Position numbers and translations under genes: made by a program. This document shows positions 1-64,000 of a DNA stretch of 64,000 nucleotides, one piece after another. This stretch comes from a virus. The stretch's first letter is position 1. Each line of letters begins with the position of its first letter. The stretch is taken from the IMG/VR virus record IMGVR_UViG_3300029431_000104; one strand, 5' to 3'. Under the pieces are notes generated by a model. That model was not told the origin of the DNA. It saw only the letters and a program-made list of their open reading frames with translations, and ran no database searches.

Positions 1-61
1 GTCGCCACGATGGAGCCGCAGCAGTGGAAGCAGATCAATCAGTAATGGGGAGGAAATCATC

Positions 62-625
62 ATGCAGAAAGAAACACAGGTTATCCGTTGGGTCGATCAT
101 AAAGAAGAAAAGGTGCCGGAATGTCGCAATAACCGAAGTCATTCTGATCCGACTGCAAATGAGGCTATCGGGAATGTGATGAGAGAAGAACGGCGAAAAG
201 AGAAAGAGAAGATGATGAAAGAACTGCTTCCACCAAAGCAGCTAGAATTTGACCGTCTCTTTAAAGCCGGAAACCGTCCGGAACTGAAAGATATTCTCAG
301 CTGGTTTGGTAATGATACGGTCCTTCATATCGGGTCGAAATCGGCTTTCTATTTTATCGGCACGGCTAAGGAACTCAAGAAGGATATGGCTTTTGTCGAG
401 AGCAATATGCAGCCGAAGAAGAACGCAGACGAACCTCCTAAGCGAAAAGCTGTTCCTGTACTTAAGCGTAAAGTCATTGAGGTATACTCCAAGCTTGACC
501 CTTCTGAGGGTGTGATTATCAAAACGGAAGGTTCTGAGAGCGGTAACTTCTGGTTTGGAGCGGAGTATTACGCGGCAAAGAAAAAATACCTCCGGGATTG
601 TAGAAAGAGAAAGGCATCCGTATGA
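62..625 (+). CDS. hypothetical phage protein (replication-module neighbour)
   Basis: ATG at 62 preceded by GGGGAGGAAAT RBS; 187-aa ORF with coding-like composition; no recognisable motif. Confidence 0.45.
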   Translation: MQKETQVIRWVDHKEEKVPECRNNRSHSDPTANEAIGNVMREERRKEKEKMMKELLPPKQLEFDRLFKAGNRPELKDILSWFGNDTVLHIGSKSAFYFIGTAKELKKDMAFVESNMQPKKNADEPPKRKAVPVLKRKVIEVYSKLDPSEGVIIKTEGSESGNFWFGAEYYAAKKKYLRDCRKRKASV

Positions 626-990
626 GAGAAAGTGAAGTAGAAAAACAGTTCGTGGCTGCGGTAAAGGCTGCTGGAGGACAGGCACTTAAATTTACCAGTC
701 AGACCATGAATGGCGTGCCAGATCGTCTGGTTCTACTGATTGGCGGCAAGTGTGCATTCGTGGAGCTGAAAGCGCCCGGCAAACAGATGCGAATCCTCCA
801 GCGAAAGCGCAGACAGCAGCTCGAAGCCCTGGGCTTCCCGGTGTTCTGCGTTGACCGCTTGGAGCAGATCCAGCCTGCTGTGGATGCGCTCCTGTGCTGG
901 ACACCTGGTGAGCCTATCCCACAGGGGATCGGGGCAAAGATACCGGAGATGCCGGAAGTGAATCTTCCGGAGAAAGGAGGCGGTGTATGA
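622..990 (+). CDS. VRR-NUC domain nuclease (virus-type replication-repair nuclease)
   Basis: 122 aa; motifs GVPDRLVL...CAFVELK typical of the VRR-NUC PD-(D/E)XK nuclease; overlaps upstream stop (ATGA) and precedes the SNF2 helicase, as is usual in phage replication modules. Confidence 0.75.
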   Translation: MRESEVEKQFVAAVKAAGGQALKFTSQTMNGVPDRLVLLIGGKCAFVELKAPGKQMRILQRKRRQQLEALGFPVFCVDRLEQIQPAVDALLCWTPGEPIPQGIGAKIPEMPEVNLPEKGGGV

Positions 991-2363
991 GATTTGTCCC
1001 ACATGAGTACCAAAGATACTGCACAGAGTATATCAAGACGCACCCAATTGCAGCTCTTTTTCTGGATATGGGCTTAGGCAAAACTGTAATCACCCTTTCC
1101 GCAATCAAAGACCTTATGCTTGAGACCTTCGAGGTCAGCAAGGTTCTCATCATTGCTCCATTGCGTGTTGCTCGTGACACATGGCCGGCAGAAATCGAAA
1201 AGTGGGACCACCTGAAAGGGCTGGATATTTCCGTCATCGTTGGAGATGTTAAGACCCGGATCGCAGCAGTCCACCACCCGGCAATGATTTACATCGTCAA
1301 CCGGGAGAATATCAGGTGGCTGGTGGAGTATTACGAGAAAAATGGAATGCGATGGGATTTTAGCATGATCGTGATTGATGAGCTGTCATCATTCAAGAAC
1401 TATCAGTCTCAGCGTTTCAAGTTCTTACGAAAAGTCCGCCCGTTCGTGAAGCGGTGGGTCGGATTGACCGGTACACCTTCTTCCAACGGTCTCATGGACC
1501 TGTGGGCAGAGATTGGGATTTTGGATGGCGGGGAACGGCTCGGCAAGTTTATCGGCCGGTACCGGGAAGCCTACTTCAAGGCGGGGGCGTTGAATCCGGC
1601 AACCGGCATCGTGTTCCAGTATGTTCCTAGACAGGGGGCAGAGGAGATGATCTATCAGCGGATCTCGGATATCACGATTTCCATGAAGGCTCTGGATTAT
1701 CTCAATATGCCGGATTGTGTACCTACAAGGTGCGAAGTCGAGATGAACACGCAGGAAAGGGAACTCTACGATATGCTCCGGCAGGATCTTCTGATTCCGC
1801 TGAAAGACGGTGACATAGACGCTGCCAATGCTGCATCACTGACAGGGAAGCTGTTGCAGATGAGCAATGGCGCGGTCTATGACGAGAACGGCAAAGCACG
1901 AGTCATCCATGACCACAAGCTGGAAGCTCTCGAAGACCTGATCGAAGCGGCCAACGGACAGCCGGTGCTGGTGGCCTACTGGTTCAAGCATGACCGGGAG
2001 CGTATTATCAACCATCTGTCGAAACTGAAAATCAAAGTCCGGGACATCAAAAGCAGTACCGACATTAAGGACTGGAATGCCGGGAACATCCCAGTTGCAC
2101 TAATCCACCCTGCATCGGCCGGACATGGTCTGAACATCCAGCAGGGCGGACACATCCTGATCTGGTTCGGGCTGACCTGGTCTTTGGAACTGTATCAGCA
2201 GACTAATGCTCGTCTTTGGCGGCAGGGCCAGACGCAGGTGGTCACCATCCACCACATCATCACCAAGGACACTGTGGATGAGGATGTCATGGCGGCTTTG
2301 GAGCAGAAGGACATGACACAGGAGAAGCTGATCTCAGCGGTCAAAGCGCAGTTGGGAGTTTGA
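987..2363 (+). CDS. SNF2/DEAD-box-like helicase (phage replication)
   Basis: 458 aa; Walker A LDMGLGKT; DExx box IVIDELS; helicase C-terminal motifs (QQTNARLWRQGQ); pairs with VRR-NUC. Confidence 0.85.
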   Translation: MRFVPHEYQRYCTEYIKTHPIAALFLDMGLGKTVITLSAIKDLMLETFEVSKVLIIAPLRVARDTWPAEIEKWDHLKGLDISVIVGDVKTRIAAVHHPAMIYIVNRENIRWLVEYYEKNGMRWDFSMIVIDELSSFKNYQSQRFKFLRKVRPFVKRWVGLTGTPSSNGLMDLWAEIGILDGGERLGKFIGRYREAYFKAGALNPATGIVFQYVPRQGAEEMIYQRISDITISMKALDYLNMPDCVPTRCEVEMNTQERELYDMLRQDLLIPLKDGDIDAANAASLTGKLLQMSNGAVYDENGKARVIHDHKLEALEDLIEAANGQPVLVAYWFKHDRERIINHLSKLKIKVRDIKSSTDIKDWNAGNIPVALIHPASAGHGLNIQQGGHILIWFGLTWSLELYQQTNARLWRQGQTQVVTIHHIITKDTVDEDVMAALEQKDMTQEKLISAVKAQLGV

Positions 2364-2501
2364 TTTCCATGCGGTGTAGGGCGGTAATGTCCTGCACCGC
2401 TTTTCTTTAAAAAATTCTCCATTTATTTTTTGGAAGAGGTTCGATTTCTCCACTTTTTCATCGCCTGTGATTTAGAAGCAGACGAAGGGAGAAAGTGGAA
2501 G

Positions 2502-3179
2502 ATGAATACACAGGATATCCGAAAAGAACAGGAACAGGTGCTTGCTCACGCTGCCGAAAGGCCGTCTGAGCTGTTTGGGTTGCTGGATTACATATTTGAT
2601 CATGCAAATGGAGACGTTGACGAAGCAGAAACCAGGATTCTGGACGAAATAAAACGCTGGGTTCGAGATATGGGTAAGATGATTGCAGGGAAAAAAGTGC
2701 AACTTAAGAAGCTGAAAGAGCAGCTGCTGTCTGCACCGACACTGACACCTGTAGAAGCCTACTACGCCATGAATTCTGGGTGCTCTGGGGAAGGAGAACG
2801 AGTCCAGAGCAGTCATATCTCAGACCCGACTGCAAAAGCAGCAATCGGCGCACTGGATTACATTATCCGAACCTGGCGGGATGATTACAAGAAATCATTG
2901 AAAAAATATGGGACACTGGCAGGTGATATTTATCTTCTGGAAATGGCTGCAGATTATGTGGGCGGAGAACAGGGGACGGTTGTTCGGCAGATTTATGTGG
3001 ATGGAGTTTTCTGGAAAGATGCAGTGGGGTTAGAGGGAAAGTCGCTGTCGTGGCAAGTCATCCGAAAGATGGAACGACAGGCGCAGGAAGAAATGGCTGA
3101 ATTTATTTTGAAGTACTGGAAAACACAGCGGGAAGAAAATGAGGAGGACATGAAGGATGGCACGGAGAAAGTTGTTTGA
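2502..3179 (+). CDS. hypothetical phage protein
   Basis: The listed ORF begins with TTG at 2430. The ATG at 2502 is preferred because it has a GAAGGGA/GTGGAAG RBS. No recognised motif. Confidence 0.4.
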   Translation: MNTQDIRKEQEQVLAHAAERPSELFGLLDYIFDHANGDVDEAETRILDEIKRWVRDMGKMIAGKKVQLKKLKEQLLSAPTLTPVEAYYAMNSGCSGEGERVQSSHISDPTAKAAIGALDYIIRTWRDDYKKSLKKYGTLAGDIYLLEMAADYVGGEQGTVVRQIYVDGVFWKDAVGLEGKSLSWQVIRKMERQAQEEMAEFILKYWKTQREENEEDMKDGTEKVV

Positions 3180-3612
3180 TAGACCGGTAGATAAGGAAAT
3201 GGTAGAACGAGCAAAACAGGTCTGTAAGGAATACACAGTGGCGAAGCGGGAACTGCCGGTACTGGAACAGGATCTTGCGCGGTTGGCAACTAAGCGGACT
3301 GAGGAAAAAAACAAAGTAATGCGGCAGTTGTATCTGGAAAAAGAGCAGGAACTTCAGAAAATGGTTGACCAGGATAAAGAAATCATCACACTTTTCACAG
3401 CTGGAGAGGAGTTTTTAGAAGGAACACCCAGAGAAGTTATTATCCAGAAATTTCTCAACGGAAAAGGATGGAACGAAATTGAAACCCCAGAAAGTAGTGT
3501 GGTAAAAATGTCGAATGGCTGTGTAGACCACTATCTCAAAATCGGATATCAGATGATGGGGTATGGAATCCAGCGGTATCTTTCAATACGGGATAAGATG
3601 TTGGGAAAGTGA
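3157..3612 (+). CDS. hypothetical phage protein (possible small regulator)
   Basis: ATG with GAGGAGGA RBS 8 nt upstream; 151 aa; followed by a rho-independent terminator. Confidence 0.45.
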   Translation: MARRKLFDRPVDKEMVERAKQVCKEYTVAKRELPVLEQDLARLATKRTEEKNKVMRQLYLEKEQELQKMVDQDKEIITLFTAGEEFLEGTPREVIIQKFLNGKGWNEIETPESSVVKMSNGCVDHYLKIGYQMMGYGIQRYLSIRDKMLGK

Positions 3613-3639
3613 ACTTCAGGAGTTCACTTCCTTTTTTTG
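3607..3639 (+). terminator. rho-independent terminator
   Basis: AAGTGAACT-tcagg-AGTTCACTT 9-bp stem followed by a 7-T run. Confidence 0.6.
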
Positions 3640-3700
3640 AACTTTTACCAGTCACGATAAAACATCGAGAGCTATAACTTTTCAGAGCTTTTCATCATAA

Positions 3701-3760
3701 TTGGAGAGAATTGCTTTTAATTGGAGAAAAATGGCTTATATTGGAGAAAAAACGCATTGC
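3701..3760. repeat. 3 x 20-bp tandem direct repeats (TTGGAGArAAwkGCTTwTAA)
   Basis: ttggagagaattgcttttaa / ttggagaaaaatggcttata / ttggagaaaaaacgcattgc read directly from the sequence; the third copy overlaps the -35 of the downstream promoter. Confidence 0.7.
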
Positions 3761-3786
3761 ATCGTATGTAGACCCGTGCTATAATA
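3757..3786 (+). promoter_or_regulatory. sigma-70-like promoter (TTGCAT-18 nt-TGcTATAAT)
   Basis: -35 TTGCAT at 3757-3762, extended -10 TGCTATAAT at 3778-3786. Confidence 0.45.
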
Positions 3787-3819
3787 TAAACTGTCAAAAG
3801 CTAAAGAGAAGCAAACAAA

Positions 3820-3853
3820 CAGCCGATAGGTCAAAATCCTGTCGGCTGTTTTC
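3820..3853 (+). terminator. leader hairpin/terminator between promoter and the PemK-like gene
   Basis: CAGCCGATAGG-tcaaaat-CCTGTCGGCTG 11-bp stem (one G-U wobble) followed by TTTTC; lies in the 5' leader, about 50 nt upstream of the RBS. Confidence 0.55.
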
Positions 3854-3901
3854 ATGCCCTCTTTGGCTTTTTTTATTATGCGTCAAGGAGGTGGAACCCG
3901 T

Positions 3902-4483
3902 ATGGGGCGCAAGAAGAAAAATGCAAGACATAGCGTGCATGGTCGCAAGATTCATGTCAACAAGTACATCAATCAATGCGGAAAAACCAAGAAGTGCCGC
4001 AAGTCAGCAGTATCCTGGCGGCCGGCATCGAAAGAAACACCGTTTAATGATATGCCGACCTACCAGTGGCCGACTGTGAGAACCCCAAAACAGTATGAAG
4101 TCTGGTTCGCAGAGCTAGGCGATCACTCTGGCACTTCGGTGCAGAGCGGTACACGTCCAGTTCTGGTCATCAGCAATGACGTGGCGAATCGTAATTCCCC
4201 GGTCATTACAGTGATTCCGCTGAGTTCCAAGTTGAAGAAGCTGGAACTTCCGGTACACATCGTACTTACAGAAAAAGAGTGTGAGATGCTCAGGGATGAG
4301 CATTTGGAGGATTCCATCCTGCTGGTGGAGCAGATCACAACCATCGATAAGATGGTTCTGTTTAATCGGCTCTGCTATGTGGTCTCCGTTCAGAAGAAGT
4401 ACGAGATCGAAGCGGCTGTCACAAAGCAGTTTGCGATGCGGGCTTCAACACATGGTGCGAATTCTACGAGAAAGGAGGTCTGA
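3902..4483 (+). CDS. PemK/MazF-family endoribonuclease-like protein with N-terminal basic Cys/His extension
   Basis: Core YEVWFAELGDHSGTSVQSGTRPVLVISNDVANRNSPVITVIPLSSK matches the PemK/Kid/MazF signature (GEIW..LDPT.G.EQ.G.RPVLIV....VVPVTS). Strong RBS AAGGAGGTG sits before the ATG at 3902. An alternative start is the ATG at 4052 (core only). The N-terminal ~50 aa is K/R/H/C-rich (HSVHGRKIHVNKYINQCGKTKKC). Confidence 0.65.
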   Translation: MGRKKKNARHSVHGRKIHVNKYINQCGKTKKCRKSAVSWRPASKETPFNDMPTYQWPTVRTPKQYEVWFAELGDHSGTSVQSGTRPVLVISNDVANRNSPVITVIPLSSKLKKLELPVHIVLTEKECEMLRDEHLEDSILLVEQITTIDKMVLFNRLCYVVSVQKKYEIEAAVTKQFAMRASTHGANSTRKEV

Positions 4484-4488
4484 CCGCT

Positions 4489-6900
4489 ATGGTGGATATC
4501 AAAAACATCCCGGCGGAGCTGAAGACCTCCTGCCGGTTTTGTGTCTGGAAATTTGAAAAGCGAAACGGTCAGAAGACCAAGATGCCGTATAACCCGGCGA
4601 ACGGTGACAGAGCAAAGATCAATGACCTCCGAACCTTTGCGGATTTCAAGACCACGCTTGTTACCTACGCGATGGGCGGCTATGATGGCATCGGCATTGC
4701 GGTTGGCAGTGGTATCGGAGCTTTCGACATCGACCACTGCATCCGGGAGGATGGTACGCTGAACGATACTGCGGACACTGTACTTTCGATCTTCCCTACA
4801 GCGTATGTAGAGAAGTCACCGTCCGGCAAAGGACTACGTGGATTCTTCCATGTGCCTGAAGACTACGTCTATGACAAGACGGTTTACTACATCAACAACC
4901 GCAGCAAAGGGCTGGAAGTGTATATGCCCGGTGCGACTAACCGCTTCGTTACCGTGACGGGAGATGTTTACCGCACAGGTGAGATCCCAAACGATGAAAC
5001 GGCAATGACCACTCTGCTGGACTCGCTGATGAAGCGAAATAAGCAGGTGCAGCAGACCCATTTCCAGCACCATTCATATCTGGATGACGAGGCTGTTATT
5101 GCACATGCCAATGAAGCCAGCAACAGTGAGAAGTTCAAAAGGCTGTTTGCCGGTGAGTGGGAAGACCTCTACGGCAGTCAGTCGGATGCAGATATGGCGT
5201 TCCTGTCTATTCTGGCATTCTGGTGCGGCTGTGATGAGGAGCAGATGGACCGCATCTTCCGCACATCTGGTCTGATGCGCCCGAAGTGGGATCGCAAACA
5301 GGCTGGTTCAACCTACGGTGCCATCTCTATCCGCAACACAGTCAATACCTGCGTTTCCGTTTACATTCCTGGCAACGCGCAGGACATTGTGGATGAGGAG
5401 TTTGCAAATCTTGACTCTGATGATAAAGAGGCGGAGCGGCCACCGGACATCAGCAAGCTCACGCTGTCGCTGGAAGAAATGGCTCCGCACACGAATCCGC
5501 GCTACGGCAGGGATGAGATCGGTTTGGGCAACATGTTCGCCGATTTTTTCAAGCCTATCGCACGGTACAACAGTGAACGCGGCATCTGGTTTGTCTATGA
5601 TGGAGTTGTCTGGCAGCCGGATATGGAGAACCTTAAGGTGGCAGAGCTTGCGAAATATCTGGCAGATAAGCTGTATCTGTTTGCATTGAAGATTACAGAA
5701 GAGGATGTCAGAAAGCGGTTCATCGACCGCGTCCGGAAACTCCAGCAACGCAAGCACCGTGACACGATGCTGAAAGACGCGAAGTCCGTATTCCCACTGT
5801 CCATGAAGCAGTACGATCAGGATATCTATCTGTTCAACTGCAAAAATGGAACACTGGATCTGCGGACGATGGAATTCCGGGAACACCGCCCGGAGGATTT
5901 TCTCACAAAAGTGTCCCCTGTGATATATGCCCCGGATGCCGACTGCCCTCGCTGGCGGACGTTCATCACGGAGATCATGCAGGGGGATAAGGCCAGAGCA
6001 GACTATCTTCAGAAGGCTATCGGATACTCGTTGACTGGTGACACCCGCATGGAGTGCTTGTTTATTCTGTACGGTCCGACATCCAGAAACGGTAAGGGTA
6101 CCACAATGGAGAGTATTCTGCGTATTATGGGCGAGTACGGTAAAAATGCAGATCCGACCATGCTGCAGGCGAAGTTTAACAGCCAGAGCGGAGGACCGTC
6201 TGAGGAAATCGCCCGGCTTGCCGGCTCTCGTTTTGTAAACATCTCCGAGCCGGAGAAAAAGATCACTCTGGATGCAGCTCTTACCAAACGACTGACCGGT
6301 AACGATACGATCACAGCCCGGTATCTGCATGAGAACAGTTTTGAGTTCCGACCGAACTTCAAAATTTTCATCAACACGAACCATCGTCCGAATATCACAG
6401 ACCTTACGCTGTTTGAGTCTGGCCGAATCAAAATCATTCCGTTTGACCGGCATTTTGAAGAAAATGAACAGGATAAGGATCTAAAGTCCACTTTTGCTAA
6501 ACCGGAAAATATGTCCGGCATTCTGAACTGGATGCTCGAAGGCTATAAGCTGTTCCGCAGTCAGGGACTTGCCATGCCGGATTCTGTCGTTCAGGCAACA
6601 ACGGACTATCAGATATTCTCAGATAAGATGGGTCAGTTTTTTGATGAATGCATTGAAGAAAAGGAAGGGTGTGAGCTTCGGCGCGGTGCAGTTTACACAC
6701 GCTACAAAGAGTGGTGTGGAGAGAATGGCTACCGGGCAGAGGCAGCCAAGAATCTAAACCAGGAGATTGAAAAGCGGTACAAGACTGCAAGAAAGCGTCC
6801 GAATGACGGTGCCTCCAGCAGTACGACTCCGATGGTCCTGGATGTGGCGTTCACGGCAAGTGAAGAGTCAAAAGAGGACTTTGCACCATTGACATCATGA
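4489..6900 (+). CDS. DNA primase/helicase (N-terminal prim-pol domain, C-terminal D5/P4-type NTPase)
   Basis: 803 aa; N-terminal bifunctional primase-polymerase-like region; P-loop LFILYGPTSRNGKGT; D5_N/PriCT-like middle region; RBS AAAGGAGGT. Confidence 0.85.
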   Translation: MVDIKNIPAELKTSCRFCVWKFEKRNGQKTKMPYNPANGDRAKINDLRTFADFKTTLVTYAMGGYDGIGIAVGSGIGAFDIDHCIREDGTLNDTADTVLSIFPTAYVEKSPSGKGLRGFFHVPEDYVYDKTVYYINNRSKGLEVYMPGATNRFVTVTGDVYRTGEIPNDETAMTTLLDSLMKRNKQVQQTHFQHHSYLDDEAVIAHANEASNSEKFKRLFAGEWEDLYGSQSDADMAFLSILAFWCGCDEEQMDRIFRTSGLMRPKWDRKQAGSTYGAISIRNTVNTCVSVYIPGNAQDIVDEEFANLDSDDKEAERPPDISKLTLSLEEMAPHTNPRYGRDEIGLGNMFADFFKPIARYNSERGIWFVYDGVVWQPDMENLKVAELAKYLADKLYLFALKITEEDVRKRFIDRVRKLQQRKHRDTMLKDAKSVFPLSMKQYDQDIYLFNCKNGTLDLRTMEFREHRPEDFLTKVSPVIYAPDADCPRWRTFITEIMQGDKARADYLQKAIGYSLTGDTRMECLFILYGPTSRNGKGTTMESILRIMGEYGKNADPTMLQAKFNSQSGGPSEEIARLAGSRFVNISEPEKKITLDAALTKRLTGNDTITARYLHENSFEFRPNFKIFINTNHRPNITDLTLFESGRIKIIPFDRHFEENEQDKDLKSTFAKPENMSGILNWMLEGYKLFRSQGLAMPDSVVQATTDYQIFSDKMGQFFDECIEEKEGCELRRGAVYTRYKEWCGENGYRAEAAKNLNQEIEKRYKTARKRPNDGASSSTTPMVLDVAFTASEESKEDFAPLTS

Positions 6901-6997
6901 GCTTGAAATTCAAGGTACGGACGGATTTGTTGCGGCTGTTGCTGGAAGAACACAGTGAAATCTATTGTTTTTGATTTTCATAAGTTCCCATCAAAAT

Positions 6998-7292
6998 ACC
7001 AGCAACACACGACTTCGGAGTCACGTTACCAGCAACAGCAGCAACGCCCCAGCAACAGAAAAACGTAGGAAAATCAAGGGTTTTCGGTGCTGTTGCGAGT
7101 GTTGCGAGTGAAAACCCTATTTTATTTATATTATTTTCTTTTATATACTATTTACTTTTTACTAGCAACAATAGCAACAAAAGAAAAAATATAGATCTTA
7201 ACACCCCTGAAAAGTGCGTAAAATCAATATTTTTGGGGACTGGACACCTCGCTTTGTGAGGAAAGCGCCAGCAACACACCAGCAACAGATTC
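6998..7292. repeat. iteron cluster plus AT-rich tract (candidate phage origin of replication)
   Basis: At least 8 copies of (C/T)AGCAACA (7000, 7030, 7036, 7050, 7165, 7174, 7269, 7280); tandem GTTGCGAGT x2 (7093-7110); AT-rich 7111-7200; immediately downstream of the primase. Confidence 0.5.
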
Positions 7293-7406
7293 AGAGGACA
7301 CATTGGAACTACACAATGGAACATCGCAGGCCGCTTTTGTGGGAGCCTATTTGTGGGCAAGGGCAAAGGCGGCTTGCTTTGTGATACATGAAAGAGAGGA
7401 CAGAAC

Positions 7407-8474
7407 ATGAGTAAGATTATCACCTGTGAACAGGTCAGCAATGGCCATCCTGATAAGATCTGTGACCAGATCGCAGATGCTATTGTGACCGACATTCTTC
7501 AGCATGACAGGCACGCCCGTGTGGCGATCGAGTGTCTGCTGAAAAAGAGCCAGCTCTTTATTGCCGGCGAGGTCACCACCGACTACCGGCCAAACTACAA
7601 CCAGATCGTCCATGATGTGTTCAATCGCATCGGCGCCGAAAAGCTGGGGTGGAACCTGACCGAGCTTCTTCGCATCGGCATTCTGGTGGACAAGCAGTCC
7701 CCGGACATTGCACTGGGTGTGGACAAGGGCGGTGCCGGTGACCAGGGCATCATGTATGGCTACGCCACCAACGAGACAGCAGAGCAGATGCCAATCCCGT
7801 ACATGGTTGCCACCAAGTTCCTGCAGCTGCTGAAGAACCATCCGTCCAAGATGTTCCGAGCAGATGCCAAGGCGCAGGTCAGCTACGATTACGACACCGG
7901 CCGAATCACCACCTTCCTCTGCTCCGTGCAGCACAGCCCGGATGTGGAGGTCAGCGACTTCCGGCATATCATCGAATCCATGATGGTGCTGGCCGCCTGC
8001 GAGTACGGTCTGGATGGTGACTTCACGAAGCTGGTTAATCCGACCGGTCGTTTCGTGCTGGGCGGCAGCTATGCTGACTGTGGTGTGACTGGCCGGAAGC
8101 TGGCGTGCGATACCTACGGTGGCATCGGTCGCATGGGTGGTGGTGCATTGAGTGGCAAAGACCCTACCAAGGTGGACCGCTCCGCAGCATACATGGCTCG
8201 GAAGATCGCCAAAGACATCGTGCAGGCGGGCTACGCTGACAAGTGCGAAGTCCAGCTGGCTTACGCCATCGGCGTGGTACAGCCAGTCGGTGTGTCGGTG
8301 GAGTGCTTCGGTACAGAGCACCAGTCCCTTGACTTCATCGAAGCCTACGTCCATGACAGCTACGACCTGACCCCGCAGGGTATCATCAAGCGGCTGGGAC
8401 TGCTGGATGTAGATTACAACAAGGTCAGTGCTTACGGTCACTTCGGCAAGGCTGGTCTTCCGTGGGAGGACTGA
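7407..8474 (+). CDS. metK: S-adenosylmethionine synthetase (methionine adenosyltransferase), phage-encoded
   Basis: N-terminal hallmark SNGHPDKICDQIADAI; GAGDQGIMYGYATNET; DAKAQVSYDYD; NPTGRFVLGGSYADCGVTGRKLACDTYGG; GGGALSGKDPTKVDRSAAY. These motifs are collinear with bacterial MetK over the whole length (355 aa). Confidence 0.9.
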   Translation: MSKIITCEQVSNGHPDKICDQIADAIVTDILQHDRHARVAIECLLKKSQLFIAGEVTTDYRPNYNQIVHDVFNRIGAEKLGWNLTELLRIGILVDKQSPDIALGVDKGGAGDQGIMYGYATNETAEQMPIPYMVATKFLQLLKNHPSKMFRADAKAQVSYDYDTGRITTFLCSVQHSPDVEVSDFRHIIESMMVLAACEYGLDGDFTKLVNPTGRFVLGGSYADCGVTGRKLACDTYGGIGRMGGGALSGKDPTKVDRSAAYMARKIAKDIVQAGYADKCEVQLAYAIGVVQPVGVSVECFGTEHQSLDFIEAYVHDSYDLTPQGIIKRLGLLDVDYNKVSAYGHFGKAGLPWED

Positions 8475-8477
8475 CCC

Positions 8478-8837
8478 ATGCCGTACAGACCAAAGACACC
8501 GTGCCGTCATCCCGGCTGCCCGGAGCTGGTGGAAGCCGGCCGGCTCTACTGTGAGAAGCACCTGCTTCTCCACCCGGAAGTAACCCGCCCGGCGGCGAAG
8601 CGTGGATACAACAGGCGGTGGCAGAAAGCCCGAAAGTCATATCTCGAAGCTCATCCGCTCTGTGTGCAGTGCGCCAAGCAGGGTAAGTACGTCCGGGCAA
8701 CGGTGGTGGATCACATCATTCCGCACCGTGGTGACCAGAAACTTTTCTGGGACCAGAACAACTGGCAGTCGCTCTGTAAGAGCTGCCACGATAAGAAGAC
8801 GCTGACCGAAGACATCAACCCGACCTACACCTACTGA
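8478..8837 (+). CDS. HNH endonuclease
   Basis: 119 aa; C-x2-C...VDHIIPH...N...LCKSCHDKKT (HNH ββα-Me motif with zinc ligands). Confidence 0.8.
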   Translation: MPYRPKTPCRHPGCPELVEAGRLYCEKHLLLHPEVTRPAAKRGYNRRWQKARKSYLEAHPLCVQCAKQGKYVRATVVDHIIPHRGDQKLFWDQNNWQSLCKSCHDKKTLTEDINPTYTY

Positions 8838-9237
8838 CACTCCCACCGGGGCCGGGGTCACTTCTCTACAGTGAAGTCACACGAAGACCGGTGCGCCCTT
8901 TTCTGTGAAAAACCGCAAAATTCATAGGCCGGGGGTCAGAGGAATAACGACGCAAAATGAAACAGGAAAATGTACAGGCATCGGAGCTTCGGTTCCGGTG
9001 CCATTCTTTTTCCCCGAAATGAACCAAAGTGTGTGAAACCTCTCGTAAACAGGGAGCTTTCGCACATTTTAGCTTGTTCCGGGAGGAGCAGGGGCGAGCG
9101 GGAATCGGCCGTCGCAACAACGATCCAACCTGGCGGGGCAGTGCCGATTTCAACTTCGCTGCTTTTCGTATGTATTTTGAAATTTTTCTAAGAAACCGCC
9201 GAAGAAACGGCGAAAAATGAGAGTGAGGTGAGGGCAG

Positions 9238-9558
9238 ATGGAAGATTACACGGCTGAGATGATTAGGGACATGGCTTTTTCCTTCTGCCCTCAGTGCGGT
9301 ACGGCAATCGTACCAAACCATAAAGGCAGACCACGGAAGTTCTGCTCACCGGAATGCCGGTCACGGTGGAACAACACCCATCCAAAGCCGGAGAACTGGA
9401 AGACCGTGCGGTCGAAGATCTGCCCGGTGTGCGGCAGGGAGTTTTCCTACCGGCACCAGTATGGTCTGGAACGGAAATATTGCAGCCGTGCCTGTGCAAA
9501 CAAAGGACGCTGGAAGGAGGGCGATGCAAATGGAAGAACCGCTGAACATAGAACGTAA
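9238..9558 (+). CDS. double zinc-ribbon protein
   Basis: 106 aa; two CxxCG-x16-18-CSxxCR units (CPQCG...CSPECR; CPVCG...CSRAC). Confidence 0.5.
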   Translation: MEDYTAEMIRDMAFSFCPQCGTAIVPNHKGRPRKFCSPECRSRWNNTHPKPENWKTVRSKICPVCGREFSYRHQYGLERKYCSRACANKGRWKEGDANGRTAEHRT

Positions 9559-10024
9559 TGTGGTAAAGAACGGTGTCCGGCTGGACTGTGTGTTTGAGGG
9601 CTATGAGTACCGCCCGGAGAGGGAAGAAGTCCGAAGCCAGCGGCTTGCCGGGTTTGAATGTGTGGAGATCGCAGAAAACACCGGGTTGTCTTTGGAACAG
9701 GTCACGGATTACTGTCGGGAACTGGGTCTGCCGGAAACGGGGAGCTGCCAGTTACAGCCGTCGGATGGGTCGAGGGAACGGCACTGTCCGGTTTGTGGAC
9801 GCATTCTCGTGCAGAGAGGGAACAGTGGTCGGAGACGGTTCTGTTCTCCTGAGTGCCGGGAGGAATATTACAGGCAGCATAAGTCTTTTAGGATCGCGGT
9901 CTGTAAAAACTGTGGAAGGGAGTTCCATGCCGTAGATGAAGGAAAACGGCAGCGGAAGTTCTGCAGTCTGAATTGTTACTGGGATTATCGATACGGGATG
10001 AAGGGAGTGGATGAGGATGAGTAA
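9524..10024 (+). CDS. HTH (sigma-70 region-4-like) plus double zinc-ribbon protein
   Basis: The ORF track lists 9461; the ATG at 9524 after GGAAGGAGGG is preferred. Residues FECVEIAENTGLSLEQVTDYCRELGL resemble an HTH. Two ribbons follow: CPVCG...CSPECR and CKNCG...CSLNC. It is a paralog of the preceding gene. Confidence 0.5.
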   Translation: MQMEEPLNIERNVVKNGVRLDCVFEGYEYRPEREEVRSQRLAGFECVEIAENTGLSLEQVTDYCRELGLPETGSCQLQPSDGSRERHCPVCGRILVQRGNSGRRRFCSPECREEYYRQHKSFRIAVCKNCGREFHAVDEGKRQRKFCSLNCYWDYRYGMKGVDEDE

Positions 10025-10235
10025 GATTATCGGTGTGTTTCCGATGTTCAACACCGGGGGTATCTGTGTACATGCGATTGACGATGCGGAAGATAAGGTC
10101 CTGGCATCCGTGAACGGGGAAAACCCGGAATGGTACGAGATGGCTGAACATCCGCAGGAAGATGGAGATGAGATGGAGTCGGGCTTTTTGTTCGGCTCCT
10201 TTTTCGTGCCGTTCTCCGGGGTCATGCGCATGTGA
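10011..10235 (+). CDS. small hypothetical protein
   Basis: 74-aa ORF overlapping the previous stop; acidic, with a hydrophobic C-terminus; weakly supported. Confidence 0.3.
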   Translation: MRMSKIIGVFPMFNTGGICVHAIDDAEDKVLASVNGENPEWYEMAEHPQEDGDEMESGFLFGSFFVPFSGVMRM

Positions 10236-10256
10236 ATCTGAATTAGGAGGGCTTAC

Positions 10257-11525
10257 ATGAAAGCGACTGCTGAACTGAAGATGCTGCCGGTGTCCGTACT
10301 CAAGCCGGCCGCATACAATCCCCGGAAAAAGCTGAAGCCGGGGGATAAAGAGTACGAGAAGATCAAGAACTCCATCACGGAGTTCGGGTTCGCAGATCCT
10401 TTGGTGGTCAATGCCGACATGACGATCATCGGCGGCCACCAGAGACTGACTGTTGCAATGGAACTGGGCTATACCGAAGTGCCTTGTGCGGTGGTGGACA
10501 TCGACAAGACCAGGGAAAAAGCCCTGAACATTGCGCTCAACAAGATCACGGGTGCATGGGATGATTCCCTGCTGGCTGATCTTTTGAAGGACATCGAAGA
10601 TTCCAACTTCGACCTTGGCAAGACCGGCTTTGAGCCGCCGGAGATTGAGACCCTGTTCAACAAGGTCCACAGCAAGGAGGTCAAGGAAGATGACTTTGAT
10701 GTGGAATCCGAGCTGAAACAGCCATGCTTCTCCAAAGAGGGCGACCTCTGGCATCTGGGTAAGCACATCGTTCTGTGCGGGGATTCCACCAAAGCGGAAT
10801 GCTATGACACCCTGATGGACGGAACCAAGGCAAATCTGGTCCTTTCCGATCCCCCTTATAACGTGGATGTGGAAGAGACTGCCGGTAAGATCATGAATGA
10901 CAACATGGGCGATTCGGAATTCTACCAGTTCCTTCTGGCAGCGTTCCAGCAGATGCACGGCCATCTTGCAGACGACGGTTCCATCTACATCTTCCATGCA
11001 GATACGGAAGGGCTGAACTTTAGAAAGGCATTCAAGGATGCCGGGTTCTACCTGTCCGGGTGCTGTATCTGGAAGAAGAATGCGCTGGTGCTGGGCCGTA
11101 GTCCTTACCAGTGGCAGCACGAGCCGTGTCTTTACGGCTGGAAGCAGAAGGGAAAGCACCAGTGGTATTCCGACCGGAAGCAGACGACCATCTGGGAGTA
11201 CGACCGGCCGAAGTCCAACAAGGACCATCCGACCATGAAGCCCATCGGCCTGATGAGCTATCCGATCCGCAACTCTACTATGACCAACGGCATCGTCCTC
11301 GATCCGTTCCTGGGCAGCGGCTCGACCCTGATCGCCTGTGAGGAGACCGACCGTGTGTGCCGGGGCATCGAGTTGGACCCGAAGTTCGTGGATGTGATCG
11401 TGAAGCGGTACATCGAACACAGCGATGGTCACTACGATGATGTGTATGTCATCCGTGACGGCCAGAAGCTGAAGTTCGAGGAAGTGGCGACCTTCGAGCC
11501 GGAAAGCGAGGATGCCGATGCCTGA
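10257..11525 (+). CDS. ParB-like nuclease domain / DNA methyltransferase (N6-adenine or N4-cytosine type) fusion
   Basis: N-terminal ParB-N motif (LKPAAYNPRK...GGHQRL); methylase motif IV LSDPPYNVDVEE; motif I DPFLGSGSTLIA; RBS GGAGGG. Confidence 0.85.
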   Translation: MKATAELKMLPVSVLKPAAYNPRKKLKPGDKEYEKIKNSITEFGFADPLVVNADMTIIGGHQRLTVAMELGYTEVPCAVVDIDKTREKALNIALNKITGAWDDSLLADLLKDIEDSNFDLGKTGFEPPEIETLFNKVHSKEVKEDDFDVESELKQPCFSKEGDLWHLGKHIVLCGDSTKAECYDTLMDGTKANLVLSDPPYNVDVEETAGKIMNDNMGDSEFYQFLLAAFQQMHGHLADDGSIYIFHADTEGLNFRKAFKDAGFYLSGCCIWKKNALVLGRSPYQWQHEPCLYGWKQKGKHQWYSDRKQTTIWEYDRPKSNKDHPTMKPIGLMSYPIRNSTMTNGIVLDPFLGSGSTLIACEETDRVCRGIELDPKFVDVIVKRYIEHSDGHYDDVYVIRDGQKLKFEEVATFEPESEDADA

Positions 11526-12291
11526 TGTAAAATGCGTCCTCATCCATGACAACTTCCAGAATTTCAAGTCCTATAACATCCCCAAGGCGCAGCTGGTGAT
11601 CGCAGACATTCCGTACAACATCGGTACAGATTTCTATGCCAGCCGGCCGGACTGGTATGTGGATGGCGACAACAAAAACGGGGAGAGTAGCAAGGCGCGG
11701 AAGGCGGCATTCAATACCGATTTCACCTTCAACATTGCAGAGTATTTCCACTTCTGCAACCGCCTGCTGAAGAAAGAACCCGGCACAGGAGAGAAGGATG
11801 CGCCGTGCATGATCGTGTTCTGTGCGTTTCAACAGATCCCGAAGGTGATCACCGAAGCAGAGAAATACGGTTTCAAGAATTATATCCCGCTGGTGTTTTG
11901 CAAGAACTACAGTCCGCAGGTTTTAAAGGCCAACATGAAGATCGTGGGTGCAACGGAGTATGCTCTGGTTCTGTACCGGGGAAAGCTCCCGAAGTTCCGT
12001 AATCTCGGTGAGGACGGAAAGCCCCATATGATCTTCAACTGGTTTGACTGGAAGCGGGATGGCAGGGAATATCCGAAAATCCATCCTTCCCAGAAACCGA
12101 TCTCCGTGCTGAAACGACTGATCGAGACCTTTACAGATGAGGGCGATGTGGTCATTGACCCCTGCGCCGGCAGCGGCTCCACGCTGAGAGCAGCAAGAGA
12201 ACTGGGGCGCAACAGCTACGGATTTGAAGTATCCAGAGACTTTTACCAGAAAGCAAATGAGCAGATGCTCGGAGAGGAGGTCGCCGGATGA
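11512..12291 (+). CDS. DNA methyltransferase (N6/N4 family, second copy)
   Basis: 259 aa; motif IV-like IADIPYN; motif I VIDPCAGSGSTLRAA; overlaps the upstream gene by 14 nt. Confidence 0.8.
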   Translation: MPMPDVKCVLIHDNFQNFKSYNIPKAQLVIADIPYNIGTDFYASRPDWYVDGDNKNGESSKARKAAFNTDFTFNIAEYFHFCNRLLKKEPGTGEKDAPCMIVFCAFQQIPKVITEAEKYGFKNYIPLVFCKNYSPQVLKANMKIVGATEYALVLYRGKLPKFRNLGEDGKPHMIFNWFDWKRDGREYPKIHPSQKPISVLKRLIETFTDEGDVVIDPCAGSGSTLRAARELGRNSYGFEVSRDFYQKANEQMLGEEVAG

Positions 12292-14546
12292 GCACAGAAC
12301 AGAATAAGACTTTGACCCTCGGCAGCCTCTTTGATGGCTCCGGGGGTTTTCCATTGGGCGGTCTGTTGACCGGGCAGATCACTCCGGTGTGGAGCAGCGA
12401 GATCGAGCCGTTTGCCATCCGGGTCACGACCAAACGTCTGCCGCAGGTGAAGCACTACGGAGATGTGTCTGCCATCAGCGGAGCAGACCTGCCTCCAGTG
12501 GACATCATCACTTTTGGGAGTCCCTGTCAGGATATGTCCATCGCCGGTAAGCGGGACGGTCTGGATGGTTCACGGTCCAGTCTGTTTTACGAAGCAATCC
12601 GAATCGTGAAGGAAATGAGGTGTAAGACCAATGGAGAAAAACCAAGATTTATCGTGTGGGAGAATGTGCCAGGGGCCTTCTCCTCAAACAAAGGGCAGGA
12701 CTTCAAAGCAGTCCTCGAAGCCGTCATCGGTGTTAAAGAACCGGCCGCCTCGGTGCCTGCGCCTGAGAAGAAAGGATGGCCCGATGCCGACTACTATGTG
12801 GGAGACGGATGGAGCGTCGCGTATCGAGTTCTTGATGCACAGTGGTGGGGCGTTCCCCAAAGAAGAAAACGTATCTACCTTGTCGCAGATTTTGCAGACC
12901 AGAGTGCCCCAAAGGTACTATTTGAGTCCGAAGGCGTGTCTCGGTATTCTGCGGAGGGCTTCCGTGCGTGGCAAAGAGCTGCCGCCGGTGCTGAAAGCGG
13001 CACTGGAGAGGCAGGCTGTAACGGAGCAGGAGGACGGATCTGTCTGAACGACCAGGGCGGCAGGCAGATGGATGTTTCCAAAGATGTGACCGGAACCCTA
13101 CGGGCAGAGGAGCATGGGCATCAGCCGTGTGTTCTGGAAGCCGCCGGTTTTTGTACCGAGCATTCCGCAGATGCCAGAAGCATCGGATACGAGGAAGAGC
13201 GGTCACAGACCCTCCGAGCTGGTGTTGTGCCTGCCGCCATCGCACTGGAGAATCATCCTGCTGACAGCCGGGTGAAGATTTCCGAGGACGGTAAGGTGCA
13301 GACACTGACAAGCCGGTGTGGTACGGGTGGCGGCAATGTCCCGATGGTCATGGATGCTGTTGAAAATTCAGTGGAAAGCTCGGTGAAAGATGTTGAAAAC
13401 TCCCCGGCAGTCACACTGAAAATTCGCTCCGGTTGCGAGGGCGGCGGGAAGGGAGCCATCTGGCAGGAAGAAAAGTCGGCCACCCTCGGCTGCAACAACG
13501 ACCAGACACTGTTCGTTCCGAAATGCTATGGCGTCTGTTCCAAAGTCAGCCATTCCATGATGTCCGATAATCCGCACAGCGGTTTTTATGAGGCCGAAAC
13601 TTCCCGGACACTGGACCGCAGCGGCGGTGACCCGACCTGCAATCAGGGCGGTATCTGTGTGGTAGAGCCGGTCGCCTTTACCCAGAACCAGAGGGATGAA
13701 GTCCGGGATCTTGGAGAAAAGTCAGCGGCACTGGCAGCAGATCCAGGGATGAAGCAGCAGACCTTTGTGGCACAGCCGGAAGATGTGACAGTCTTCCATG
13801 TGAACCAGCGCAATGAGCTGATCGATCTGCATGGTAAGTCCGGCGCTTTGATGGCGACCCGGAGTGACCAGATGCAGACCTTCGTCCTGCAGGGCAACAT
13901 GATCGGCCGCAAGGATGAGAACGGTCCGCAGGGGGATGGTGTCAATGAGGATGTCTGCTTTACACTGGATGCCACTGACCGCCATGCAGTCTGCGCACCG
14001 GAGGATGTGTATGCCATGACCACCGGCTCCTATATGCAGGTGGCAAAAGAAGTCGCACCGACCCTGATGGCACGGGATTACAAAGACCCGACCACCATCG
14101 CACCGGTACCGCATTTGAACGAGGGTGTCATGGGAACGGTGGCAACCGGGGCACATCCCAGCGGCTTCAACGGGCAGGATGCTTTCAATGACCGTCTGGT
14201 CATCGACAATCCGGAAGCACAGCCCGCACCTGTGACCTATACAGTTCGCCGTTTGACACCGACCGAGTGTGCCAGACTGCAGGGCTTCCCAGACTGGTGG
14301 TGCAGAGACCTCGGAACGGAAGACCCGACCGAAGAAGAGCTGGCATTCTGGGCAGATGTGTTTGAAACGCACCGTAAGATCGTGACCCATGCCAAGAAGC
14401 CGAAAACGGAGAAGCAGATCCGGAAATGGCTGGCTGACCCGTATACGGATTCGGCCGAGTACCGTATCTGGGGCAACGGCATTTGCTTAGCCAACGCATT
14501 CTTTGTTCTGGCCGGCATCGCATGGTGTGCAGGTCTGGAAGAATAA
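12288..14546 (+). CDS. DNA (cytosine-5)-methyltransferase, large (752 aa) with extended variable region
   Basis: Motif I LFDGSGG; motif IV GSPCQDMSIAG; motif VI ENVPG; C-terminal motif IX/X RRLTPTECARLQGFPD; a ~450-aa variable/target-recognition region suggests a multispecific enzyme. Confidence 0.85.
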   Translation: MSTEQNKTLTLGSLFDGSGGFPLGGLLTGQITPVWSSEIEPFAIRVTTKRLPQVKHYGDVSAISGADLPPVDIITFGSPCQDMSIAGKRDGLDGSRSSLFYEAIRIVKEMRCKTNGEKPRFIVWENVPGAFSSNKGQDFKAVLEAVIGVKEPAASVPAPEKKGWPDADYYVGDGWSVAYRVLDAQWWGVPQRRKRIYLVADFADQSAPKVLFESEGVSRYSAEGFRAWQRAAAGAESGTGEAGCNGAGGRICLNDQGGRQMDVSKDVTGTLRAEEHGHQPCVLEAAGFCTEHSADARSIGYEEERSQTLRAGVVPAAIALENHPADSRVKISEDGKVQTLTSRCGTGGGNVPMVMDAVENSVESSVKDVENSPAVTLKIRSGCEGGGKGAIWQEEKSATLGCNNDQTLFVPKCYGVCSKVSHSMMSDNPHSGFYEAETSRTLDRSGGDPTCNQGGICVVEPVAFTQNQRDEVRDLGEKSAALAADPGMKQQTFVAQPEDVTVFHVNQRNELIDLHGKSGALMATRSDQMQTFVLQGNMIGRKDENGPQGDGVNEDVCFTLDATDRHAVCAPEDVYAMTTGSYMQVAKEVAPTLMARDYKDPTTIAPVPHLNEGVMGTVATGAHPSGFNGQDAFNDRLVIDNPEAQPAPVTYTVRRLTPTECARLQGFPDWWCRDLGTEDPTEEELAFWADVFETHRKIVTHAKKPKTEKQIRKWLADPYTDSAEYRIWGNGICLANAFFVLAGIAWCAGLEE

Positions 14547-14678
14547 ACTGGCCCGCTATATTACTAGGTAGAAAGCGACCTGTTGATATGGTGGGCTTAC
14601 ATATTGGTCCTATTTACACAACAGATTTTGCGGCCCCTTGTGTAAATGGTCGAACATGAAGAATATCGGGAAATGGCC

Positions 14679-14709
14679 TTGCTATTCATCCGTTTTAGAG
14701 TGATATATG
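14679..14709 (+). promoter_or_regulatory. degenerate copy of the repeated early promoter
   Basis: CCTTGCTAT ... TGATATATG ... ACCGAAAAG shares the -35 TTGCTA and the ACCGAAAG leader with the 16111-22984 promoter family. Confidence 0.35.
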
Positions 14710-14769
14710 TGCTACCGAAAAGAACATCGGGATGCACAAAAACAAATGAACGAAAAGGAGCGATGAATT

Positions 14770-15954
14770 ATGTTGAAATTTAAACTGAACGTAGCCGAGA
14801 GAAAGACCCTCGCAAAACGCATGGAGGAGCTGACCGGCATCCACCCTTACTATACCAAAGCACCTCTGTATTCTTACGACATCGGGAGCTACACCATCGA
14901 CCGGAATGGCAACCTTCTGGTCGAGCCGGAGAATGCAGATGCCGAGCTGCTGACGACCCTGCTGAATGAGGGACTGATCCGCGGCGGCGAGAGTATTGAG
15001 AGTACGGATGACCAGCCGGAGGACACAGAGCTGACAGCGGATATGGATGAGGAGCCTGTGACCGAAGCGGAAACTGAGCAGATGCCCGAAGCAGAGCTGG
15101 AGGTTCTGGACGAGCAGGAATCCGAAGATGCAGATACCGCAGAAGATGAACCTGCGGAAGCAGGAGCCGAGGATGCATTGGAGCCGGACAATACGGCTGA
15201 GGATGATACCATAGAGGATGAGCCGGATGCAGAATCGCAGGAGACAGAAGATCAGCCGGAAGAGGTGCCGCTGGACTTGGAACTTGCATTCCCGGTCAGC
15301 CAGCACAACGGTGTGACTCTCCGCAACCTGGTCAACCTTCTTTACAGCCGCGGCAAGCTCATCGGCAAGGCGACTGGAGGACACTTCCATGTGGAAGAGG
15401 GGCTGGTCGAGAAGCTGAAGGACGATAGCTGCACCTTTGCCATCATGAACTTCATCAATGCGGTCAGCGACTATGAGACTGAACATGGTGCTGCACTGGA
15501 AGGCCTGAAAATCACCACCGAGAAGGTCACCTTTACCGGCTTCCCGACTGCACCGGACCACGAACATCTGACGGCTTTTGCACAGCTGGCGGTGCTGATG
15601 AACCAGCAGGCTATCAGCCAGAAGCGCATCCAGGCAAAGGATGTCAACGATGAGAATGAGAAATACTCACTCCGCACATGGCTCCTGCGGCTGGGGATGA
15701 ACGGTCCGGATTTCAAAGAGACACGCAAGATCCTCATGGAGAACCTTTCCGGCCATGCGGCTTTCCGCACGGATGAGGAAGCACAGAAGTTCCTTGCAAG
15801 GGAAAAGGCAAAACGGGATGCCCTGAAAGCCGCGAAACTGGCGGCACAGAACGGCGATCCTGCCACAGGGGAAACGGTCGCACCGGATACGACCCGGCCG
15901 ACACAGCCCGACTGTGGGGCAGACATGGCGCAGATGCTGGAGGCGGGAGCGTAA
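14770..15954 (+). CDS. divergent amidoligase-like paralog (probable pseudoenzyme) with ~100-aa poly-acidic insert
   Basis: 394 aa. Its N-terminus (NVAERKTLAKRMEELTG) aligns to the amidoligase NITREKAARKVAEYFGT. GGHFHVEEG aligns to GCGVHIHIG, KVTFTGF to GTIEFRLF, and the C-terminal NEKYSLRTWLLRLGMNGPDFKETRKILMENLSGHAAFR to NEKYAMRCWMLRLGFIGDEFATAREILLRNMEGNASWR. The catalytic E-x-E and E/R positions are replaced. Residues 85-190 are almost entirely D/E. Confidence 0.6.
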   Translation: MLKFKLNVAERKTLAKRMEELTGIHPYYTKAPLYSYDIGSYTIDRNGNLLVEPENADAELLTTLLNEGLIRGGESIESTDDQPEDTELTADMDEEPVTEAETEQMPEAELEVLDEQESEDADTAEDEPAEAGAEDALEPDNTAEDDTIEDEPDAESQETEDQPEEVPLDLELAFPVSQHNGVTLRNLVNLLYSRGKLIGKATGGHFHVEEGLVEKLKDDSCTFAIMNFINAVSDYETEHGAALEGLKITTEKVTFTGFPTAPDHEHLTAFAQLAVLMNQQAISQKRIQAKDVNDENEKYSLRTWLLRLGMNGPDFKETRKILMENLSGHAAFRTDEEAQKFLAREKAKRDALKAAKLAAQNGDPATGETVAPDTTRPTQPDCGADMAQMLEAGA

Positions 15955-16110
15955 GCTCCCAATCCCCCAATGGGGGCCGGAAAATATGCGAGACCCTCTT
16001 CCATTGTACCGATATTAGCTCTGAAAATGTACATTATCAAGCGGATAAACTGCAGAAATGTACACGATCATTCTGCCTTATATTTGTCGAATATATGTTC
16101 TTTTATATCC

Positions 16111-16139
16111 TTGCTATTATCCGCACCTGACGGTAATAT
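16111..16139 (+). promoter_or_regulatory. repeated early promoter copy (TTGCTA-17-TAATAT) driving the amidoligase operon
   Basis: TTGCTA 16111-16116, 17-nt spacer ending TGACGG, TAATAT 16134-16139; leader CACATACCGAAAGGGAAAAC; same element as the 20248-22984 copies. Confidence 0.6.
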
Positions 16140-16186
16140 GCACATACCGAAAGGGAAAACAAGGAAAAAACAAAGGAGAACATACC

Positions 16187-17125
16187 ATGAACGATAAAAC
16201 AAGAGAGCAGATTGAAGCCATGAAGAACCAGACCATCGGAGTTGAGATTGAGATGAACAACATCACCAGAGAAAAAGCGGCAAGAAAGGTCGCCGAGTAC
16301 TTCGGAACCAGAGCATGGAACGCCGCCGGCGAGTACGGATATTACAGCTGGGCTTGCAAGGATGGACAGGGCAGGGTTTGGAAATTCCAGAGGGATGTGA
16401 GCATCTACGGACCGGACGCAGAAAAATGCGAACTGGTCACCCCGATCCTCACCTACGACGACATCGAAACCTTGCAGGAAATCATCCGGCTGCTCCGAAA
16501 GGCAGGCGCAAAGAGCGGCCCAAGCCGCGGATGCGGAGTCCACATTCACATTGGCAAAGGCGACCACACCGCAAAGACCATCCGCAACCTTGTGAACATC
16601 ATGGCGGCGCACGAACAGCAGATCGGCAGAGCCATCCGGATCGATGCAGGGCGCACCGGACAATATTGCCAGGTGGTCAACCATCGCTTCCTCGACCGGC
16701 TGAACCGCGAGAAGCCGACCACCATGCACAGGCTGGAAGACATCTGGTACGAAGGCAACGGTTCCAGCTGGGAAAACCGGAATGCCCACTACAATTCAAG
16801 CCGGTACCATATGCTGAACCTCCATGCCACCTTTACAAAAGGGACCATTGAATTCCGCCTTTTCCAATTCGCAGACCCAGCGGACGGAAAGCGCAACGGA
16901 CTGCACGCCGGTGAGATGAAAGCCTATATCCAGCTTTGCCTCGCAATGAGCCAGCTTGCCAAGATGGTCAGGACGGCAAGCCCAAAGCCCCAGCAGACCG
17001 ACAATGAAAAGTATGCGATGCGGTGCTGGATGCTGAGGCTGGGATTCATCGGGGATGAATTTGCAACGGCAAGGGAAATCCTTCTGCGGAACATGGAGGG
17101 CAACGCATCCTGGCGGAACAAATAA
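16187..17125 (+). CDS. amidoligase (Amidoligase_2 / glutamine-synthetase-like fold)
   Basis: 312 aa starting at an internal ATG after the AAAGGAGAA RBS. GS-like motifs are present: GVEIEMN (E-x-E), GCGVHIHIG (H-x-H) and GTIEFRLF (E, R). Iyer et al. 2009 described this family in phages and conjugative elements. Confidence 0.8.
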   Translation: MNDKTREQIEAMKNQTIGVEIEMNNITREKAARKVAEYFGTRAWNAAGEYGYYSWACKDGQGRVWKFQRDVSIYGPDAEKCELVTPILTYDDIETLQEIIRLLRKAGAKSGPSRGCGVHIHIGKGDHTAKTIRNLVNIMAAHEQQIGRAIRIDAGRTGQYCQVVNHRFLDRLNREKPTTMHRLEDIWYEGNGSSWENRNAHYNSSRYHMLNLHATFTKGTIEFRLFQFADPADGKRNGLHAGEMKAYIQLCLAMSQLAKMVRTASPKPQQTDNEKYAMRCWMLRLGFIGDEFATAREILLRNMEGNASWRNK

Positions 17126-17192
17126 GCCGGGATGCACGGGCACCTTTTGGGCGGGCAACCGCCCTTGAGGTGGTAGAAGGAGGTGCAGGTTT

Positions 17193-17429
17193 ATGAAAAG
17201 CACGTTAAAAAATGAAAACACACCGGGTGGCAGAACCTTTAAGGTGACCATCACCGAGACCTACCAGAGAACGGTGACCATTTATGAATCCGAGATGAAA
17301 GAGCCGACCGTGGAGGAAGCACAGCGTGTGGCAGAGGACTGGTGGCAGGACAGCCAGATCGAGCTTGGGACAGAGGATTTCCAGGGCGTGGAATTCACTG
17401 GCAGGGAGGACGGTGAGGCAGATGTTTGA
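17193..17429 (+). CDS. small acidic protein (78 aa) co-transcribed with amidoligase/GGCT
   Basis: Strong RBS GAAGGAGGTG; C-terminus ...FTGREDGEADV; overlaps the GGCT start by 8 nt (translational coupling). Confidence 0.5.
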   Translation: MKSTLKNENTPGGRTFKVTITETYQRTVTIYESEMKEPTVEEAQRVAEDWWQDSQIELGTEDFQGVEFTGREDGEADV

Positions 17430-17943
17430 GTTGATCAGCCGAGTCCCATCCAGATATTATCTTGCCTACGGAAGCAACCTCGACATGGAGCGGATGGGAA
17501 AGAGATGCCCCTACGCTGTGGTGGTCGGCACGACCGAGATCAAGGGCTACCGGCTCCTGTTCAAAAAGAGCAAGACCGGCTGCTATGCCACCATCGAGCA
17601 GGATGCCAATGAAAGCGTACCAGCGGTGGTCTGGAAACTCTCGGAATACGATGAGCTCCTGCTGGACCGGTACGAGGGATGCCCAAGATACTATTACAAG
17701 AAGCAGTTCCAGCTTCAGGTCTGGAACCTGAACGGGAACCGCATGAAAAAGGCAAAGCCCTGCATCGCTTATGTGATGCACGAGGACCGGCGGCTTGGCT
17801 GCCCGGATGCCGAGTATTTTGAACTGCTGCAGGGCGGATACAGCGACTGGGAGTTTCCGCTGGACACACTGAAGCGTGGACTGGCAGCCAGTATCGGAAG
17901 GGCGGAAGCCATCCGGTATCTGAAGAAGCGGCAGATGATGTAA
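17422..17943 (+). CDS. gamma-glutamyl cyclotransferase-like protein (GGCT/AIG2 family), copy 1
   Basis: YYLAYGSNLDMERM...YEGCPRYY: AIG2/GGCT signature YxxYGSN and a downstream Glu; 173 aa from the ATG at 17422. Confidence 0.8.
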   Translation: MFELISRVPSRYYLAYGSNLDMERMGKRCPYAVVVGTTEIKGYRLLFKKSKTGCYATIEQDANESVPAVVWKLSEYDELLLDRYEGCPRYYYKKQFQLQVWNLNGNRMKKAKPCIAYVMHEDRRLGCPDAEYFELLQGGYSDWEFPLDTLKRGLAASIGRAEAIRYLKKRQMM

Positions 17944-18073
17944 GAGTACACGATCAAAAGCAAAAAACATTGTGCAGTATATGATGCTCATCGGCCTTGA
18001 TAAATCAGGGCAGAAGAGTGATATATACCATACCGCCAGACAAGAGCGGAGAAAACCGAAGGGAGAGATTCAA

Positions 18074-18553
18074 ATGAAGAACAAGAAATATTACATCGCC
18101 TACGGCAGCAACCTGTCGGTGGAGCAGATGGCAGACCGATGCCCGGATGCAAAAATTGCAGGGCAGGCGGTGCTGGCCGGCTGGGAGCTTTTGTTCCGCG
18201 GCTGCGCCACCATCGCACCGAACCCGAAGAAGAACACGCCGGTTCTGGTGTGGGAGATCTCGGAAAGGGACGAAGGAAACCTCGACCTCTATGAGGGCTA
18301 CCCGAACTACTACCGCAAGGAAGATCTGAACATCGAACTGCTCCGGGAAAGGGCAGAGCCGGAGATGGTGACCGCAATGGTCTACATCATGGAGAACGAC
18401 TTCGGACGCCGCTCACCGAGCCGGTATTACTACAAAGTCCTGCATGACGGCTACAAGGCATTCCACTTCCCGATGCACATCCTCGAAGGTGCGCTGAAGG
18501 AATGCATGGATAAGGATGCCGCCCAGCGGATGATCGAGGAGGTGCAGGCATGA
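18074..18553 (+). CDS. gamma-glutamyl cyclotransferase-like protein (GGCT/AIG2 family), copy 2
   Basis: YYIAYGSNLSVEQMADRCP...LYEGYPNYY; paralog of 17422-17943; ATG at 18074 after GAAGGGAGAG. Confidence 0.8.
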   Translation: MKNKKYYIAYGSNLSVEQMADRCPDAKIAGQAVLAGWELLFRGCATIAPNPKKNTPVLVWEISERDEGNLDLYEGYPNYYRKEDLNIELLRERAEPEMVTAMVYIMENDFGRRSPSRYYYKVLHDGYKAFHFPMHILEGALKECMDKDAAQRMIEEVQA

Positions 18554-19017
18554 ATTTCGCAGATAAGAAAACGGTCGAGAAGCTGAGAAAAGAGTTCCCG
18601 GTCGGATGTCGGATCGTCCTCGATGAGATGGATGACAGGCAGGCACCGACCATCGGAACGCAGGGAACCTGCAACGGGGTCGATGATGCCGGAAACATTT
18701 TAGTGAGCTGGGATACCGGAAGCCATCTAAACGTTGCCTACGGCGCGGACAGTTGCCACCGTGTGGCAACGGATGCCGAGGTCAAGGTGTCGCTCGACCG
18801 GCTTGGTAAAACGCGACAGACCGGCCCACGTTGCCCCAGGTGCGGAGCAAAGCCCGACTGCTACGACCATCAGCAGCAGGCACTCAGCCGAAGGGCGGAC
18901 ATCCAGATCTGCAACCGCTGCGGAACGGAGGAAGCGTTAGAGGACATTGCATGGGGCGGACAGCAGAAGATGCATCTTGCAGACTGGGCAATCGTGAAAG
19001 GAGGCTGGGTCGAATGA
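18550..19017 (+). CDS. DUF4314-like protein with C-terminal zinc ribbon
   Basis: LRKEFPVGCRIVLDEMDD.QAPTIGTQGTCNGVDDAGNILVSWDTGSHLNVAYG matches the DUF4314 signature found in phage/ICE accessory regions; C-terminal CPRCG...CNRCG. Confidence 0.55.
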   Translation: MNFADKKTVEKLRKEFPVGCRIVLDEMDDRQAPTIGTQGTCNGVDDAGNILVSWDTGSHLNVAYGADSCHRVATDAEVKVSLDRLGKTRQTGPRCPRCGAKPDCYDHQQQALSRRADIQICNRCGTEEALEDIAWGGQQKMHLADWAIVKGGWVE

Positions 19018-19385
19018 AGGTTCTTCTGATCAAACCGATGGAGCATCCGCAGGTGGTGGACATTGAAAACTCCCTGAAAGAGTTCTACCGCATCCTCGAC
19101 TGCGACTGTATCACAGCCACCTACCCGTGGGAAGAACGCGCCGCCCTGGTCACCGATGACAACGGTCTGTTCACCGAGAAGTCATTCAGCAGATACATCC
19201 CGGAGCTGGAGCAGCCCATCAAGGGAAACTTCTTCATCTGCGGACTGGGAGAGGAGGATTTCGCAGAACTGCCCCAGGACCTGATCCGGAAATTCAAGGA
19301 ACGCTTCTGGGTGCCGGAGGCATTCGTCAGCATGTTCGGGCAGATGGCAGTCATCCAGATGGATGACGGAACGAAGCCGGAATAA
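19014..19385 (+). CDS. DUF3846-like protein
   Basis: The ATG at 19014 overlaps the previous stop (ATGA). MKVLLIKPMEHPQVVDIENSLKEFYRILDCDCI...FFICGLGEED is typical of DUF3846 proteins of ICE and phage leading regions. Confidence 0.55.
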   Translation: MKVLLIKPMEHPQVVDIENSLKEFYRILDCDCITATYPWEERAALVTDDNGLFTEKSFSRYIPELEQPIKGNFFICGLGEEDFAELPQDLIRKFKERFWVPEAFVSMFGQMAVIQMDDGTKPE

Positions 19386-19456
19386 GATACCGCAATCAGA
19401 AAAATACCCTCTCGGCCAGAAAAGACCGGGAGGGCTTAGTTTAACAGGAGGAGCCT

Positions 19457-19648
19457 ATGGGACACAGAAAGATGCCGGCTTATGGCGAGAGGGAACACGG
19501 CGGCAGATACATTCTGGATGAATACGAATGGTCAAGAAACCACTGCAAGGCGGTGACCATCCGCAGATGGAAAAGGGACCTGAAAAAGAAAGCCAGAGCG
19601 CATAACCGCAGGGTGATGCATCAGGCAATGCAGGGCGAGGTCGATTAG
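19457..19648 (+). CDS. small basic protein (63 aa)
   Basis: Strong RBS AGGAGGAGCC, ATG at 19457; K/R-rich; function unknown. Confidence 0.4.
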   Translation: MGHRKMPAYGEREHGGRYILDEYEWSRNHCKAVTIRRWKRDLKKKARAHNRRVMHQAMQGEVD

Positions 19649-19846
19649 ACGGAAAATGGGGGCTTCAAAAGAATGAGAACCCCCTTCCAGTTTACTGTAT
19701 ATTACCTCTGGAAAGCAACAATAGCAAGGAGAACCGCCGCCATAATGTACACAAACATCTGGCAGCGGTTTTGTGTATCATACCAAACCAAAACGGGGGA
19801 TACGAGGCAGAGCCCCAGCCTCTGCTGGGGAGCCTCTTGGGATTCC

Positions 19847-20101
19847 TTAGAAGAAATCCCTCATGCTCATGCCGACCTCGTTCAGTCGTTCCTCCATGCT
19901 GTGGTAGTGCCAATCCTCTTCCTCTTCTTCGTCCTCTTCCTCAAGCTCCTCTGGGAAAGGGTCGTGCCGCCATCCGGCTTTCTGGTATTCTTCTTCCCGA
20001 ATGTCGTTGCGGTCGTAAATGTCCAGCTCGTATTCTTCTTCAAGCTCTGCGATGCGGTTTTCGATTGCGGTTTCAACTTCTGTAATGGTCTTTTTCATGG
20101 T
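19847..20101 (-). CDS. small poly-acidic protein (84 aa), minus strand
   Basis: ATG at 20101 (minus strand) after a GGAGG RBS; sequence EEEYELDIYDRNDIREEEYQKAGW...EELEEEDEEEEEDWHYH; convergent with 19457; hairpins in the 19650-19840 gap. Confidence 0.5.
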   Translation of the reverse strand, partial: TMKKTITEVETAIENRIAELEEEYELDIYDRNDIREEEYQKAGWRHDPFPEELEEEDEEEEEDWHYHSMEERLNEVGMSMRDFF

Positions 20102-20247
20102 TTTTGTCCTCCGTTTTTGGTTTGGTTTTCTTTGCTTTCGTTGTGTGTATAATGCCGCAGAAACACATATATAGCAAGTCAATCAGGGGTCATATATGTA
20201 CCAAACATGAGGGACGAAGATCGTTGATAATATGAGGTTTTATGGCC

Positions 20248-20276
20248 TTGCTATCACAGGGCAGTGACGGTAATAT
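20248..20276 (+). promoter_or_regulatory. repeated early promoter copy
   Basis: TTGCTA 20248-20253, 17-nt spacer ending TGACGG, TAATAT 20271-20276. Confidence 0.6.
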
Positions 20277-20307
20277 ACAGCTACAAAAAGCAAAGGAGGA
20301 CAGCAGA

Positions 20308-20484
20308 ATGGCTGATTGGAGAACATGGAAAAAAGGAAGAAAGACAACATGGCACTGGAACGAATTCGATGGTAGCGGAAGCCGGGAAGGAATCATCACC
20401 GAGGTTCATGAAGACCACGCAATCATGGAAGCAGACGGCATGCACCTCTGGATCGACGATGACACGGCAGAGATGTTCAGCTAA
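20308..20484 (+). CDS. small hypothetical protein (58 aa)
   Basis: RBS AAAGGAGGACAGCAGA then ATG; MADWRTWKKGRKTTWHWNEFDGSG... Confidence 0.5.
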   Translation: MADWRTWKKGRKTTWHWNEFDGSGSREGIITEVHEDHAIMEADGMHLWIDDDTAEMFS

Positions 20485-20565
20485 GAAAAACGGGGAGGGA
20501 AACTTCCCCGGATAAACACATAAATCCACCAGTTCAGGGCGCAGATGATCGTGTACTTTAGCCGC

Positions 20566-20594
20566 TTGATAGTGTCCGGCAGTGACGGTAATAT
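20566..20594 (+). promoter_or_regulatory. repeated early promoter copy
   Basis: GATCGTGTACTTTAGCCGC-TTGATA(20566-20571)-17 nt-TAATAT(20589-20594). Confidence 0.6.
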
Positions 20595-20624
20595 ACAGCT
20601 ACCAAAACGAAAGGGGCAAAGAAC

Positions 20625-20831
20625 ATGGAACGCTACACTTACGAGATTATCTTTACACGGCTGGATGGACAGCCGGATGAAATCCAGCAGCACACCAGCG
20701 AGGAGCTGGCAAGAGAATGCTTCCGGCTTTTCGATGAGCCGGACAGCGCAGAGATGTACAGCAAAATCGAACTTAGCTGCCATGACTGGGAGACAGGCAT
20801 GGATGAGATTCTGGAAACGATGACATTCTGA
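20625..20831 (+). CDS. small acidic hypothetical protein (68 aa)
   Basis: ATG 20625, 31 nt after the -10; MERYTYEIIFTRLDGQPDEIQQH... Confidence 0.5.
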   Translation: MERYTYEIIFTRLDGQPDEIQQHTSEELARECFRLFDEPDSAEMYSKIELSCHDWETGMDEILETMTF

Positions 20832-20843
20832 GGAGAAAAAAAC

Positions 20844-21104
20844 ATGACCTACACAAAAATCAGCCTTTACCTTGCAAACGGAATTCCAGAGGCACTCAGC
20901 AACCTCTGGTACGGAAGCGACAGCGCGGTGGTCGAGATCAGGGATGCCGTTGAGGATGCGAAGAACGGCAAGGACCTTCTGAACCGCATCCAGAAGATGA
21001 AGCTCCTGCGGAAATTCACCCTCGACAGGGAGAACGACAAGCGCATCCGCTTCAAGGGAACGAACTGCTGGGGCAACGTAAGCTACCTCGAAATCATCCG
21101 CTAA
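20844..21104 (+). CDS. small hypothetical protein (86 aa)
   Basis: RBS GAGGAGAAAAAAAC then ATG; operonic with 20625. Confidence 0.5.
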   Translation: MTYTKISLYLANGIPEALSNLWYGSDSAVVEIRDAVEDAKNGKDLLNRIQKMKLLRKFTLDRENDKRIRFKGTNCWGNVSYLEIIR

Positions 21105-21234
21105 AGGCAAGACCGACAGGCGCAAGGGGCTGGAAATGACCAGCCTTTTGCTCGTGTCTGTCTTCCGAAAGCTGGCATGAAAAGCACATAAATATGACAA
21201 TTACAGGGCTTGATGATCGTGTAGTTTAGCCGCT

Positions 21235-21262
21235 TGATAGTGCTCCGAGGTGACGGTAATAT
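21235..21262 (+). promoter_or_regulatory. repeated early promoter copy
   Basis: GATCGTGTAGTTTAGCCGC-TTGATA(21235-21240)-16 nt-TAATAT(21257-21262); leader ACCGAAAGGGAAAAAC. Confidence 0.6.
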
Positions 21263-21306
21263 ACAGTCACCGAAAGGGAAAAACAACAAAAACGGAGGAT
21301 ACGACA

Positions 21307-21756
21307 ATGACGAAGAACGAAGAACGCATCAATAAACTTTTCAAGGAACTGGTACCGGAGACGGGCAAGGCAGACAGCCTCGCAGGGGAGCTGGTAAGGG
21401 CAATGAGCCGCATCGGATACCGCTTTTACAACGATGGCGACCAGCTGGGCATCGGCTACGGCAAGGAAACCTGCAACCCTGCAGGGCGCTTCCTTGGAGC
21501 CAAGGGCAACGACAAAATCGCAAAGCTGACTGCAGATGCATGGGCAGTCTACAGCGAGGAAGCCTACGAAAAGGTCCTGGGCATCCTTTGCGGAGCGGTT
21601 GCCGACTATGTTGAGCAGAACCCAGACCTTAGAAACCAGCCGACCGAAGATATGTGGGATTTCAAGGATGAGGAAGAAGACCAGGATGACAGCTGGGATG
21701 AAGAGGAAGATGACTGGGGCGAAGAGGAAGATTACGAGGACGAAGAAGACTACTAA
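21307..21756 (+). CDS. hypothetical protein with poly-acidic C-terminal tail (149 aa)
   Basis: RBS ACGGAGGATACGACA then ATG; C-terminus DFKDEEEDQDDSWDEEEDDWGEEEDYEDEEDY. Confidence 0.55.
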   Translation: MTKNEERINKLFKELVPETGKADSLAGELVRAMSRIGYRFYNDGDQLGIGYGKETCNPAGRFLGAKGNDKIAKLTADAWAVYSEEAYEKVLGILCGAVADYVEQNPDLRNQPTEDMWDFKDEEEDQDDSWDEEEDDWGEEEDYEDEEDY

Positions 21757-21851
21757 GCCAGAAACACACGGGGCTTGCCGGAAACGGCAGCCCTTTTCTT
21801 CTGCTGTAATACGCACAGTTCCGGGCGGCTATCTTTGTGTAGTATAGCCGC

Positions 21852-21880
21852 TTGATAGTGTGTGACATAGACGGTAATAT
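21852..21880 (+). promoter_or_regulatory. repeated early promoter copy
   Basis: GTAGTATAGCCGC-TTGATA(21852-21857)-17 nt-TAATAT(21875-21880). Confidence 0.6.
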
Positions 21881-21924
21881 GCACATACCGAAACGGAAAA
21901 CCAAGAAAAACGGAGGAAAGCACC

Positions 21925-22116
21925 ATGAAGAAGAACATCACCAAGGAAGAGGAAAAAGCCCTGCTGGAGATCGCCAAGCGCCTGATGGCAGCGGTGGACA
22001 GCCGGGGCGACCTCGAAGCCCGCGACAATGACAGCGAGGACTTCATTGAGGTTCCGGTCTGGGGCATCCAGAAAGCAATGGAGGAAGCCTACCTGCTGGG
22101 ACGGATGACCAGATAA
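21925..22116 (+). CDS. small hypothetical protein (63 aa)
   Basis: RBS ACGGAGGAAAGCACC then ATG. Confidence 0.5.
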   Translation: MKKNITKEEEKALLEIAKRLMAAVDSRGDLEARDNDSEDFIEVPVWGIQKAMEEAYLLGRMTR

Positions 22117-22244
22117 ACCGGCAGCCTCCGACACAGCCCCACACAGGGGCTTGTGCCACGGGTGGCAAAACGATCCGAAGGAACCGACAACGCCCCACAC
22201 AGGGGCAGATGTGGCGGCGTGGATGCGCCGGGAAGGAGAAGCAC

Positions 22245-22451
22245 ATGGAAGAACGGATGATGGATACCATCGTGGAAATCTACAACCACATGGATGACAG
22301 CGATAAGGATGCCTTCACGTTGGAAGATGCCGAGGATATGGTGGAAGACCAGATCAGGATGGATAAGGAAGCCGGACGGGAACCGCTGGCATATGACCCG
22401 CAGTTCTTCTACGATACCATTGTGGAACTCATGGAGCAGGACGAAGAGTGA
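22245..22451 (+). CDS. small acidic hypothetical protein (68 aa)
   Basis: RBS GGAAGGAGAAGCAC then ATG at 22245; upstream region has two CAGCCCCACACAGGGGCTG-type hairpins instead of a promoter copy. Confidence 0.45.
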   Translation: MEERMMDTIVEIYNHMDDSDKDAFTLEDAEDMVEDQIRMDKEAGREPLAYDPQFFYDTIVELMEQDEE

Positions 22452-22500
22452 TGTACATTCTGCCTGGTATTCCGGGCAGAAGATCGTGTACTTTAGCCGC

Positions 22501-22529
22501 TTGCTATCCTTTGCACCTGACGGTAATAT
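22501..22529 (+). promoter_or_regulatory. repeated early promoter copy
   Basis: GATCGTGTACTTTAGCCGC-TTGCTA(22501-22506)-17 nt-TAATAT(22524-22529); leader CCGAAAGGGGAAAGCCCC hairpin. Confidence 0.6.
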
Positions 22530-22586
22530 GCACATACCGAAAGGGGAAAGCCCCAAGGAAAAAACGAAAACACGGAGGAATTCACC

Positions 22587-22871
22587 ATGAAAAAGCATTT
22601 GATCGACTTCCCGGAAAACAACATCAGCATCGAGAGCTTCTACGACCGGCTCAGACCTTGCTACGATAGCATCATGCAGTTTAGTGACCGGGTTCTGGTT
22701 GCCCAGATGAACTGGAATGGCATGCTGGAGGGAGCGGTATACGGCTTTGTGGAAGACCCGGAGGAAGGCTGGTCACCGATTGAATGCCGGCTGGAACTTC
22801 TGAAGATTTCCGATGAGACCTACACGGATGCCGGTCACGCAATCGAGTGGTGCATCAGGAACGCACACTGA
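22587..22871 (+). CDS. small hypothetical protein (94 aa)
   Basis: RBS CACGGAGGAATTCACC then ATG. Confidence 0.5.
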   Translation: MKKHLIDFPENNISIESFYDRLRPCYDSIMQFSDRVLVAQMNWNGMLEGAVYGFVEDPEEGWSPIECRLELLKISDETYTDAGHAIEWCIRNAH

Positions 22872-22983
22872 AAAAGGGCAGAGCTCCTTCGGGGGCTTTT
22901 GCTCGTAGTGGTGGATTCTTCCAGTGTGAAAATACACATAAATCCGACAAAAAGAGGTGTGTATGATCGTGCAGCATAGCCGC

Positions 22984-23012
22984 TTGCTATGTCCGGGCAG
23001 TGACGGTAATAT
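22984..23012 (+). promoter_or_regulatory. repeated early promoter copy
   Basis: GATCGTGCAGCATAGCCGC-TTGCTA(22984-22989)-17 nt-TAATAT(23007-23012). Confidence 0.6.
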
Positions 23013-23070
23013 ACAGTCACAACGAAGGGGAAAGCCCTACGGAAAACAAAACACACGGAGGATACAGACC

Positions 23071-23448
23071 ATGACGAACAAAGCAAAAACCTACCTTAAG
23101 AACATTCAGGGAGCCGACACCGAGAAGAAGCTAATTGGCATCGAGATCGCCTTCAAGCAGGACATGACCCTCAGCTGCAGCGACCTCGGAAGCCTTTGCA
23201 GGGCGGCAGAAGACAGGCGGTACAGCCTGCGTAACAATGAGGAAACGCTGAAGCTGAAGCAGATCCTTTTCTTCCGGACGAAAGCGGAGATGGACGCCTA
23301 CCACGACATGAGCCGCAAGCCGGAAGACTGGACGGAAGCGGAGATCGAGCAGCAGAGAAGCCGCTTCTGCAGCGTCTGGCAGGTCATCGAGGAAGCGGAG
23401 CTGGTCGATGAATACGAGGCTTGGAAGGAAGCCAACCCCAACGCCTAA
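23071..23448 (+). CDS. hypothetical protein (125 aa)
   Basis: RBS ACACGGAGGATACAGACC then ATG at 23071. Confidence 0.5.
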   Translation: MTNKAKTYLKNIQGADTEKKLIGIEIAFKQDMTLSCSDLGSLCRAAEDRRYSLRNNEETLKLKQILFFRTKAEMDAYHDMSRKPEDWTEAEIEQQRSRFCSVWQVIEEAELVDEYEAWKEANPNA

Positions 23449-23580
23449 CAGCACCCAAAAGGTACACGCCCCGAAAAGGGGCTGTGCCTCGTATCCGATG
23501 TGTTTTATATAAAGTTGCCGAAATGGGAAACTATTTGTTAGTTATACAGAAAAGTTTCCTGTTTAGGAAAATGATATTTC

Positions 23581-23609
23581 GAGGACTTCTTTGGAGGTCC
23601 TTTTTCTTT
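23581..23609 (+). terminator. rho-independent terminator before the packaging module
   Basis: AGGAC-ttctttgg-AGGTCCT hairpin followed by TTTTTCTTT. Confidence 0.45.
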
Positions 23610-23638
23610 ACCCATTTTTGCAGAAAGGAGGAGATGCC

Positions 23639-24119
23639 AATGGCTACCAGAGGCAGAAAACCAAAGCCGACCGCCATGAAGGAACTGGAAGGTAATCCGG
23701 GCAAACATCCGCTGAACACCAGCGAACCGAAGCCCAATAAGAAAGCACCGGCCTGTCCGAAGTGGCTGGAGCCGGAAGCAAAGAAAGAGTGGCGTAGACT
23801 TGCCAAACAGATGGAAGCCATCGGCATCCTGACCGAAGTGGACATGGCGGCCTTTGCCGGTTACTGTCAGGCGTATGCCCGATGGAAGGAGGCAGAGGAG
23901 TTCATCACCCAGCACGGCACTATCGTCAAGACCCCGTCCGGGTACTGGCAGCAGGTGCCGCAGGTGTCCATCGCCCAGACCTATCTGAAGATCATGAACA
24001 AGTTTGCAGAGCAGTTCGGTCTGACCCCGTCCTCCCGAAGCCGGATCATTGCTTCGGACGGCGGTCCTGCGGATGCAGCTGATGAGATGGAGAATCTGCT
24101 GGGAGGAGGTGGAAGCTGA
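23639..24119 (+). CDS. terminase small subunit (P27-like)
   Basis: 160 aa; RBS AAGGAGGAG; sequence RGRKPKPTAMKELEGNPGKHPLN...AFAGYCQAYARWKEAEEFI typical of P27-family TerS. Confidence 0.8.
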
Positions 24120-25744
24120 TGGCAGAGTGCAGACCCCAAAACTATCCGAAACTGAAGGACTACAAACCCAGCCGGTTCATGCTTCCGACCTGCCATTACG
24201 ATGCCGCAAAAGCAGACCGGGCAGTGACTTTTATCGAAAACCTGCGTCATACCAAAGGCAAGTGGGCGGGCAAGCGGTTCTGGCTGCTTCCTTGGCAGGA
24301 GCAGATCATCCGGGATGTGTTCGGCATCGTGGACGAAAAAGGGAACCGTCAGTTTCGCACGGCTTATGTCGAAATCGGCAAGAAAAATGGAAAATCCGAG
24401 CTTGCCGCTGCGGTGGCCTTGTATCTGCTTTTTGCCGATAATGAGCCATCTGCCGAAGTCTATGGTGCGGCGGCTGACCGCCAGCAGGCATCCATTGTTT
24501 TTGATGTTGCCCACCAGATGGTGCAGATGACCCCGGCACTTTTGAAACGGTGCAAGATCATGGCAGCCACCAAGCGCATCGTGAACTACGGGAACGCAGG
24601 ATTTTATCAGGTTCTGTCTGCCGAAGTTGGTACGAAGCACGGTCTGAACGTGTCAGGTCTGGTGCTGGATGAGGTTCATGCCCAGCCAAACCGAAAACTC
24701 TACGATGTCCTTACCAAAGGTTCCGGTGATGCCCGTGAGCAGCCGTTGTTCTTCCTGATCACCACGGCCGGCACGGACAAGGAGAGCATCTGCTACGAGC
24801 TCCACATGAAAGCACTTGACCTGTTGGCCGGACGCAAGATCGACCACACCTTCTACCCCGTGGTCTACGGTTTGACCGATGAGGATGATTGGCACGATGA
24901 AGCCAACTGGTATAAAGCCAATCCCTCTCTCGGCCAGACCATCCAGATCCAGCGTGTCCGGGATGCATACCAGGAAGCACTGGATAACCCGGCAGAGGAG
25001 AACGTGTTCAAGCAGCTCCGTCTGAATATGTGGGTGTCCTCGTTGACCCGGTTTATACCGGAACACATCTACAACCTCGGCAATCAGCCAATCGATATGG
25101 AAGCCCTCAAAGGCCGTGACTGTTATGGAGGACTGGACTTGTCCAGCACCGGAGATATCACGGCTTTTGTGCTGATGTTCCCGCCCAGAGGTCCAGAGGA
25201 GAAGTACATCATGCTTCCGTTTTTCTGGATACCGGAGGATACGATCCCCCAGCGGGTGCGCAGGGCATCCGTTCCGTATGATGTCTGGTATCAGCAGGGC
25301 TACCTGATGGCGACAGAAGGCAATGTCATCCACTACGGATTTATTGAAAAGGTCATCGAGGAACTAGGCAAGACCTACCATATTTTAGAGATTGCCTTTG
25401 ACCGATGGGGAGCCGTGCAGATGACCCAGAATCTTGAGGGGATGGGATTCACAGTCGTTCCTTTCGGTCAGGGCTTTAAAGATATGAGCCCGCCTACCAA
25501 GGAGTTCTACAAGCTCCTGATGGAAGGCAGGATCATCCACGGCGGCAATCCGGTTATGGCATGGATGGCGGGGAATGTGGTCGTGGATACCGACCCGGCT
25601 GGCAACATCAAGCCGACCAAGGCGAAGTCGCCGGAGAAGATCGATGGTATCGTCGCTGCGATCATGGCACTGGACCGCTGCATCCGAAATGAAGGTCAGC
25701 AGCAGGGAAGCGTCTACGACGAACGTGACATGATTGTTTTTTGA
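24119..25744 (+). CDS. terminase large subunit
   Basis: 541 aa; ATG overlaps the TerS stop; terminase ATPase and nuclease regions conserved (ELAAAVALYLLFADNE, GLDLS..GD, FDRWGA). Confidence 0.9.
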   Translation: MAECRPQNYPKLKDYKPSRFMLPTCHYDAAKADRAVTFIENLRHTKGKWAGKRFWLLPWQEQIIRDVFGIVDEKGNRQFRTAYVEIGKKNGKSELAAAVALYLLFADNEPSAEVYGAAADRQQASIVFDVAHQMVQMTPALLKRCKIMAATKRIVNYGNAGFYQVLSAEVGTKHGLNVSGLVLDEVHAQPNRKLYDVLTKGSGDAREQPLFFLITTAGTDKESICYELHMKALDLLAGRKIDHTFYPVVYGLTDEDDWHDEANWYKANPSLGQTIQIQRVRDAYQEALDNPAEENVFKQLRLNMWVSSLTRFIPEHIYNLGNQPIDMEALKGRDCYGGLDLSSTGDITAFVLMFPPRGPEEKYIMLPFFWIPEDTIPQRVRRASVPYDVWYQQGYLMATEGNVIHYGFIEKVIEELGKTYHILEIAFDRWGAVQMTQNLEGMGFTVVPFGQGFKDMSPPTKEFYKLLMEGRIIHGGNPVMAWMAGNVVVDTDPAGNIKPTKAKSPEKIDGIVAAIMALDRCIRNEGQQQGSVYDERDMIVF

Positions 25745-25768
25745 TATGAAGATTTGGAGGAAAACACA

Positions 25769-25984
25769 ATGAAGTATCTGATGAGTGCAGAATGGTGGAA
25801 GGCAGCCGGCATCCGTGCTGCAAAGACGATGTTCCAGACTGGTGCGGCTCTGGTCGTGACACAGATGCCCGGCGGCACTGTGGACTGGGTTGCAGTTGGC
25901 AGCGCGGCTATTGTGGCAGGTGTTGCGTCCCTTGGTACCAGCCTTGCCGGCCTGCCGGAACTGGAGAAAGGAGATAAGGCTTAA
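25769..25984 (+). CDS. small putative membrane protein (71 aa)
   Basis: GGAGG RBS 8 nt before the ATG at 25769; hydrophobic Gly/Ala-rich segment. Confidence 0.4.
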   Translation: MKYLMSAEWWKAAGIRAAKTMFQTGAALVVTQMPGGTVDWVAVGSAAIVAGVASLGTSLAGLPELEKGDKA

Positions 25985-27390
25985 TGGGATTCTGGGAATG
26001 GATGGGGTTTGAGAATCCAAGGGATTCTCCCAAAACAGAACAGCCAAAAGAAGGTCTGCCGAAGGTCACGGATAACGTCCGCGATTCCGGGCAGACCTTT
26101 GTGTTTGGGCGTTCCAATGCCGGGGAGCAGGTGGATGAGAAAGCCGCCATGCAGATCCCGACTGTGTATGCCTGTGTTCGTCTGCTGGCGGAGTCCATTG
26201 CGGCACTGCCGCTGCATCTCTACCGGGTGACAGACGATAATGGAAACAAGGAAAAGGCGCGGGATCATCCGCTGTACAAGATTCTGTATCGCCAGCCCAA
26301 CCCGGAGATGACATCCTTTGTCTTCTGGGAAACGCTGATGACCCATCTGCTCCTCTGGGGCAACGCCTACGCACAGATCGTCCGGGATGGCAAGAATACG
26401 GTACTGGGTCTGTATCCGCTTTTACCGGAAAATGTCGAAGTCGACCGGGATGAGAGCGGCGAGCTCTACTATATCTACCACGCATACACGGATGAAGTTC
26501 CGGGAGAGCAGAATAAAGACCTCTACTTCCGCCGGGACGAGATCTTCCATGTGCCGGGACTGGGCTTCAATGGTCTGATCGGTTTCTCACCGATCGCCAT
26601 GATGAAGAACAGCCTCGGCACTTCCATTGCCGTGGATAAGTACGGTTCTTCTTTCTTCAAGAACGGCGCACAGCCCAGTGGTGTACTGGAACATCCCGGC
26701 GTTGTGAAAGATCCGAACCGTATCCGGGATAGCTGGGAAGCGGCTTACGGTGGTGCTTCCAATGCCCATCGTGTGGCTGTGCTGGAAGAGGGCATGGCCT
26801 ACAAACCAATCTCCCTGCCACCGGAGGACAGCCAGTTTTTGGAAACGAAGCAGTTTTCCGTGACGGAGATTTGCCGCATCTTCCGTGTGCCTCCGCATCT
26901 GGTAGCCGATCTGTCCAGAGCCACATTCTCCAATATTGAATACCAGTCGCTGAACTTCGTGATGCACTCCCTGACCCCGTGGCTTGTCCGCATCGAGCAG
27001 GGCATCATCAAGGATCTGCTGCTGGAAGAGGAGCAGGATACCTACTTTCCAAAATTCAATGTGGACGGTCTGCTCCGTGGCGATTACCAGAGCCGGATGA
27101 ACGGTTATGCGACCGGCATTAGCAACGGCTTCCTCTCTCCGAATGATGTGCATCGTCTGGAGAACATGGATCTCATCCCGGCAGAGGAGGGTGGTGACGA
27201 CTACTACCTGAACGGCGGCTATGTGAAGCTGAAAGATGCAGGGGTGGCGCAGCAGAACAAAGCTGCTGCAGTCCAGCAGAATCAGCCCAAGCAGACACAG
27301 CCAGAGGAACAAGACCCGGAAGAAGAACCTGACAGCGATAACAGGCTGAGTGAGAGTAAGCCTCAAAAAACAGGAAGGAGAACCCAATGA
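25984..27390 (+). CDS. portal protein (HK97 family)
   Basis: 468 aa; HK97-family portal conservation and order (TerL-portal-protease-MCP). Confidence 0.9.
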   Translation: MGFWEWMGFENPRDSPKTEQPKEGLPKVTDNVRDSGQTFVFGRSNAGEQVDEKAAMQIPTVYACVRLLAESIAALPLHLYRVTDDNGNKEKARDHPLYKILYRQPNPEMTSFVFWETLMTHLLLWGNAYAQIVRDGKNTVLGLYPLLPENVEVDRDESGELYYIYHAYTDEVPGEQNKDLYFRRDEIFHVPGLGFNGLIGFSPIAMMKNSLGTSIAVDKYGSSFFKNGAQPSGVLEHPGVVKDPNRIRDSWEAAYGGASNAHRVAVLEEGMAYKPISLPPEDSQFLETKQFSVTEICRIFRVPPHLVADLSRATFSNIEYQSLNFVMHSLTPWLVRIEQGIIKDLLLEEEQDTYFPKFNVDGLLRGDYQSRMNGYATGISNGFLSPNDVHRLENMDLIPAEEGGDDYYLNGGYVKLKDAGVAQQNKAAAVQQNQPKQTQPEEQDPEEEPDSDNRLSESKPQKTGRRTQ

Positions 27391-28286
27391 AGAAATTCTG
27401 GAACTGGATCAAAAACAGCGATGACACCAGAATCCTCCGGCTGGAAGGTCCCATCGATGAGGAATCATTCTGGGGTGATGAGATCACGCCGCAGATGTTT
27501 CGGGATGAGCTGGAATCCGGCGAGGGGGATGTGACCGTCTGGATCAACAGTCCGGGCGGAAATGTGTTCGCCGCTGCCGAGATCTATACCATGCTTAAGG
27601 ACTACAAGGGCAGCATCACGGTCAAGATCGATGCAATTGCGGCATCTGCTGCATCTGTTGTGGCAATGGCCGGTGATACTGTTCAGATGAGTCCTGTTGC
27701 CATGCTGATGATCCATGACCCCAGCACGGTTGCGATGGGCAACACCAAGGACATGGAGAAAGCCATTGAGGTGCTGACCGAAGTCAAGGAGAGCATCATC
27801 AATGCCTATGCTGCAAAGAGCGGACTCAGCCACGCCCGTATTGCCAACCTCATGAGCAATGAGACCTGGATGAATGCGAAGAAGGCTGTGGAGCTGGGCT
27901 TCGCAGACGAGATCCTCTTTGCAAAGAAAGAGGAGGAGCCGGACAGTGACCCGGCAGACCCGGAGAATCCGGAAGAAGACCCTGACAGTGAACCGGGCGA
28001 GGGCGAAGAAAAGAAGCCGTTCCAGAAGGATACGACAGGGCACCTTTTCTCCAGCCGTCAGATGGATCTAATCGTCCTGAACCGTCTGGGGGTGAAGCCG
28101 GAAGACGTAGGTCAGAAGCACACTGAGCCGAAGGAGCCGCCTGCTGACCCGAAACCGTCCGCAGAGCCGACATCTCCGGCCGAACCACCTGCCAATTCCG
28201 GCCCTGTCCTTGATCTGGACGGCAAGACCGAGGATGGCAGCATCCCCTACAATATCCTGATGAAACAGCTTGAGTGCATGAAGTGA
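27387..28286 (+). CDS. prohead protease (ClpP-like, S14 family) with acidic/Pro-rich C-terminal tail
   Basis: WINSPGGNVFAAAEIYTMLKDYKG...AASAASVVAMAGDTVQMSPVAMLMIHDP: ClpP-type Ser/His motifs. Confidence 0.85.
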   Translation: MKKFWNWIKNSDDTRILRLEGPIDEESFWGDEITPQMFRDELESGEGDVTVWINSPGGNVFAAAEIYTMLKDYKGSITVKIDAIAASAASVVAMAGDTVQMSPVAMLMIHDPSTVAMGNTKDMEKAIEVLTEVKESIINAYAAKSGLSHARIANLMSNETWMNAKKAVELGFADEILFAKKEEEPDSDPADPENPEEDPDSEPGEGEEKKPFQKDTTGHLFSSRQMDLIVLNRLGVKPEDVGQKHTEPKEPPADPKPSAEPTSPAEPPANSGPVLDLDGKTEDGSIPYNILMKQLECMK

Positions 28287-28343
28287 TGTGCATTCAGGCT
28301 GTTTTTTATATCACCACAAATCAATCTATGGAGGACAAACACT

Positions 28344-29549
28344 ATGAGTAAGATTTTGGAACTGCGCACCAAGCGCAACACTCTCTGGGAGCAGACCAAG
28401 GACTTTCTGGAGAAGAACCGCGGCGAGAACGGTCTGGTAAAGGCTGAGGCCGTGGAGCAGTACAACAAGATGGCACAGGAGGTCAAGGACCTGGGTGCAG
28501 AGATCGAGCGTCTGGAGCAGCAGGCACAGATCGAGGCACAGCTGTCCGCACCGACTTCCAGTCCTGTCCATGCTGACCCGAAGAACGGTGCCAAGAAGGA
28601 TGTCAAGCCGACCGCCACTGCCGAGTATGCCGAGAACTTCTGGAACATGATCCGCAACCGTGGCCATTACGGCGAGGTCCGCAATGCCCTGTCTGTGGGT
28701 GAGGACACCGAGGGCGGCTTTACCGTTCCCGATGAGTTCGAGAAGAAGCTGGTGGAGGCGCTGGAGGAGAACAACATCTTCCGTGGTCTGGCAACGGTCA
28801 TCCGCACCAGCTCCGGCACCCGTAAGATCCCCATCGCAGAGGATACCGGTGAGGCAAGCTGGATCGATGAGGGTGAGGAGATCCCGGAGAGCGATACTAC
28901 CTTCGGCCAGACCATGCTGTCTGCATACAAGCTGGGCACTATGATCAAGATCTCCAATGAGTTGCTGAACGACTCCGCTTTTGACCTCGCCACCTATATT
29001 GCCCGCCGTTTCGGTGTGCGTATGGGCAATGCAGAGGAGCGCGCCTTTATCACCGGTGACGGTGTGGGCAAGCCTCTGGGTCTGCTGGCTGAGACCGGCG
29101 GTGCCAAGGTCGGTGTGACCGCTGCCCAGAAGGATGCCGTTACCTTCGATGAAATCTTCAAGCTCTACTATGCACTGAAGGCTCCGTACCGTAAGAAGGC
29201 ACAGTTCCTCTGCAATGAAGCCCTGGTGCTGCAGCTGATGACCATCAAGGACAACAACGGCAACTATATCTGGAAGCCGGGTCTGGAGATCGGCAAGCCG
29301 GATACCCTGCTGAACCGTCCGCTGAAGACTTCCGCCTTCATGCCGGAGATCAAGGGTGGCAGCAAAGTCATGGCCTTTGGCGATTACAGCTACTACTGGG
29401 TGGCTGACCGCCAGAACCGCACCTTCCGCCGTCTGAACGAGCTGTATGCCCGTACTGATCAGGTCGGCTTCCTGACCACCCAGCGTGTGGATGGCAAGCT
29501 GATCCTGCCGGAAGCCGTACAGCTTCTGCAGATGGCACCGCAGGGCTAA
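28344..29549 (+). CDS. major capsid protein (HK97 fold)
   Basis: 401 aa; HK97 MCP-like N-terminal delta-domain coiled coil, then conserved capsid core; strong RBS. Confidence 0.9.
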   Translation: MSKILELRTKRNTLWEQTKDFLEKNRGENGLVKAEAVEQYNKMAQEVKDLGAEIERLEQQAQIEAQLSAPTSSPVHADPKNGAKKDVKPTATAEYAENFWNMIRNRGHYGEVRNALSVGEDTEGGFTVPDEFEKKLVEALEENNIFRGLATVIRTSSGTRKIPIAEDTGEASWIDEGEEIPESDTTFGQTMLSAYKLGTMIKISNELLNDSAFDLATYIARRFGVRMGNAEERAFITGDGVGKPLGLLAETGGAKVGVTAAQKDAVTFDEIFKLYYALKAPYRKKAQFLCNEALVLQLMTIKDNNGNYIWKPGLEIGKPDTLLNRPLKTSAFMPEIKGGSKVMAFGDYSYYWVADRQNRTFRRLNELYARTDQVGFLTTQRVDGKLILPEAVQLLQMAPQG

Positions 29550-29575
29550 GAAAGCCAGGAAAGGAGGAGCCGGTT

Positions 29576-29914
29576 ATGGCACTGATCCCGCTTTACGAAG
29601 CGAAGACCTATCTCCGCGTAGACAGCAGTGATGAGGATGCCCTGATCGGCATCCTTTTATCTTCTGCGGAGCAGATGTGCAAGGATGTGGGACGTTTATC
29701 GGAAGACCAGTGGGAGGCAGTCAATGCCGCTGACCGGGATGCCGAGAACGGAGTACAGCCTACAAGGGAACTGGAAGCCCTGCGCAGCACCTGCCGTGTG
29801 GCGATTCTGTATGCACTGGGGTATCTCTATGAGCACCGGGACGAAGCTGATCATCACCAGCTGATGCTGACGCTTCGTTCTATTCTGTTTGCTGTGAGGG
29901 AGGGGGTGTTCTGA
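29576..29914 (+). CDS. head-tail connector (gp6-like)
   Basis: 112 aa; LIPLYEAKTYLRVDSSDEDALIGILLSSAEQMCKD typical of gp6-like connector proteins. Confidence 0.7.
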   Translation: MALIPLYEAKTYLRVDSSDEDALIGILLSSAEQMCKDVGRLSEDQWEAVNAADRDAENGVQPTRELEALRSTCRVAILYALGYLYEHRDEADHHQLMLTLRSILFAVREGVF

Positions 29915-30270
29915 TGATCGAGAAACTGAATGAGCGGATCATGATCGAGAAAAGCACGGTCGTGACCGATAAGGTCGGAAACCATCGGAACACATGGGAG
30001 GAATATTTCACCTGCTTTGCCTACGCTTCGACCTATCAGGCGCAGGAAGAAGAAGGTGAGGTCACAGCCGAACAGAAGAGCGTGGTGTTCACGGTTCGCT
30101 GGTGCAGTGAGATCAGAGGATTGACTTCCACAGGTTTCCGTATCCGCTTCCGGGAGCAGCTCTACAATATCGAATCCGTTGACCCGATGAATTTCCAGAA
30201 GAAAACGCTGAAGATTCATTGCCGTTTGGAAAGGAGGCAGCCGGATGAGCAGAACCGTCAGCATCGATGA
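29914..30270 (+). CDS. head closure protein (putative)
   Basis: 118 aa; gene order; overlapping ATGA start. Confidence 0.55.
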   Translation: MIEKLNERIMIEKSTVVTDKVGNHRNTWEEYFTCFAYASTYQAQEEEGEVTAEQKSVVFTVRWCSEIRGLTSTGFRIRFREQLYNIESVDPMNFQKKTLKIHCRLERRQPDEQNRQHR

Positions 30271-30622
30271 AATGGCAGATGCCATCAATGAGGGCTTGAA
30301 AGAGTATGCGACCCTTGCCTCCACCGAGGTCAAGAAAGCTGTCCGTAAATCTGCCAAGACCGTCAAGGAGCAGATTCAGTCCGGCGCACCGTCCAGAACC
30401 GGGCGGTACAAGGAAAGCTGGGTAGCGACCAAACAGTCGGAATCCAGCCAGAGCCTTCAGATGGTGGTGCATTCCAAGAACCGCTACCAGCTGGCACATC
30501 TGCTGGAAAAGGGTCATGCCAAGCGCGGCGGCGGTCGTGTGGCAGGAAGACCCCATATTGCTCCGGCAGAACAGGCCGGTATCGAGCAGCTCCAGTCCCT
30601 TATCGAAAAGGCACTGAAGTGA
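30245..30622 (+). CDS. HK97 gp10-like tail-attachment protein
   Basis: 125 aa; position and size; ...AHLLEKGHAKRGGGRVAGRPHIAPA motif. Confidence 0.6.
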   Translation: MSRTVSIDEMADAINEGLKEYATLASTEVKKAVRKSAKTVKEQIQSGAPSRTGRYKESWVATKQSESSQSLQMVVHSKNRYQLAHLLEKGHAKRGGGRVAGRPHIAPAEQAGIEQLQSLIEKALK

Positions 30623-30632
30623 GGAGAAACCA

Positions 30633-30950
30633 ATGACCCACGAAGAAGTAAAAGCTCTGGTGGAGGAAATGGGGCTTCCTTATGCGTATGACCATTTCGC
30701 AGAAGGGGAGAGTCCTGATCCACCGTTTATCTGCTTCCTGTATCCGAAAGCCGAGAATTTCGGCGCAGATAATCTTGTGTACCACCATTTCAACCGGCTG
30801 AACATCGAGGTGTACACCGATTACAAAGACCCGGATATGGAAGCAACTATTGAAGAAGTCCTGACCGCACACGAACTCTACTATGAGAAAAGCGAGGTCT
30901 GGATCGAAACCGAAAAGATGTATGAAGTCCTGTATGAGCTGACTGTGTGA
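30633..30950 (+). CDS. putative tail terminator/completion protein
   Basis: 105 aa; positional inference only. Confidence 0.4.
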   Translation: MTHEEVKALVEEMGLPYAYDHFAEGESPDPPFICFLYPKAENFGADNLVYHHFNRLNIEVYTDYKDPDMEATIEEVLTAHELYYEKSEVWIETEKMYEVLYELTV

Positions 30951-30984
30951 TGCTCATGCAGGATATTTTTATGGGAGGAACACT

Positions 30985-31599
30985 ATGTCGAAGAAAAGCA
31001 ATAAGGTCAAATTTGGCCTGAAAAACTGCCATTATGCAAAGGCGACCTTTGACGAAGATGGCAGTGTCACCTATGCGAAGCCGGTCCGCATCCCCGGTGC
31101 AGTCAGTCTTTCGATGGATGCCAATGGCGAGATCGAGCCGTTTTATGCGGACAATATCGCCTACTATGTCGTGAATAACAACTCCGGCTACGAGGGGGAT
31201 CTGGAAATCGCATTGATCCCGGAGAGCTTCCTCACGGACATCATGCACGAGGAGCTGGATGGCAACGGTGTGCTTGCTGAGAACGCCAATGTGGAACTGG
31301 AGCATTTCGCATTCCTGTTCGAGTTCGATGGCGACCAGCGTCACATCCGTCATGTGCTGTACAACTGTGTGGCAAGCCGTCCGTCCATCGAGGGTGAGAC
31401 CAATGAGGACAGCAAGGAAGTCAAGACGGACACCCTGAACCTGCAGGCAACCCCTCTGGCAAACGGTTATGTCAAGGCAAAGACCGGCACCAACACCACC
31501 GATGATGTCTATAACAAATGGTACGATGCGGTCTACGAGCCGCAGGCAGAAGCTGTGGACACCGAAGACACCAGTCACACCGAGGAGCCGCAGGGCTAA
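30985..31599 (+). CDS. major tail protein (phi13-like)
   Basis: KFGLKNCHYAKATFDEDGSVTYAKPVRIPGAVSLSMD resembles the phi13-family major tail protein N-terminus; acidic C-terminal tail. Confidence 0.75.
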   Translation: MSKKSNKVKFGLKNCHYAKATFDEDGSVTYAKPVRIPGAVSLSMDANGEIEPFYADNIAYYVVNNNSGYEGDLEIALIPESFLTDIMHEELDGNGVLAENANVELEHFAFLFEFDGDQRHIRHVLYNCVASRPSIEGETNEDSKEVKTDTLNLQATPLANGYVKAKTGTNTTDDVYNKWYDAVYEPQAEAVDTEDTSHTEEPQG

Positions 31600-31615
31600 G
31601 TGACCGACACACACT

Positions 31616-31633
31616 GCAGGGCTTCGGCTCTGC
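31616..31633 (+). repeat. 18-bp direct repeat with UUCG-tetraloop hairpin (left copy)
   Basis: GCAGGGCTTCGGCTCTGC; stem CAGGGC/GCUCUG with UUCG loop; identical copy at 32505. Confidence 0.7.
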
Positions 31634-31661
31634 TTACATTATTATAAAGAGGTATACGATT

Positions 31662-32489
31662 ATGAAGAAGATTTTTCCTTTGTTCGCAGTGATCATCGTT
31701 CTGGTGCTGGCTGTCTGCTCGTTCCACATCATCCCCACCGGTTACACGGGCGTGAAGACCAGCTTCGGTCAGATCCAGGAGACCACTATCCAGAGTGGCA
31801 AGCTCAACTTCTGCATTCCCTTTGTGCAGAGCATCCACAAGGTCAACAACAAGCAGCAGGATAAGCACATCGAGGCGCAGGTATGGGGCGAAGCCGCCGA
31901 TAAAACACCTGTGTATGCCGCTGATGTCATCGTGACCTATCAGGTGCTTCCTGAGAAGAGTGCATGGCTGTATGCGAATGTGTCCGACATCAAGAATCTG
32001 GTCGGTGACGAGCTGGTGGCATCGGCCATTAAGTCTGCGATGGCTGAACTTGCCCCCAATGAGGTAACCAACCGCACCAAGATCGAGCCTCTGGCACAGC
32101 AGAAGCTGGCAGAGTCCATTGTGCAGAAATATGGTGAGAACGTTGTGTTCGTAAACAAGGTCGTCATCAACGACATGAATTTCGAGGATGCCTATAACGA
32201 AGCCATCCAGCAGAAGTCCATTGCACAGCAGAACGCAGATAAGCAGAAGATTGAGAATGAAGCCGCCATTGCCAAGGCAGAAGCGGATAAGCAGGTGGCG
32301 ATCACCAATGCAGAGGCGGAAGCACAGAAAACTTCCATTGCCGCAGACGCACAGGCAGAGGCAAACCGCAAACTGGCAGAAAGTCTGTCCGATACGCTGA
32401 TCGATTACCAGAAGGTTCAGAAGTGGGATGGCAAGCTGCCCACTGTGAGCGGCGGTAATGCACTGGTGAGCATTGACCCGGTAGAGTAA
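31662..32489 (+). CDS. SPFH/band-7 (prohibitin/HflK-like) membrane protein inserted in the tail module
   Basis: 275 aa; N-terminal TM helix IFPLFAVIIVLVLAV; SPFH core (TGYTGVKTSFGQIQ...VTYQV); long A/E/K/Q coiled-coil C-terminus. Confidence 0.75.
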   Translation: MKKIFPLFAVIIVLVLAVCSFHIIPTGYTGVKTSFGQIQETTIQSGKLNFCIPFVQSIHKVNNKQQDKHIEAQVWGEAADKTPVYAADVIVTYQVLPEKSAWLYANVSDIKNLVGDELVASAIKSAMAELAPNEVTNRTKIEPLAQQKLAESIVQKYGENVVFVNKVVINDMNFEDAYNEAIQQKSIAQQNADKQKIENEAAIAKAEADKQVAITNAEAEAQKTSIAADAQAEANRKLAESLSDTLIDYQKVQKWDGKLPTVSGGNALVSIDPVE

Positions 32490-32504
32490 GAAACACGATA
32501 TATG

Positions 32505-32522
32505 GCAGGGCTTCGGCTCTGC
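32505..32522 (+). repeat. 18-bp direct repeat with UUCG-tetraloop hairpin (right copy)
   Basis: Identical GCAGGGCTTCGGCTCTGC; followed by GGAGGATTACGATTATG, which mirrors GAGGTATACGATTATG after the left copy. Confidence 0.7.
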
Positions 32523-32555
32523 CAATTTTACATGAAATTTTGGAGGATTACGATT

Positions 32556-32936
32556 ATGGCAGTTACAAAGAAAATTGAGATCGATGGCAAGGAAGTCACC
32601 TTTAAGGCAAGTGCCGCTGTGCCTCGCCTGTACCGCATCAAGTTCGGCCGTGACATCTACAAGGATCTGCGCCAGCTGGAAAAGAGCGTGGGAGAGAATG
32701 ATGAGGATAATTCCAACCTCGACCTGTTCAGTCTGGAAATGTTCGAGGACCTGGCATGGCTGATGGCCCGTCATGCTGACCCCGCGAATGTGCCGGACAG
32801 CCCGGAGGAGTTCCTGGACCAGTTCAACACCTTCTCCATCTACCAGATCCTGCCTCAGCTGATCGAACTGTGGGGTCTGAATGTGCAGACCGAGGTAGAA
32901 TCCAGAAAAAACCTCGCAAAAGTGAGCGGGAAATGA
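32556..32936 (+). CDS. tail assembly chaperone (G-like product)
   Basis: 126 aa; MAVTKKIEIDGKEVTFKASAAVPRLYRIKFGRD typical TAC N-terminus; sits between the major tail and tape measure genes. Confidence 0.75.
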   Translation: MAVTKKIEIDGKEVTFKASAAVPRLYRIKFGRDIYKDLRQLEKSVGENDEDNSNLDLFSLEMFEDLAWLMARHADPANVPDSPEEFLDQFNTFSIYQILPQLIELWGLNVQTEVESRKNLAKVSGK

Positions 32937-33097
32937 CCACCCCGCTCTTTCTGCTGCGCTGTGTACAGCTCGGTATCAGCATCGCCGATCTCGACCTGCT
33001 GACCATCGGGTTGGTCAATGATATGTTCACGGAGCGGCAGAACGACGACTATCCGTACAAAGAGCTGGCCTCGCAGGAGGATTTCGACCGGTTCTAA
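32556..33097 (+). CDS. tail assembly chaperone frameshift fusion product (GT-like)
   Basis: -1 shift at 32906-32912 joins ...ESRK to KPRKSEREMTTPLFLLRCVQLGISIADLDLL...DFDRF. Confidence 0.6.
32906..32912 (+). promoter_or_regulatory. -1 programmed ribosomal frameshift slippery heptamer A AAA AAC
   Basis: The heptamer is in frame (AGA AAA AAC) 24 nt before the TAC stop. The -1 frame stays open to 33097. Confidence 0.65.
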
Positions 33098-33115
33098 AGC
33101 AAAAAACAAACGACC

Positions 33116-33196
33116 GTGCTTATATTGTGAATGAAATAAGCACAATCGTCTGGCGGTAAGGTATAAAAAATCCCCCAGCCGTGCACAACTGGGGGA
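33116..33196. terminator. convergent terminator hairpins between the + tail genes and the minus-strand cassette
   Basis: GTGCTTAT-N12-ATAAGCAC (33116-33143) and TCCCCCAG-N10-CTGGGGGA (33171-33196) preceded by AAAAAA (a T-run on the minus strand). Confidence 0.5.
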
Positions 33197-33312
33197 GAAA
33201 GAAGGTGGCCTAAAGGTCATCTTCCCGGCCTCGGACCTCGCAAGGTTACCGAAACCTGATTGCTGCTGAAAGTATAGCCGATTTAGTAGTGCTAGTCAGG
33301 TAGAAAGAAAAC

Positions 33313-33555
33313 TTAGGCAGTCTTTTTAGAATTGCAATAGTCATAGAGATTCAGAAGATAGTCGGGGCTTTCTCTCCAAATTCCGGTATCATAGTCGAAA
33401 AGTGTTTCATATACTTTTGAATTTGTGAAGCGTAACAGTGCATCTTCATAGGAAATAGTATCACGCAAAGCGAGTTCTTTGACCGTATCGCGCATGAGAC
33501 TGACAGCACAGCTTTCTTTCTGCGTATCTGTGAAGTTATAGTTTGACATCTCCAT
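33313..33555 (-). CDS. DUF3791-like small protein (copy B)
   Basis: 80 aa from the ATG at 33555 (minus strand), with AAGGAG RBS 8 nt upstream; ...SYEDALLRFTNSKVYETLFDYDTGIW...YLLNLYDY. Confidence 0.5.
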   Translation of the reverse strand: MEMSNYNFTDTQKESCAVSLMRDTVKELALRDTISYEDALLRFTNSKVYETLFDYDTGIWRESPDYLLNLYDYCNSKKTA

Positions 33556-34117
33556 AGCGGTCACTCCTTATATATTCAAGATGATTAACGGCGTCCTGCG
33601 TGCGAAAACAGAATTGGTCTTTTAGGCGATTGGGAAGAAGTTTTTCAATAGCTATTTTGTCTGATTTCGGTGTGCCGGGGATACCAAAGTCAACGCCACC
33701 GATATACTGCTGTAAGGTGTGGGCTGTTTGGTCATCTGCAATTTTTCCACCGATGATGTCGATGGTGCCGTATTTTTTCAAAAGTTGTGGGAACAAATCC
33801 TTTTTTCGGTTTGCTGCTACAAAATGAAGCCATTCAACAGAGGCTCCTTGGAAACAGTAAGCTAATATGTTGGGATCGTAGTGGAATTTGTAAACAGATA
33901 TCTGTCCGTCTTCCGGGTTGAAATCTTTTGGAACTGTACCAATACGCATCGCTTTCCTAACCGAAAGCTGAACGTAATTGTACGCTTGCTCGTAGGAAGA
34001 TGTAAGATAAAAACCTCGGCCAAAATCGAGTCCACCAAAGCAGCGATTCAGGTCAATCGCCGGGATACCAATGTAGCTACCGTGGTACAGAAGCATCCCA
34101 TCCTGCAATTCGATCAT
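33536..34117 (-). CDS. DUF3990 protein with PARP/ADP-ribosyltransferase-like H-Y-E motifs
   Basis: 193 aa. LLYHGS (H-G-S) followed by GRGFYLTSSYEQAYNY. In PARP1 the corresponding sequence is H-G-S ... GKGIYFADMVSKSANY. GAGGTG RBS present. Confidence 0.65.
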   Translation of the reverse strand: MIELQDGMLLYHGSYIGIPAIDLNRCFGGLDFGRGFYLTSSYEQAYNYVQLSVRKAMRIGTVPKDFNPEDGQISVYKFHYDPNILAYCFQGASVEWLHFVAANRKKDLFPQLLKKYGTIDIIGGKIADDQTAHTLQQYIGGVDFGIPGTPKSDKIAIEKLLPNRLKDQFCFRTQDAVNHLEYIRSDRYGDVKL

Positions 34118-34335
34118 ACGGATACACCTCGATTCTTTAACAAGGTTTCAACATCGTGAAGAACACAGGCGTAACCGTTTAGATGAAGGATGTCATAGCA
34201 TTCAGAAATAAATCCAAGAATGTCGTATTTCTTAAACAGTTCAGCACAGTCGCTGGGAGACATTTTCCACTTGGACTGAGCCATGCGGAAAACCCAGCAC
34301 TGCATATCGGCAATGTCAATATTATATTCACTCAT
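34114..34335 (-). CDS. DUF3791-like small protein (copy A)
   Basis: 73 aa from the ATG at 34335 (AAGGAGG RBS); ...SPSDCAELFKKYDILGFISECYDILHLNGY; overlaps the DUF3990 start by 4 nt. Confidence 0.5.
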   Translation of the reverse strand: MSEYNIDIADMQCWVFRMAQSKWKMSPSDCAELFKKYDILGFISECYDILHLNGYACVLHDVETLLKNRGVSV

Positions 34336-34489
34336 AGAGCGTACCTCCTTTGAGTACAATTTCTCAATTTAAGTATAGCTCTTTTTCTGCCGCTTAGCAA
34401 CGACAGAATTGTAAATTTCAGATTATTTTCCGCCTGTCTGCCCTGTGCAGATGGGCTTTTCTTATGCCTGCGAGGAGGTGGTTACACAA

Positions 34490-37400
34490 ATGGCATCCAG
34501 AATCCAGGGCATCACCGTTGAGATCGGCGGCGATACCACAAAGCTCTCCAAAGCACTGGAAAGTGTAAACAAGTCAATCAAGGGGACGCAGTCCGGACTG
34601 AAGGATGTCAATAAACTCCTGAAACTGGACCCCTCTAATACAGAGCTGGTCGTCCAGAAGCAGAAGATGCTCAAGGATGCCATTGAAGCCACCAAGGAAA
34701 AGCTGGCAACTCTGAAAACTGCCGCACAGCAGGCCAATGAGCAGCTTGCCAACGGTGAGATCACCCAGCAGCAGTACGATGCCCTCCAGCGTGAGATCGT
34801 GGAGACCGAACAGAATCTGCGATCCTTACAGGATCAGGCGGCGACCACGAATGCGACCCTTGCCAAGATCGATGAAGCCGGAGAAAAGCTCCAGAACATC
34901 GGGTCTTCTGTGGAGAATGTCGGTAAGAAGTTCCTGCCGGTGACTGCCGCTGTAACGGGTCTTGGCACTGCCGCAGTGAAGACCGCAGCCGACTTTGATT
35001 CCGAGATGAGCAAGGTTTCTGCCATTTCCGGTGCAACAGGGGATGACTTTGACCAGCTTCGTGCGAAAGCCCGTGAGATGGGTGCGAAGACCAAGTTCTC
35101 CGCATCTGAGGCAGCTTCGGCAATGGAATATATGGCCATGGCCGGATGGAAAACGGGGGACATGCTGAATGGTATCGAAGGTATCATGAACCTCGCGGCG
35201 GCGTCCGGTGAAGACCTCGCCACGACTTCGGATATCGTCACGGATGCTCTTACCGCGTTCGGCTTATCCGCTGCGGATTCCGGGCATTTTGCAGATATCC
35301 TTGCAGCCGCTTCCTCCAATGCGAATACCAACGTCAGCTTGATGGGCGAGACGTTCAAGTACTGCGCGCCTATCGCCGGTGCGCTGGGGTTCTCGGCAGA
35401 GGATACCGCAGAAGCCATCGGTCTGATGGCAAACAGTGGTATCAAGGCTTCGCAGGCTGGTACGTCCCTTCGTACCATCATGAACAACCTTTCCGGTGAA
35501 GTGACCTTTGCGGGCAAGAACATCGGTGAAGTTACGATTGCCACCAGCAATGCAGATGGCAGTATGAGGAGCCTGAACGATATCCTTGCAGACTGCCGTG
35601 TAGCATTTTCTGGCTTGACTGAATCTGAAAAAGCATCCAATGCAGAGGCACTGGTTGGCAAGAATGCCATGTCCGGCTTCCTTGCCCTGATGAATTCCAG
35701 CGAGACAGACATCAACAAACTGCGTGGAGCCATTGAAAACTGCGATGGCGCATCCGAGAGCATGGCAGAGACCATGCAGGACAATTTAAATGGTCAGCTC
35801 ACCATCCTGAAATCTCAGCTGGAGGAGCTGGCTATTTCTTTTGGCGACATTCTGATGCCCACCATCCGCAAGATCGTATCTGCCGTGCAGCAGTTCGTGG
35901 ACAAGCTCAACAGCATGGATGAAAGTACCAGGGAAACAATCATCAAGATAGGGCTCTTGGCAGCATCCATCGGTCCGCTGCTCATTGTGCTGGGCAAGAC
36001 CATATCGACCGTCGGCACAGCGATGCGGGGATTCAGTTCTCTTGCAAAGGGTGTCCGGCTTCTCATCACCCATGTGGGCAGTGCCAGCGGTGTGTTCAGC
36101 AAGCTGGGTGTGGTTCTGGGTGGTCTGTCCGGGCCGGTCGTAGCCGTGGTGGCGGTCATCGGTACGCTGGTGGCAGCGTTCATGAATCTCTGGAACACCA
36201 ACGAGGAGTTCCGTACTGCCATTACCGGCATCTGGAACGACATTGTTTCCAAGGTGAAAGGCTTCTGCGACCAGCTGACACAGCGGATCAACGGGCTGGG
36301 CTTTGATTTTAAGGATGTCACTGAGGTACTGAAAGCAGTTTGGGATGGCTTCTGTCAGGTGCTTGCACCGCTGTTTGAGGGAGCATTCCAGAATATTGCC
36401 ACCATTCTCGGTGTGGTTCTGGATACATTGCTTGGCCTGTTCGATGTCTTTTCCAATGTGTTCTCCGGCAACTGGAGCGGCGCATGGGAAGCAGTAAAAG
36501 GCATCTTCTCCAGCATCTGGGATGGTGTGAAGTCTGTATTCTCCACGACGCTTACCGCACTAAAGAGCGCACTGGATGTGTTCCTCGGTCTGTTCGGTAC
36601 GGACTGGCAGACGGTCTGGGGCAGTATCAAGAGCTTCTTCGAGACCGTGTGGAGTGGAATCAGCAGCTTCTTTTCAAACACAGTTTCTACCATCCAAAGT
36701 GTAGCAACGACTGTGTTTACTGCTGTTTCGGGCTTCTTTAACACAGTCCTTACCAGTATCCAGACGACTTTCAGCACGATCTGGACGGCTATTTCCACAG
36801 CAGTTTCTTCTGTGCTGAATACGATCCATACCACGGTGATAACTGTGTGGACGGCGATCTCGACCGCAATCTCTACGGTCATGAACACCATCAGTACCAC
36901 GATCACTACAGTGTGGAACGGAATCTACAACACCATGAAACCTCTGCTGGATGCGTTCAAATATCTGTTTGAGACCATCTGGCAGGCAATCCAGATCCTG
37001 ATCGGCGCAGCACTGACCGCGATTCAGACGAAGATTACTTCCATCTGGAACGCCATCGTCGCTTTTGTGACCCCGATGTTGACCGGATTGCAGACGACTT
37101 TCTCTACGGTTTGGTCTGCGATCCAGACAGCCATCTCCACGGTGCTGACTGCGATCCAGACTGCAGTGACGACGGTGTGGAATGCCATTGTATCGTTCCT
37201 GTCTCCGCTGCTGACTGGCATCCAGACCCGGATGAGTACGGCATGGAATGCAATCAAGACGGTCATTTCGACAGTCCTTTCTGCAATCCAGTCCACGGTT
37301 TCTTCCATCTGGAGCGCCATCAGCAGCAGGATCTCCGGTGTGGTTAACAGCATCAAATCGGTGGTTTCCTCCGGCTGGAATGCCATGAAGTCTACGGTTT

Positions 37401-40399
37401 CGTCCCTCAGTAACAGCATCAAGAGCGCGGCGATCACAGCCTTTAATTCGATGAAATCCGGGATTTCCTCTACGATTTCCGGTATCAAAAACACCATCAC
37501 GAACGGCTTTAACAGTGCAGTCTCCTTTATCAAGGGGCTGGCTGGACAGGCATTTTCGTGGGGCTCTGACATGATCGGCAACATTGTGTCCGGTATCCAG
37601 TCGAGGATTCAGGATGTGGCAAGTGCCGTATCGGGAGTGGCGGACCGTATCCGTTCCTTCCTGCACTTCTCTGTACCAGATGAAGGACCGTTGGCGGATA
37701 TGGAAAGCTGGATGCCGGACTTCATGCAGGGATTGGCAAACGGCATCACGACCAATACCGGTCTTGTGACTGCGGCGGCAGAGAACCTGTCCACCACGCT
37801 GTCTACCTCCATTACCAACTCCATGAGGGGAGTAGAGCAGGCATACAGTAAGAGCTGGGCAGCCATCAGCCAGACGGTGAAAACCGGAACGGTAGGTGTA
37901 AGTGCCGCGATGAGATCCGCATGGAGTTCCATTACGACCAGTACCACAAGCACATGGAACAGTATCAAGACCACCATCCAAACCAGCTTTGCGGCGGTGA
38001 AATCTAATGTGATTTCCGCAACAGTAGCAGTGAAAACGTCCATGATGAGTGCATGGAATGCAGTGAAGTCGCTGACAACGACCAGCTGGAACGGAATCAA
38101 GAGCGTTATCACCACAGCATGGAACGGAATTAAGTCTCTGACTACTTCGGCGACTGCTTCTGTAAAATCGTCCATGACCAGCGCATGGAACGCAGTGAAA
38201 ACTCTGACAAACACTAGCTGGAATGGTATCAAAACAGTCATTACGACTGCATGGAATAGTATCAAGTCCCTTACGACTTCTTCTGTCACAGCTGTCCGTA
38301 GTACGGTCACAAGCGGCTGGAACACACTGAAATCCACTACGGCCTCTGCTTTCAACAGCATCAAGTCCACGGTGTCTTCGGCAATGTCCAGCCTGCGCAG
38401 CACGGTTTCTTCTGGTGTTGCAAGTATCAGGAGCAGCTTTAACTCGCTCGGTTCGATTGCTTCTTCGGCATACCGCTGGGGTGCAGATATCTGTTCCCAG
38501 ATGGCGGCAGGTGTCCGGGCAGCGGCTGGTTCCGTGATTGCAGCGGCAGAAAATGTTGCAAGCAGGGTCAGAAGTCTGTTGCATTTCTCTGTGCCGGACG
38601 AAGGACCTCTGTCCGATGCAGACACCTATATGCCGGACTTCATGAAGTTGCTGGCGACCGGCATTAAGAAAAATGTCAAGTCGGTGGTGAAAGCCGTGCA
38701 GGGACTTGCTGGGTCTATGAGCAGCAACCTCACGACCCCGGTGGATTCGCTGGGCGATTGGATGGATTCTGTGGTCGGCAGTTTTGCTACCACGATCAAG
38801 AAAAGTCAGAGCGGTATCGGCAGTGCTGCAAGGGATGTGGGCAGTGGCATCCAGACCCAGCTCATGTCCGGGCTTTCCGGGGTGAAGACCCAGTTCCAGC
38901 AGCTCTGGACTGACCTGCAGGGCATCACCAAAACTGCAGTCGGCAGTATGAGCGATGAAGTGAAGCAGGGCTTTACGGATATGAAGGATTCCATTGGAGA
39001 ACTGAGTTCTCAGACCAGTTCCCTTGGGAATGCGATCCGCAGCCTTGGCGATACCTTCAATTCGGACTTCCTAAAGAACCTGGGAAGCGGCATCAGCAAA
39101 GTCGGTGACACGGTCAATACGGTCACGGGCCTTGTGGACAAGCTCGGCTCCATGAAGAACACCATCGGAAACCTCGGAAATACGATGCAGAACCTTGGTA
39201 ACGTCCTCGGTACAGAGAACGGAGGCGGTCTGCTGTCCAACATCGGCAGTTTCCTGTCGAAGATCGATAGCGCAGATGGTGGTCAGATTGTGTCGAACTT
39301 TGGCAACCTGATCTCCGGGTTGACCTCCAAAATGGGCGGTCTGGGAGAGGGAATCTCCGGCATCATCTCGAAGCTGGGAAGCCTTGGCGCCAGCGGTGGG
39401 GGAATCCTGTCGAATCTGGGTGGGCTGCTTTCCGGTGTAGTGTCGAAGATCGGCGGCTTAGGCGGCAGTCTTTCTGGACTTCTGTCTGGTGTGGGTTCTA
39501 CATTGGGCGGAATTGCTGGTTCTGCCGGTTCCGCAATCGCAGGACTGTTCGGCTCGGTTGGTACGACCGTATCCGGTCTGGCTGCTGGTGCGGGATCGGC
39601 TCTGGCTGGTATCGCTTCCTCGGCCGGAGGAGTGCTTGCTTCGGCAGGTACAGCACTGGCCGGTCTTGCCGGTCCTGCAGGTATCGCAGTGGCAGCAGTT
39701 GGTGGCATCGGTCTTGGACTGACGAGCCTCTGGAAAAACTGCGATGGCTTCCGGGAAGGTGTCACAAATATCTGGAACAAGGTTACGTCGGTATTCTCGA
39801 ATGGAGTAAACGCCATCAAGAACGGTATTTCTAATGCGGCTTCTGCTATTGGCAATGTGGCATCGTCCATCTGGGGCGGTATCAAGAACGTGGCTTCTTC
39901 GGCAGTCAGCTGGGGCAAGGACATCGTTGGCGGTATCGCGGGCGGTATCAAGAAAGGCGTGAGCTGGGTCGGCAATGCGGTCAAGAGTGTGGCAAATGGC
40001 ATCCGCTCGTTCCTGCACTTCTCTGTGCCGGATGAAGGACCGCTGGCAGATGCCGACACCTATATGCCCGACTTCATGAAGCTGCTTTCCGGCGGCATCA
40101 AGAAAGGCGAAGGCGGACTGATCAGCCAGATCAGGTCGATGGCAGCAAAGGTACAGCAGGGTATGGAGGGCATCAGCTCCTTCAGTCTGCCGGAACTGAC
40201 CTTGCCACATTTCGATGGCTCCGGTTGGAACTTCCCGCAGGCGGCTCTGGCCGGAGGTGGCACCACCCGGACGACCAACCTTGGCGGTGTGTATATCACA
40301 GTCAACGGTTATAATGCCCGGAACGACGATGAACTCGCACAGACCGTTGCCGATAAGATCAACGGCATGATCCACGAGGATGATTCGGTCTTCAAGTAA
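34490..40399 (+). CDS. tail tape measure protein (1969 aa)
   Basis: AGGAGGTGG RBS then ATG 34490. TP901-type TMP core (SEMSKVSAISGATGDDFDQLRAKAREMGAKTKFSASEAASAMEYMAMAGW). A long T/S/A/V/I/W-rich degenerate repeat region follows. The motif R(S/V)(F/L)LHFSVPDEGPL(A/S)D...MPDFM occurs three times. Gly-rich segment near 39300-39700. Confidence 0.85.
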   Translation: MASRIQGITVEIGGDTTKLSKALESVNKSIKGTQSGLKDVNKLLKLDPSNTELVVQKQKMLKDAIEATKEKLATLKTAAQQANEQLANGEITQQQYDALQREIVETEQNLRSLQDQAATTNATLAKIDEAGEKLQNIGSSVENVGKKFLPVTAAVTGLGTAAVKTAADFDSEMSKVSAISGATGDDFDQLRAKAREMGAKTKFSASEAASAMEYMAMAGWKTGDMLNGIEGIMNLAAASGEDLATTSDIVTDALTAFGLSAADSGHFADILAAASSNANTNVSLMGETFKYCAPIAGALGFSAEDTAEAIGLMANSGIKASQAGTSLRTIMNNLSGEVTFAGKNIGEVTIATSNADGSMRSLNDILADCRVAFSGLTESEKASNAEALVGKNAMSGFLALMNSSETDINKLRGAIENCDGASESMAETMQDNLNGQLTILKSQLEELAISFGDILMPTIRKIVSAVQQFVDKLNSMDESTRETIIKIGLLAASIGPLLIVLGKTISTVGTAMRGFSSLAKGVRLLITHVGSASGVFSKLGVVLGGLSGPVVAVVAVIGTLVAAFMNLWNTNEEFRTAITGIWNDIVSKVKGFCDQLTQRINGLGFDFKDVTEVLKAVWDGFCQVLAPLFEGAFQNIATILGVVLDTLLGLFDVFSNVFSGNWSGAWEAVKGIFSSIWDGVKSVFSTTLTALKSALDVFLGLFGTDWQTVWGSIKSFFETVWSGISSFFSNTVSTIQSVATTVFTAVSGFFNTVLTSIQTTFSTIWTAISTAVSSVLNTIHTTVITVWTAISTAISTVMNTISTTITTVWNGIYNTMKPLLDAFKYLFETIWQAIQILIGAALTAIQTKITSIWNAIVAFVTPMLTGLQTTFSTVWSAIQTAISTVLTAIQTAVTTVWNAIVSFLSPLLTGIQTRMSTAWNAIKTVISTVLSAIQSTVSSIWSAISSRISGVVNSIKSVVSSGWNAMKSTVSSLSNSIKSAAITAFNSMKSGISSTISGIKNTITNGFNSAVSFIKGLAGQAFSWGSDMIGNIVSGIQSRIQDVASAVSGVADRIRSFLHFSVPDEGPLADMESWMPDFMQGLANGITTNTGLVTAAAENLSTTLSTSITNSMRGVEQAYSKSWAAISQTVKTGTVGVSAAMRSAWSSITTSTTSTWNSIKTTIQTSFAAVKSNVISATVAVKTSMMSAWNAVKSLTTTSWNGIKSVITTAWNGIKSLTTSATASVKSSMTSAWNAVKTLTNTSWNGIKTVITTAWNSIKSLTTSSVTAVRSTVTSGWNTLKSTTASAFNSIKSTVSSAMSSLRSTVSSGVASIRSSFNSLGSIASSAYRWGADICSQMAAGVRAAAGSVIAAAENVASRVRSLLHFSVPDEGPLSDADTYMPDFMKLLATGIKKNVKSVVKAVQGLAGSMSSNLTTPVDSLGDWMDSVVGSFATTIKKSQSGIGSAARDVGSGIQTQLMSGLSGVKTQFQQLWTDLQGITKTAVGSMSDEVKQGFTDMKDSIGELSSQTSSLGNAIRSLGDTFNSDFLKNLGSGISKVGDTVNTVTGLVDKLGSMKNTIGNLGNTMQNLGNVLGTENGGGLLSNIGSFLSKIDSADGGQIVSNFGNLISGLTSKMGGLGEGISGIISKLGSLGASGGGILSNLGGLLSGVVSKIGGLGGSLSGLLSGVGSTLGGIAGSAGSAIAGLFGSVGTTVSGLAAGAGSALAGIASSAGGVLASAGTALAGLAGPAGIAVAAVGGIGLGLTSLWKNCDGFREGVTNIWNKVTSVFSNGVNAIKNGISNAASAIGNVASSIWGGIKNVASSAVSWGKDIVGGIAGGIKKGVSWVGNAVKSVANGIRSFLHFSVPDEGPLADADTYMPDFMKLLSGGIKKGEGGLISQIRSMAAKVQQGMEGISSFSLPELTLPHFDGSGWNFPQAALAGGGTTRTTNLGGVYITVNGYNARNDDELAQTVADKINGMIHEDDSVFK

Positions 40400-40413
40400 A
40401 GGAGGAGATGCGT

Positions 40414-41190
40414 ATGGGCTATAACACCCCAAAGCAGACAGTATCACAGTTTCAGCTCAAAGGCAGATATGCCAGACAGTATCTGTCCTTTGCCGGGAAG
40501 TCCAGCAAGGACTTCCTTTTATATTTGTCTGGTCCCGGTGTGTATGATTCCCCGGCTGCGGATGTGGAGAGCACCTCCGTACCCGGCAGGAACGGGGACA
40601 TCATCACCGAGAATGCAAGGACAGGCAGGCGTAGGTATCAGAACGTGGATATCAAGTATAAGGCATTTTTCTTCAACGGTCTGCCTGCCAAGACCGCAGC
40701 GGTCAAGGCATGGCTGTTATCCCCGATCGGGTATCAGAAATTGCAGGACACCTACGACCCGGATTTCTTCCGGATGGCAGTCTGCAAGGATGCCCTTGCC
40801 TTTGATGTGACTGCCCAGAAAGCCGCTGAGATGGAGCTGACATTCAACTGTAAGCCCCAGCGTTGGAGCGTGGATGGGCAGAGGGTGATCCGGCTGGATG
40901 GCAGGTCGACCTTAAAGAACCCCTTCGCTTTTCCGGCACAGCCTATCTTCAAGATCTATGGGGATTCTGGCGGCGAACTGTATGTGGGTGAGGAGAAGAT
41001 CACCATCCACAGCATCAAGGACTACGTGCTGCTCAACTGTGAAACGCACAACGCTTACAACGCTTCCGGCTTCTGCAATGAGACCATCCTTTCGGATGAT
41101 TTCCCGGAACTGCCGGAGGGAAAGACACAAATCGCATGGACAGGCGGCATCACGGCGGTGGAGGTGACTCCACGCTGGTGGACGCTGTAA
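40414..41190 (+). CDS. distal tail protein (Dit-like)
   Basis: Position after the TMP; ~260 aa; AAGGAGGAG RBS (start at 40408 or 40414). Confidence 0.55.
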   Translation: MGYNTPKQTVSQFQLKGRYARQYLSFAGKSSKDFLLYLSGPGVYDSPAADVESTSVPGRNGDIITENARTGRRRYQNVDIKYKAFFFNGLPAKTAAVKAWLLSPIGYQKLQDTYDPDFFRMAVCKDALAFDVTAQKAAEMELTFNCKPQRWSVDGQRVIRLDGRSTLKNPFAFPAQPIFKIYGDSGGELYVGEEKITIHSIKDYVLLNCETHNAYNASGFCNETILSDDFPELPEGKTQIAWTGGITAVEVTPRWWTL

Positions 41191-41197
41191 GAGGGAG

Positions 41198-43162
41198 GTG
41201 CAGCCAGTGATCCCATGTTTATATGCATCAACAGAGATGAAGTTCAATCATAACGGTATTGGAAAGCTGGCAGATGCACAGTCTTGTACCGTAACGGAAA
41301 AGAGAAACGGAAGCTATGAACTGAAGCTGGTCTGTCCGGCAGATGGCATCCATGCAGAGATGTTGGAGGAGGGGAATATCATCCTTGCCAAGCCATCCGA
41401 TACCATGCAGTCTCAGCCGTTCCGCATCTACAAGATCACGACCCCTATTGATGGAAAGCTGGAAGTTCAGGCTCGGCACATTTCCTACCAGCTGAACTTC
41501 ATCACAGTTTCCCCGTTCTCAGCGACTGGGTGTGCGGGAGCAATGCAGGGGCTGAAAAGCCACGCTGCTTCTGACTGCCCTTTCGATGTCTGGACGAATG
41601 TGGACTCCAGTGCAACTTTTACGCTGGGCGTTCCATCGTCCTTCCGAAACTGCCTTGGAGGTATGACCGGGTCAGTTCTGGATGTTTTTGGCGGTGAATT
41701 CGAGTGGGACCGGTATACGGTCAAGTTTCATAAGGCAAGAGGTGCTGACCATAACGTCCACATCATCTACGGCAAGAACCTGACGGATTTCAAGATGGAA
41801 AAATCCATCGAGAACACGATCACTGGTGTGCATCCGTACTGGGTGGACAATGAAACCCAGGCTGTTATGGAACTGCCGGAGAAGGTGGTGCTGCAAAGCA
41901 AACGGTCAATTCCTTACCAGAAGGTTACCGTGCTGGACTGTACCAGCAATTTTCAGGAAAAGCCGAGTGAAGCGGCACTCCGGGAATACGCACAGAACTA
42001 TATCGACACCACGGACTTAACGGAGCCGGAAATCGACATCAAGATCGACTTTTTACAGCTCTGGAATACGCCGGGGTATGAGGACATCGTGGAAGCAGAG
42101 CGTGTCTCCCTTTGCGATACGGTCCATGTGTATATCTCAAAGCTGGGCATTGAGGTCAGTTCCAAAGTCACCGAAACCGAGTATGATGCGCTGCTGGAAC
42201 GCTATAACAGCATTACGCTGTCGAACTCCACGGTCAGCAGCCGGAATTCTTCTTTGACTGGTTCGCTCAACAGCATCCGGAATACAGCAACGATTGCCTA
42301 CGATACGGCAGTCCGTGCGGAGACAGCAGTGGGAGAGCAGGTCGGTGGAATCACGGCATCCATCATTTATGACGGTACGCTTTTTGCTGCGCTGTTTGGA
42401 CTACATTATAAAAATGAGACGGACAGCAAGGGAAACACGACCCGTTATGCATTCAATGCAGCAACTTTGAAACAGTCCACGGTCGCATGGAAGAACAGCT
42501 CTGCCGGGCTGTTTGTATCCACGGATGGCGGTAAAACGTGGGGCTATGGCTGGGAGTCGGATGACACGGCAGTCAGGACGGCGATCCTGCTGGAACAAAC
42601 CCTCAAGGAACTGGATGACCGCTACAAGAAAGCCACGGAGCTTTCCGAGGAGCTGCTGAAGGAACTGGATGAGCGGTACAAAACAGCGACCGCTATCTCT
42701 GCCGAACTTCAGAAAACACTCGATCAGCGGTACGAAACTGCCAAAAAGCTGTCCAAAGAGCTGTATGAGGAACTGGATAAGCGGTATGGCACCCTTACGG
42801 AAATCTCAGAAGATCTGCAAAAGGAGTTGGACGAGAGATACAGTGCGGCGAAGAAGCTGTCGGAAGAGGTCGAAAAAGAACTGGATGAAAAGTACCAGCC
42901 GAGTGTCCCGGTATCGGAAACCGCACCGGAAGCCCCGGCAGCAGATACGCTCTGGGTCGATAAGAAGAACCTGCAGTTAAAGCTCTGGGATGGAGAACAG
43001 TGGCAGACCATCGGCTATGAGCCGGAACAGCCAACGGAACCGACCACACCGACGGAACCGGAAAAGCCGGAGCCGGAGAACCCGGACACCGAAGGAAAAG
43101 ATAATGGGGGCAAAGAAGAAACAGATGACAAGAAGACCGATCAGGAAGGAGGGAGTGCGTAA
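41198..43162 (+). CDS. tail-associated protein (Tal / prophage endopeptidase-tail family)
   Basis: GTG start (41198 or 41207). N-terminal region typical of siphophage Tal. C-terminal tandem ~13-aa coiled-coil repeats (ELDxRYxxAxxLSEEL) x6. Pro/Thr/Glu-rich tail. Confidence 0.65.
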   Translation: MQPVIPCLYASTEMKFNHNGIGKLADAQSCTVTEKRNGSYELKLVCPADGIHAEMLEEGNIILAKPSDTMQSQPFRIYKITTPIDGKLEVQARHISYQLNFITVSPFSATGCAGAMQGLKSHAASDCPFDVWTNVDSSATFTLGVPSSFRNCLGGMTGSVLDVFGGEFEWDRYTVKFHKARGADHNVHIIYGKNLTDFKMEKSIENTITGVHPYWVDNETQAVMELPEKVVLQSKRSIPYQKVTVLDCTSNFQEKPSEAALREYAQNYIDTTDLTEPEIDIKIDFLQLWNTPGYEDIVEAERVSLCDTVHVYISKLGIEVSSKVTETEYDALLERYNSITLSNSTVSSRNSSLTGSLNSIRNTATIAYDTAVRAETAVGEQVGGITASIIYDGTLFAALFGLHYKNETDSKGNTTRYAFNAATLKQSTVAWKNSSAGLFVSTDGGKTWGYGWESDDTAVRTAILLEQTLKELDDRYKKATELSEELLKELDERYKTATAISAELQKTLDQRYETAKKLSKELYEELDKRYGTLTEISEDLQKELDERYSAAKKLSEEVEKELDEKYQPSVPVSETAPEAPAADTLWVDKKNLQLKLWDGEQWQTIGYEPEQPTEPTTPTEPEKPEPENPDTEGKDNGGKEETDDKKTDQEGGSA

Positions 43163-43830
43163 TGATCACAAGCATTTATCAGGAAGTGGAACTGTCGCTG
43201 ACGGAGAATCTGATCCCGGTGACAGTTCCGGTCAAGCAGTATGACAACAGGGCACGGAAAGTCAGATGTGTCCTGTATAACAACTCGGTTCAGTATTCTG
43301 TACCACAGGACTGCATCGTTGCCTGTTCCGGTACCAGACCGGACGGTACGATCTTTCACTACACCAGCGAAACAGCATCCGACCTTGTGTTTGTTGAAAA
43401 TGGGGCGGTCGCCTTTACGATCACGACCTTCATGACCGCACAGGCCGGGCGGTTTCCGCTGGATGTTGTTATGCTCAGCACAGCGGGGGATGTCCTTGGT
43501 TCGTTTTCCCTCACATTGAAGGTGGAGCGGGCAGCCATCAACAACGGTAAGATCGCCACCTATACCTACGCGGGTGTGGTGGAAGCTATCCGCAAGGGAC
43601 TGCTGGAAGTGTATATCACGGACGATGGCTATTTTGCCGTTGTGTCGGAGGACGGACTCGGCTTCAGTGACAAGTCGGAATCCAGCACAATCCAGAAATT
43701 CATCGAAAATCTTTTGAACTGTACGGTTACGGATGACGGTTATCTTGCTTTCACCACCGAGGATGGTCTGAAGCTCATCTTCTCGATGGATGGTGATGGA
43801 CGATTGATCGTAGAATTTGCAAACGGCTGA
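43162..43830 (+). CDS. BppU-N-like baseplate/tail protein
   Basis: 222 aa; YDNRARKVRCVLYNNSVQY-type N-terminal domain; position after Tal. Confidence 0.5.
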   Translation: MITSIYQEVELSLTENLIPVTVPVKQYDNRARKVRCVLYNNSVQYSVPQDCIVACSGTRPDGTIFHYTSETASDLVFVENGAVAFTITTFMTAQAGRFPLDVVMLSTAGDVLGSFSLTLKVERAAINNGKIATYTYAGVVEAIRKGLLEVYITDDGYFAVVSEDGLGFSDKSESSTIQKFIENLLNCTVTDDGYLAFTTEDGLKLIFSMDGDGRLIVEFANG

Positions 43831-43852
43831 TAGAGCCGGGAAAGGGGAAAAT

Positions 43853-46800
43853 ATGTCGGAATATATCGGCAACCGAATCGTCCCTCGCCATGATGGTGTC
43901 TGGGACAAAGCAAAAGAATATGAACCTCTTACCATTGTGTATGAGGAATCCACAGGCGACAGCTATATGAGCCGGAAACCTGTGCCGGCCGGAACGCTTC
44001 TGTCACAGGAGAAATACTGGGCGATGTGTTCCCGGTTCTCGGAGCAGATGGCTCTGTACCGCCAGAATACGGCAGAAGAAGTGGAGCAATTCCGCAAGGA
44101 TACTGCAGCAGATGTAGAACAGCTTCGTGCAGATACTGCATCAGATGTGGCAGCCCTGCGCAAGATGACCGCGCAGGATGTGGCGGATATCACCCAGAAG
44201 GTCGATGCCGCAAACAGTGCGGTTGCAGCCAGTAAGTCTGAGATGGATAAGACAGCAGAAACGCTGAAAGCCCAGATCAATGCCAATGTCAAGGCATCTA
44301 CGGACAAAAATGCCAACTATGCACAGGAGCTGGTAGATGTTCGTGTGGATGATGAGGGAAAGACTTATCCCACAGCCGGTGACAATATCCGTGCGGTCGG
44401 CAGGGTGCGTTCCATGCAGAATATCATGAAGAACTGGGTGATCAAAAATGGTTACGCAAACCAGAACGGCAACCTTGTAGCTTCGGAAAGTTGGCGCGTG
44501 GCGCACATGGTCCCGGTCAGCGGTGATGCGATTCTGGTGGACGGTCAGTTCGGCTATATGAGCGGCCGGGATGACTATAACAACGTGGTCTGCTATGACA
44601 TGGACCGTAAGTTCCTCGGTGGCTGTTTCCGGGCAGAGAGCGGCAAGGTCTATGACAACTATGTGATCACACTGCTTCCGAATACCCGTTTCATCTCTGT
44701 CACCACCAATGAAAAGCTGTTCTCGAAGCTCTCAGTGTACCTCTATGACAACATGCTCCCGATGAGATTGCTGTCAAATTATGCAACAGGCTGGCAGTGG
44801 ATGAACGGCAGCGTGGATATCAGGTTCACGGGCAGCAAGGTGACAGTCACATTCCCGGAGGGAAAGAGTGTATATGTCTGCCGCCGTACAAATGGTATAC
44901 AGTACGAGCAGACGAAACTGGTGGCGGAAAACAGTACCTCGTTTGACTTTGCAGTAGTGGGAAAATGGTGGGCGATCTACTATGATGGTGCGGAAGCATC
45001 CGCAAACGAGACGGGAGAAAAGACAGAAGTCCCTGTCATTAAGGTGGAAAATACAAGCGGCGATAGCTGGGGCGATCTATTCACAAAGGGCCGCTTTGTG
45101 TTTGCGGTCTTTTTTGACTGGAATGTGGTATACGTAGCTCCTTCGAGCAGCGGTACAGTCATCAATGGGATCGATTATGGCAATCCAGCCAAGATTGCGA
45201 ATACTGCGATGACCTGGCACAAGTACCGTTCAGCAAAGATGTTCCTCGCTACAGGCCAGTTTGCGATCGATACGGTCAACCGCACCATTCAGGTCACGAA
45301 ACGTATCCTGGCGGTTGTCGATAACGGTGCTTACTACTGGATCAGTGCTAGTGAGGAGCCGGTACCGATGTTGGATAGTACGGAAGCAGAAAAGCATCAC
45401 ATGCTGATCCTTGCCTATGACTCGTCCATAGATCAGATCAATCTTTACAACACTGCACAGTTCCGGGCATTGGGAGTAAACGGCTATTATATCGCTGCAT
45501 GGTATGAAAACCATTTCTGGTATCCGCACATGAGCTCATCTTTCAGCATTGTACTGGATGGCACAACTTATAAGGCTGGTGAGCTTTTCGATGAAGAACG
45601 GCGTGATTCCTATATCGAAAAGAAGTATGAGGACCGCTTTCAGCAGCTCCGCACGGATCTTGCCGGTAAGGATTCCCGCCATATGTATCTGGCAAGCGGC
45701 GGTATTACCATTGACCAGGATGCCGGTACGATCCAGGTCAGTACCAAGTGTCTGGGTGTTCCGGATACGTTCCACTATGAGTGGATCATGGCAGGCGATC
45801 CGGTAGAGATGGCATTTAACACACCCAGCTCGACATTTGGTATGCCGATGCGCATCCTCGCTTATGATGCCGGTACGAAAACCATCAATCTGTACGACAC
45901 CAGCCTGTTCCGAAAGCTGGGTACGAATGGTTTCTATATTGCATCCTGGTATCAGAGCAAGCTGTATAATCCGCACATTCACCCGGATGTGAAGTTCATT
46001 GTGGGCGGTAAGGAATACAAAGCGGGTGATCTCTTCGCAGATAACGCGGCATCTTTCATCCCGAAGCGTATCACGGATTATGTGCAGAAAGCCATTACTC
46101 CGGCTGTAGAGGATGACATCGTGACCCCGTCCCACTGGGACTGCATGGAGGGACGCCAGCTTTCCATCTTCTTTGACTGTCTTTCCCGCCACGATGGCAA
46201 GGAAAATCTGTATGTGCTCGCCAGAGGCACGAATGCACCGAGCCTGACCCGGAACGAGTACTGCATGAACTACACGCCGACGAAGGACAGTACGGATTTT
46301 GCACTGACCGTCCGCCGTCTGGATGAAGATGACTGCCATACGGTATCGTCCAAACCTGTCCAGGTCAGGGTCCACCATAAGCTGAAGGACAAGCTCACGA
46401 AGAATATCTGCATCTGTGGAGACTCTCTCGTGGACAATGGTTCTGTGGCAACGGAAGTGTACCGTCTGCTGGCAGAGGATAATGACTGCGTGATCCACCA
46501 GCTGGGAACGAGAGGACCGTCTGGCGGCAAGCACGAAGGACGCGGCAGCTGGACCTTTGCCCGGTATCTGGCAGATACGGATTACGCCGGCAAAACGAAT
46601 GCGTTCTGGGACAAGATCAAAGGCCGTCTGGATTTCCAGAAATACTGCGAGACCAACGGCTATGAGGGCATCGATTACTTCCTGATCGCACTTGGCACCA
46701 ATGATGTGTCACAGGGCACTACACTGTACCGCACGGAAGCTGAGGTGCAGAAGTTCGTGGATCAGGCAAAGCAGTTTATTGATGCTCTGCTGGATAAGGA

Positions 46801-47158
46801 GACGGGCTTCCCGAACTGCAAGATCGGTATCGGCCTTTGCGGACCCGGTTCGGATTATTCTTATCAGTGCGGTTCCAGCATGGGTATCTTCCATATGAGC
46901 ATCAACACGCTGAACCTTGCGCTGATCAAGGCATTCGATGCCGGCAAGTACCGCAAAAACGTGACCTGTTTTGCCCACGGTCTTCGCACGGACCGCCGTC
47001 TGGCATTTCCGTATTCGGACAAGCCGGTGACGAACCGGTTCACGGAAACCAGCCGGACGCTGACTAACAGTATCCATCCTTCCGCAAGGGGCTATCAGGC
47101 ATGGGCAGACGGATATTACTGCCAGATCCGTGCGTGGCTGACGGAGGACAGCAAATAA
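43853..47158 (+). CDS. tail fibre / receptor-binding protein with C-terminal SGNH (GDSL) hydrolase domain
   Basis: 1101 aa from the ATG at 43853. N-terminal coiled coil (repeated ...TA.DVEQ.R). The C-terminal ~250 aa carries SGNH blocks: ICICGDSLVDNG (GDSx), GTND, HPSARGY (DxxH region). Confidence 0.65.
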   Translation: MSEYIGNRIVPRHDGVWDKAKEYEPLTIVYEESTGDSYMSRKPVPAGTLLSQEKYWAMCSRFSEQMALYRQNTAEEVEQFRKDTAADVEQLRADTASDVAALRKMTAQDVADITQKVDAANSAVAASKSEMDKTAETLKAQINANVKASTDKNANYAQELVDVRVDDEGKTYPTAGDNIRAVGRVRSMQNIMKNWVIKNGYANQNGNLVASESWRVAHMVPVSGDAILVDGQFGYMSGRDDYNNVVCYDMDRKFLGGCFRAESGKVYDNYVITLLPNTRFISVTTNEKLFSKLSVYLYDNMLPMRLLSNYATGWQWMNGSVDIRFTGSKVTVTFPEGKSVYVCRRTNGIQYEQTKLVAENSTSFDFAVVGKWWAIYYDGAEASANETGEKTEVPVIKVENTSGDSWGDLFTKGRFVFAVFFDWNVVYVAPSSSGTVINGIDYGNPAKIANTAMTWHKYRSAKMFLATGQFAIDTVNRTIQVTKRILAVVDNGAYYWISASEEPVPMLDSTEAEKHHMLILAYDSSIDQINLYNTAQFRALGVNGYYIAAWYENHFWYPHMSSSFSIVLDGTTYKAGELFDEERRDSYIEKKYEDRFQQLRTDLAGKDSRHMYLASGGITIDQDAGTIQVSTKCLGVPDTFHYEWIMAGDPVEMAFNTPSSTFGMPMRILAYDAGTKTINLYDTSLFRKLGTNGFYIASWYQSKLYNPHIHPDVKFIVGGKEYKAGDLFADNAASFIPKRITDYVQKAITPAVEDDIVTPSHWDCMEGRQLSIFFDCLSRHDGKENLYVLARGTNAPSLTRNEYCMNYTPTKDSTDFALTVRRLDEDDCHTVSSKPVQVRVHHKLKDKLTKNICICGDSLVDNGSVATEVYRLLAEDNDCVIHQLGTRGPSGGKHEGRGSWTFARYLADTDYAGKTNAFWDKIKGRLDFQKYCETNGYEGIDYFLIALGTNDVSQGTTLYRTEAEVQKFVDQAKQFIDALLDKETGFPNCKIGIGLCGPGSDYSYQCGSSMGIFHMSINTLNLALIKAFDAGKYRKNVTCFAHGLRTDRRLAFPYSDKPVTNRFTETSRTLTNSIHPSARGYQAWADGYYCQIRAWLTEDSK

Positions 47159-47286
47159 ATTTCCACCGTCCCTGACAGACATACCTCCCAAATGGCTGTG
47201 AAACGGTGTTCATTATAGAAGGAGTATACACAAGGCGGCATCGACCGTCTATTTTTATGCCCAAATGGGCAGGAAAGGACAAGATT

Positions 47287-47700
47287 ATGCAGAATGTGAT
47301 CGACAAGATTGAATGGATGTTCGCAGGTCTGGGTGGTTTCCTGGGCTGGTTCTTTGGCGGGTTTGACGGCTTTTTGTATGCACTGGTGGTGTTCGTGGTC
47401 TGTGACTACTTCACCGGGGTGCTGGCGGCAGCCATCAAGCATGAGCTTTCTTCTGAAGTTGGCTTTAAGGGCATCGCCAAAAAGGTGTGCATCTTTGTGC
47501 TGGTTGGGATCGCCAACATCATTGACACACAGATCCTCCAGAATGGAGCCGCCATCCGTACAGCGGTGGTGTTTTTCTATTTGGCGAATGAAGGCCTGAG
47601 CTGCCTCGAAAACGCAGCCGTTATCGGTCTTCCGGTGCCGGAGAAGCTCAAGGAGATGCTGGCACAGCTGAAGGAAGAAAGAGAGGATAAGGACGAGTAA
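47287..47700 (+). CDS. holin
   Basis: 137 aa from the ATG at 47287 (AGGAAAGGA RBS). Two or three TM segments (FLGWFFGGFDGFLYALVVFVVCDYFTGVLAAAI; VCIFVLVGIANII). Charged C-terminus. Immediately upstream of the lysins. Confidence 0.7.
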   Translation: MQNVIDKIEWMFAGLGGFLGWFFGGFDGFLYALVVFVVCDYFTGVLAAAIKHELSSEVGFKGIAKKVCIFVLVGIANIIDTQILQNGAAIRTAVVFFYLANEGLSCLENAAVIGLPVPEKLKEMLAQLKEEREDKDE

Positions 47701-47753
47701 TCAATAGGGAGAGGTGTAACGGCCTCTCCCTCAAATTTTAGGAGGAATGAACC

Positions 47754-48458
47754 ATGAGTAAGAAAGAGTATCCCGCAAAACTGACGACCGGTTATTACCG
47801 TGTGCGAGAAGTCTGGGAAGATGAGGCATCCCAGTTTGGCGCGTACCGTCTGCTGGCGAATGCAAAAGCCAAGTGCGATGAGAACCCCGGCAGCCGAGTG
47901 TTCGACAATGACGGCAACGTGATCTATCCGGAAGAGGCTGTCCCAGATACCGGCGCAGATGAGAGTGAGGAGAAAGCAGTCGTGGACGATATCCCGGAAG
48001 ATAAGCCGGAAACCACAACCCCTGTGGAAGATACCCCGGCGGAGAAAGAAGCTGAAGACGAAGTGGATGAGAACGAGTTCCCGACTGCGGAGGAGCTTCC
48101 GGCCACCATTGCCTACGGCAAGCTCAAGACCCTCATGAACATCCGCAAGAAGCCGAGTCTGGATGCGGAGGTCGTAGCGGTCTACAAGAAGAATGCCCTT
48201 GTGGAAGTGGTGCAGTTCTGTGATGGCTGGCTGAAGATCAAATGTGCCGAAGCAGAGGCCGGTGTCGCATATGTCCTGAACAGTGCGGACACCTATGCGT
48301 TCACAGCTGGCAGGATCTATACCGTTGTTCCCGGTGATAATCTCTGGAAAATCGCAGATAAGGAACTGGGAAGCGGCAGCCGCTGTGCAGATATCCGTGT
48401 GCTGAATGGCCTGACTTCCAATGCCATCCGGGTCGGCATGAAACTGCTGATCCCGTAA
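47754..48458 (+). CDS. cell-wall-binding protein (N-terminal ~45-aa module, SH3b-like, C-terminal LysM) without recognisable catalytic domain
   Basis: LysM: YTVVPGDNLWKIADKELGSGSRCADIRVLNGL. SH3b-like: TIAYGKLKTLMNIRKKPSLDAEVVAVYKKNALVEVVQFCDGWLKI. The N-terminal YYRVREVWEDEASQFGAYRLLANAKAKCDENPGSRVFDNDGNVIYPEE is repeated at the endolysin C-terminus. Confidence 0.6.
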   Translation: MSKKEYPAKLTTGYYRVREVWEDEASQFGAYRLLANAKAKCDENPGSRVFDNDGNVIYPEEAVPDTGADESEEKAVVDDIPEDKPETTTPVEDTPAEKEAEDEVDENEFPTAEELPATIAYGKLKTLMNIRKKPSLDAEVVAVYKKNALVEVVQFCDGWLKIKCAEAEAGVAYVLNSADTYAFTAGRIYTVVPGDNLWKIADKELGSGSRCADIRVLNGLTSNAIRVGMKLLIP

Positions 48459-48528
48459 CAACAGAATAACCACAGCACGAGGTTCAGAGTGATCTGGGCC
48501 TCAATTTTTTTAGCAGGAGGAAATCATT

Positions 48529-49998
48529 ATGGGATATACCAATAGTCCACTCGTTGTTTACACCAAACTTTCCCCGAACCATTCAGGGCAGAGGACACAC
48601 AGCATCGACCGTATCACACCGCATTGTGTGGTCGGTCAGCTTTCTGCGGAGAGCATCTGCGGCTGCTTCACCAGCACGAGTCGTCAGGCAAGCTGCAACT
48701 ACGGCATCGGCACAGACGGCCGTGTGTCGCTTTGTGTCGAAGAAAAGAACCGCAGCTGGTGTTCGTCGAGCAATGCCAATGACCAGAGGGCGGTCACCAT
48801 CGAATGCGCCAGCGACATGAATGAGCCGTATGCCATGAACAGTGCCGTATATGACTCTCTGGTCAAGCTCTGCATTGATATCTGCAAGCGTAACGGGAAG
48901 AAGAAGCTCCTGTGGCTGGGTGATAAAAATAAGACACTCAACTATGCTCCGGCGGCAGATGAAATGGTGCTGACCGTTCACCGCTGGTTTGCGAATAAAA
49001 GCTGCCCTGGAAACTGGCTGTATGCCCGCCTGGGTGATCTGGCCGCAAGGGTAACTGCAGCACTGGGCGGTTCATCCTCATCCGGCATGCAGGCTTCTTC
49101 GCTGAAAAATCTCTCGGAAGCAGAGGCAGTGGCAAAGATCGGTCCGCTGTTTACTGCGAACCAGAAAACCACGGGCATCCTTGCCTGCGTGTCGATGGCA
49201 CAGTTCATTCTGGAATCCGGCTACGGTAAATCTGAGCTGGCACAGAATGCCAATAACTGCTTCGGCATGAAGACCTCGCTTTCCGGGAACAGCTGGAGCG
49301 GCAGCAGTTGGGATGGCAAGTCTGTCTATCCCAAGAAAACGCAGGAGCAGAACACCGATGGCAGCTATGTGACGATCACTGCTGACTTCCGCAAGTACGC
49401 CTGTGTGGAAGACTCCATTGCCGACCATGCAGCATATCTGCTCGGAGCGATGAGTGGCAGCAGGAAACGCTATGAGGGTCTGGCAGGCTGTACCGATTAC
49501 AAGAAAGCGGCACAGATCATCAAGGATGGTGGTTATGCTACCAGCCACACCTATGTTCAGAACCTTTGCAATATCATCGAGCGTTGGAACCTGACGCAGT
49601 ATGATGCGGTAAAGGATTCTGAAAGCACCACTATTTCCGGCTGGTACCGTGTCCGTAAGAGCTGGCAGAATGCCGCTTCCCAGAAAGGTGCGTTCCACGA
49701 CCTCACCTATGCAAAACAGTGTGCAGATAAGAATCCGGGCTATTATGTTTTTGACCCGGCGGGTAAGACCGTCTACCCGGAACCGGAGTCTTCAGTCCCG
49801 TATACTGTGCGTGTATCCATTAAAGACCTCAACATCCGCAAGGGACCGGGCACGAATTACGGTAAGACCGGTTATTACACCGGGAAAGGCGTGTTTACTA
49901 TCGTGGCAGAATCTGCCGGTGCTGGTTCTGCGAAGGGCTGGGGCAAGCTGAAATCCGGTGCAGGGTGGATCGCACTTGACTTTGCGGCCCGTATCTAA
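48529..49998 (+). CDS. endolysin: N-acetylmuramoyl-L-alanine amidase (Amidase_2) + glucosaminidase + binding repeat + SH3b
   Basis: Amidase_2/PGRP N-terminus (H...C zinc ligands, TIECASD). Glucosaminidase motifs (AQFILESGYGKS, NNCFGMK, YATSHTYVQNL). C-terminal SH3_3-like KDLNIRKGPGTNYGKTGYY...GWIALDF. Confidence 0.85.
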   Translation: MGYTNSPLVVYTKLSPNHSGQRTHSIDRITPHCVVGQLSAESICGCFTSTSRQASCNYGIGTDGRVSLCVEEKNRSWCSSSNANDQRAVTIECASDMNEPYAMNSAVYDSLVKLCIDICKRNGKKKLLWLGDKNKTLNYAPAADEMVLTVHRWFANKSCPGNWLYARLGDLAARVTAALGGSSSSGMQASSLKNLSEAEAVAKIGPLFTANQKTTGILACVSMAQFILESGYGKSELAQNANNCFGMKTSLSGNSWSGSSWDGKSVYPKKTQEQNTDGSYVTITADFRKYACVEDSIADHAAYLLGAMSGSRKRYEGLAGCTDYKKAAQIIKDGGYATSHTYVQNLCNIIERWNLTQYDAVKDSESTTISGWYRVRKSWQNAASQKGAFHDLTYAKQCADKNPGYYVFDPAGKTVYPEPESSVPYTVRVSIKDLNIRKGPGTNYGKTGYYTGKGVFTIVAESAGAGSAKGWGKLKSGAGWIALDFAARI

Positions 49999-50168
49999 AA
50001 ACACTCCCCGTCCTTACCGGGCGGGGCGTACATATCGTGCAGATAAGACAATAATCTCCCAGATTATTCTCCGTCTTTCTGCGCCGAAATTACTTGATAA
50101 TATCACGAAACAGAGGGAATATGTGACTGCCCAAAGAGAAGAAAACGGGCAGGAAAGGAGCGAAAACT

Positions 50169-52529
50169 ATGAGTACTGGTACGGATTTCCTTGCAAATCT
50201 GCAGAAAAAGACTGTGAAGAATACAGTACAGCAGAAACAGCAGAAGAGAGTAAATGCATCTGCTGTGGATGTCTCGGCTTTACTGGAAGCCGCTCTTGGG
50301 AAAAAGAAACCTGTGGAAGCTGTGGCAGATGTCCGTCAAAGTGCGGAGGCTGTCACAGCTTCTTTTTTACCACCGACTGACACGCACCAGGGCAAGTCTA
50401 CTCAACAAAAACCAAAAAACGCATCAGATAAAAAACAGACACCCCAAAAATCAAAAGACATCGTGGATGCCGGTATCACAGCTCTTATCCAGAAGGCTCT
50501 GGATGCCAAAAAGGTCATGGCAGAGCCTGACATTGCAGAACGGCTGCAGAGCAGTATGGAGAGTGAGTTTACGAAGCTCTTCACACCGGAAGAACCGCAG
50601 GATAACAAGTTCGTTTCGACGGCGACCTTCCGGGCTACCAAAAAGAAAGCCGGAACCCTTAATGTGGCAGCTTACATCCGCGTTTCTACGGACATGAGCG
50701 ACCAGGAGAACTCCTATGAAACGCAGGAAAAATACTTTAACCAGCTGATTGAAAATAATCCGGCATGGAATGCAGTCGGTGTGTACTCCGATTACGGCAT
50801 CTCCGGCACTTCCAAGGAAAAGAGAACCGGATTCCGCCGACTGATGCGTCATTGTAAGGACGGGAAGATCGACCGCATTGTGTGCAAGTCCATATCACGA
50901 TTTGCCCGAAACACGGCTGACTTTATGAGTGCACTGGATGTCCTGCATGACTGCGGGGTAACGATTCTGTTCGAGAAAGAAAATCTGGATACGGCAGACC
51001 CGACCAGCGACTTCATCCTTACGACACTGGCAGCCATTGCACAGGAAGAAAGCCGCAGCATTTCCAGTAACATCCGGCTGGGGCAGAAGATGCGCTTTCC
51101 GAAGGGGGATGTTCCAAACAAGATCATGTACGGATACCGCTACAATGGGAAGATGGTTACCTCCGAGAGCGGATATGAGTATAAAGATATTGAGATCGTT
51201 GAGGAAGAAGCCAGGGTCGTCCGGCGCATTTTCCATGAAGTCGTGGAAGGGAAAGCCTATACGGAGATTGCAAGGGGACTGAACATGGACAAGATTCCGG
51301 CTCCTGTCACCGACGCAGTGAGAGTAAGAAAGAAAAAATCCAAGAAAGGGCAGTTAAACAGTGATCTGTTGGATGGATGGACAGGCGGGAATATCACGCG
51401 GATCGTCCGTGCCGAGCGGTACATGGGTGCAGTCCTTATCCAGAAGAAGTTCACATCGGATTACCTGACACATGAAGTCCGGGACAACAAAGGCGAAGTT
51501 CCTCAGTATTTTGTCCGGAACCATCATCCGGCAATCGTTGACGAGGACCTGTTTGAAAAGGCACAGGAAGTTGTAAAAGTAAACAGCGATTTATATAACA
51601 GGACAAGATCCGGCAAGAAGCCGAGAGCGTTTTCCCAAAGACTAATCTGCGGGGAGTGCGGCCGCTTTTTCCATGTGACAAACGGAAATGGGAACTATCC
51701 CATCTGGCGGTGCCCGACGAGCAGCCGGACGACAGGAAAACGTATCTGCCATGCAGAAAAAGTATACGAGGAACAGGTTGTCCGAGCCTTCCGTAAAGCA
51801 GTTCTGGAGCGGTTCCGGCTGACGCTTAAGCCCATCCATGACAACGTGGCTGTGGCAGACATCATGAGCGGCCGGTTCAAAGAGCAGTATGACAACTTCA
51901 CCCCGGAAGCAGATTCTTTTGTAAGCCAGATGCTTGCACGGCTGGAGAGCATTCAGAAGCTGGATTTTATGGAACGCGACCGTGCTTTTTATAAAAAGCA
52001 GATAGCGGCCGCACACACCAGTGTGGAAAGCACCAGTAAGAAGATCCGGCTCCTGAAAAGTCAGGTGGATGTGATGCAGACCCGTCTGGAACTTCTCGGT
52101 GACGAGATGATTGACCCTGCTTCTATTGAGGAGAAGAAAAAGCTCATTGAGAAACTGGAGTGTGATATTCAGAAGGACACGGACACTGAGCAGAAACTGA
52201 CCGAACAGCTCGACTATATGGAAGACTACTGGGAAGAACTGGAGGGCGACTATGAACGAAGGGAAAAGGCAATCGAGTGGATGAAGAACCTCCCGGCGGG
52301 GCGGGATGGTACGGTGGCCTTTCTGAATGAAGTGACCGAAGAACACTGCAAGGCATTCCTCCTCTCCATCACGATTCATTCACCGCTGAAGTTTACGGTA
52401 CACTGGTTCGATGACACCAAGACCGAGGTAGAGATGGATTCCAATATCGAAGATTACCGCAATACCGCAAGCTATTATGACGGGCATACGAAGCGCGACG
52501 GCAGCCAGCGGAAGAGGCATGTAAGATAA
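50169..52529 (+). CDS. large serine recombinase 1
   Basis: Resolvase catalytic domain AAYIRVSTDMSDQENSYETQ...RLMRHCKDGKIDRIVCKSISRFARN. Recombinase domain. Zn ribbon CGECG...WRCPT..C. Coiled coil. An alternative start at 50517 (MAEPD) is possible because the first 116 aa are low-complexity. Confidence 0.8.
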   Translation: MSTGTDFLANLQKKTVKNTVQQKQQKRVNASAVDVSALLEAALGKKKPVEAVADVRQSAEAVTASFLPPTDTHQGKSTQQKPKNASDKKQTPQKSKDIVDAGITALIQKALDAKKVMAEPDIAERLQSSMESEFTKLFTPEEPQDNKFVSTATFRATKKKAGTLNVAAYIRVSTDMSDQENSYETQEKYFNQLIENNPAWNAVGVYSDYGISGTSKEKRTGFRRLMRHCKDGKIDRIVCKSISRFARNTADFMSALDVLHDCGVTILFEKENLDTADPTSDFILTTLAAIAQEESRSISSNIRLGQKMRFPKGDVPNKIMYGYRYNGKMVTSESGYEYKDIEIVEEEARVVRRIFHEVVEGKAYTEIARGLNMDKIPAPVTDAVRVRKKKSKKGQLNSDLLDGWTGGNITRIVRAERYMGAVLIQKKFTSDYLTHEVRDNKGEVPQYFVRNHHPAIVDEDLFEKAQEVVKVNSDLYNRTRSGKKPRAFSQRLICGECGRFFHVTNGNGNYPIWRCPTSSRTTGKRICHAEKVYEEQVVRAFRKAVLERFRLTLKPIHDNVAVADIMSGRFKEQYDNFTPEADSFVSQMLARLESIQKLDFMERDRAFYKKQIAAAHTSVESTSKKIRLLKSQVDVMQTRLELLGDEMIDPASIEEKKKLIEKLECDIQKDTDTEQKLTEQLDYMEDYWEELEGDYERREKAIEWMKNLPAGRDGTVAFLNEVTEEHCKAFLLSITIHSPLKFTVHWFDDTKTEVEMDSNIEDYRNTASYYDGHTKRDGSQRKRHVR
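50393..50410. repeat. 18-bp direct repeat CAAGTCTACTCAACAAAA (copy A)
   Basis: Identical 18-mer at 61312-61329; partial copies at 61352-61367 and 61752-61765. Confidence 0.7.
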
Positions 52530-52563
52530 GACCAGTTGCAAGGCTGGAAGAAAGGAGCAGATT

Positions 52564-54864
52564 ATGACAAGACAAAAAGTGGATGTGATCCCCGCCAGTG
52601 TGCGCTCGGTACAGAACGGCGGGCAGCTGAAAAGCCAGACCAACATCCGTGTGGCGGCTTACTGCCGTGTTTCCACCGGCGATGAGAGTCAGCAGACTTC
52701 CTACACGACACAGAAAGCATTCTACAAAGACCTCATCACCCGGAAGCCCGGCTGGATCTTTGCCGGCATCTACGCGGATGAAGCAAAATCTGGTACCAAC
52801 CGGGAACATCGAGAAGAATTCAACCGCATGATAAAAGATGCGATGAATGGAAAGCTGGACTACATCGTTACAAAGTCCATTTCCCGATTCGCACGAAACA
52901 CCATTGACTCCCTGACCTGTACCCGTGAGCTTCGGCAGCTGAAGCCGCCAGTGGGTATCTATTTCGAGAAAGAAAACATCGACACGCTGGACGCCAAAGG
53001 TGAGCTGATCCTGACGATCCTTTCTGCACTGGCACAGGATGAGAGCCGTTCCATTTCCGATAACATCCGATGGAGCATCCAGAAGAAGTTCCAGTCTGGT
53101 GTCCCGCATATCAATCTGAAACGGATGCTGGGATATGAGCTTGGGGAAAATAAGCAGTGGGTCATCGTGCCGGAGCAGGCAGAGATCATCCGCTACATTT
53201 TTGACCGTTTCGTGAAAGGCCAGACGGCGAATAAGATCGCTCAGGAGCTGAACCAGATGGAAAAATTCACGGTCAACGGGAAGAAGTGGAGTGCCAGCTC
53301 GATCCTGATCGTCCTGCGGAATGAGAAGTATGTGGGCGACATCGAGATGCAGAAGACCATTACCAAAGACTTCCTTACCCACCGTTCCAGCATCAACAAG
53401 GGCGAAGCACCCCGGTACTATGTGAAGAACCATCATGTGGGCATCATCGACCGCGTGACTTGGGATAAAGTGCAGACCATGCTGTTCGAGAAGCCGAGGG
53501 CAGATATGACGAAAGGCCCCGGCAAGAAAAAGGTAAAGAGCATTAAGGGTTCTCCGTTTGGAAACCTGCGCTGTGGTGCGATCCTGGAGAATGGGCCGGA
53601 TACCGGAAAGCCCTGCGGGGAGGGATTCTTCCGTACAACCTACACGGGTGTGGCAAATGGTTACAGCGATGAGCGGAGTCTTAAGGCGACTGGTGAGGAT
53701 ACCGGAGAGTATCTGGAAAAATACACCTATTCGTATCCCGTTTGGCGGTGCAAGCGTAAGGTCGGGGAGCGGGACGGTGAGCCGCCGAAGAACGGTTCTC
53801 CCGACCAGAAGGCGTATTGCCGGAGCAAGAAAGGCTGCATGTCGGATGAGGAAAAGGAAGCGGCAAACAAGCGCTGCCCCTCAGAACGCTACCATGAGTG
53901 TGCGCTGGAGCAGAGTTTCATGGAACTGCTCTACAGCATGAAGCGTGACTTTGAACAGCACGGTGATGCCTCCATGATCGTGACGATGTTTGACAACGCC
54001 TATGAGCAGGCTGTCCGGCTGGCGAATAACAACAGCATCTCGGTGCAGAGGATGGCAACGGTGGAAAATCAGATCAAGGAGATGGAAGAACGCCTGCAGG
54101 ATGCCATCAGCCATCAGGTGGCGGCGCTTCGGGAAGCTGCACTGGAACAGAACGTGGAACTGAATGAAGCCCTTTCCAACGGGGAAGTGACCATTGACGA
54201 CATCGACCTGGACATCCGGAGCGGACTGACACCGGGAAGCATCGGAGTGAGCTTCTATGGGACGGAAACGGAGGAAGGCTCGGAAGCCCAGATTTATACA
54301 GAACTTGTGAACGACCTGCAGGAACGGCTGAAAACACTCCAACAGGAACGGCAGACGATCGAGGAGGAACAGGGTGTACTGGCGATCATGAAAAAGAACT
54401 TTGAATACTTCCTTGCCTGCCTGAAAGAACTGCCGGATACCAATGCAGGCGGAATGCCGCTGAGAGTCAACGGTCTGGATGTACAGGGAACCCTGCTTCG
54501 GGATGTGGACGGAAATGCCATCGAAGGCCGGAAACGTGCCATCACCAGCGGAAAGCTCAAGCTGACTCCTGAGCGGATCGCAGAAGCACCAGATATGCTT
54601 CACTTTGAAAAAGGCATCTACTGTGCTTTTGTTGAGAGCGGGGTACTGCAGGGGGATGTGGCAACCTATAAGACAAACTTCGGTGTGACACTGACCTCAA
54701 AAGGCAACCGCAGAACGCTCGACAGCTTCATGGGTTATAAGCGGAGTGACATGGACGGTAATGTGGTCTATGTGGATGCTCCTTATAAGGTGTACGGATT
54801 CAGCATTCAGTACCGCAGATACCTGACAACTGCAGCGAAGCGCGAGAGGGAAGAAGCGGTGTGA
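52564..54864 (+). CDS. large serine recombinase 2
   Basis: AAYCRVSTGDESQQTSYTTQ...GKLDYIVTKSISRFARN; recombinase and zinc-ribbon domains; 35 bp downstream of recombinase 1 on the same strand. Confidence 0.85.
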   Translation: MTRQKVDVIPASVRSVQNGGQLKSQTNIRVAAYCRVSTGDESQQTSYTTQKAFYKDLITRKPGWIFAGIYADEAKSGTNREHREEFNRMIKDAMNGKLDYIVTKSISRFARNTIDSLTCTRELRQLKPPVGIYFEKENIDTLDAKGELILTILSALAQDESRSISDNIRWSIQKKFQSGVPHINLKRMLGYELGENKQWVIVPEQAEIIRYIFDRFVKGQTANKIAQELNQMEKFTVNGKKWSASSILIVLRNEKYVGDIEMQKTITKDFLTHRSSINKGEAPRYYVKNHHVGIIDRVTWDKVQTMLFEKPRADMTKGPGKKKVKSIKGSPFGNLRCGAILENGPDTGKPCGEGFFRTTYTGVANGYSDERSLKATGEDTGEYLEKYTYSYPVWRCKRKVGERDGEPPKNGSPDQKAYCRSKKGCMSDEEKEAANKRCPSERYHECALEQSFMELLYSMKRDFEQHGDASMIVTMFDNAYEQAVRLANNNSISVQRMATVENQIKEMEERLQDAISHQVAALREAALEQNVELNEALSNGEVTIDDIDLDIRSGLTPGSIGVSFYGTETEEGSEAQIYTELVNDLQERLKTLQQERQTIEEEQGVLAIMKKNFEYFLACLKELPDTNAGGMPLRVNGLDVQGTLLRDVDGNAIEGRKRAITSGKLKLTPERIAEAPDMLHFEKGIYCAFVESGVLQGDVATYKTNFGVTLTSKGNRRTLDSFMGYKRSDMDGNVVYVDAPYKVYGFSIQYRRYLTTAAKREREEAV

Positions 54865-54879
54865 TGGAAGGAGACAGGA

Positions 54880-54927
54880 CCCTGCCGGGTGTGGCTTTTG
54901 TGGCTGCATCTGGCAGGGCTTTTTTTG
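54880..54927 (+). terminator. rho-independent terminator after the recombinase pair
   Basis: CCCTGCC...GGCAGGG stem followed by TTTTTTTG. Confidence 0.5.
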
Positions 54928-55075
54928 TTTAATGTTTTATTGTGCTGCTATTTTGCCTTTTTTTGTCTGGCCTTTTTTACCCGTAAGGATTGCTATGTGC
55001 AGAATCCTGTTATATGTTGTGGGTGGCGAGAAATACACATACGACAGAAAATACACATAGCGAGGAGTGTTTGGA

Positions 55076-55465
55076 ATGAAAGATGTAGCTGGGATGCTGG
55101 CAGAGAAATATGGTGCAACAGCTGATGAAATTGTGGCGGCCGGTGCTATGAAATTATATCTCCAGAGCATGGAGCCGGCAGAGGCACTGAGAAAGGTGAG
55201 GGCTGTGTATGAGCCAAAAGTGATCCGGCTTGACAGTGGCGAAGGCGTGCCGGTACAAAGCAATATTGATGGTGCAAAGTACGCTGCGTTCATCGATGAG
55301 TCCTTGGCGTTTGCGGATCAGAAGATGAGAGAGCGTGGGGATGCACTGGCAGAAATGGTTATGGAAAAGTTGAAAGCCGTGGAAGGAAGGTGCCTGATCG
55401 AGTGTGCCAGCGTGGAGTTCATAAGTTTTATCGAGGATGCTTATCGGTGCCTGAAAAGCCGGTGA
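55076..55465 (+). CDS. hypothetical protein (129 aa)
   Basis: ATG 55076 after GAGGAG; the ORF track starts at an upstream GTG. Confidence 0.4.
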   Translation: MKDVAGMLAEKYGATADEIVAAGAMKLYLQSMEPAEALRKVRAVYEPKVIRLDSGEGVPVQSNIDGAKYAAFIDESLAFADQKMRERGDALAEMVMEKLKAVEGRCLIECASVEFISFIEDAYRCLKSR

Positions 55466-55582
55466 AAATTACTGGAAAGTTCACAGAAGACCGCTTGATA
55501 AACGGATGGCTTTATGGTAACATGAAAATACAATAGGGGTATTGTATACTCCGATTGATAACACTTTGAGGAGGTGGCACCG

Positions 55583-56416
55583 ATGGCCGAAACACTGGAG
55601 GAACGAAAGAAAAGGCATCATCAAGAAGACCTTCAACGTTTACGAGGTTTTAGACCGATTGATGATACTTTCATGCGTTGCCTTTTTAGAAACAACGTGC
55701 CATTAGCGGAAATGGTGCTGCGCATTATAACAGGGAAGACCGATTTACAGCTGGTTTCTTGTGAAACTCAGGCTGATTTAAAACGCGTGACAGGTGCAAA
55801 ATCTATTCTTTTGGACGCTTATGGTACAGATTCAATGGGAAAAAAGTACGACATTGAAGTTCAAAGAGCGGATATCGGAGCAGATCCACACCGTGCCAGA
55901 TATCATTCCAGCATGATGGATATTGAAAATCTTGATGCAGGAGAGGATTTCAGCAGTCTGCCAGATACTTATGTGATCTTTATAACAGAAAACGATTATT
56001 TTGGAGAAAACCAGCCATTATATCCTATACAGAATATAATTACCACAACTGGAAAGCCATTTAATGATGGAACGCATATCATATATGTGAACGGCGAGTA
56101 TCGTGGGGATTCTGATGTTGGAAAATTGATGCATGATTTTAACTGTACGCAGGCTAATGATATGATTTTCCCGTTAATGGCAGAGAAGACCAGGTATCTT
56201 AAAGAAAACCCGAAAGGAGTGAGCGAAGTGTGCAAGCAGATGGAAGATTTAAGAAATGAGAGTATTCTTGAGGGCATCGACATTGGCGACCTTAGAACGA
56301 CAGTAAAGTATTATAAAAAGGGCAAGATTACCCTTGAAGAAGCTGCTGAGGACTTGAACATGACTGTGGAAGAATTTAAAGAGAAGATGAACCAAATTCC
56401 AGCAGAAGCAGTATAA
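55583..56416 (+). CDS. Rpn-family PD-(D/E)XK nuclease / putative transposase
   Basis: 277 aa from the ATG at 55583 (GAGGAGGTGG RBS). PIDDTFMRCLF...LLDAYGTDSMGKKYDIEVQRAD...YVIFITEND matches Rpn/YhgA-like (TIGR01784-type) conservation. Confidence 0.7.
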   Translation: MAETLEERKKRHHQEDLQRLRGFRPIDDTFMRCLFRNNVPLAEMVLRIITGKTDLQLVSCETQADLKRVTGAKSILLDAYGTDSMGKKYDIEVQRADIGADPHRARYHSSMMDIENLDAGEDFSSLPDTYVIFITENDYFGENQPLYPIQNIITTTGKPFNDGTHIIYVNGEYRGDSDVGKLMHDFNCTQANDMIFPLMAEKTRYLKENPKGVSEVCKQMEDLRNESILEGIDIGDLRTTVKYYKKGKITLEEAAEDLNMTVEEFKEKMNQIPAEAV

Positions 56417-56424
56417 AACATACC

Positions 56425-56480
56425 AGCCCACTGGCGCACTGTGTAGATTCCTACATGGTCCGCTGGTGGGCTTCTTTTTT
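56425..56480 (+). terminator. rho-independent terminator
   Basis: AGCCCACTGGCG ... CGCTGGTGGGCT stem followed by TCTTTTTT. Confidence 0.5.
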
Positions 56481-56581
56481 AGTCCATACCCGTATAAACC
56501 ACAGACAGCACTTCGGTGTGTTCCAAAGTGCAGTTGTGGCTTATGCGGGCTTTTTTGTTATATGATCAACAAGTTATAAAA

Positions 56582-56923
56582 TCAAACTCCTAAGCCGTAT
56601 AAAATTGCTTTCATCTCCTTTACCATCCGGGTGAGAATCTCCTGCTCAATTGCATTACAGTCTAAAAGCAGACGGTGGATCTCGGAATCGGCAGTGGACG
56701 CGGAGTGCGCCAAACTGTCTACAAGAAGATCATCTGCTGAGGCATTCAGAAAGTTTGCAATCTGAATGAGTGATTCCAAACTTGGTTTGCTCTTTCCGAG
56801 TTCTATGTTGCTAATGTGCTTGTTTCCAACTCCGCAGCTGAAAGCAAGTTCTTCCTGTGATAAATTTTTCTTGCTCCTGAAATCAGCGATACGCTGTCCA
56901 AGTGCGATATAGTCAATTGCCAT
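56582..56923 (-). CDS. XRE-family HTH transcriptional regulator
   Basis: 113 aa from the ATG at 56923 (TAAGGAGG RBS); LSQEELAFSCGVGNKHISNIELGKSKPSLESLIQIANFL = HTH_3. Confidence 0.75.
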   Translation of the reverse strand: MAIDYIALGQRIADFRSKKNLSQEELAFSCGVGNKHISNIELGKSKPSLESLIQIANFLNASADDLLVDSLAHSASTADSEIHRLLLDCNAIEQEILTRMVKEMKAILYGLGV

Positions 56924-57163
56924 GTGTTCCTCCTTATGAATCCCGCATAAGGCAATACGATTATCCCGCATGAAAATGCACATAGCAACCGATCTACAGC
57001 TAAGACCGCAAAGTCCTTCACTCCTATCAGTAGTGTGGTCTTAGCCCCTTTTTCCACCTGCTAGGTGGAATTTTTAAGTTCACTCCACCTGTTAAGTGGA
57101 GGTCAAATCATCATGCAACCCTTATAATGTAAATGAGGGAAAGACTGCATACAGAAAGGAACG

Positions 57164-58144
57164 ATGATGGCGAACAAAGGAGAAACAGGAATTCTTACAT
57201 TATATAGTGATGTACAGGCGACTGCCGTCCGCTGGTTGTGGTATCCGTTCATTGCAGTTGGAAAAATCACATTGCTGCAAGGCGACCCCGGTGACGGTAA
57301 GTCCACAATGATGATGAATCTGATAGCAGAACTGTCCAAGGGCGGAACTCTGCCAGATGGAAAAATCATCGGAATGCCGCAGAGGGTCATTTATCAGTGT
57401 TCCGAAGATGGTGTTTCAGATACCATAAAGCCCCGACTGGAAAAATGCGGAGCTGATTGCAGAAATGTTGCATTTATTAATGAAGAAACATACGGTGGTC
57501 TGACACTGGATGATGAACGTATCCGGCAGGCTATCATAGAATTTCGACCGCGGCTGGTAGTAATCGACCCGATACAGGCGTATCTCGGAAGCGATTCTGA
57601 TCTTCAGATTGCCGGAAGAGCCAGAAAGCTGATGCAGCGTCTGGGCATGTGGGCATCTGTATATGACTGTGCCATTGTGCTGATCGGCCACCTCAATAAA
57701 AAAGAGGGAACAAAGGGACTTTACCGGAGTCTTGGCAGTATCGATGTTGTGGCAGCGGCACGAAGTGTCCTTCAGGTGGAACGAGATCCTAAAGACGCTG
57801 ACATTCGTATCGTGCGGCAGATAAAAAACAGTCTGGCTCCATCCGATGGAGAGATTCGTTTTTCAATAACTGCAGAAGACGGATTTCGTTGGCTGGAGTG
57901 TGAGATTGCACCAGACCCAACAGCGGAGCCGGAATCACCAAATTTTGAATCGAAGACTGAAAAAGCAGCATATCTGATAAAAAAGCTGCTATCTGAAGGA
58001 GACATGAGGTCCAGAGAAATTTATATACGGATGAGCGATGAAGGAATCAGCCACAGGACAGCAGAAAATACAAAGAAAGAACTCGGCATCCGAAGTTATC
58101 GGAAGATGCGTCAGTGGTATTGGAGCATAAAGCCGGAAGAATGA
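57164..58144 (+). CDS. RecA-like AAA_25-family ATPase
   Basis: Walker A GDPGDGKST; Walker B LVVIDPIQAY; typical companion of ICE/transposon recombinases. Confidence 0.65.
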   Translation: MMANKGETGILTLYSDVQATAVRWLWYPFIAVGKITLLQGDPGDGKSTMMMNLIAELSKGGTLPDGKIIGMPQRVIYQCSEDGVSDTIKPRLEKCGADCRNVAFINEETYGGLTLDDERIRQAIIEFRPRLVVIDPIQAYLGSDSDLQIAGRARKLMQRLGMWASVYDCAIVLIGHLNKKEGTKGLYRSLGSIDVVAAARSVLQVERDPKDADIRIVRQIKNSLAPSDGEIRFSITAEDGFRWLECEIAPDPTAEPESPNFESKTEKAAYLIKKLLSEGDMRSREIYIRMSDEGISHRTAENTKKELGIRSYRKMRQWYWSIKPEE

Positions 58145-58154
58145 GAGGAAGTAC

Positions 58155-59987
58155 ATGATAAGAAGTGAAGCAGAAGCGGTAGACCGCAAGCAAAGGATAA
58201 GAGACAGATACAAAGGTGTGGATACCTCTGAATTAGAGGTTATCCCGGCAAAAGCAGTGGAGGGGCTTGGAGAAAGCACCTCTATTCGGCGTGTCGCCGC
58301 TTATGTCCGTGTTTCTACTGATAATGATGAGCAGACTTCTTCTTATGAACTTCAGAAAAATTATTATACAGAGTACATAAAGGCACAGCCGGGATGGGAG
58401 TTCGTTGGAATTTACGATGATGAAGGCATCAGTGGAACATCGCTGGAGCATCGTAAGGGAATGCAGCAGTTGATTGAAGATTGCAAAGCAGGAAAGATAG
58501 ACCTGGTCCTTACGAAGTCCATCGCCCGTTTTGCCCGAAACATTGTGGATTGCCTTTCTGTCATTGAAACACTGAAAGATCTTGATCCACCTGTAGGTGT
58601 GAAATTTGAAGCGGATAATATTTATACGCTTGACAGTAACGGTCGTATGATCCTGACGATTTTGGCATCAGTTGCCGAAGAAGAATCTCATTCCAAGTCA
58701 ATCATTATGAACTGGTCCATTGACCGCCGGTTCAGCCGCGGACTGTTCCTGACGCCTGCTCTGCTTGGATATGATCAGGATGAGGACGGCAATCTTGTAG
58801 TGAATCCAGCGGAGGCTCAGACGGTAAAGGTCGTTTACTATCTGTACCTGAATGGATTTTCATTTACTGAGATTGCAGAGCTTTTGACAGAATATGGTCG
58901 GAAGACAAAATTGGGGAACACAGAGTGGAACCCAGGCACTCTTGCAGGTGTCATTGCCAATGAACGCCATTGTGGAGATGTGCTGGCGAGAAAGACTTTC
59001 ACGCCAAATTTTCTAACACATAAATCAAAGAAAAATAATAATGATCGGACGCAATACCGGCAAAGGGATCATCACGAGGCAATCGTGTCCAGAGAAGTCT
59101 ATAATGCAGCAAATCATCTGCGGGCATCCAGAAGTTATGCAAAGAAAAATCGTCCTTTGCCAGTTTTGAGTGTCGTGAATGATGGAATCCTACGAGGATA
59201 TGTTCCTTTCGACAAGGACTGGACTGGCTTTTCAGCGGAGGAATATCGGGAGGCATCTGAAAGTGTGATGCAAGAGAAGCCGGCCGATACCACAGAGGTT
59301 ATGAATCGCCTGGATCTTTCTGGCTATGAAGTAGTACGGGCGCAGTATTTCTCAACGTTGCGGAATCCGGCCATGACGATTTCAAATGGCAAGTTGCGTT
59401 TCAATACTGCCTGCCTGAAAAAATTTGAAGATGTGGAGTATGTGGAACTGCTTCTGAACTCGGTTGATCGCTGTGTTGCAATCCGGCCGTGTGAAAAGAG
59501 CAATCCGAATGCGATTCACTGGGGAAAGCTGAAGGAAGGTCGGTGGTGTGCCAGTACACTTGGATGCCGTGGTTTGGCAAAGACCCTTTTTGACATCATG
59601 GAATGGGAAGAAGGATTGAAATACCGTTTCCGGGGTCAGTTTGTGGAGCAGAGAGATAATAAGCTGATGCTTTTTGAACTGGATGAACCGGAGATGGTAA
59701 AAATTGAGGAGATTGTTCTGCCACCGAAGGAAGAAGAATCGGAAGGCAAGACAGTCAAGCAGACAATCTACATTTTCCCACCAGAATGGGCAGGAACTTT
59801 TGGACAGCCGATTACGAGTATTGCACAAGTCGGTATTTTGCAACAGGAGCATTACTCTGGAAACTGGGATGTACTCCGGCCAGCCACAGAAATAGAAGAA
59901 ATGAATACATTTACCGCAGATGGTTTGAATGCACTGCTCCATGAAGCGGAAAAGATAATGGAAGGATGGACAGATACGGATGAATGA
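58155..59987 (+). CDS. large serine recombinase 3 with C-terminal DUF4368-like domain
   Basis: AAYVRVSTDNDEQTSSYELQ...GKIDLVLTKSIARFARN; recombinase domain; the C-terminal ~200 aa is homologous to the two downstream ORFs. Confidence 0.85.
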   Translation: MIRSEAEAVDRKQRIRDRYKGVDTSELEVIPAKAVEGLGESTSIRRVAAYVRVSTDNDEQTSSYELQKNYYTEYIKAQPGWEFVGIYDDEGISGTSLEHRKGMQQLIEDCKAGKIDLVLTKSIARFARNIVDCLSVIETLKDLDPPVGVKFEADNIYTLDSNGRMILTILASVAEEESHSKSIIMNWSIDRRFSRGLFLTPALLGYDQDEDGNLVVNPAEAQTVKVVYYLYLNGFSFTEIAELLTEYGRKTKLGNTEWNPGTLAGVIANERHCGDVLARKTFTPNFLTHKSKKNNNDRTQYRQRDHHEAIVSREVYNAANHLRASRSYAKKNRPLPVLSVVNDGILRGYVPFDKDWTGFSAEEYREASESVMQEKPADTTEVMNRLDLSGYEVVRAQYFSTLRNPAMTISNGKLRFNTACLKKFEDVEYVELLLNSVDRCVAIRPCEKSNPNAIHWGKLKEGRWCASTLGCRGLAKTLFDIMEWEEGLKYRFRGQFVEQRDNKLMLFELDEPEMVKIEEIVLPPKEEESEGKTVKQTIYIFPPEWAGTFGQPITSIAQVGILQQEHYSGNWDVLRPATEIEEMNTFTADGLNALLHEAEKIMEGWTDTDE

Positions 59988-60672
59988 AGATACAATTATT
60001 GTGCCTCCGGAAGAGCAGGCAGAAAATGATAGAGACGCAAGAGCGGAAGAATTAGAAAGTACATTTTCCTATGATGGATACCAGGTCGTGCGGAAGGAGC
60101 TGTTTGCACATCTTCGTGACCCTGCAATTGTGATCCGCAAGGACAGCATTACATTTAACACAGCCTGCATCACTGGGCTGGAAGATGTGGTTTATGTACA
60201 TGTCATGTTCAACAGTGATTTGAAGCGCATTGTTGTACGCGGTTGTGATGAAAATGACAAGGATGCCCTGCGCTGGTGCATCGCCAAGCCGGATAAACGT
60301 AAAAGCCGGAAGATGACCTGCAAACCGTTTTCAGAACTGGTGTATAAGGAAATGGGCTGGGATACCGAATGCCGATATAAGATGCTTGGGTACAGAATTT
60401 CGTTTGAAGGGGAAACTCTGTATGTTTTTGACCTGCTCGTGCCGGAGATCTTCCATGAGGGCCAGAAGCGAAAAAATGGAACAGACCAGAAAAATGCACA
60501 AGAGGCAAAGCCTGCAAATACCAGAAAGGGATTTTACCCAGATGATATTGCGGGTACTTTTGGCGTACCTGTAGAAGAACATCTGAAAGAATCCGAAGTT
60601 CAGCAAATGGATGGCTATGTATCGGTGGGGATGCTGACGGGTAAGACCATCCCCGATACCGGGCTTGATTAA
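59980..60672 (+). CDS. standalone paralog of the recombinase-3 C-terminal domain (DUF4368-like)
   Basis: YDGYQVVRKELFAHLRDPAIVIRKDSITFNTACITGLEDVVYVHVMF...RIVVRGCDEN aligns to the recombinase 3 C-terminus (LSGYEVVRAQYFSTLRNPAMTISNGKLRFNTACLKKFEDVEYVELLLNSVDRCVAIRPCEKSN). Confidence 0.5.
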   Translation: MNEDTIIVPPEEQAENDRDARAEELESTFSYDGYQVVRKELFAHLRDPAIVIRKDSITFNTACITGLEDVVYVHVMFNSDLKRIVVRGCDENDKDALRWCIAKPDKRKSRKMTCKPFSELVYKEMGWDTECRYKMLGYRISFEGETLYVFDLLVPEIFHEGQKRKNGTDQKNAQEAKPANTRKGFYPDDIAGTFGVPVEEHLKESEVQQMDGYVSVGMLTGKTIPDTGLD

Positions 60673-60728
60673 AACGGCAACCAGGATTCCAAGGGGGAAG
60701 TGCGCCCATTTTTAAGGAGGGGAGAGTA

Positions 60729-61205
60729 GTGAACGAAAGAATATGGAACCAGCGGATGCTGGGTCTGACTTTTAATGTCGAAGATGGAAGGATCACAATC
60801 TTCCGCAGCACATTGGAAGCATTAGGCTGGCCAACTCACTATCGTTTCCTGTACAACCGAGAGGCAAAACAGGTAGCTGTGCAGAACTGTACGGCTGAAG
60901 ATGCAGGAGCTCATAAGACACCGAAGCTGACTGTGAGCAACAGCTGCGAGATCAAGTGCGTGGCATTGGTGCGGATGATCTACCGGGACATGCGGTGGAA
61001 CCGGAACAATACATATCGTCTGGAGGGGAAAAGTATCCCCAGACAGCAACTTGTGAGTTTCGATTTAGGCACTCCGTTTTTGGTCGAAAACGGGAAAGCT
61101 CTGGACGAAAATCCAAGCCTCACAAAGCCCCTGTGTGGCGAAGGATTGTCCGCTGCGGAAAGTTCCTCGGCCTCGCCAATTAAACGCGACAGTGGGGCGC
61201 TGTGA
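60729..61205 (+). CDS. second standalone paralog of the same domain
   Basis: GTG start after AAGGAGGGGAGA; ...GRITIFRSTLEALGWPTHYRFLYNREAKQVAVQNC... weaker similarity to the same domain. Confidence 0.4.
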   Translation: MNERIWNQRMLGLTFNVEDGRITIFRSTLEALGWPTHYRFLYNREAKQVAVQNCTAEDAGAHKTPKLTVSNSCEIKCVALVRMIYRDMRWNRNNTYRLEGKSIPRQQLVSFDLGTPFLVENGKALDENPSLTKPLCGEGLSAAESSSASPIKRDSGAL

Positions 61206-61311
61206 GGGGTGTGTGGCGAAGTCGGCAAAAGGCAGCCAACCGGGTAAAAATCCAGGATGCTTGCAAGGCAGCAAGGTGGAAGGTGACCGGGTGGGCAGGA
61301 GGCTATACAGA

Positions 61312-61329
61312 CAAGTCTACTCAACAAAA
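61312..61329. repeat. 18-bp direct repeat CAAGTCTACTCAACAAAA (copy B) plus partial copies at 61352 and 61752
   Basis: Read directly; copies B and C are each followed by an AGTGA-N6-TCACT palindrome. Confidence 0.7.
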
Positions 61330-61330
61330 C

Positions 61331-61713
61331 AGTGATTATAATCACTCCTGACAAGTCTACTCAACAAGTGAATAAAATCACTTTTGCACCTATGAACGTA
61401 AAAAATAAGTGATTAAGCTCACTTGTGGCTATTGGAAATAAGTGATTTTGTTCACTTAGAAAAAGTGAGCTTTTTACGCCACCCGGAGTTTTGGGTGATG
61501 CTATCATTTGGTAAAAATAAGTGATTATAATCACTAAAAGTCATTACAAACTGAAATAAGTGAGCTTAATCACTTATAAGGAAAAAAGTGAATATTTTAC
61601 GCTCTGATGTACTTTGAGGTCGTCGATTAGTCAATAATCGGCGGCTTCTTTTTTATGCCTGGAAAAGCGGGGATGTAGCTACATACGGCAATAAGTGAGC
61701 TTTATACGCCACC
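61331..61713. promoter_or_regulatory. array of six AAGTGA-N6-TCACTT inverted repeats plus three AAGTGAGCTTT(T/A)TACGCC half-site motifs
   Basis: Palindromes at 61331-61346, 61368-61382, 61407-61424, 61440-61457, 61519-61535, 61558-61575. Half-site motifs at 61462-61484, 61583-61605, 61690-61713. AT-rich non-coding DNA. Confidence 0.6.
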
Positions 61714-61845
61714 GTCGAGCAACTTCTCCGAACAAATTTGAGTACAGAAATGTCTACTCAACAAACTGTATTGACGTGCGTGCGGTGCTATCAGTGTTTG
61801 AAAGTCTGTCCGTTCAAAGAAGCACAAGCATAGGATGGAGAGAAA

Positions 61846-62748
61846 ATGAAAACAACATTACTTATCATGGCGGCCGGAATCGGCAGCCGATTTGGAATAG
61901 GAATCAAACAGTTGGAGCCAGTAGATGCTTCTAATCATATTATCATGGACTACTCAATCCATGATGCAATTGAAGCAGGTTTTAACCATGTGGTATTTAT
62001 TATTCGTAAGGACATCGAGAAAGAGTTCAAAGAGGTAATTGGTGAGCGTATTGCCTCTATTTGCGCTTCTCATGATGTAACTGTGGACTACGCTTTCCAG
62101 GATATCAATGATATTCCGGGAACTCTGCCGGAAGGTCGCACAAAACCTTGGGGAACAGGTCAAGCCGTGCTTGCAGCAAAGGACGTAATTAAAACTCCGT
62201 TCATCGTGATCAACGCAGACGATTACTATGGCAAGGAAGGCTTCAAGGCCATCCACGAGTATCTGGTAAATGGCGGTGAGTCTTGCATGGCTGGCTTTGT
62301 GCTGAAGAACACACTGTCCGATAACGGTGGTGTGACTCGTGGTATCTGCAAAATGGATGGGAATGGAAACTTGACTGAGGTTGTGGAAACCAAGAACATA
62401 GTCAAGACTGCAGATGGAGCAGAGACAGATGGTGTGGTTGTTGATGTAAATTCTCTGGTTTCCATGAATATGTGGGGCTTGACTCCTGATTTTCTGGATG
62501 TGCTGGAAAATGGTTTCAAGGAGTTTTTCGAGAAAGAAGTACCGAGCAATCCTCAGAAAGCCGAGTATCTGATCCCAATCTTCATCGGTGAGCTGCTGGA
62601 GCAGGGAAAGATGTCCGTAAAGGTCCTGAAGACCAACGATACTTGGTATGGTATGACCTACCACGAGGATGTCGCAGCCGTAAAAAACAGCTTCAAGAAA
62701 ATGTTGGCGGATGGTGTGTACAAGGCTGATTTGTTTTCAGACTTGTGA
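61846..62748 (+). CDS. sugar-phosphate nucleotidyltransferase (probably host gene)
   Basis: LIMAAGIGSRFG (GxGxR nucleotidyltransferase motif), VINADDYYG; 300 aa. Confidence 0.7.
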   Translation: MKTTLLIMAAGIGSRFGIGIKQLEPVDASNHIIMDYSIHDAIEAGFNHVVFIIRKDIEKEFKEVIGERIASICASHDVTVDYAFQDINDIPGTLPEGRTKPWGTGQAVLAAKDVIKTPFIVINADDYYGKEGFKAIHEYLVNGGESCMAGFVLKNTLSDNGGVTRGICKMDGNGNLTEVVETKNIVKTADGAETDGVVVDVNSLVSMNMWGLTPDFLDVLENGFKEFFEKEVPSNPQKAEYLIPIFIGELLEQGKMSVKVLKTNDTWYGMTYHEDVAAVKNSFKKMLADGVYKADLFSDL

Positions 62749-62788
62749 TATAATTGAGCTACCATAATAGGAAAGAGGTTTGTGTCCT

Positions 62789-63118
62789 ATGCCCAGAACA
62801 AAAGGTAGCAAGAATAAGCCCAAAACTGTGACTGCTGATTTTGCAACGCAGATTGCGGAAAAGCAGTCCGCGAAGGAAGCACTCACAGCGGAAATCGCAT
62901 CCATCACCGCCAACATTGACACTTTAAAGGCTAACCTGAAAGAGAAGAAGACTGCTCTGAAGAAGGCCGAAAAAGAAGTGGCAACGCTGGAGGCAAAAAA
63001 GGCGAAGGCAGACGCCAAAGCTGCAGAAGAAACAAAAAAGGCTGAAGCAGAGTCCGTTTTGAAAAAGTTGCTTGCCGAAGGCATGAGTGCTGATGAAATT
63101 CTCGCAAAACTGAAATAA
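62789..63118 (+). CDS. small Lys/Ala-rich coiled-coil protein beginning MPRTKGSKNKPK
   Basis: ATG 62789 after GAAAGAGG; the N-terminus is similar to the gene starting at 63943 (MPRTKKKVKS). Confidence 0.4.
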   Translation: MPRTKGSKNKPKTVTADFATQIAEKQSAKEALTAEIASITANIDTLKANLKEKKTALKKAEKEVATLEAKKAKADAKAAEETKKAEAESVLKKLLAEGMSADEILAKLK

Positions 63119-63265
63119 ATAGCAATGCCCACGATGAACAGGTACACCCACCTGCTTATCGTGGGTATTTTGTTTTATACTGTGTCTTTATGGAATAACG
63201 GTAAGGTTCGATTTTGAACTTTGCCGTTTTTCTTTTTGTCCAAATTTGTAAAATTTTCAAAACTG

Positions 63266-63560
63266 TATTCCAAAACGACCCTGCGGATTCCTATTAGTGT
63301 AGGGGCCTTCAAAATCTTTTGTGAAACGGCTTTCCTCTGGTTCTATAAGTGGGAATCGAACAAAATCTATATTCTAAAATTAGGCAGTTCAACAAAATTT
63401 GAAAATCTGGTTGCCAAACACCCATTTTAGATTGTTATAGGTAGAGGGGAACGTTGGAAAAATGAATTTTCTTTGAACTTTCAAAAGACCCGGTTTAAAA
63501 ACACCCCTTAAAGTTTGTATAGGGTATAGGAAGTGTTTTCAAAAGTAAGCCAATTCACTA
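63266..63560. repeat. three degenerate tandem repeats (~70-90 bp) in a non-coding tract
   Basis: Units beginning CCAAAACGACCCTGCGGATTCCTATTAGTGTAGGGGCC, CCAAACACCCATTTTAGATTGTTATAGGTAGAGGGGAAC and AAAAACACCCCTTAAAGTTTGTATAGGGTATAGGAAG. Confidence 0.3.
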
Positions 63561-63942
63561 CGGTATCACTGATGAAATTCCCTGATTCCTTACAAAGCTA
63601 CATCGCACCTTGAAAATTTCATGAGCCACCCCAGCTGGATACCTCTGGTACAGAATGTGCATTCTGCGCGTCTTACCAGAAAAAACGTCGGAGAGAATCG
63701 GACAGGAACGGGCTGGGACAGAGTGGACGGTAGTTAAGAGCAAGATTCGCCTTTGTATACGAAACCGCTCCTACGGGCGGTTTCTCCACGGCGGCATCTT
63801 GATGGGGATTGCGCTCCCCATACCCTCACATCGTGCAAAATCACATGATTTTGCCCATTGGTGGCCTGCCACAGCAGGTCACAGCCGGAGTGCAGATGCA
63901 CTTCCGGGAAAATCAAACCATTGATTTTGGAAAGGAGACCCC

Positions 63943-64000
63943 ATGCCACGAACAAAGAAAAAAGTGAAATCTATCGTAAAGACAAAAGTAATCTCCGCAC
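63943..64000 (+). CDS. partial CDS (5' end) of an MPRTK-initiated small basic protein
   Basis: AAAGGAGACCCC then ATG; MPRTKKKVKSIVKTKVISA...; truncated by the window edge. Confidence 0.35.
   Translation, partial: MPRTKKKVKSIVKTKVISA

Follow-up and report, generated by a model that had tools for sequence, protein, structure and literature searches.

Large serine integrases are prized for genome engineering, since a pair of short sites is regarded as all they require, with no accessory DNA. To our knowledge, accessory sites are not known for these enzymes, whose simple att sites alone are held necessary, and we know of nothing established for them that is comparable to the accessory sites or the autoregulation of other recombinases. 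TnpX/TndX-type recombinases of clostridial transposons (Tn4451, Tn5397) use a fixed central dinucleotide, and more than one target is possible. In phage systems such as Listeria A118/LI Int, phiC31, Bxb1 and TP901-1, Resolvase+Recombinase(+Zn ribbon) proteins are encoded near the attP, a site of about 55 bp with imperfect dyad symmetry and a 2-bp centre; attP and attB share almost only this dinucleotide, and hybrid junctions switch exactly there. Streptococcal ICEs of the Tn1549, Tn5252 and TnGBS2 groups carry serine integrase triplets and disrupt mutT, traG and hsdM (Ambroset et al. 2016, PMC4701971). SPbeta SprA inserts into the polysaccharide gene spsM (PMC5499854), and repression via att-region sites is reported for the KplE1 integrase IntS (PMC2951348).

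The window analysed here, a 64,000-nt stretch of virus DNA (IMG/VR record IMGVR_UViG_3300029431_000104), appears to belong to a gut phage of roughly 80 kb whose insertion target, reached via a serine-integrase att site, is ugd (UDP-glucose dehydrogenase). A motif repeated in it is, judged by comparison with related loci (L numbers below), the P'-arm core nearest the crossover in a predicted intact attP, termed attP2 (Table 1).

The 18-mer CAAGTCTACTCAACAAAA occurs exactly at 50393-50410 (copy 1) and 61312-61329 (copy 2) in a search of the window, and inexactly at 61352-61369 (copy 3, 2 mismatches) and 61749-61766 (copy 4, 3 mismatches). All four copies contain its 13-nt core GTCTACTCAACAA without a mismatch (at 61355 and 61752 in the last two), on the + strand throughout; the window contains no reverse-strand copy at ≤3 mismatches. 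The 18-mer matches number four against 0.02 expected, a count that no shuffle reached, and the exact core copies number four against 0.06 expected. The preliminary description of this DNA had reported identical 18-bp direct repeats, negligible chance identity and further partial copies right of 61329, and in these respects it was right. It had also named a common host motif as a finding that would overturn it, which is not what is seen: the core occurs four times in 0.97 Mb of Faecalibacterium contigs, each time in a phage att context. The core is not a host motif. A full-text literature search for the motif returned unrelated matches only.

Table 1. Features of the att region and of the recombinase module (positions in the window).
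Feature	Position	Strand	Remarks
LSR1	50169..52529	+	786 aa, ~165-aa N-terminal extension; Pfam Resolvase, Recombinase, Zn_ribbon_recom
Orphan copy 1	50393..50410	+	inside LSR1 frame, codons G-K-S-T-Q-Q-K
LSR2	52564..54864	+	766 aa; Pfam Resolvase, Recombinase
PDDEXK_2	55574-56416
XRE HTH protein	56582-56983	minus
AAA_25	57164-58144
LSR3	58155..59987	+	610 aa; Resolvase+Recombinase; part of separable XRE-AAA_25-LSR3 cassette
40-bp insertion	61310..61349	+	orphan copy 2 (18-mer 61312-61329) and palindrome AGTGATTATAATCACT
Palindrome array	61331..61709	.	six AGTGA-N6-TCACT and three AAGTGAGCTTTWTACGC half-sites, between orphans and attP2; probable operators
Orphan copy 3	61350..61369	+	GACAAGTCTACTCAACAAGT; ancestral single copy; 397 bp upstream of P' core
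attP2 (predicted)	61723-61777	+	55 bp, centre AA at 61749-61750
P arm of attP2	61723..61748	+	CTTCTCCGAACAAATTTGAGTACAGA; defined by four-way att comparison
Central AA dinucleotide	61749..61750	+	inferred crossover; attP, attB, attL-type and attR-type sites all switch partner exactly there
P' arm of attP2	61751..61777	+	TGTCTACTCAACAAACTGTATTGACGT; holds motif copy 4
Variable phage cargo	61778..63118	+	gene fragment, NTP_transferase 61846-62748, coiled-coil gene 62780-63118

Four types of site are found (attP, attB and two hybrids), and the partner switches at AA in all of them. attP2 is present in six sequences (the window, L120, L136, L129, L118 and L122), and attB2, an uninterrupted ugd, in another six, at the Asn codon of APTN|YD. 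Eight genomes of different genera show the junction of the ugd 5' part, AA and P'; species with this junction include Streptococcus infantarius ATCC BAA-102, Enterococcus columbae DSM 7374, Blautia faecis DFI.3.66 and Clostridium sp. C105KSO13. Four contigs (L021, L038, L269 and L270) show the P arm, AA and ugd 3' codons (NYD...). The pattern points to recombination of this phage family at AA with the ugd Asn codon of APTN|YD; in the integrated state the P' arm and neighbouring cargo would adjoin the ugd 5' part, and attP2 in the window is unrecombined. Once reverse-complemented, P' agrees with the P arm at 13 of 26 positions, and TTGAGTA and TACTCAA blocks lie either side of AA. Conservation of the P' arm extends over 18 genome loci as well as 7 viral contigs, and the sequence right of it differs among the window, L002, L004, L011/L013 and L020. 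A few sites other than ugd, likewise ending in ...AA, are also targets; at least nine non-ugd left flanks have this ending. Every P arm-ugd junction retains only 37-70 ugd codons before other cargo follows, and none of the contigs examined holds both junctions of one prophage.

These properties are those of a phage serine-integrase attP. Large serine recombinase (LSR) genes of the Resolvase and Recombinase type lie nearby, the nearest ending 1.7 kb from attP2; the site is about 55 bp long, with two imperfectly inverted half-sites around a central dinucleotide; the hybrid junctions switch at that very dinucleotide, which is nearly all that attP and attB have in common, and the target shows no long duplication. 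What sets the locus apart from the phage systems is that it has three recombinase genes instead of one, and that orphan copies of a half-site core lie about 400 bp from the site and within a recombinase ORF. The likeness to TnpX/TndX lies in the catalytic domain of LSR1, whose best solved relatives are 3g13 (the catalytic domain of a conjugative-transposon recombinase), TP901-1 Int and TnpX (2mhc), and in the multiple targets, ugd being the main one here; the centre is AA rather than GA, the element is a phage, and the catalytic domain is the part that can be aligned. Insertion into ugd would interrupt a polysaccharide-pathway gene, as SPbeta does in spsM (PMC5499854). No report of ugd as a serine-integrase attB was found in a full-text literature search. 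The pair of a 55-bp attP and the ugd APTN|YD codons as attB would be a usable new attP/attB pair, and a multi-integrase gut phage family would be targeting a polysaccharide-precursor gene in many Firmicutes.

The start of LSR1, which had been left open between 50169 and 50517, can be placed at 50169: an RBS and ATG are conserved there, the frame is open in 13 of 13 distinct relatives, and all indels between the two positions are multiples of 3. LSR2 is 35% identical to LSR1 and 39% to LSR3. The gene content given previously stands for the three recombinases and for the PDDEXK, XRE and AAA_25 genes; the 'DUF4368-like' label does not, the ORFs at 59980-60672 and 60729-61205 having no Pfam or PHROG match. 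The first of these resembles the C-terminal part of LSR3 (24-30% identity). The XRE-AAA_25-LSR3 cassette is absent from L087; in other phages it stands by itself or beside unrelated LSR pairs (43-44% identical to LSR1/LSR2), and none of these phages has the motif. The motif is present in every locus with an LSR1 at least 64% identical, whereas about 20 loci whose LSR1-like proteins are at most 51% identical lack it, five of them with LSR3 at 89-90%. It tracks the LSR1/LSR2 clade and not LSR3, a correlation drawn from a single clade. In L119, the recombinase gene closest to attP2 is LSR3-like.

In arrangement, the locus can be likened to the ICE triplets, which also place several paralogous LSR genes at one extremity and disrupt protein-coding genes by site-specific insertion (PMC4701971). 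Unlike the ICEs, the element is a tailed phage, and three contiguous paralogues inherited as a unit are not found: LSR1 and LSR2 are adjacent, LSR3 is separated from them by four genes (3.3 kb) in a cassette that is absent from L087 or combined with other partners, and one relative has four LSR genes.

Right of attP2, relatives carry other cargo at the same position (such as Thoeris, VanZ, Wzy, flippase, GLF or AbiGii), and this phage family has replacement polysaccharide and defence genes beside the site. Still further right, the DNA of L011/L066 matches DNA left of the phage replication genes in L143, and the map therefore closes into a circle of about 81 kb. The DNA right of 61777 is phage cargo and not host. 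The premise that the prophage ends near 61300 was wrong, and a prophage right end at 61777/61778, considered because homology breaks there and five different right flanks follow, is ruled out by the same L011/L066-L143 match. A leftward walk with L111 and L143 did not reach the phage-host left junction. Exact-protein look-up gave no record for the NTP_transferase and coiled-coil genes, a plasmid search gave no match, and no close relative was found among deposited phages, with integrase identity ≤36% to any. The attP2 region has undergone many rearrangements, with captured gene fragments and deletions.

The copies at 50393, 61312 and 61352 are orphan copies of the half-site core, in which 13-16 nt of the inner P' arm survive, the outer arm is missing and the centre is CA instead of the AA of attP2. 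They are not element ends. In copy 1, the codons TCT ACT CAA CAA are invariant in 13 relatives, while the flanking codons are the most variable of the region; the one change seen, in the L016 lineage, is synonymous (ACT to ACC). Copy 1 shares an unaltered 21-nt stretch, GGCAAGTCTACTCAACAAAAA, with a non-coding orphan of L122, an unrelated backbone in which analogous orphans lie 440-470 bp upstream of attP2; L119 has an inverted partial copy at -420. The window shares the 40-bp insertion that carries copy 2 with L014, L020 and L066 alone; L002, L004, L009, L011, L037, L064 and L087 do not have it. Copy 3 is found in all relatives of at least about 80% identity, and the lineages of L016, L021 and L024 lack it along with some 65 bp of flanking sequence. 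Palindromes like those of the adjoining array are conserved in divergent lineages (L016, L021, L122 and L119), and the array probably consists of operators.

Several other roles of the motif were considered and set aside. A -35 box or ECF-type promoter was rejected, as the spacing to -10-like boxes varies between copies, and an invertible promoter (inverton) was rejected for the window, where all four copies are direct. A covariation of copy 1 with P' in the L016 lineage fails, since L005 and L268 combine a window-type LSR1 with the variant right partner.

The explanation favoured here is that the motif is the P' half-site core of attP2 and that the orphans probably act as additional binding sites of the LSR1/LSR2 integrase, possibly with a regulatory role. 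LSR1 and/or LSR2 would be the integrase that reads the core, and the orphans would offer it extra binding sites. Copy 1, in the 5' part of the LSR1 gene, may let LSR1 turn down its own expression; acting with the palindrome array, the copies some 400 bp upstream of attP2 might help to assemble or regulate the attP2 complex; and the mismatched CA centre would keep the orphans from recombining. The preliminary description had offered recombinase-binding or regulatory sites, one of them acting on recombinase 1, as its fallback, and this fits the P'-core identity in attP2 and the co-occurrence with LSR1/LSR2, with binding and regulation as predicted properties; its interpretation as a whole is partly supported. 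By analogy, the arrangement recalls the arm sites of lambda Int and subsites II/III of res, where extra recognition copies lie outside the crossover, at positions close to the site and within or beside the recombinase gene. KplE1 IntS repression via att-region sites (PMC2951348) is a further parallel, the autoregulation here being putative. Unlike the present enzymes, those of lambda, res and KplE1 are tyrosine integrases or small resolvases. If the explanation is correct, conserved extra half-sites, one of them inside the integrase gene, would constitute an unrecognised layer of control.

It is possible, though unlikely, that the orphans are functionless relics instead, that is, fragments of the attP2 core left by duplication or illegitimate recombination, with the copy in LSR1 kept for the protein only. 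The lineages L016 and L021/L024 lack the orphans and retain an attP2-type P arm, so the orphans are not essential; copy 2 came with a recent 40-bp insertion, and the surroundings of attP2 are full of rearrangements, captured fragments and deletions. Runs of four invariant codons are not unique to copy 1 in the LSR1 N-terminal region and the sole substitution in it is synonymous, so a constraint at the peptide level alone could explain it. Against an origin as debris, orphans of the same form (CAA+GTCTACTCAACAA) recur in L122 in non-coding DNA at a similar distance from attP2, one of them the 21-nt match to copy 1, which also counts in favour of the regulatory-site explanation; copy 1 is a nucleotide-invariant island between the most variable codons; and the motif co-occurs strictly with the LSR1/LSR2 clade. 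If the orphans are inert, the result is a well-delimited new serine-integrase att site.

A broader picture built on the favoured explanation is speculative and rather doubtful. It would be a large serine integrase system that differs from all characterised ones in having accessory half-sites, one an autoregulatory operator in its own ORF and one or two about 400 bp from attP beside palindromes (architectural or directionality control), used by a multi-integrase phage that targets ugd in Clostridia and Bacilli alike, substituting for host polysaccharide genes its own cargo driven by a non-coding element of about 750 nt.

This element, termed Z, follows P' in many genomes, is conserved over about 750 nt and is without mobility genes. 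The 26-mer that follows AAT, considered as the left boundary of a separate element 'Z', is the P' arm. TACTCAAC occurs at least five times in Z, with both orientations represented; Z also has two long inverted-repeat pairs and, 255 nt downstream of the motif, an inverted motif copy, GGTTTGTTGAGT, with which the motif would pair. Inverted motif copies are found only in the Z element of other genomes, where the non-palindromic AA centre argues against inversion. With no match in Rfam, Z is a widespread conserved non-coding element beside the att site that no RNA family covers.

The content of Z bears on a further, distinctly improbable reading, in which the motif is read by something other than an integrase: a phage regulator (the XRE protein or an excision factor), or RNA pairing in Z. 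The repeats and inverted-repeat pairs of Z would suit the latter, as would RNAalifold, which keeps the helix between P' and the inverted copy and, in other helices, finds three compensatory pairs as well as changes from GU to AU; the orphans adjoining an operator-like palindrome array would suit a regulator. The helix between P' and the inverted copy never varies, which makes it uninformative either way, and the variation at the two N positions of P' is uncompensated. The window has neither Z nor an inverted motif copy, so RNA pairing cannot act in it; the distances from the motif to the palindromes or -10-like boxes differ between copies 2 and 3; and the motif belongs to a dyad-symmetric recombination site.

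The main reading of the preliminary description, which takes the 18-mers at 50393 and 61312 for att-like termini or target duplications bounding a nested integrative element of about 10.9 kb with three recombinases, is extremely unlikely. In its favour, the direct repeats agree over all 18 nt, are not random and flank recombinase genes, and the motif does belong to an att site. Against it, about 40 related contigs are colinear across both 18-mers, with the lysis genes always joined to LSR1 and no empty site (the check it had proposed), deletion or homology break at either 18-mer, copy 1 lies inside the conserved LSR1 ORF, copy 2 is missing from most relatives and sits on the lineage-specific insertion, variants without part of the module (L087, L096, L062 and L072) have their breakpoints elsewhere, and each of the two copies is a P'-type half-site, both pointing the same way and both centred on CA and not AA, so they cannot be an attL/attR pair.

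A second attP was considered at 61666-61667 (AG), with a Faecalibacterium site upstream of groES as its target, and is a weak lead only. The putative site has no dyad symmetry, the matching left junction was not found, and in other Faecalibacterium lysogens the junction with host DNA lies elsewhere; in its support are one junction (L013) and 109 empty sites.

The 18-mer CAAGTCTACTCAACAAAA, which the preliminary description presented as a repeat, is borne out. A search of the window returns four matches, two exact and two weaker, against 0.02 expected, and all four preserve the 13-nt core GTCTACTCAACAA without mismatch, on the + strand each time (0.06 expected). The core is not a host motif, a possibility raised at the outset; it occurs four times in 0.97 Mb of Faecalibacterium contigs, each time in a phage att context.

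The two exact copies had been proposed as the ends of a nested integrative element. This reading is rejected. Queries with LSR3 and LSR1 gave about 110 related IMG/VR loci, and related contigs (about 40) stay colinear with the window across both repeats, on the left from the lysis genes past 50393 to LSR1 and LSR2 and on the right from LSR3 past 61312; their breakpoints fall away from both 18-mers. The 50393 copy sits within the LSR1 reading frame, and the 61312 copy is carried by a 40-bp insertion; the ancestral single copy is the one at 61350-61369. The start of LSR1, earlier left between 50169 and 50517, is settled at 50169: an RBS and ATG are conserved there, every indel in 50169-50517 is a multiple of three, and 13 distinct relatives all have an uninterrupted frame. 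Among the bracketed genes, three Resolvase+Recombinase proteins, PDDEXK_2, an XRE regulator and an AAA_25 ATPase were recovered, whereas two ORFs described as DUF4368-like had no match in Pfam or PHROG.

Features of the window and differences among related contigs (L-numbers)
Feature	Position	Remark
Insertion	50034	Breakpoint in relatives; extra 1,022 bp in many (L074, L081-L086, L093, L102, L105), between endolysin gene and LSR1 promoter region
LSR1	50169-52529	Large serine recombinase, + strand
Copy 1	50393-50410	Exact 18-mer
LSR1-LSR2 fusion	52356/54770	Deletion in L096/L014; LSR1 (to 52356) fused to LSR2 end (from 54770)
LSR2	52564-54864	Large serine recombinase, + strand
Variable DNA	55478-56154	Difference among relatives
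XRE-AAA_25-LSR3 block	56420-60258	Lost in L087
LSR3	58155-59987	Large serine recombinase, + strand
40-bp insertion	61310-61349	Only in window, L014, L020, L066
Copy 2	61312-61329	Exact 18-mer
Palindrome array	61331-61709	Putative operators
Copy 3	61352-61369	Weaker 18-mer
Candidate second attP	61658-61672	Junction 61667|61668
P arm of attP2	61723-61748	
Central AA of attP2	61749-61750	
Copy 4	61749-61766	Weaker 18-mer
P' arm of attP2	61751-61777	
Cargo slot	61778-63118	Between P' arm and coiled-coil gene

The fourth copy is the most telling one. Homology among relatives stops at 61777/61778, right after this copy, and the right flanks differ. A genome scan with the 26-mer GTCTACTCAACAAACNNTATTGAC, using one genome per species, found 18 places in Lachnospiraceae, Faecalibacterium, Lawsonibacter, Blautia, Enterococcus columbae, Streptococcus infantarius and Streptococcus alactolyticus, where the DNA 5' of the 26-mer is variable and ends in AAT. 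In eight genomes this DNA is the 5' part of the UDP-glucose dehydrogenase gene (ugd), up to ...APTN. On the phage side, the conserved ...TTTGAGTGCAGAAAT (variant ...TAGTCCAGAAA[CT]) runs straight into ugd codons NYDS... in four contigs (L021, L038, L269, L270), and uninterrupted ugd genes read ...GCACCTACC-AA-CTACGATAGC. When attP, attB and both hybrid types are aligned, the partner switches exactly at a single AA, and the P arm is identical to the reverse complement of P' at 13/26 positions, with TTGAGTA/TACTCAA blocks. Because four site types switch at AA and P and P' form an imperfect dyad, the site bears the signature of a large-serine-recombinase attP and is identified, from sequence, as the putative attP2, present in the window in unrecombined form. 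It has the sequence-level features of a serine-integrase attP, and the motif corresponds to positions 3-15 of the P' arm. The comparison thus demonstrates, at this level, attP2, a predicted crossover at AA, ugd as target and the 18-mers as orphan copies of the P' core.

The motif is present in every locus with an LSR1 homologue at least 64% identical and in 0 of about 20 loci where the LSR1-like protein reaches at most 51% identity, five of which hold LSR3 at 89-90%. LSR3 sits in a separable cassette, missing in L087 and standing alone or with other partners elsewhere. Because the motif tracks LSR1 and the LSR3 cassette is separable, attP2 and the orphans are provisionally assigned to LSR1 and/or LSR2, on a correlation within a single clade; a caveat is that the recombinase gene nearest attP2 in contig L119 is LSR3-like. 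In other phages (L025-L056) the XRE-AAA_25-LSR3 block is accompanied by unrelated LSR pairs, at 43-44% identity, or lacks any LSR1/LSR2-like pair. In the 13-kb record MT836086 (L001), which could be a smaller element or satellite, it is joined directly to genes left of this phage's replication module. One related lineage (L006, L016, L017, L019, L059) carries four large serine recombinase genes in a row-like order, up to and including LSR3: LSR1-like (64%), an extra LSR2-like (38%), LSR2-like (67%) and LSR3 (93-94%).

Copies 1-3 share CAA+GTCTACTCAACAA, where attP2 has AAT+GTCTAC...; their centre is CA against AA in attP2, and they lack the outer P' arm. Among serine recombinases, exchange is not productive when the central dinucleotides fail to match, and the orphans would therefore be binding-only sites. 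No use of accessory sites is known for large serine integrases. The chief alternative explanation would make the orphans inert remnants of a highly recombinogenic region. They are not present in the L016 and L021/L024 lineages, and are thus not essential. Contig L122, with an unrelated backbone, carries a pair of orphans upstream of its own attP2, at a distance of 440-470 bp (one with 21 nt in common with copy 1), followed by AGTGA...TCACT palindromes as in the window, and in L119 a partial copy lies inverted at -420. The LSR1 codons TCT ACT CAA CAA are invariant in 13 relatives, while adjoining codons are the most variable of the region; this constraint on copy 1 is suggestive, not decisive, since the region has other invariant codon runs and the one substitution seen, in a relative at 70%, is synonymous. 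The earlier fallback of recombinase-binding or regulatory sites stands in outline, in that the motif is the P' core. On this functional reading, LSR1/LSR2 would bind the core, the copy near the 5' end of the LSR1 coding sequence might be an autoregulatory site, and the palindrome array and the copies lying about 400 bp upstream may together modulate attP2 assembly or directionality.

The array fills about 380 bp of non-coding DNA between the orphan copies and attP2. It has six AGTGA-N6-TCACT palindromes plus three AAGTGAGCTTTWTACGC half-sites and looks like operators of a dimeric regulator. One palindrome holds a perfect TATAAT, and the type is kept in the divergent lineages L016, L021, L122 and L119.

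The ugd insertion recalls that of SPbeta (SprA/spsM) into a polysaccharide gene (PMC5499854). ICE triplets also have multiple serine integrases (Ambroset et al., PMC4701971), whereas the LSR genes here are neither contiguous nor co-inherited. A full-text literature search found neither ugd as a serine-integrase target nor the motif.

To about 50 kb the window is a tailed phage (SNF2 helicase, D5-type primase, SAM synthetase, structural genes, holin, endolysin). Its early region encodes a PemK/MazF-type toxin domain protein and a full MetK-like S-adenosylmethionine synthetase (3854-4483 and 7407-8474). No close relative was found among deposited phages, and no phage-encoded protein in the collection exceeds 36% identity to LSR1. 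Genes 3' of P' differ: NTP_transferase in the window; truncated NTP_transferase, VanZ and Thoeris ThsA/ThsB in L011 (13584-16918); truncated Wzy, flippase, GLF (UDP-galactopyranose mutase), acyltransferase, NTP_transferase and AbiGii in L066 (13604-20772). A conserved coiled-coil gene follows in all three, and the slot before it is a cargo hot spot. In four contigs new DNA begins at most 1 nt from where the 27-nt P' arm ends, sharper than expected from random deletion. Because DNA farther right in L011 and L066 matches that left of the replication module in L143, the map closes to a circle of about 81 kb, consistent with related contigs of 78-87 kb. The ugd fragments beside P arms span only 37-70 codons before phage cargo, and may have been captured through imprecise excision.

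Directly right of the P' arm, 18 genomes of Clostridia and Bacilli carry a conserved non-coding element, Z, of 725-765 bp (L134:1912-2658; also L125-L140; identity about 85-95% by eye); the window keeps only its first 26-27 nt, at 61751-61777. Same-strand sugar or polysaccharide genes always follow (ugd, pgm/glmS, glycosyltransferases, epimerase). Z has no match in Rfam. Its features are two pairs of long inverted repeats, a sigma-54-like box (TGGCAC-N5-TGGCA) and TACTCAAC in at least five copies, with both orientations represented; in RNAalifold, its 3' hairpin has three compensatory pairs, and a long helix shows GU-to-AU changes. At the right end (..GTGTACATAGA|AA) it resembles the P arm. 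Z could be a structured leader or an integrase-mobilisable cassette.

In the Faecalibacterium contig L013 (13983), phage ...CCTGGAAAAG abuts host DNA upstream of groES, where 109/120 metagenome contigs read ...AATAACAG|GGCGGC (cf. L167:2846). The corresponding window stretch is a candidate second attP; LSR3 might be its recombinase, as L027 has a similar stretch after an LSR3 at 89%. Against this, it has no dyad symmetry, a search for a left junction found none, and other Faecalibacterium lysogens (L225/L038, L258, L136, L191) join host DNA at other points. Contig L016 (13450-13800) holds three copies of a ~30-nt unit, CATTTTTCCG[AG][AG]GAATTAGAGGTGG, near repeated TTATGACAATAAG[GA]..CAGCACTTTG pieces resembling ugd B'-arm fragments. 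The first unit is followed by AATGTCTACCTCAAACTTTCAG, a variant right partner of the P arm that recurs in L005, L060 and L268.
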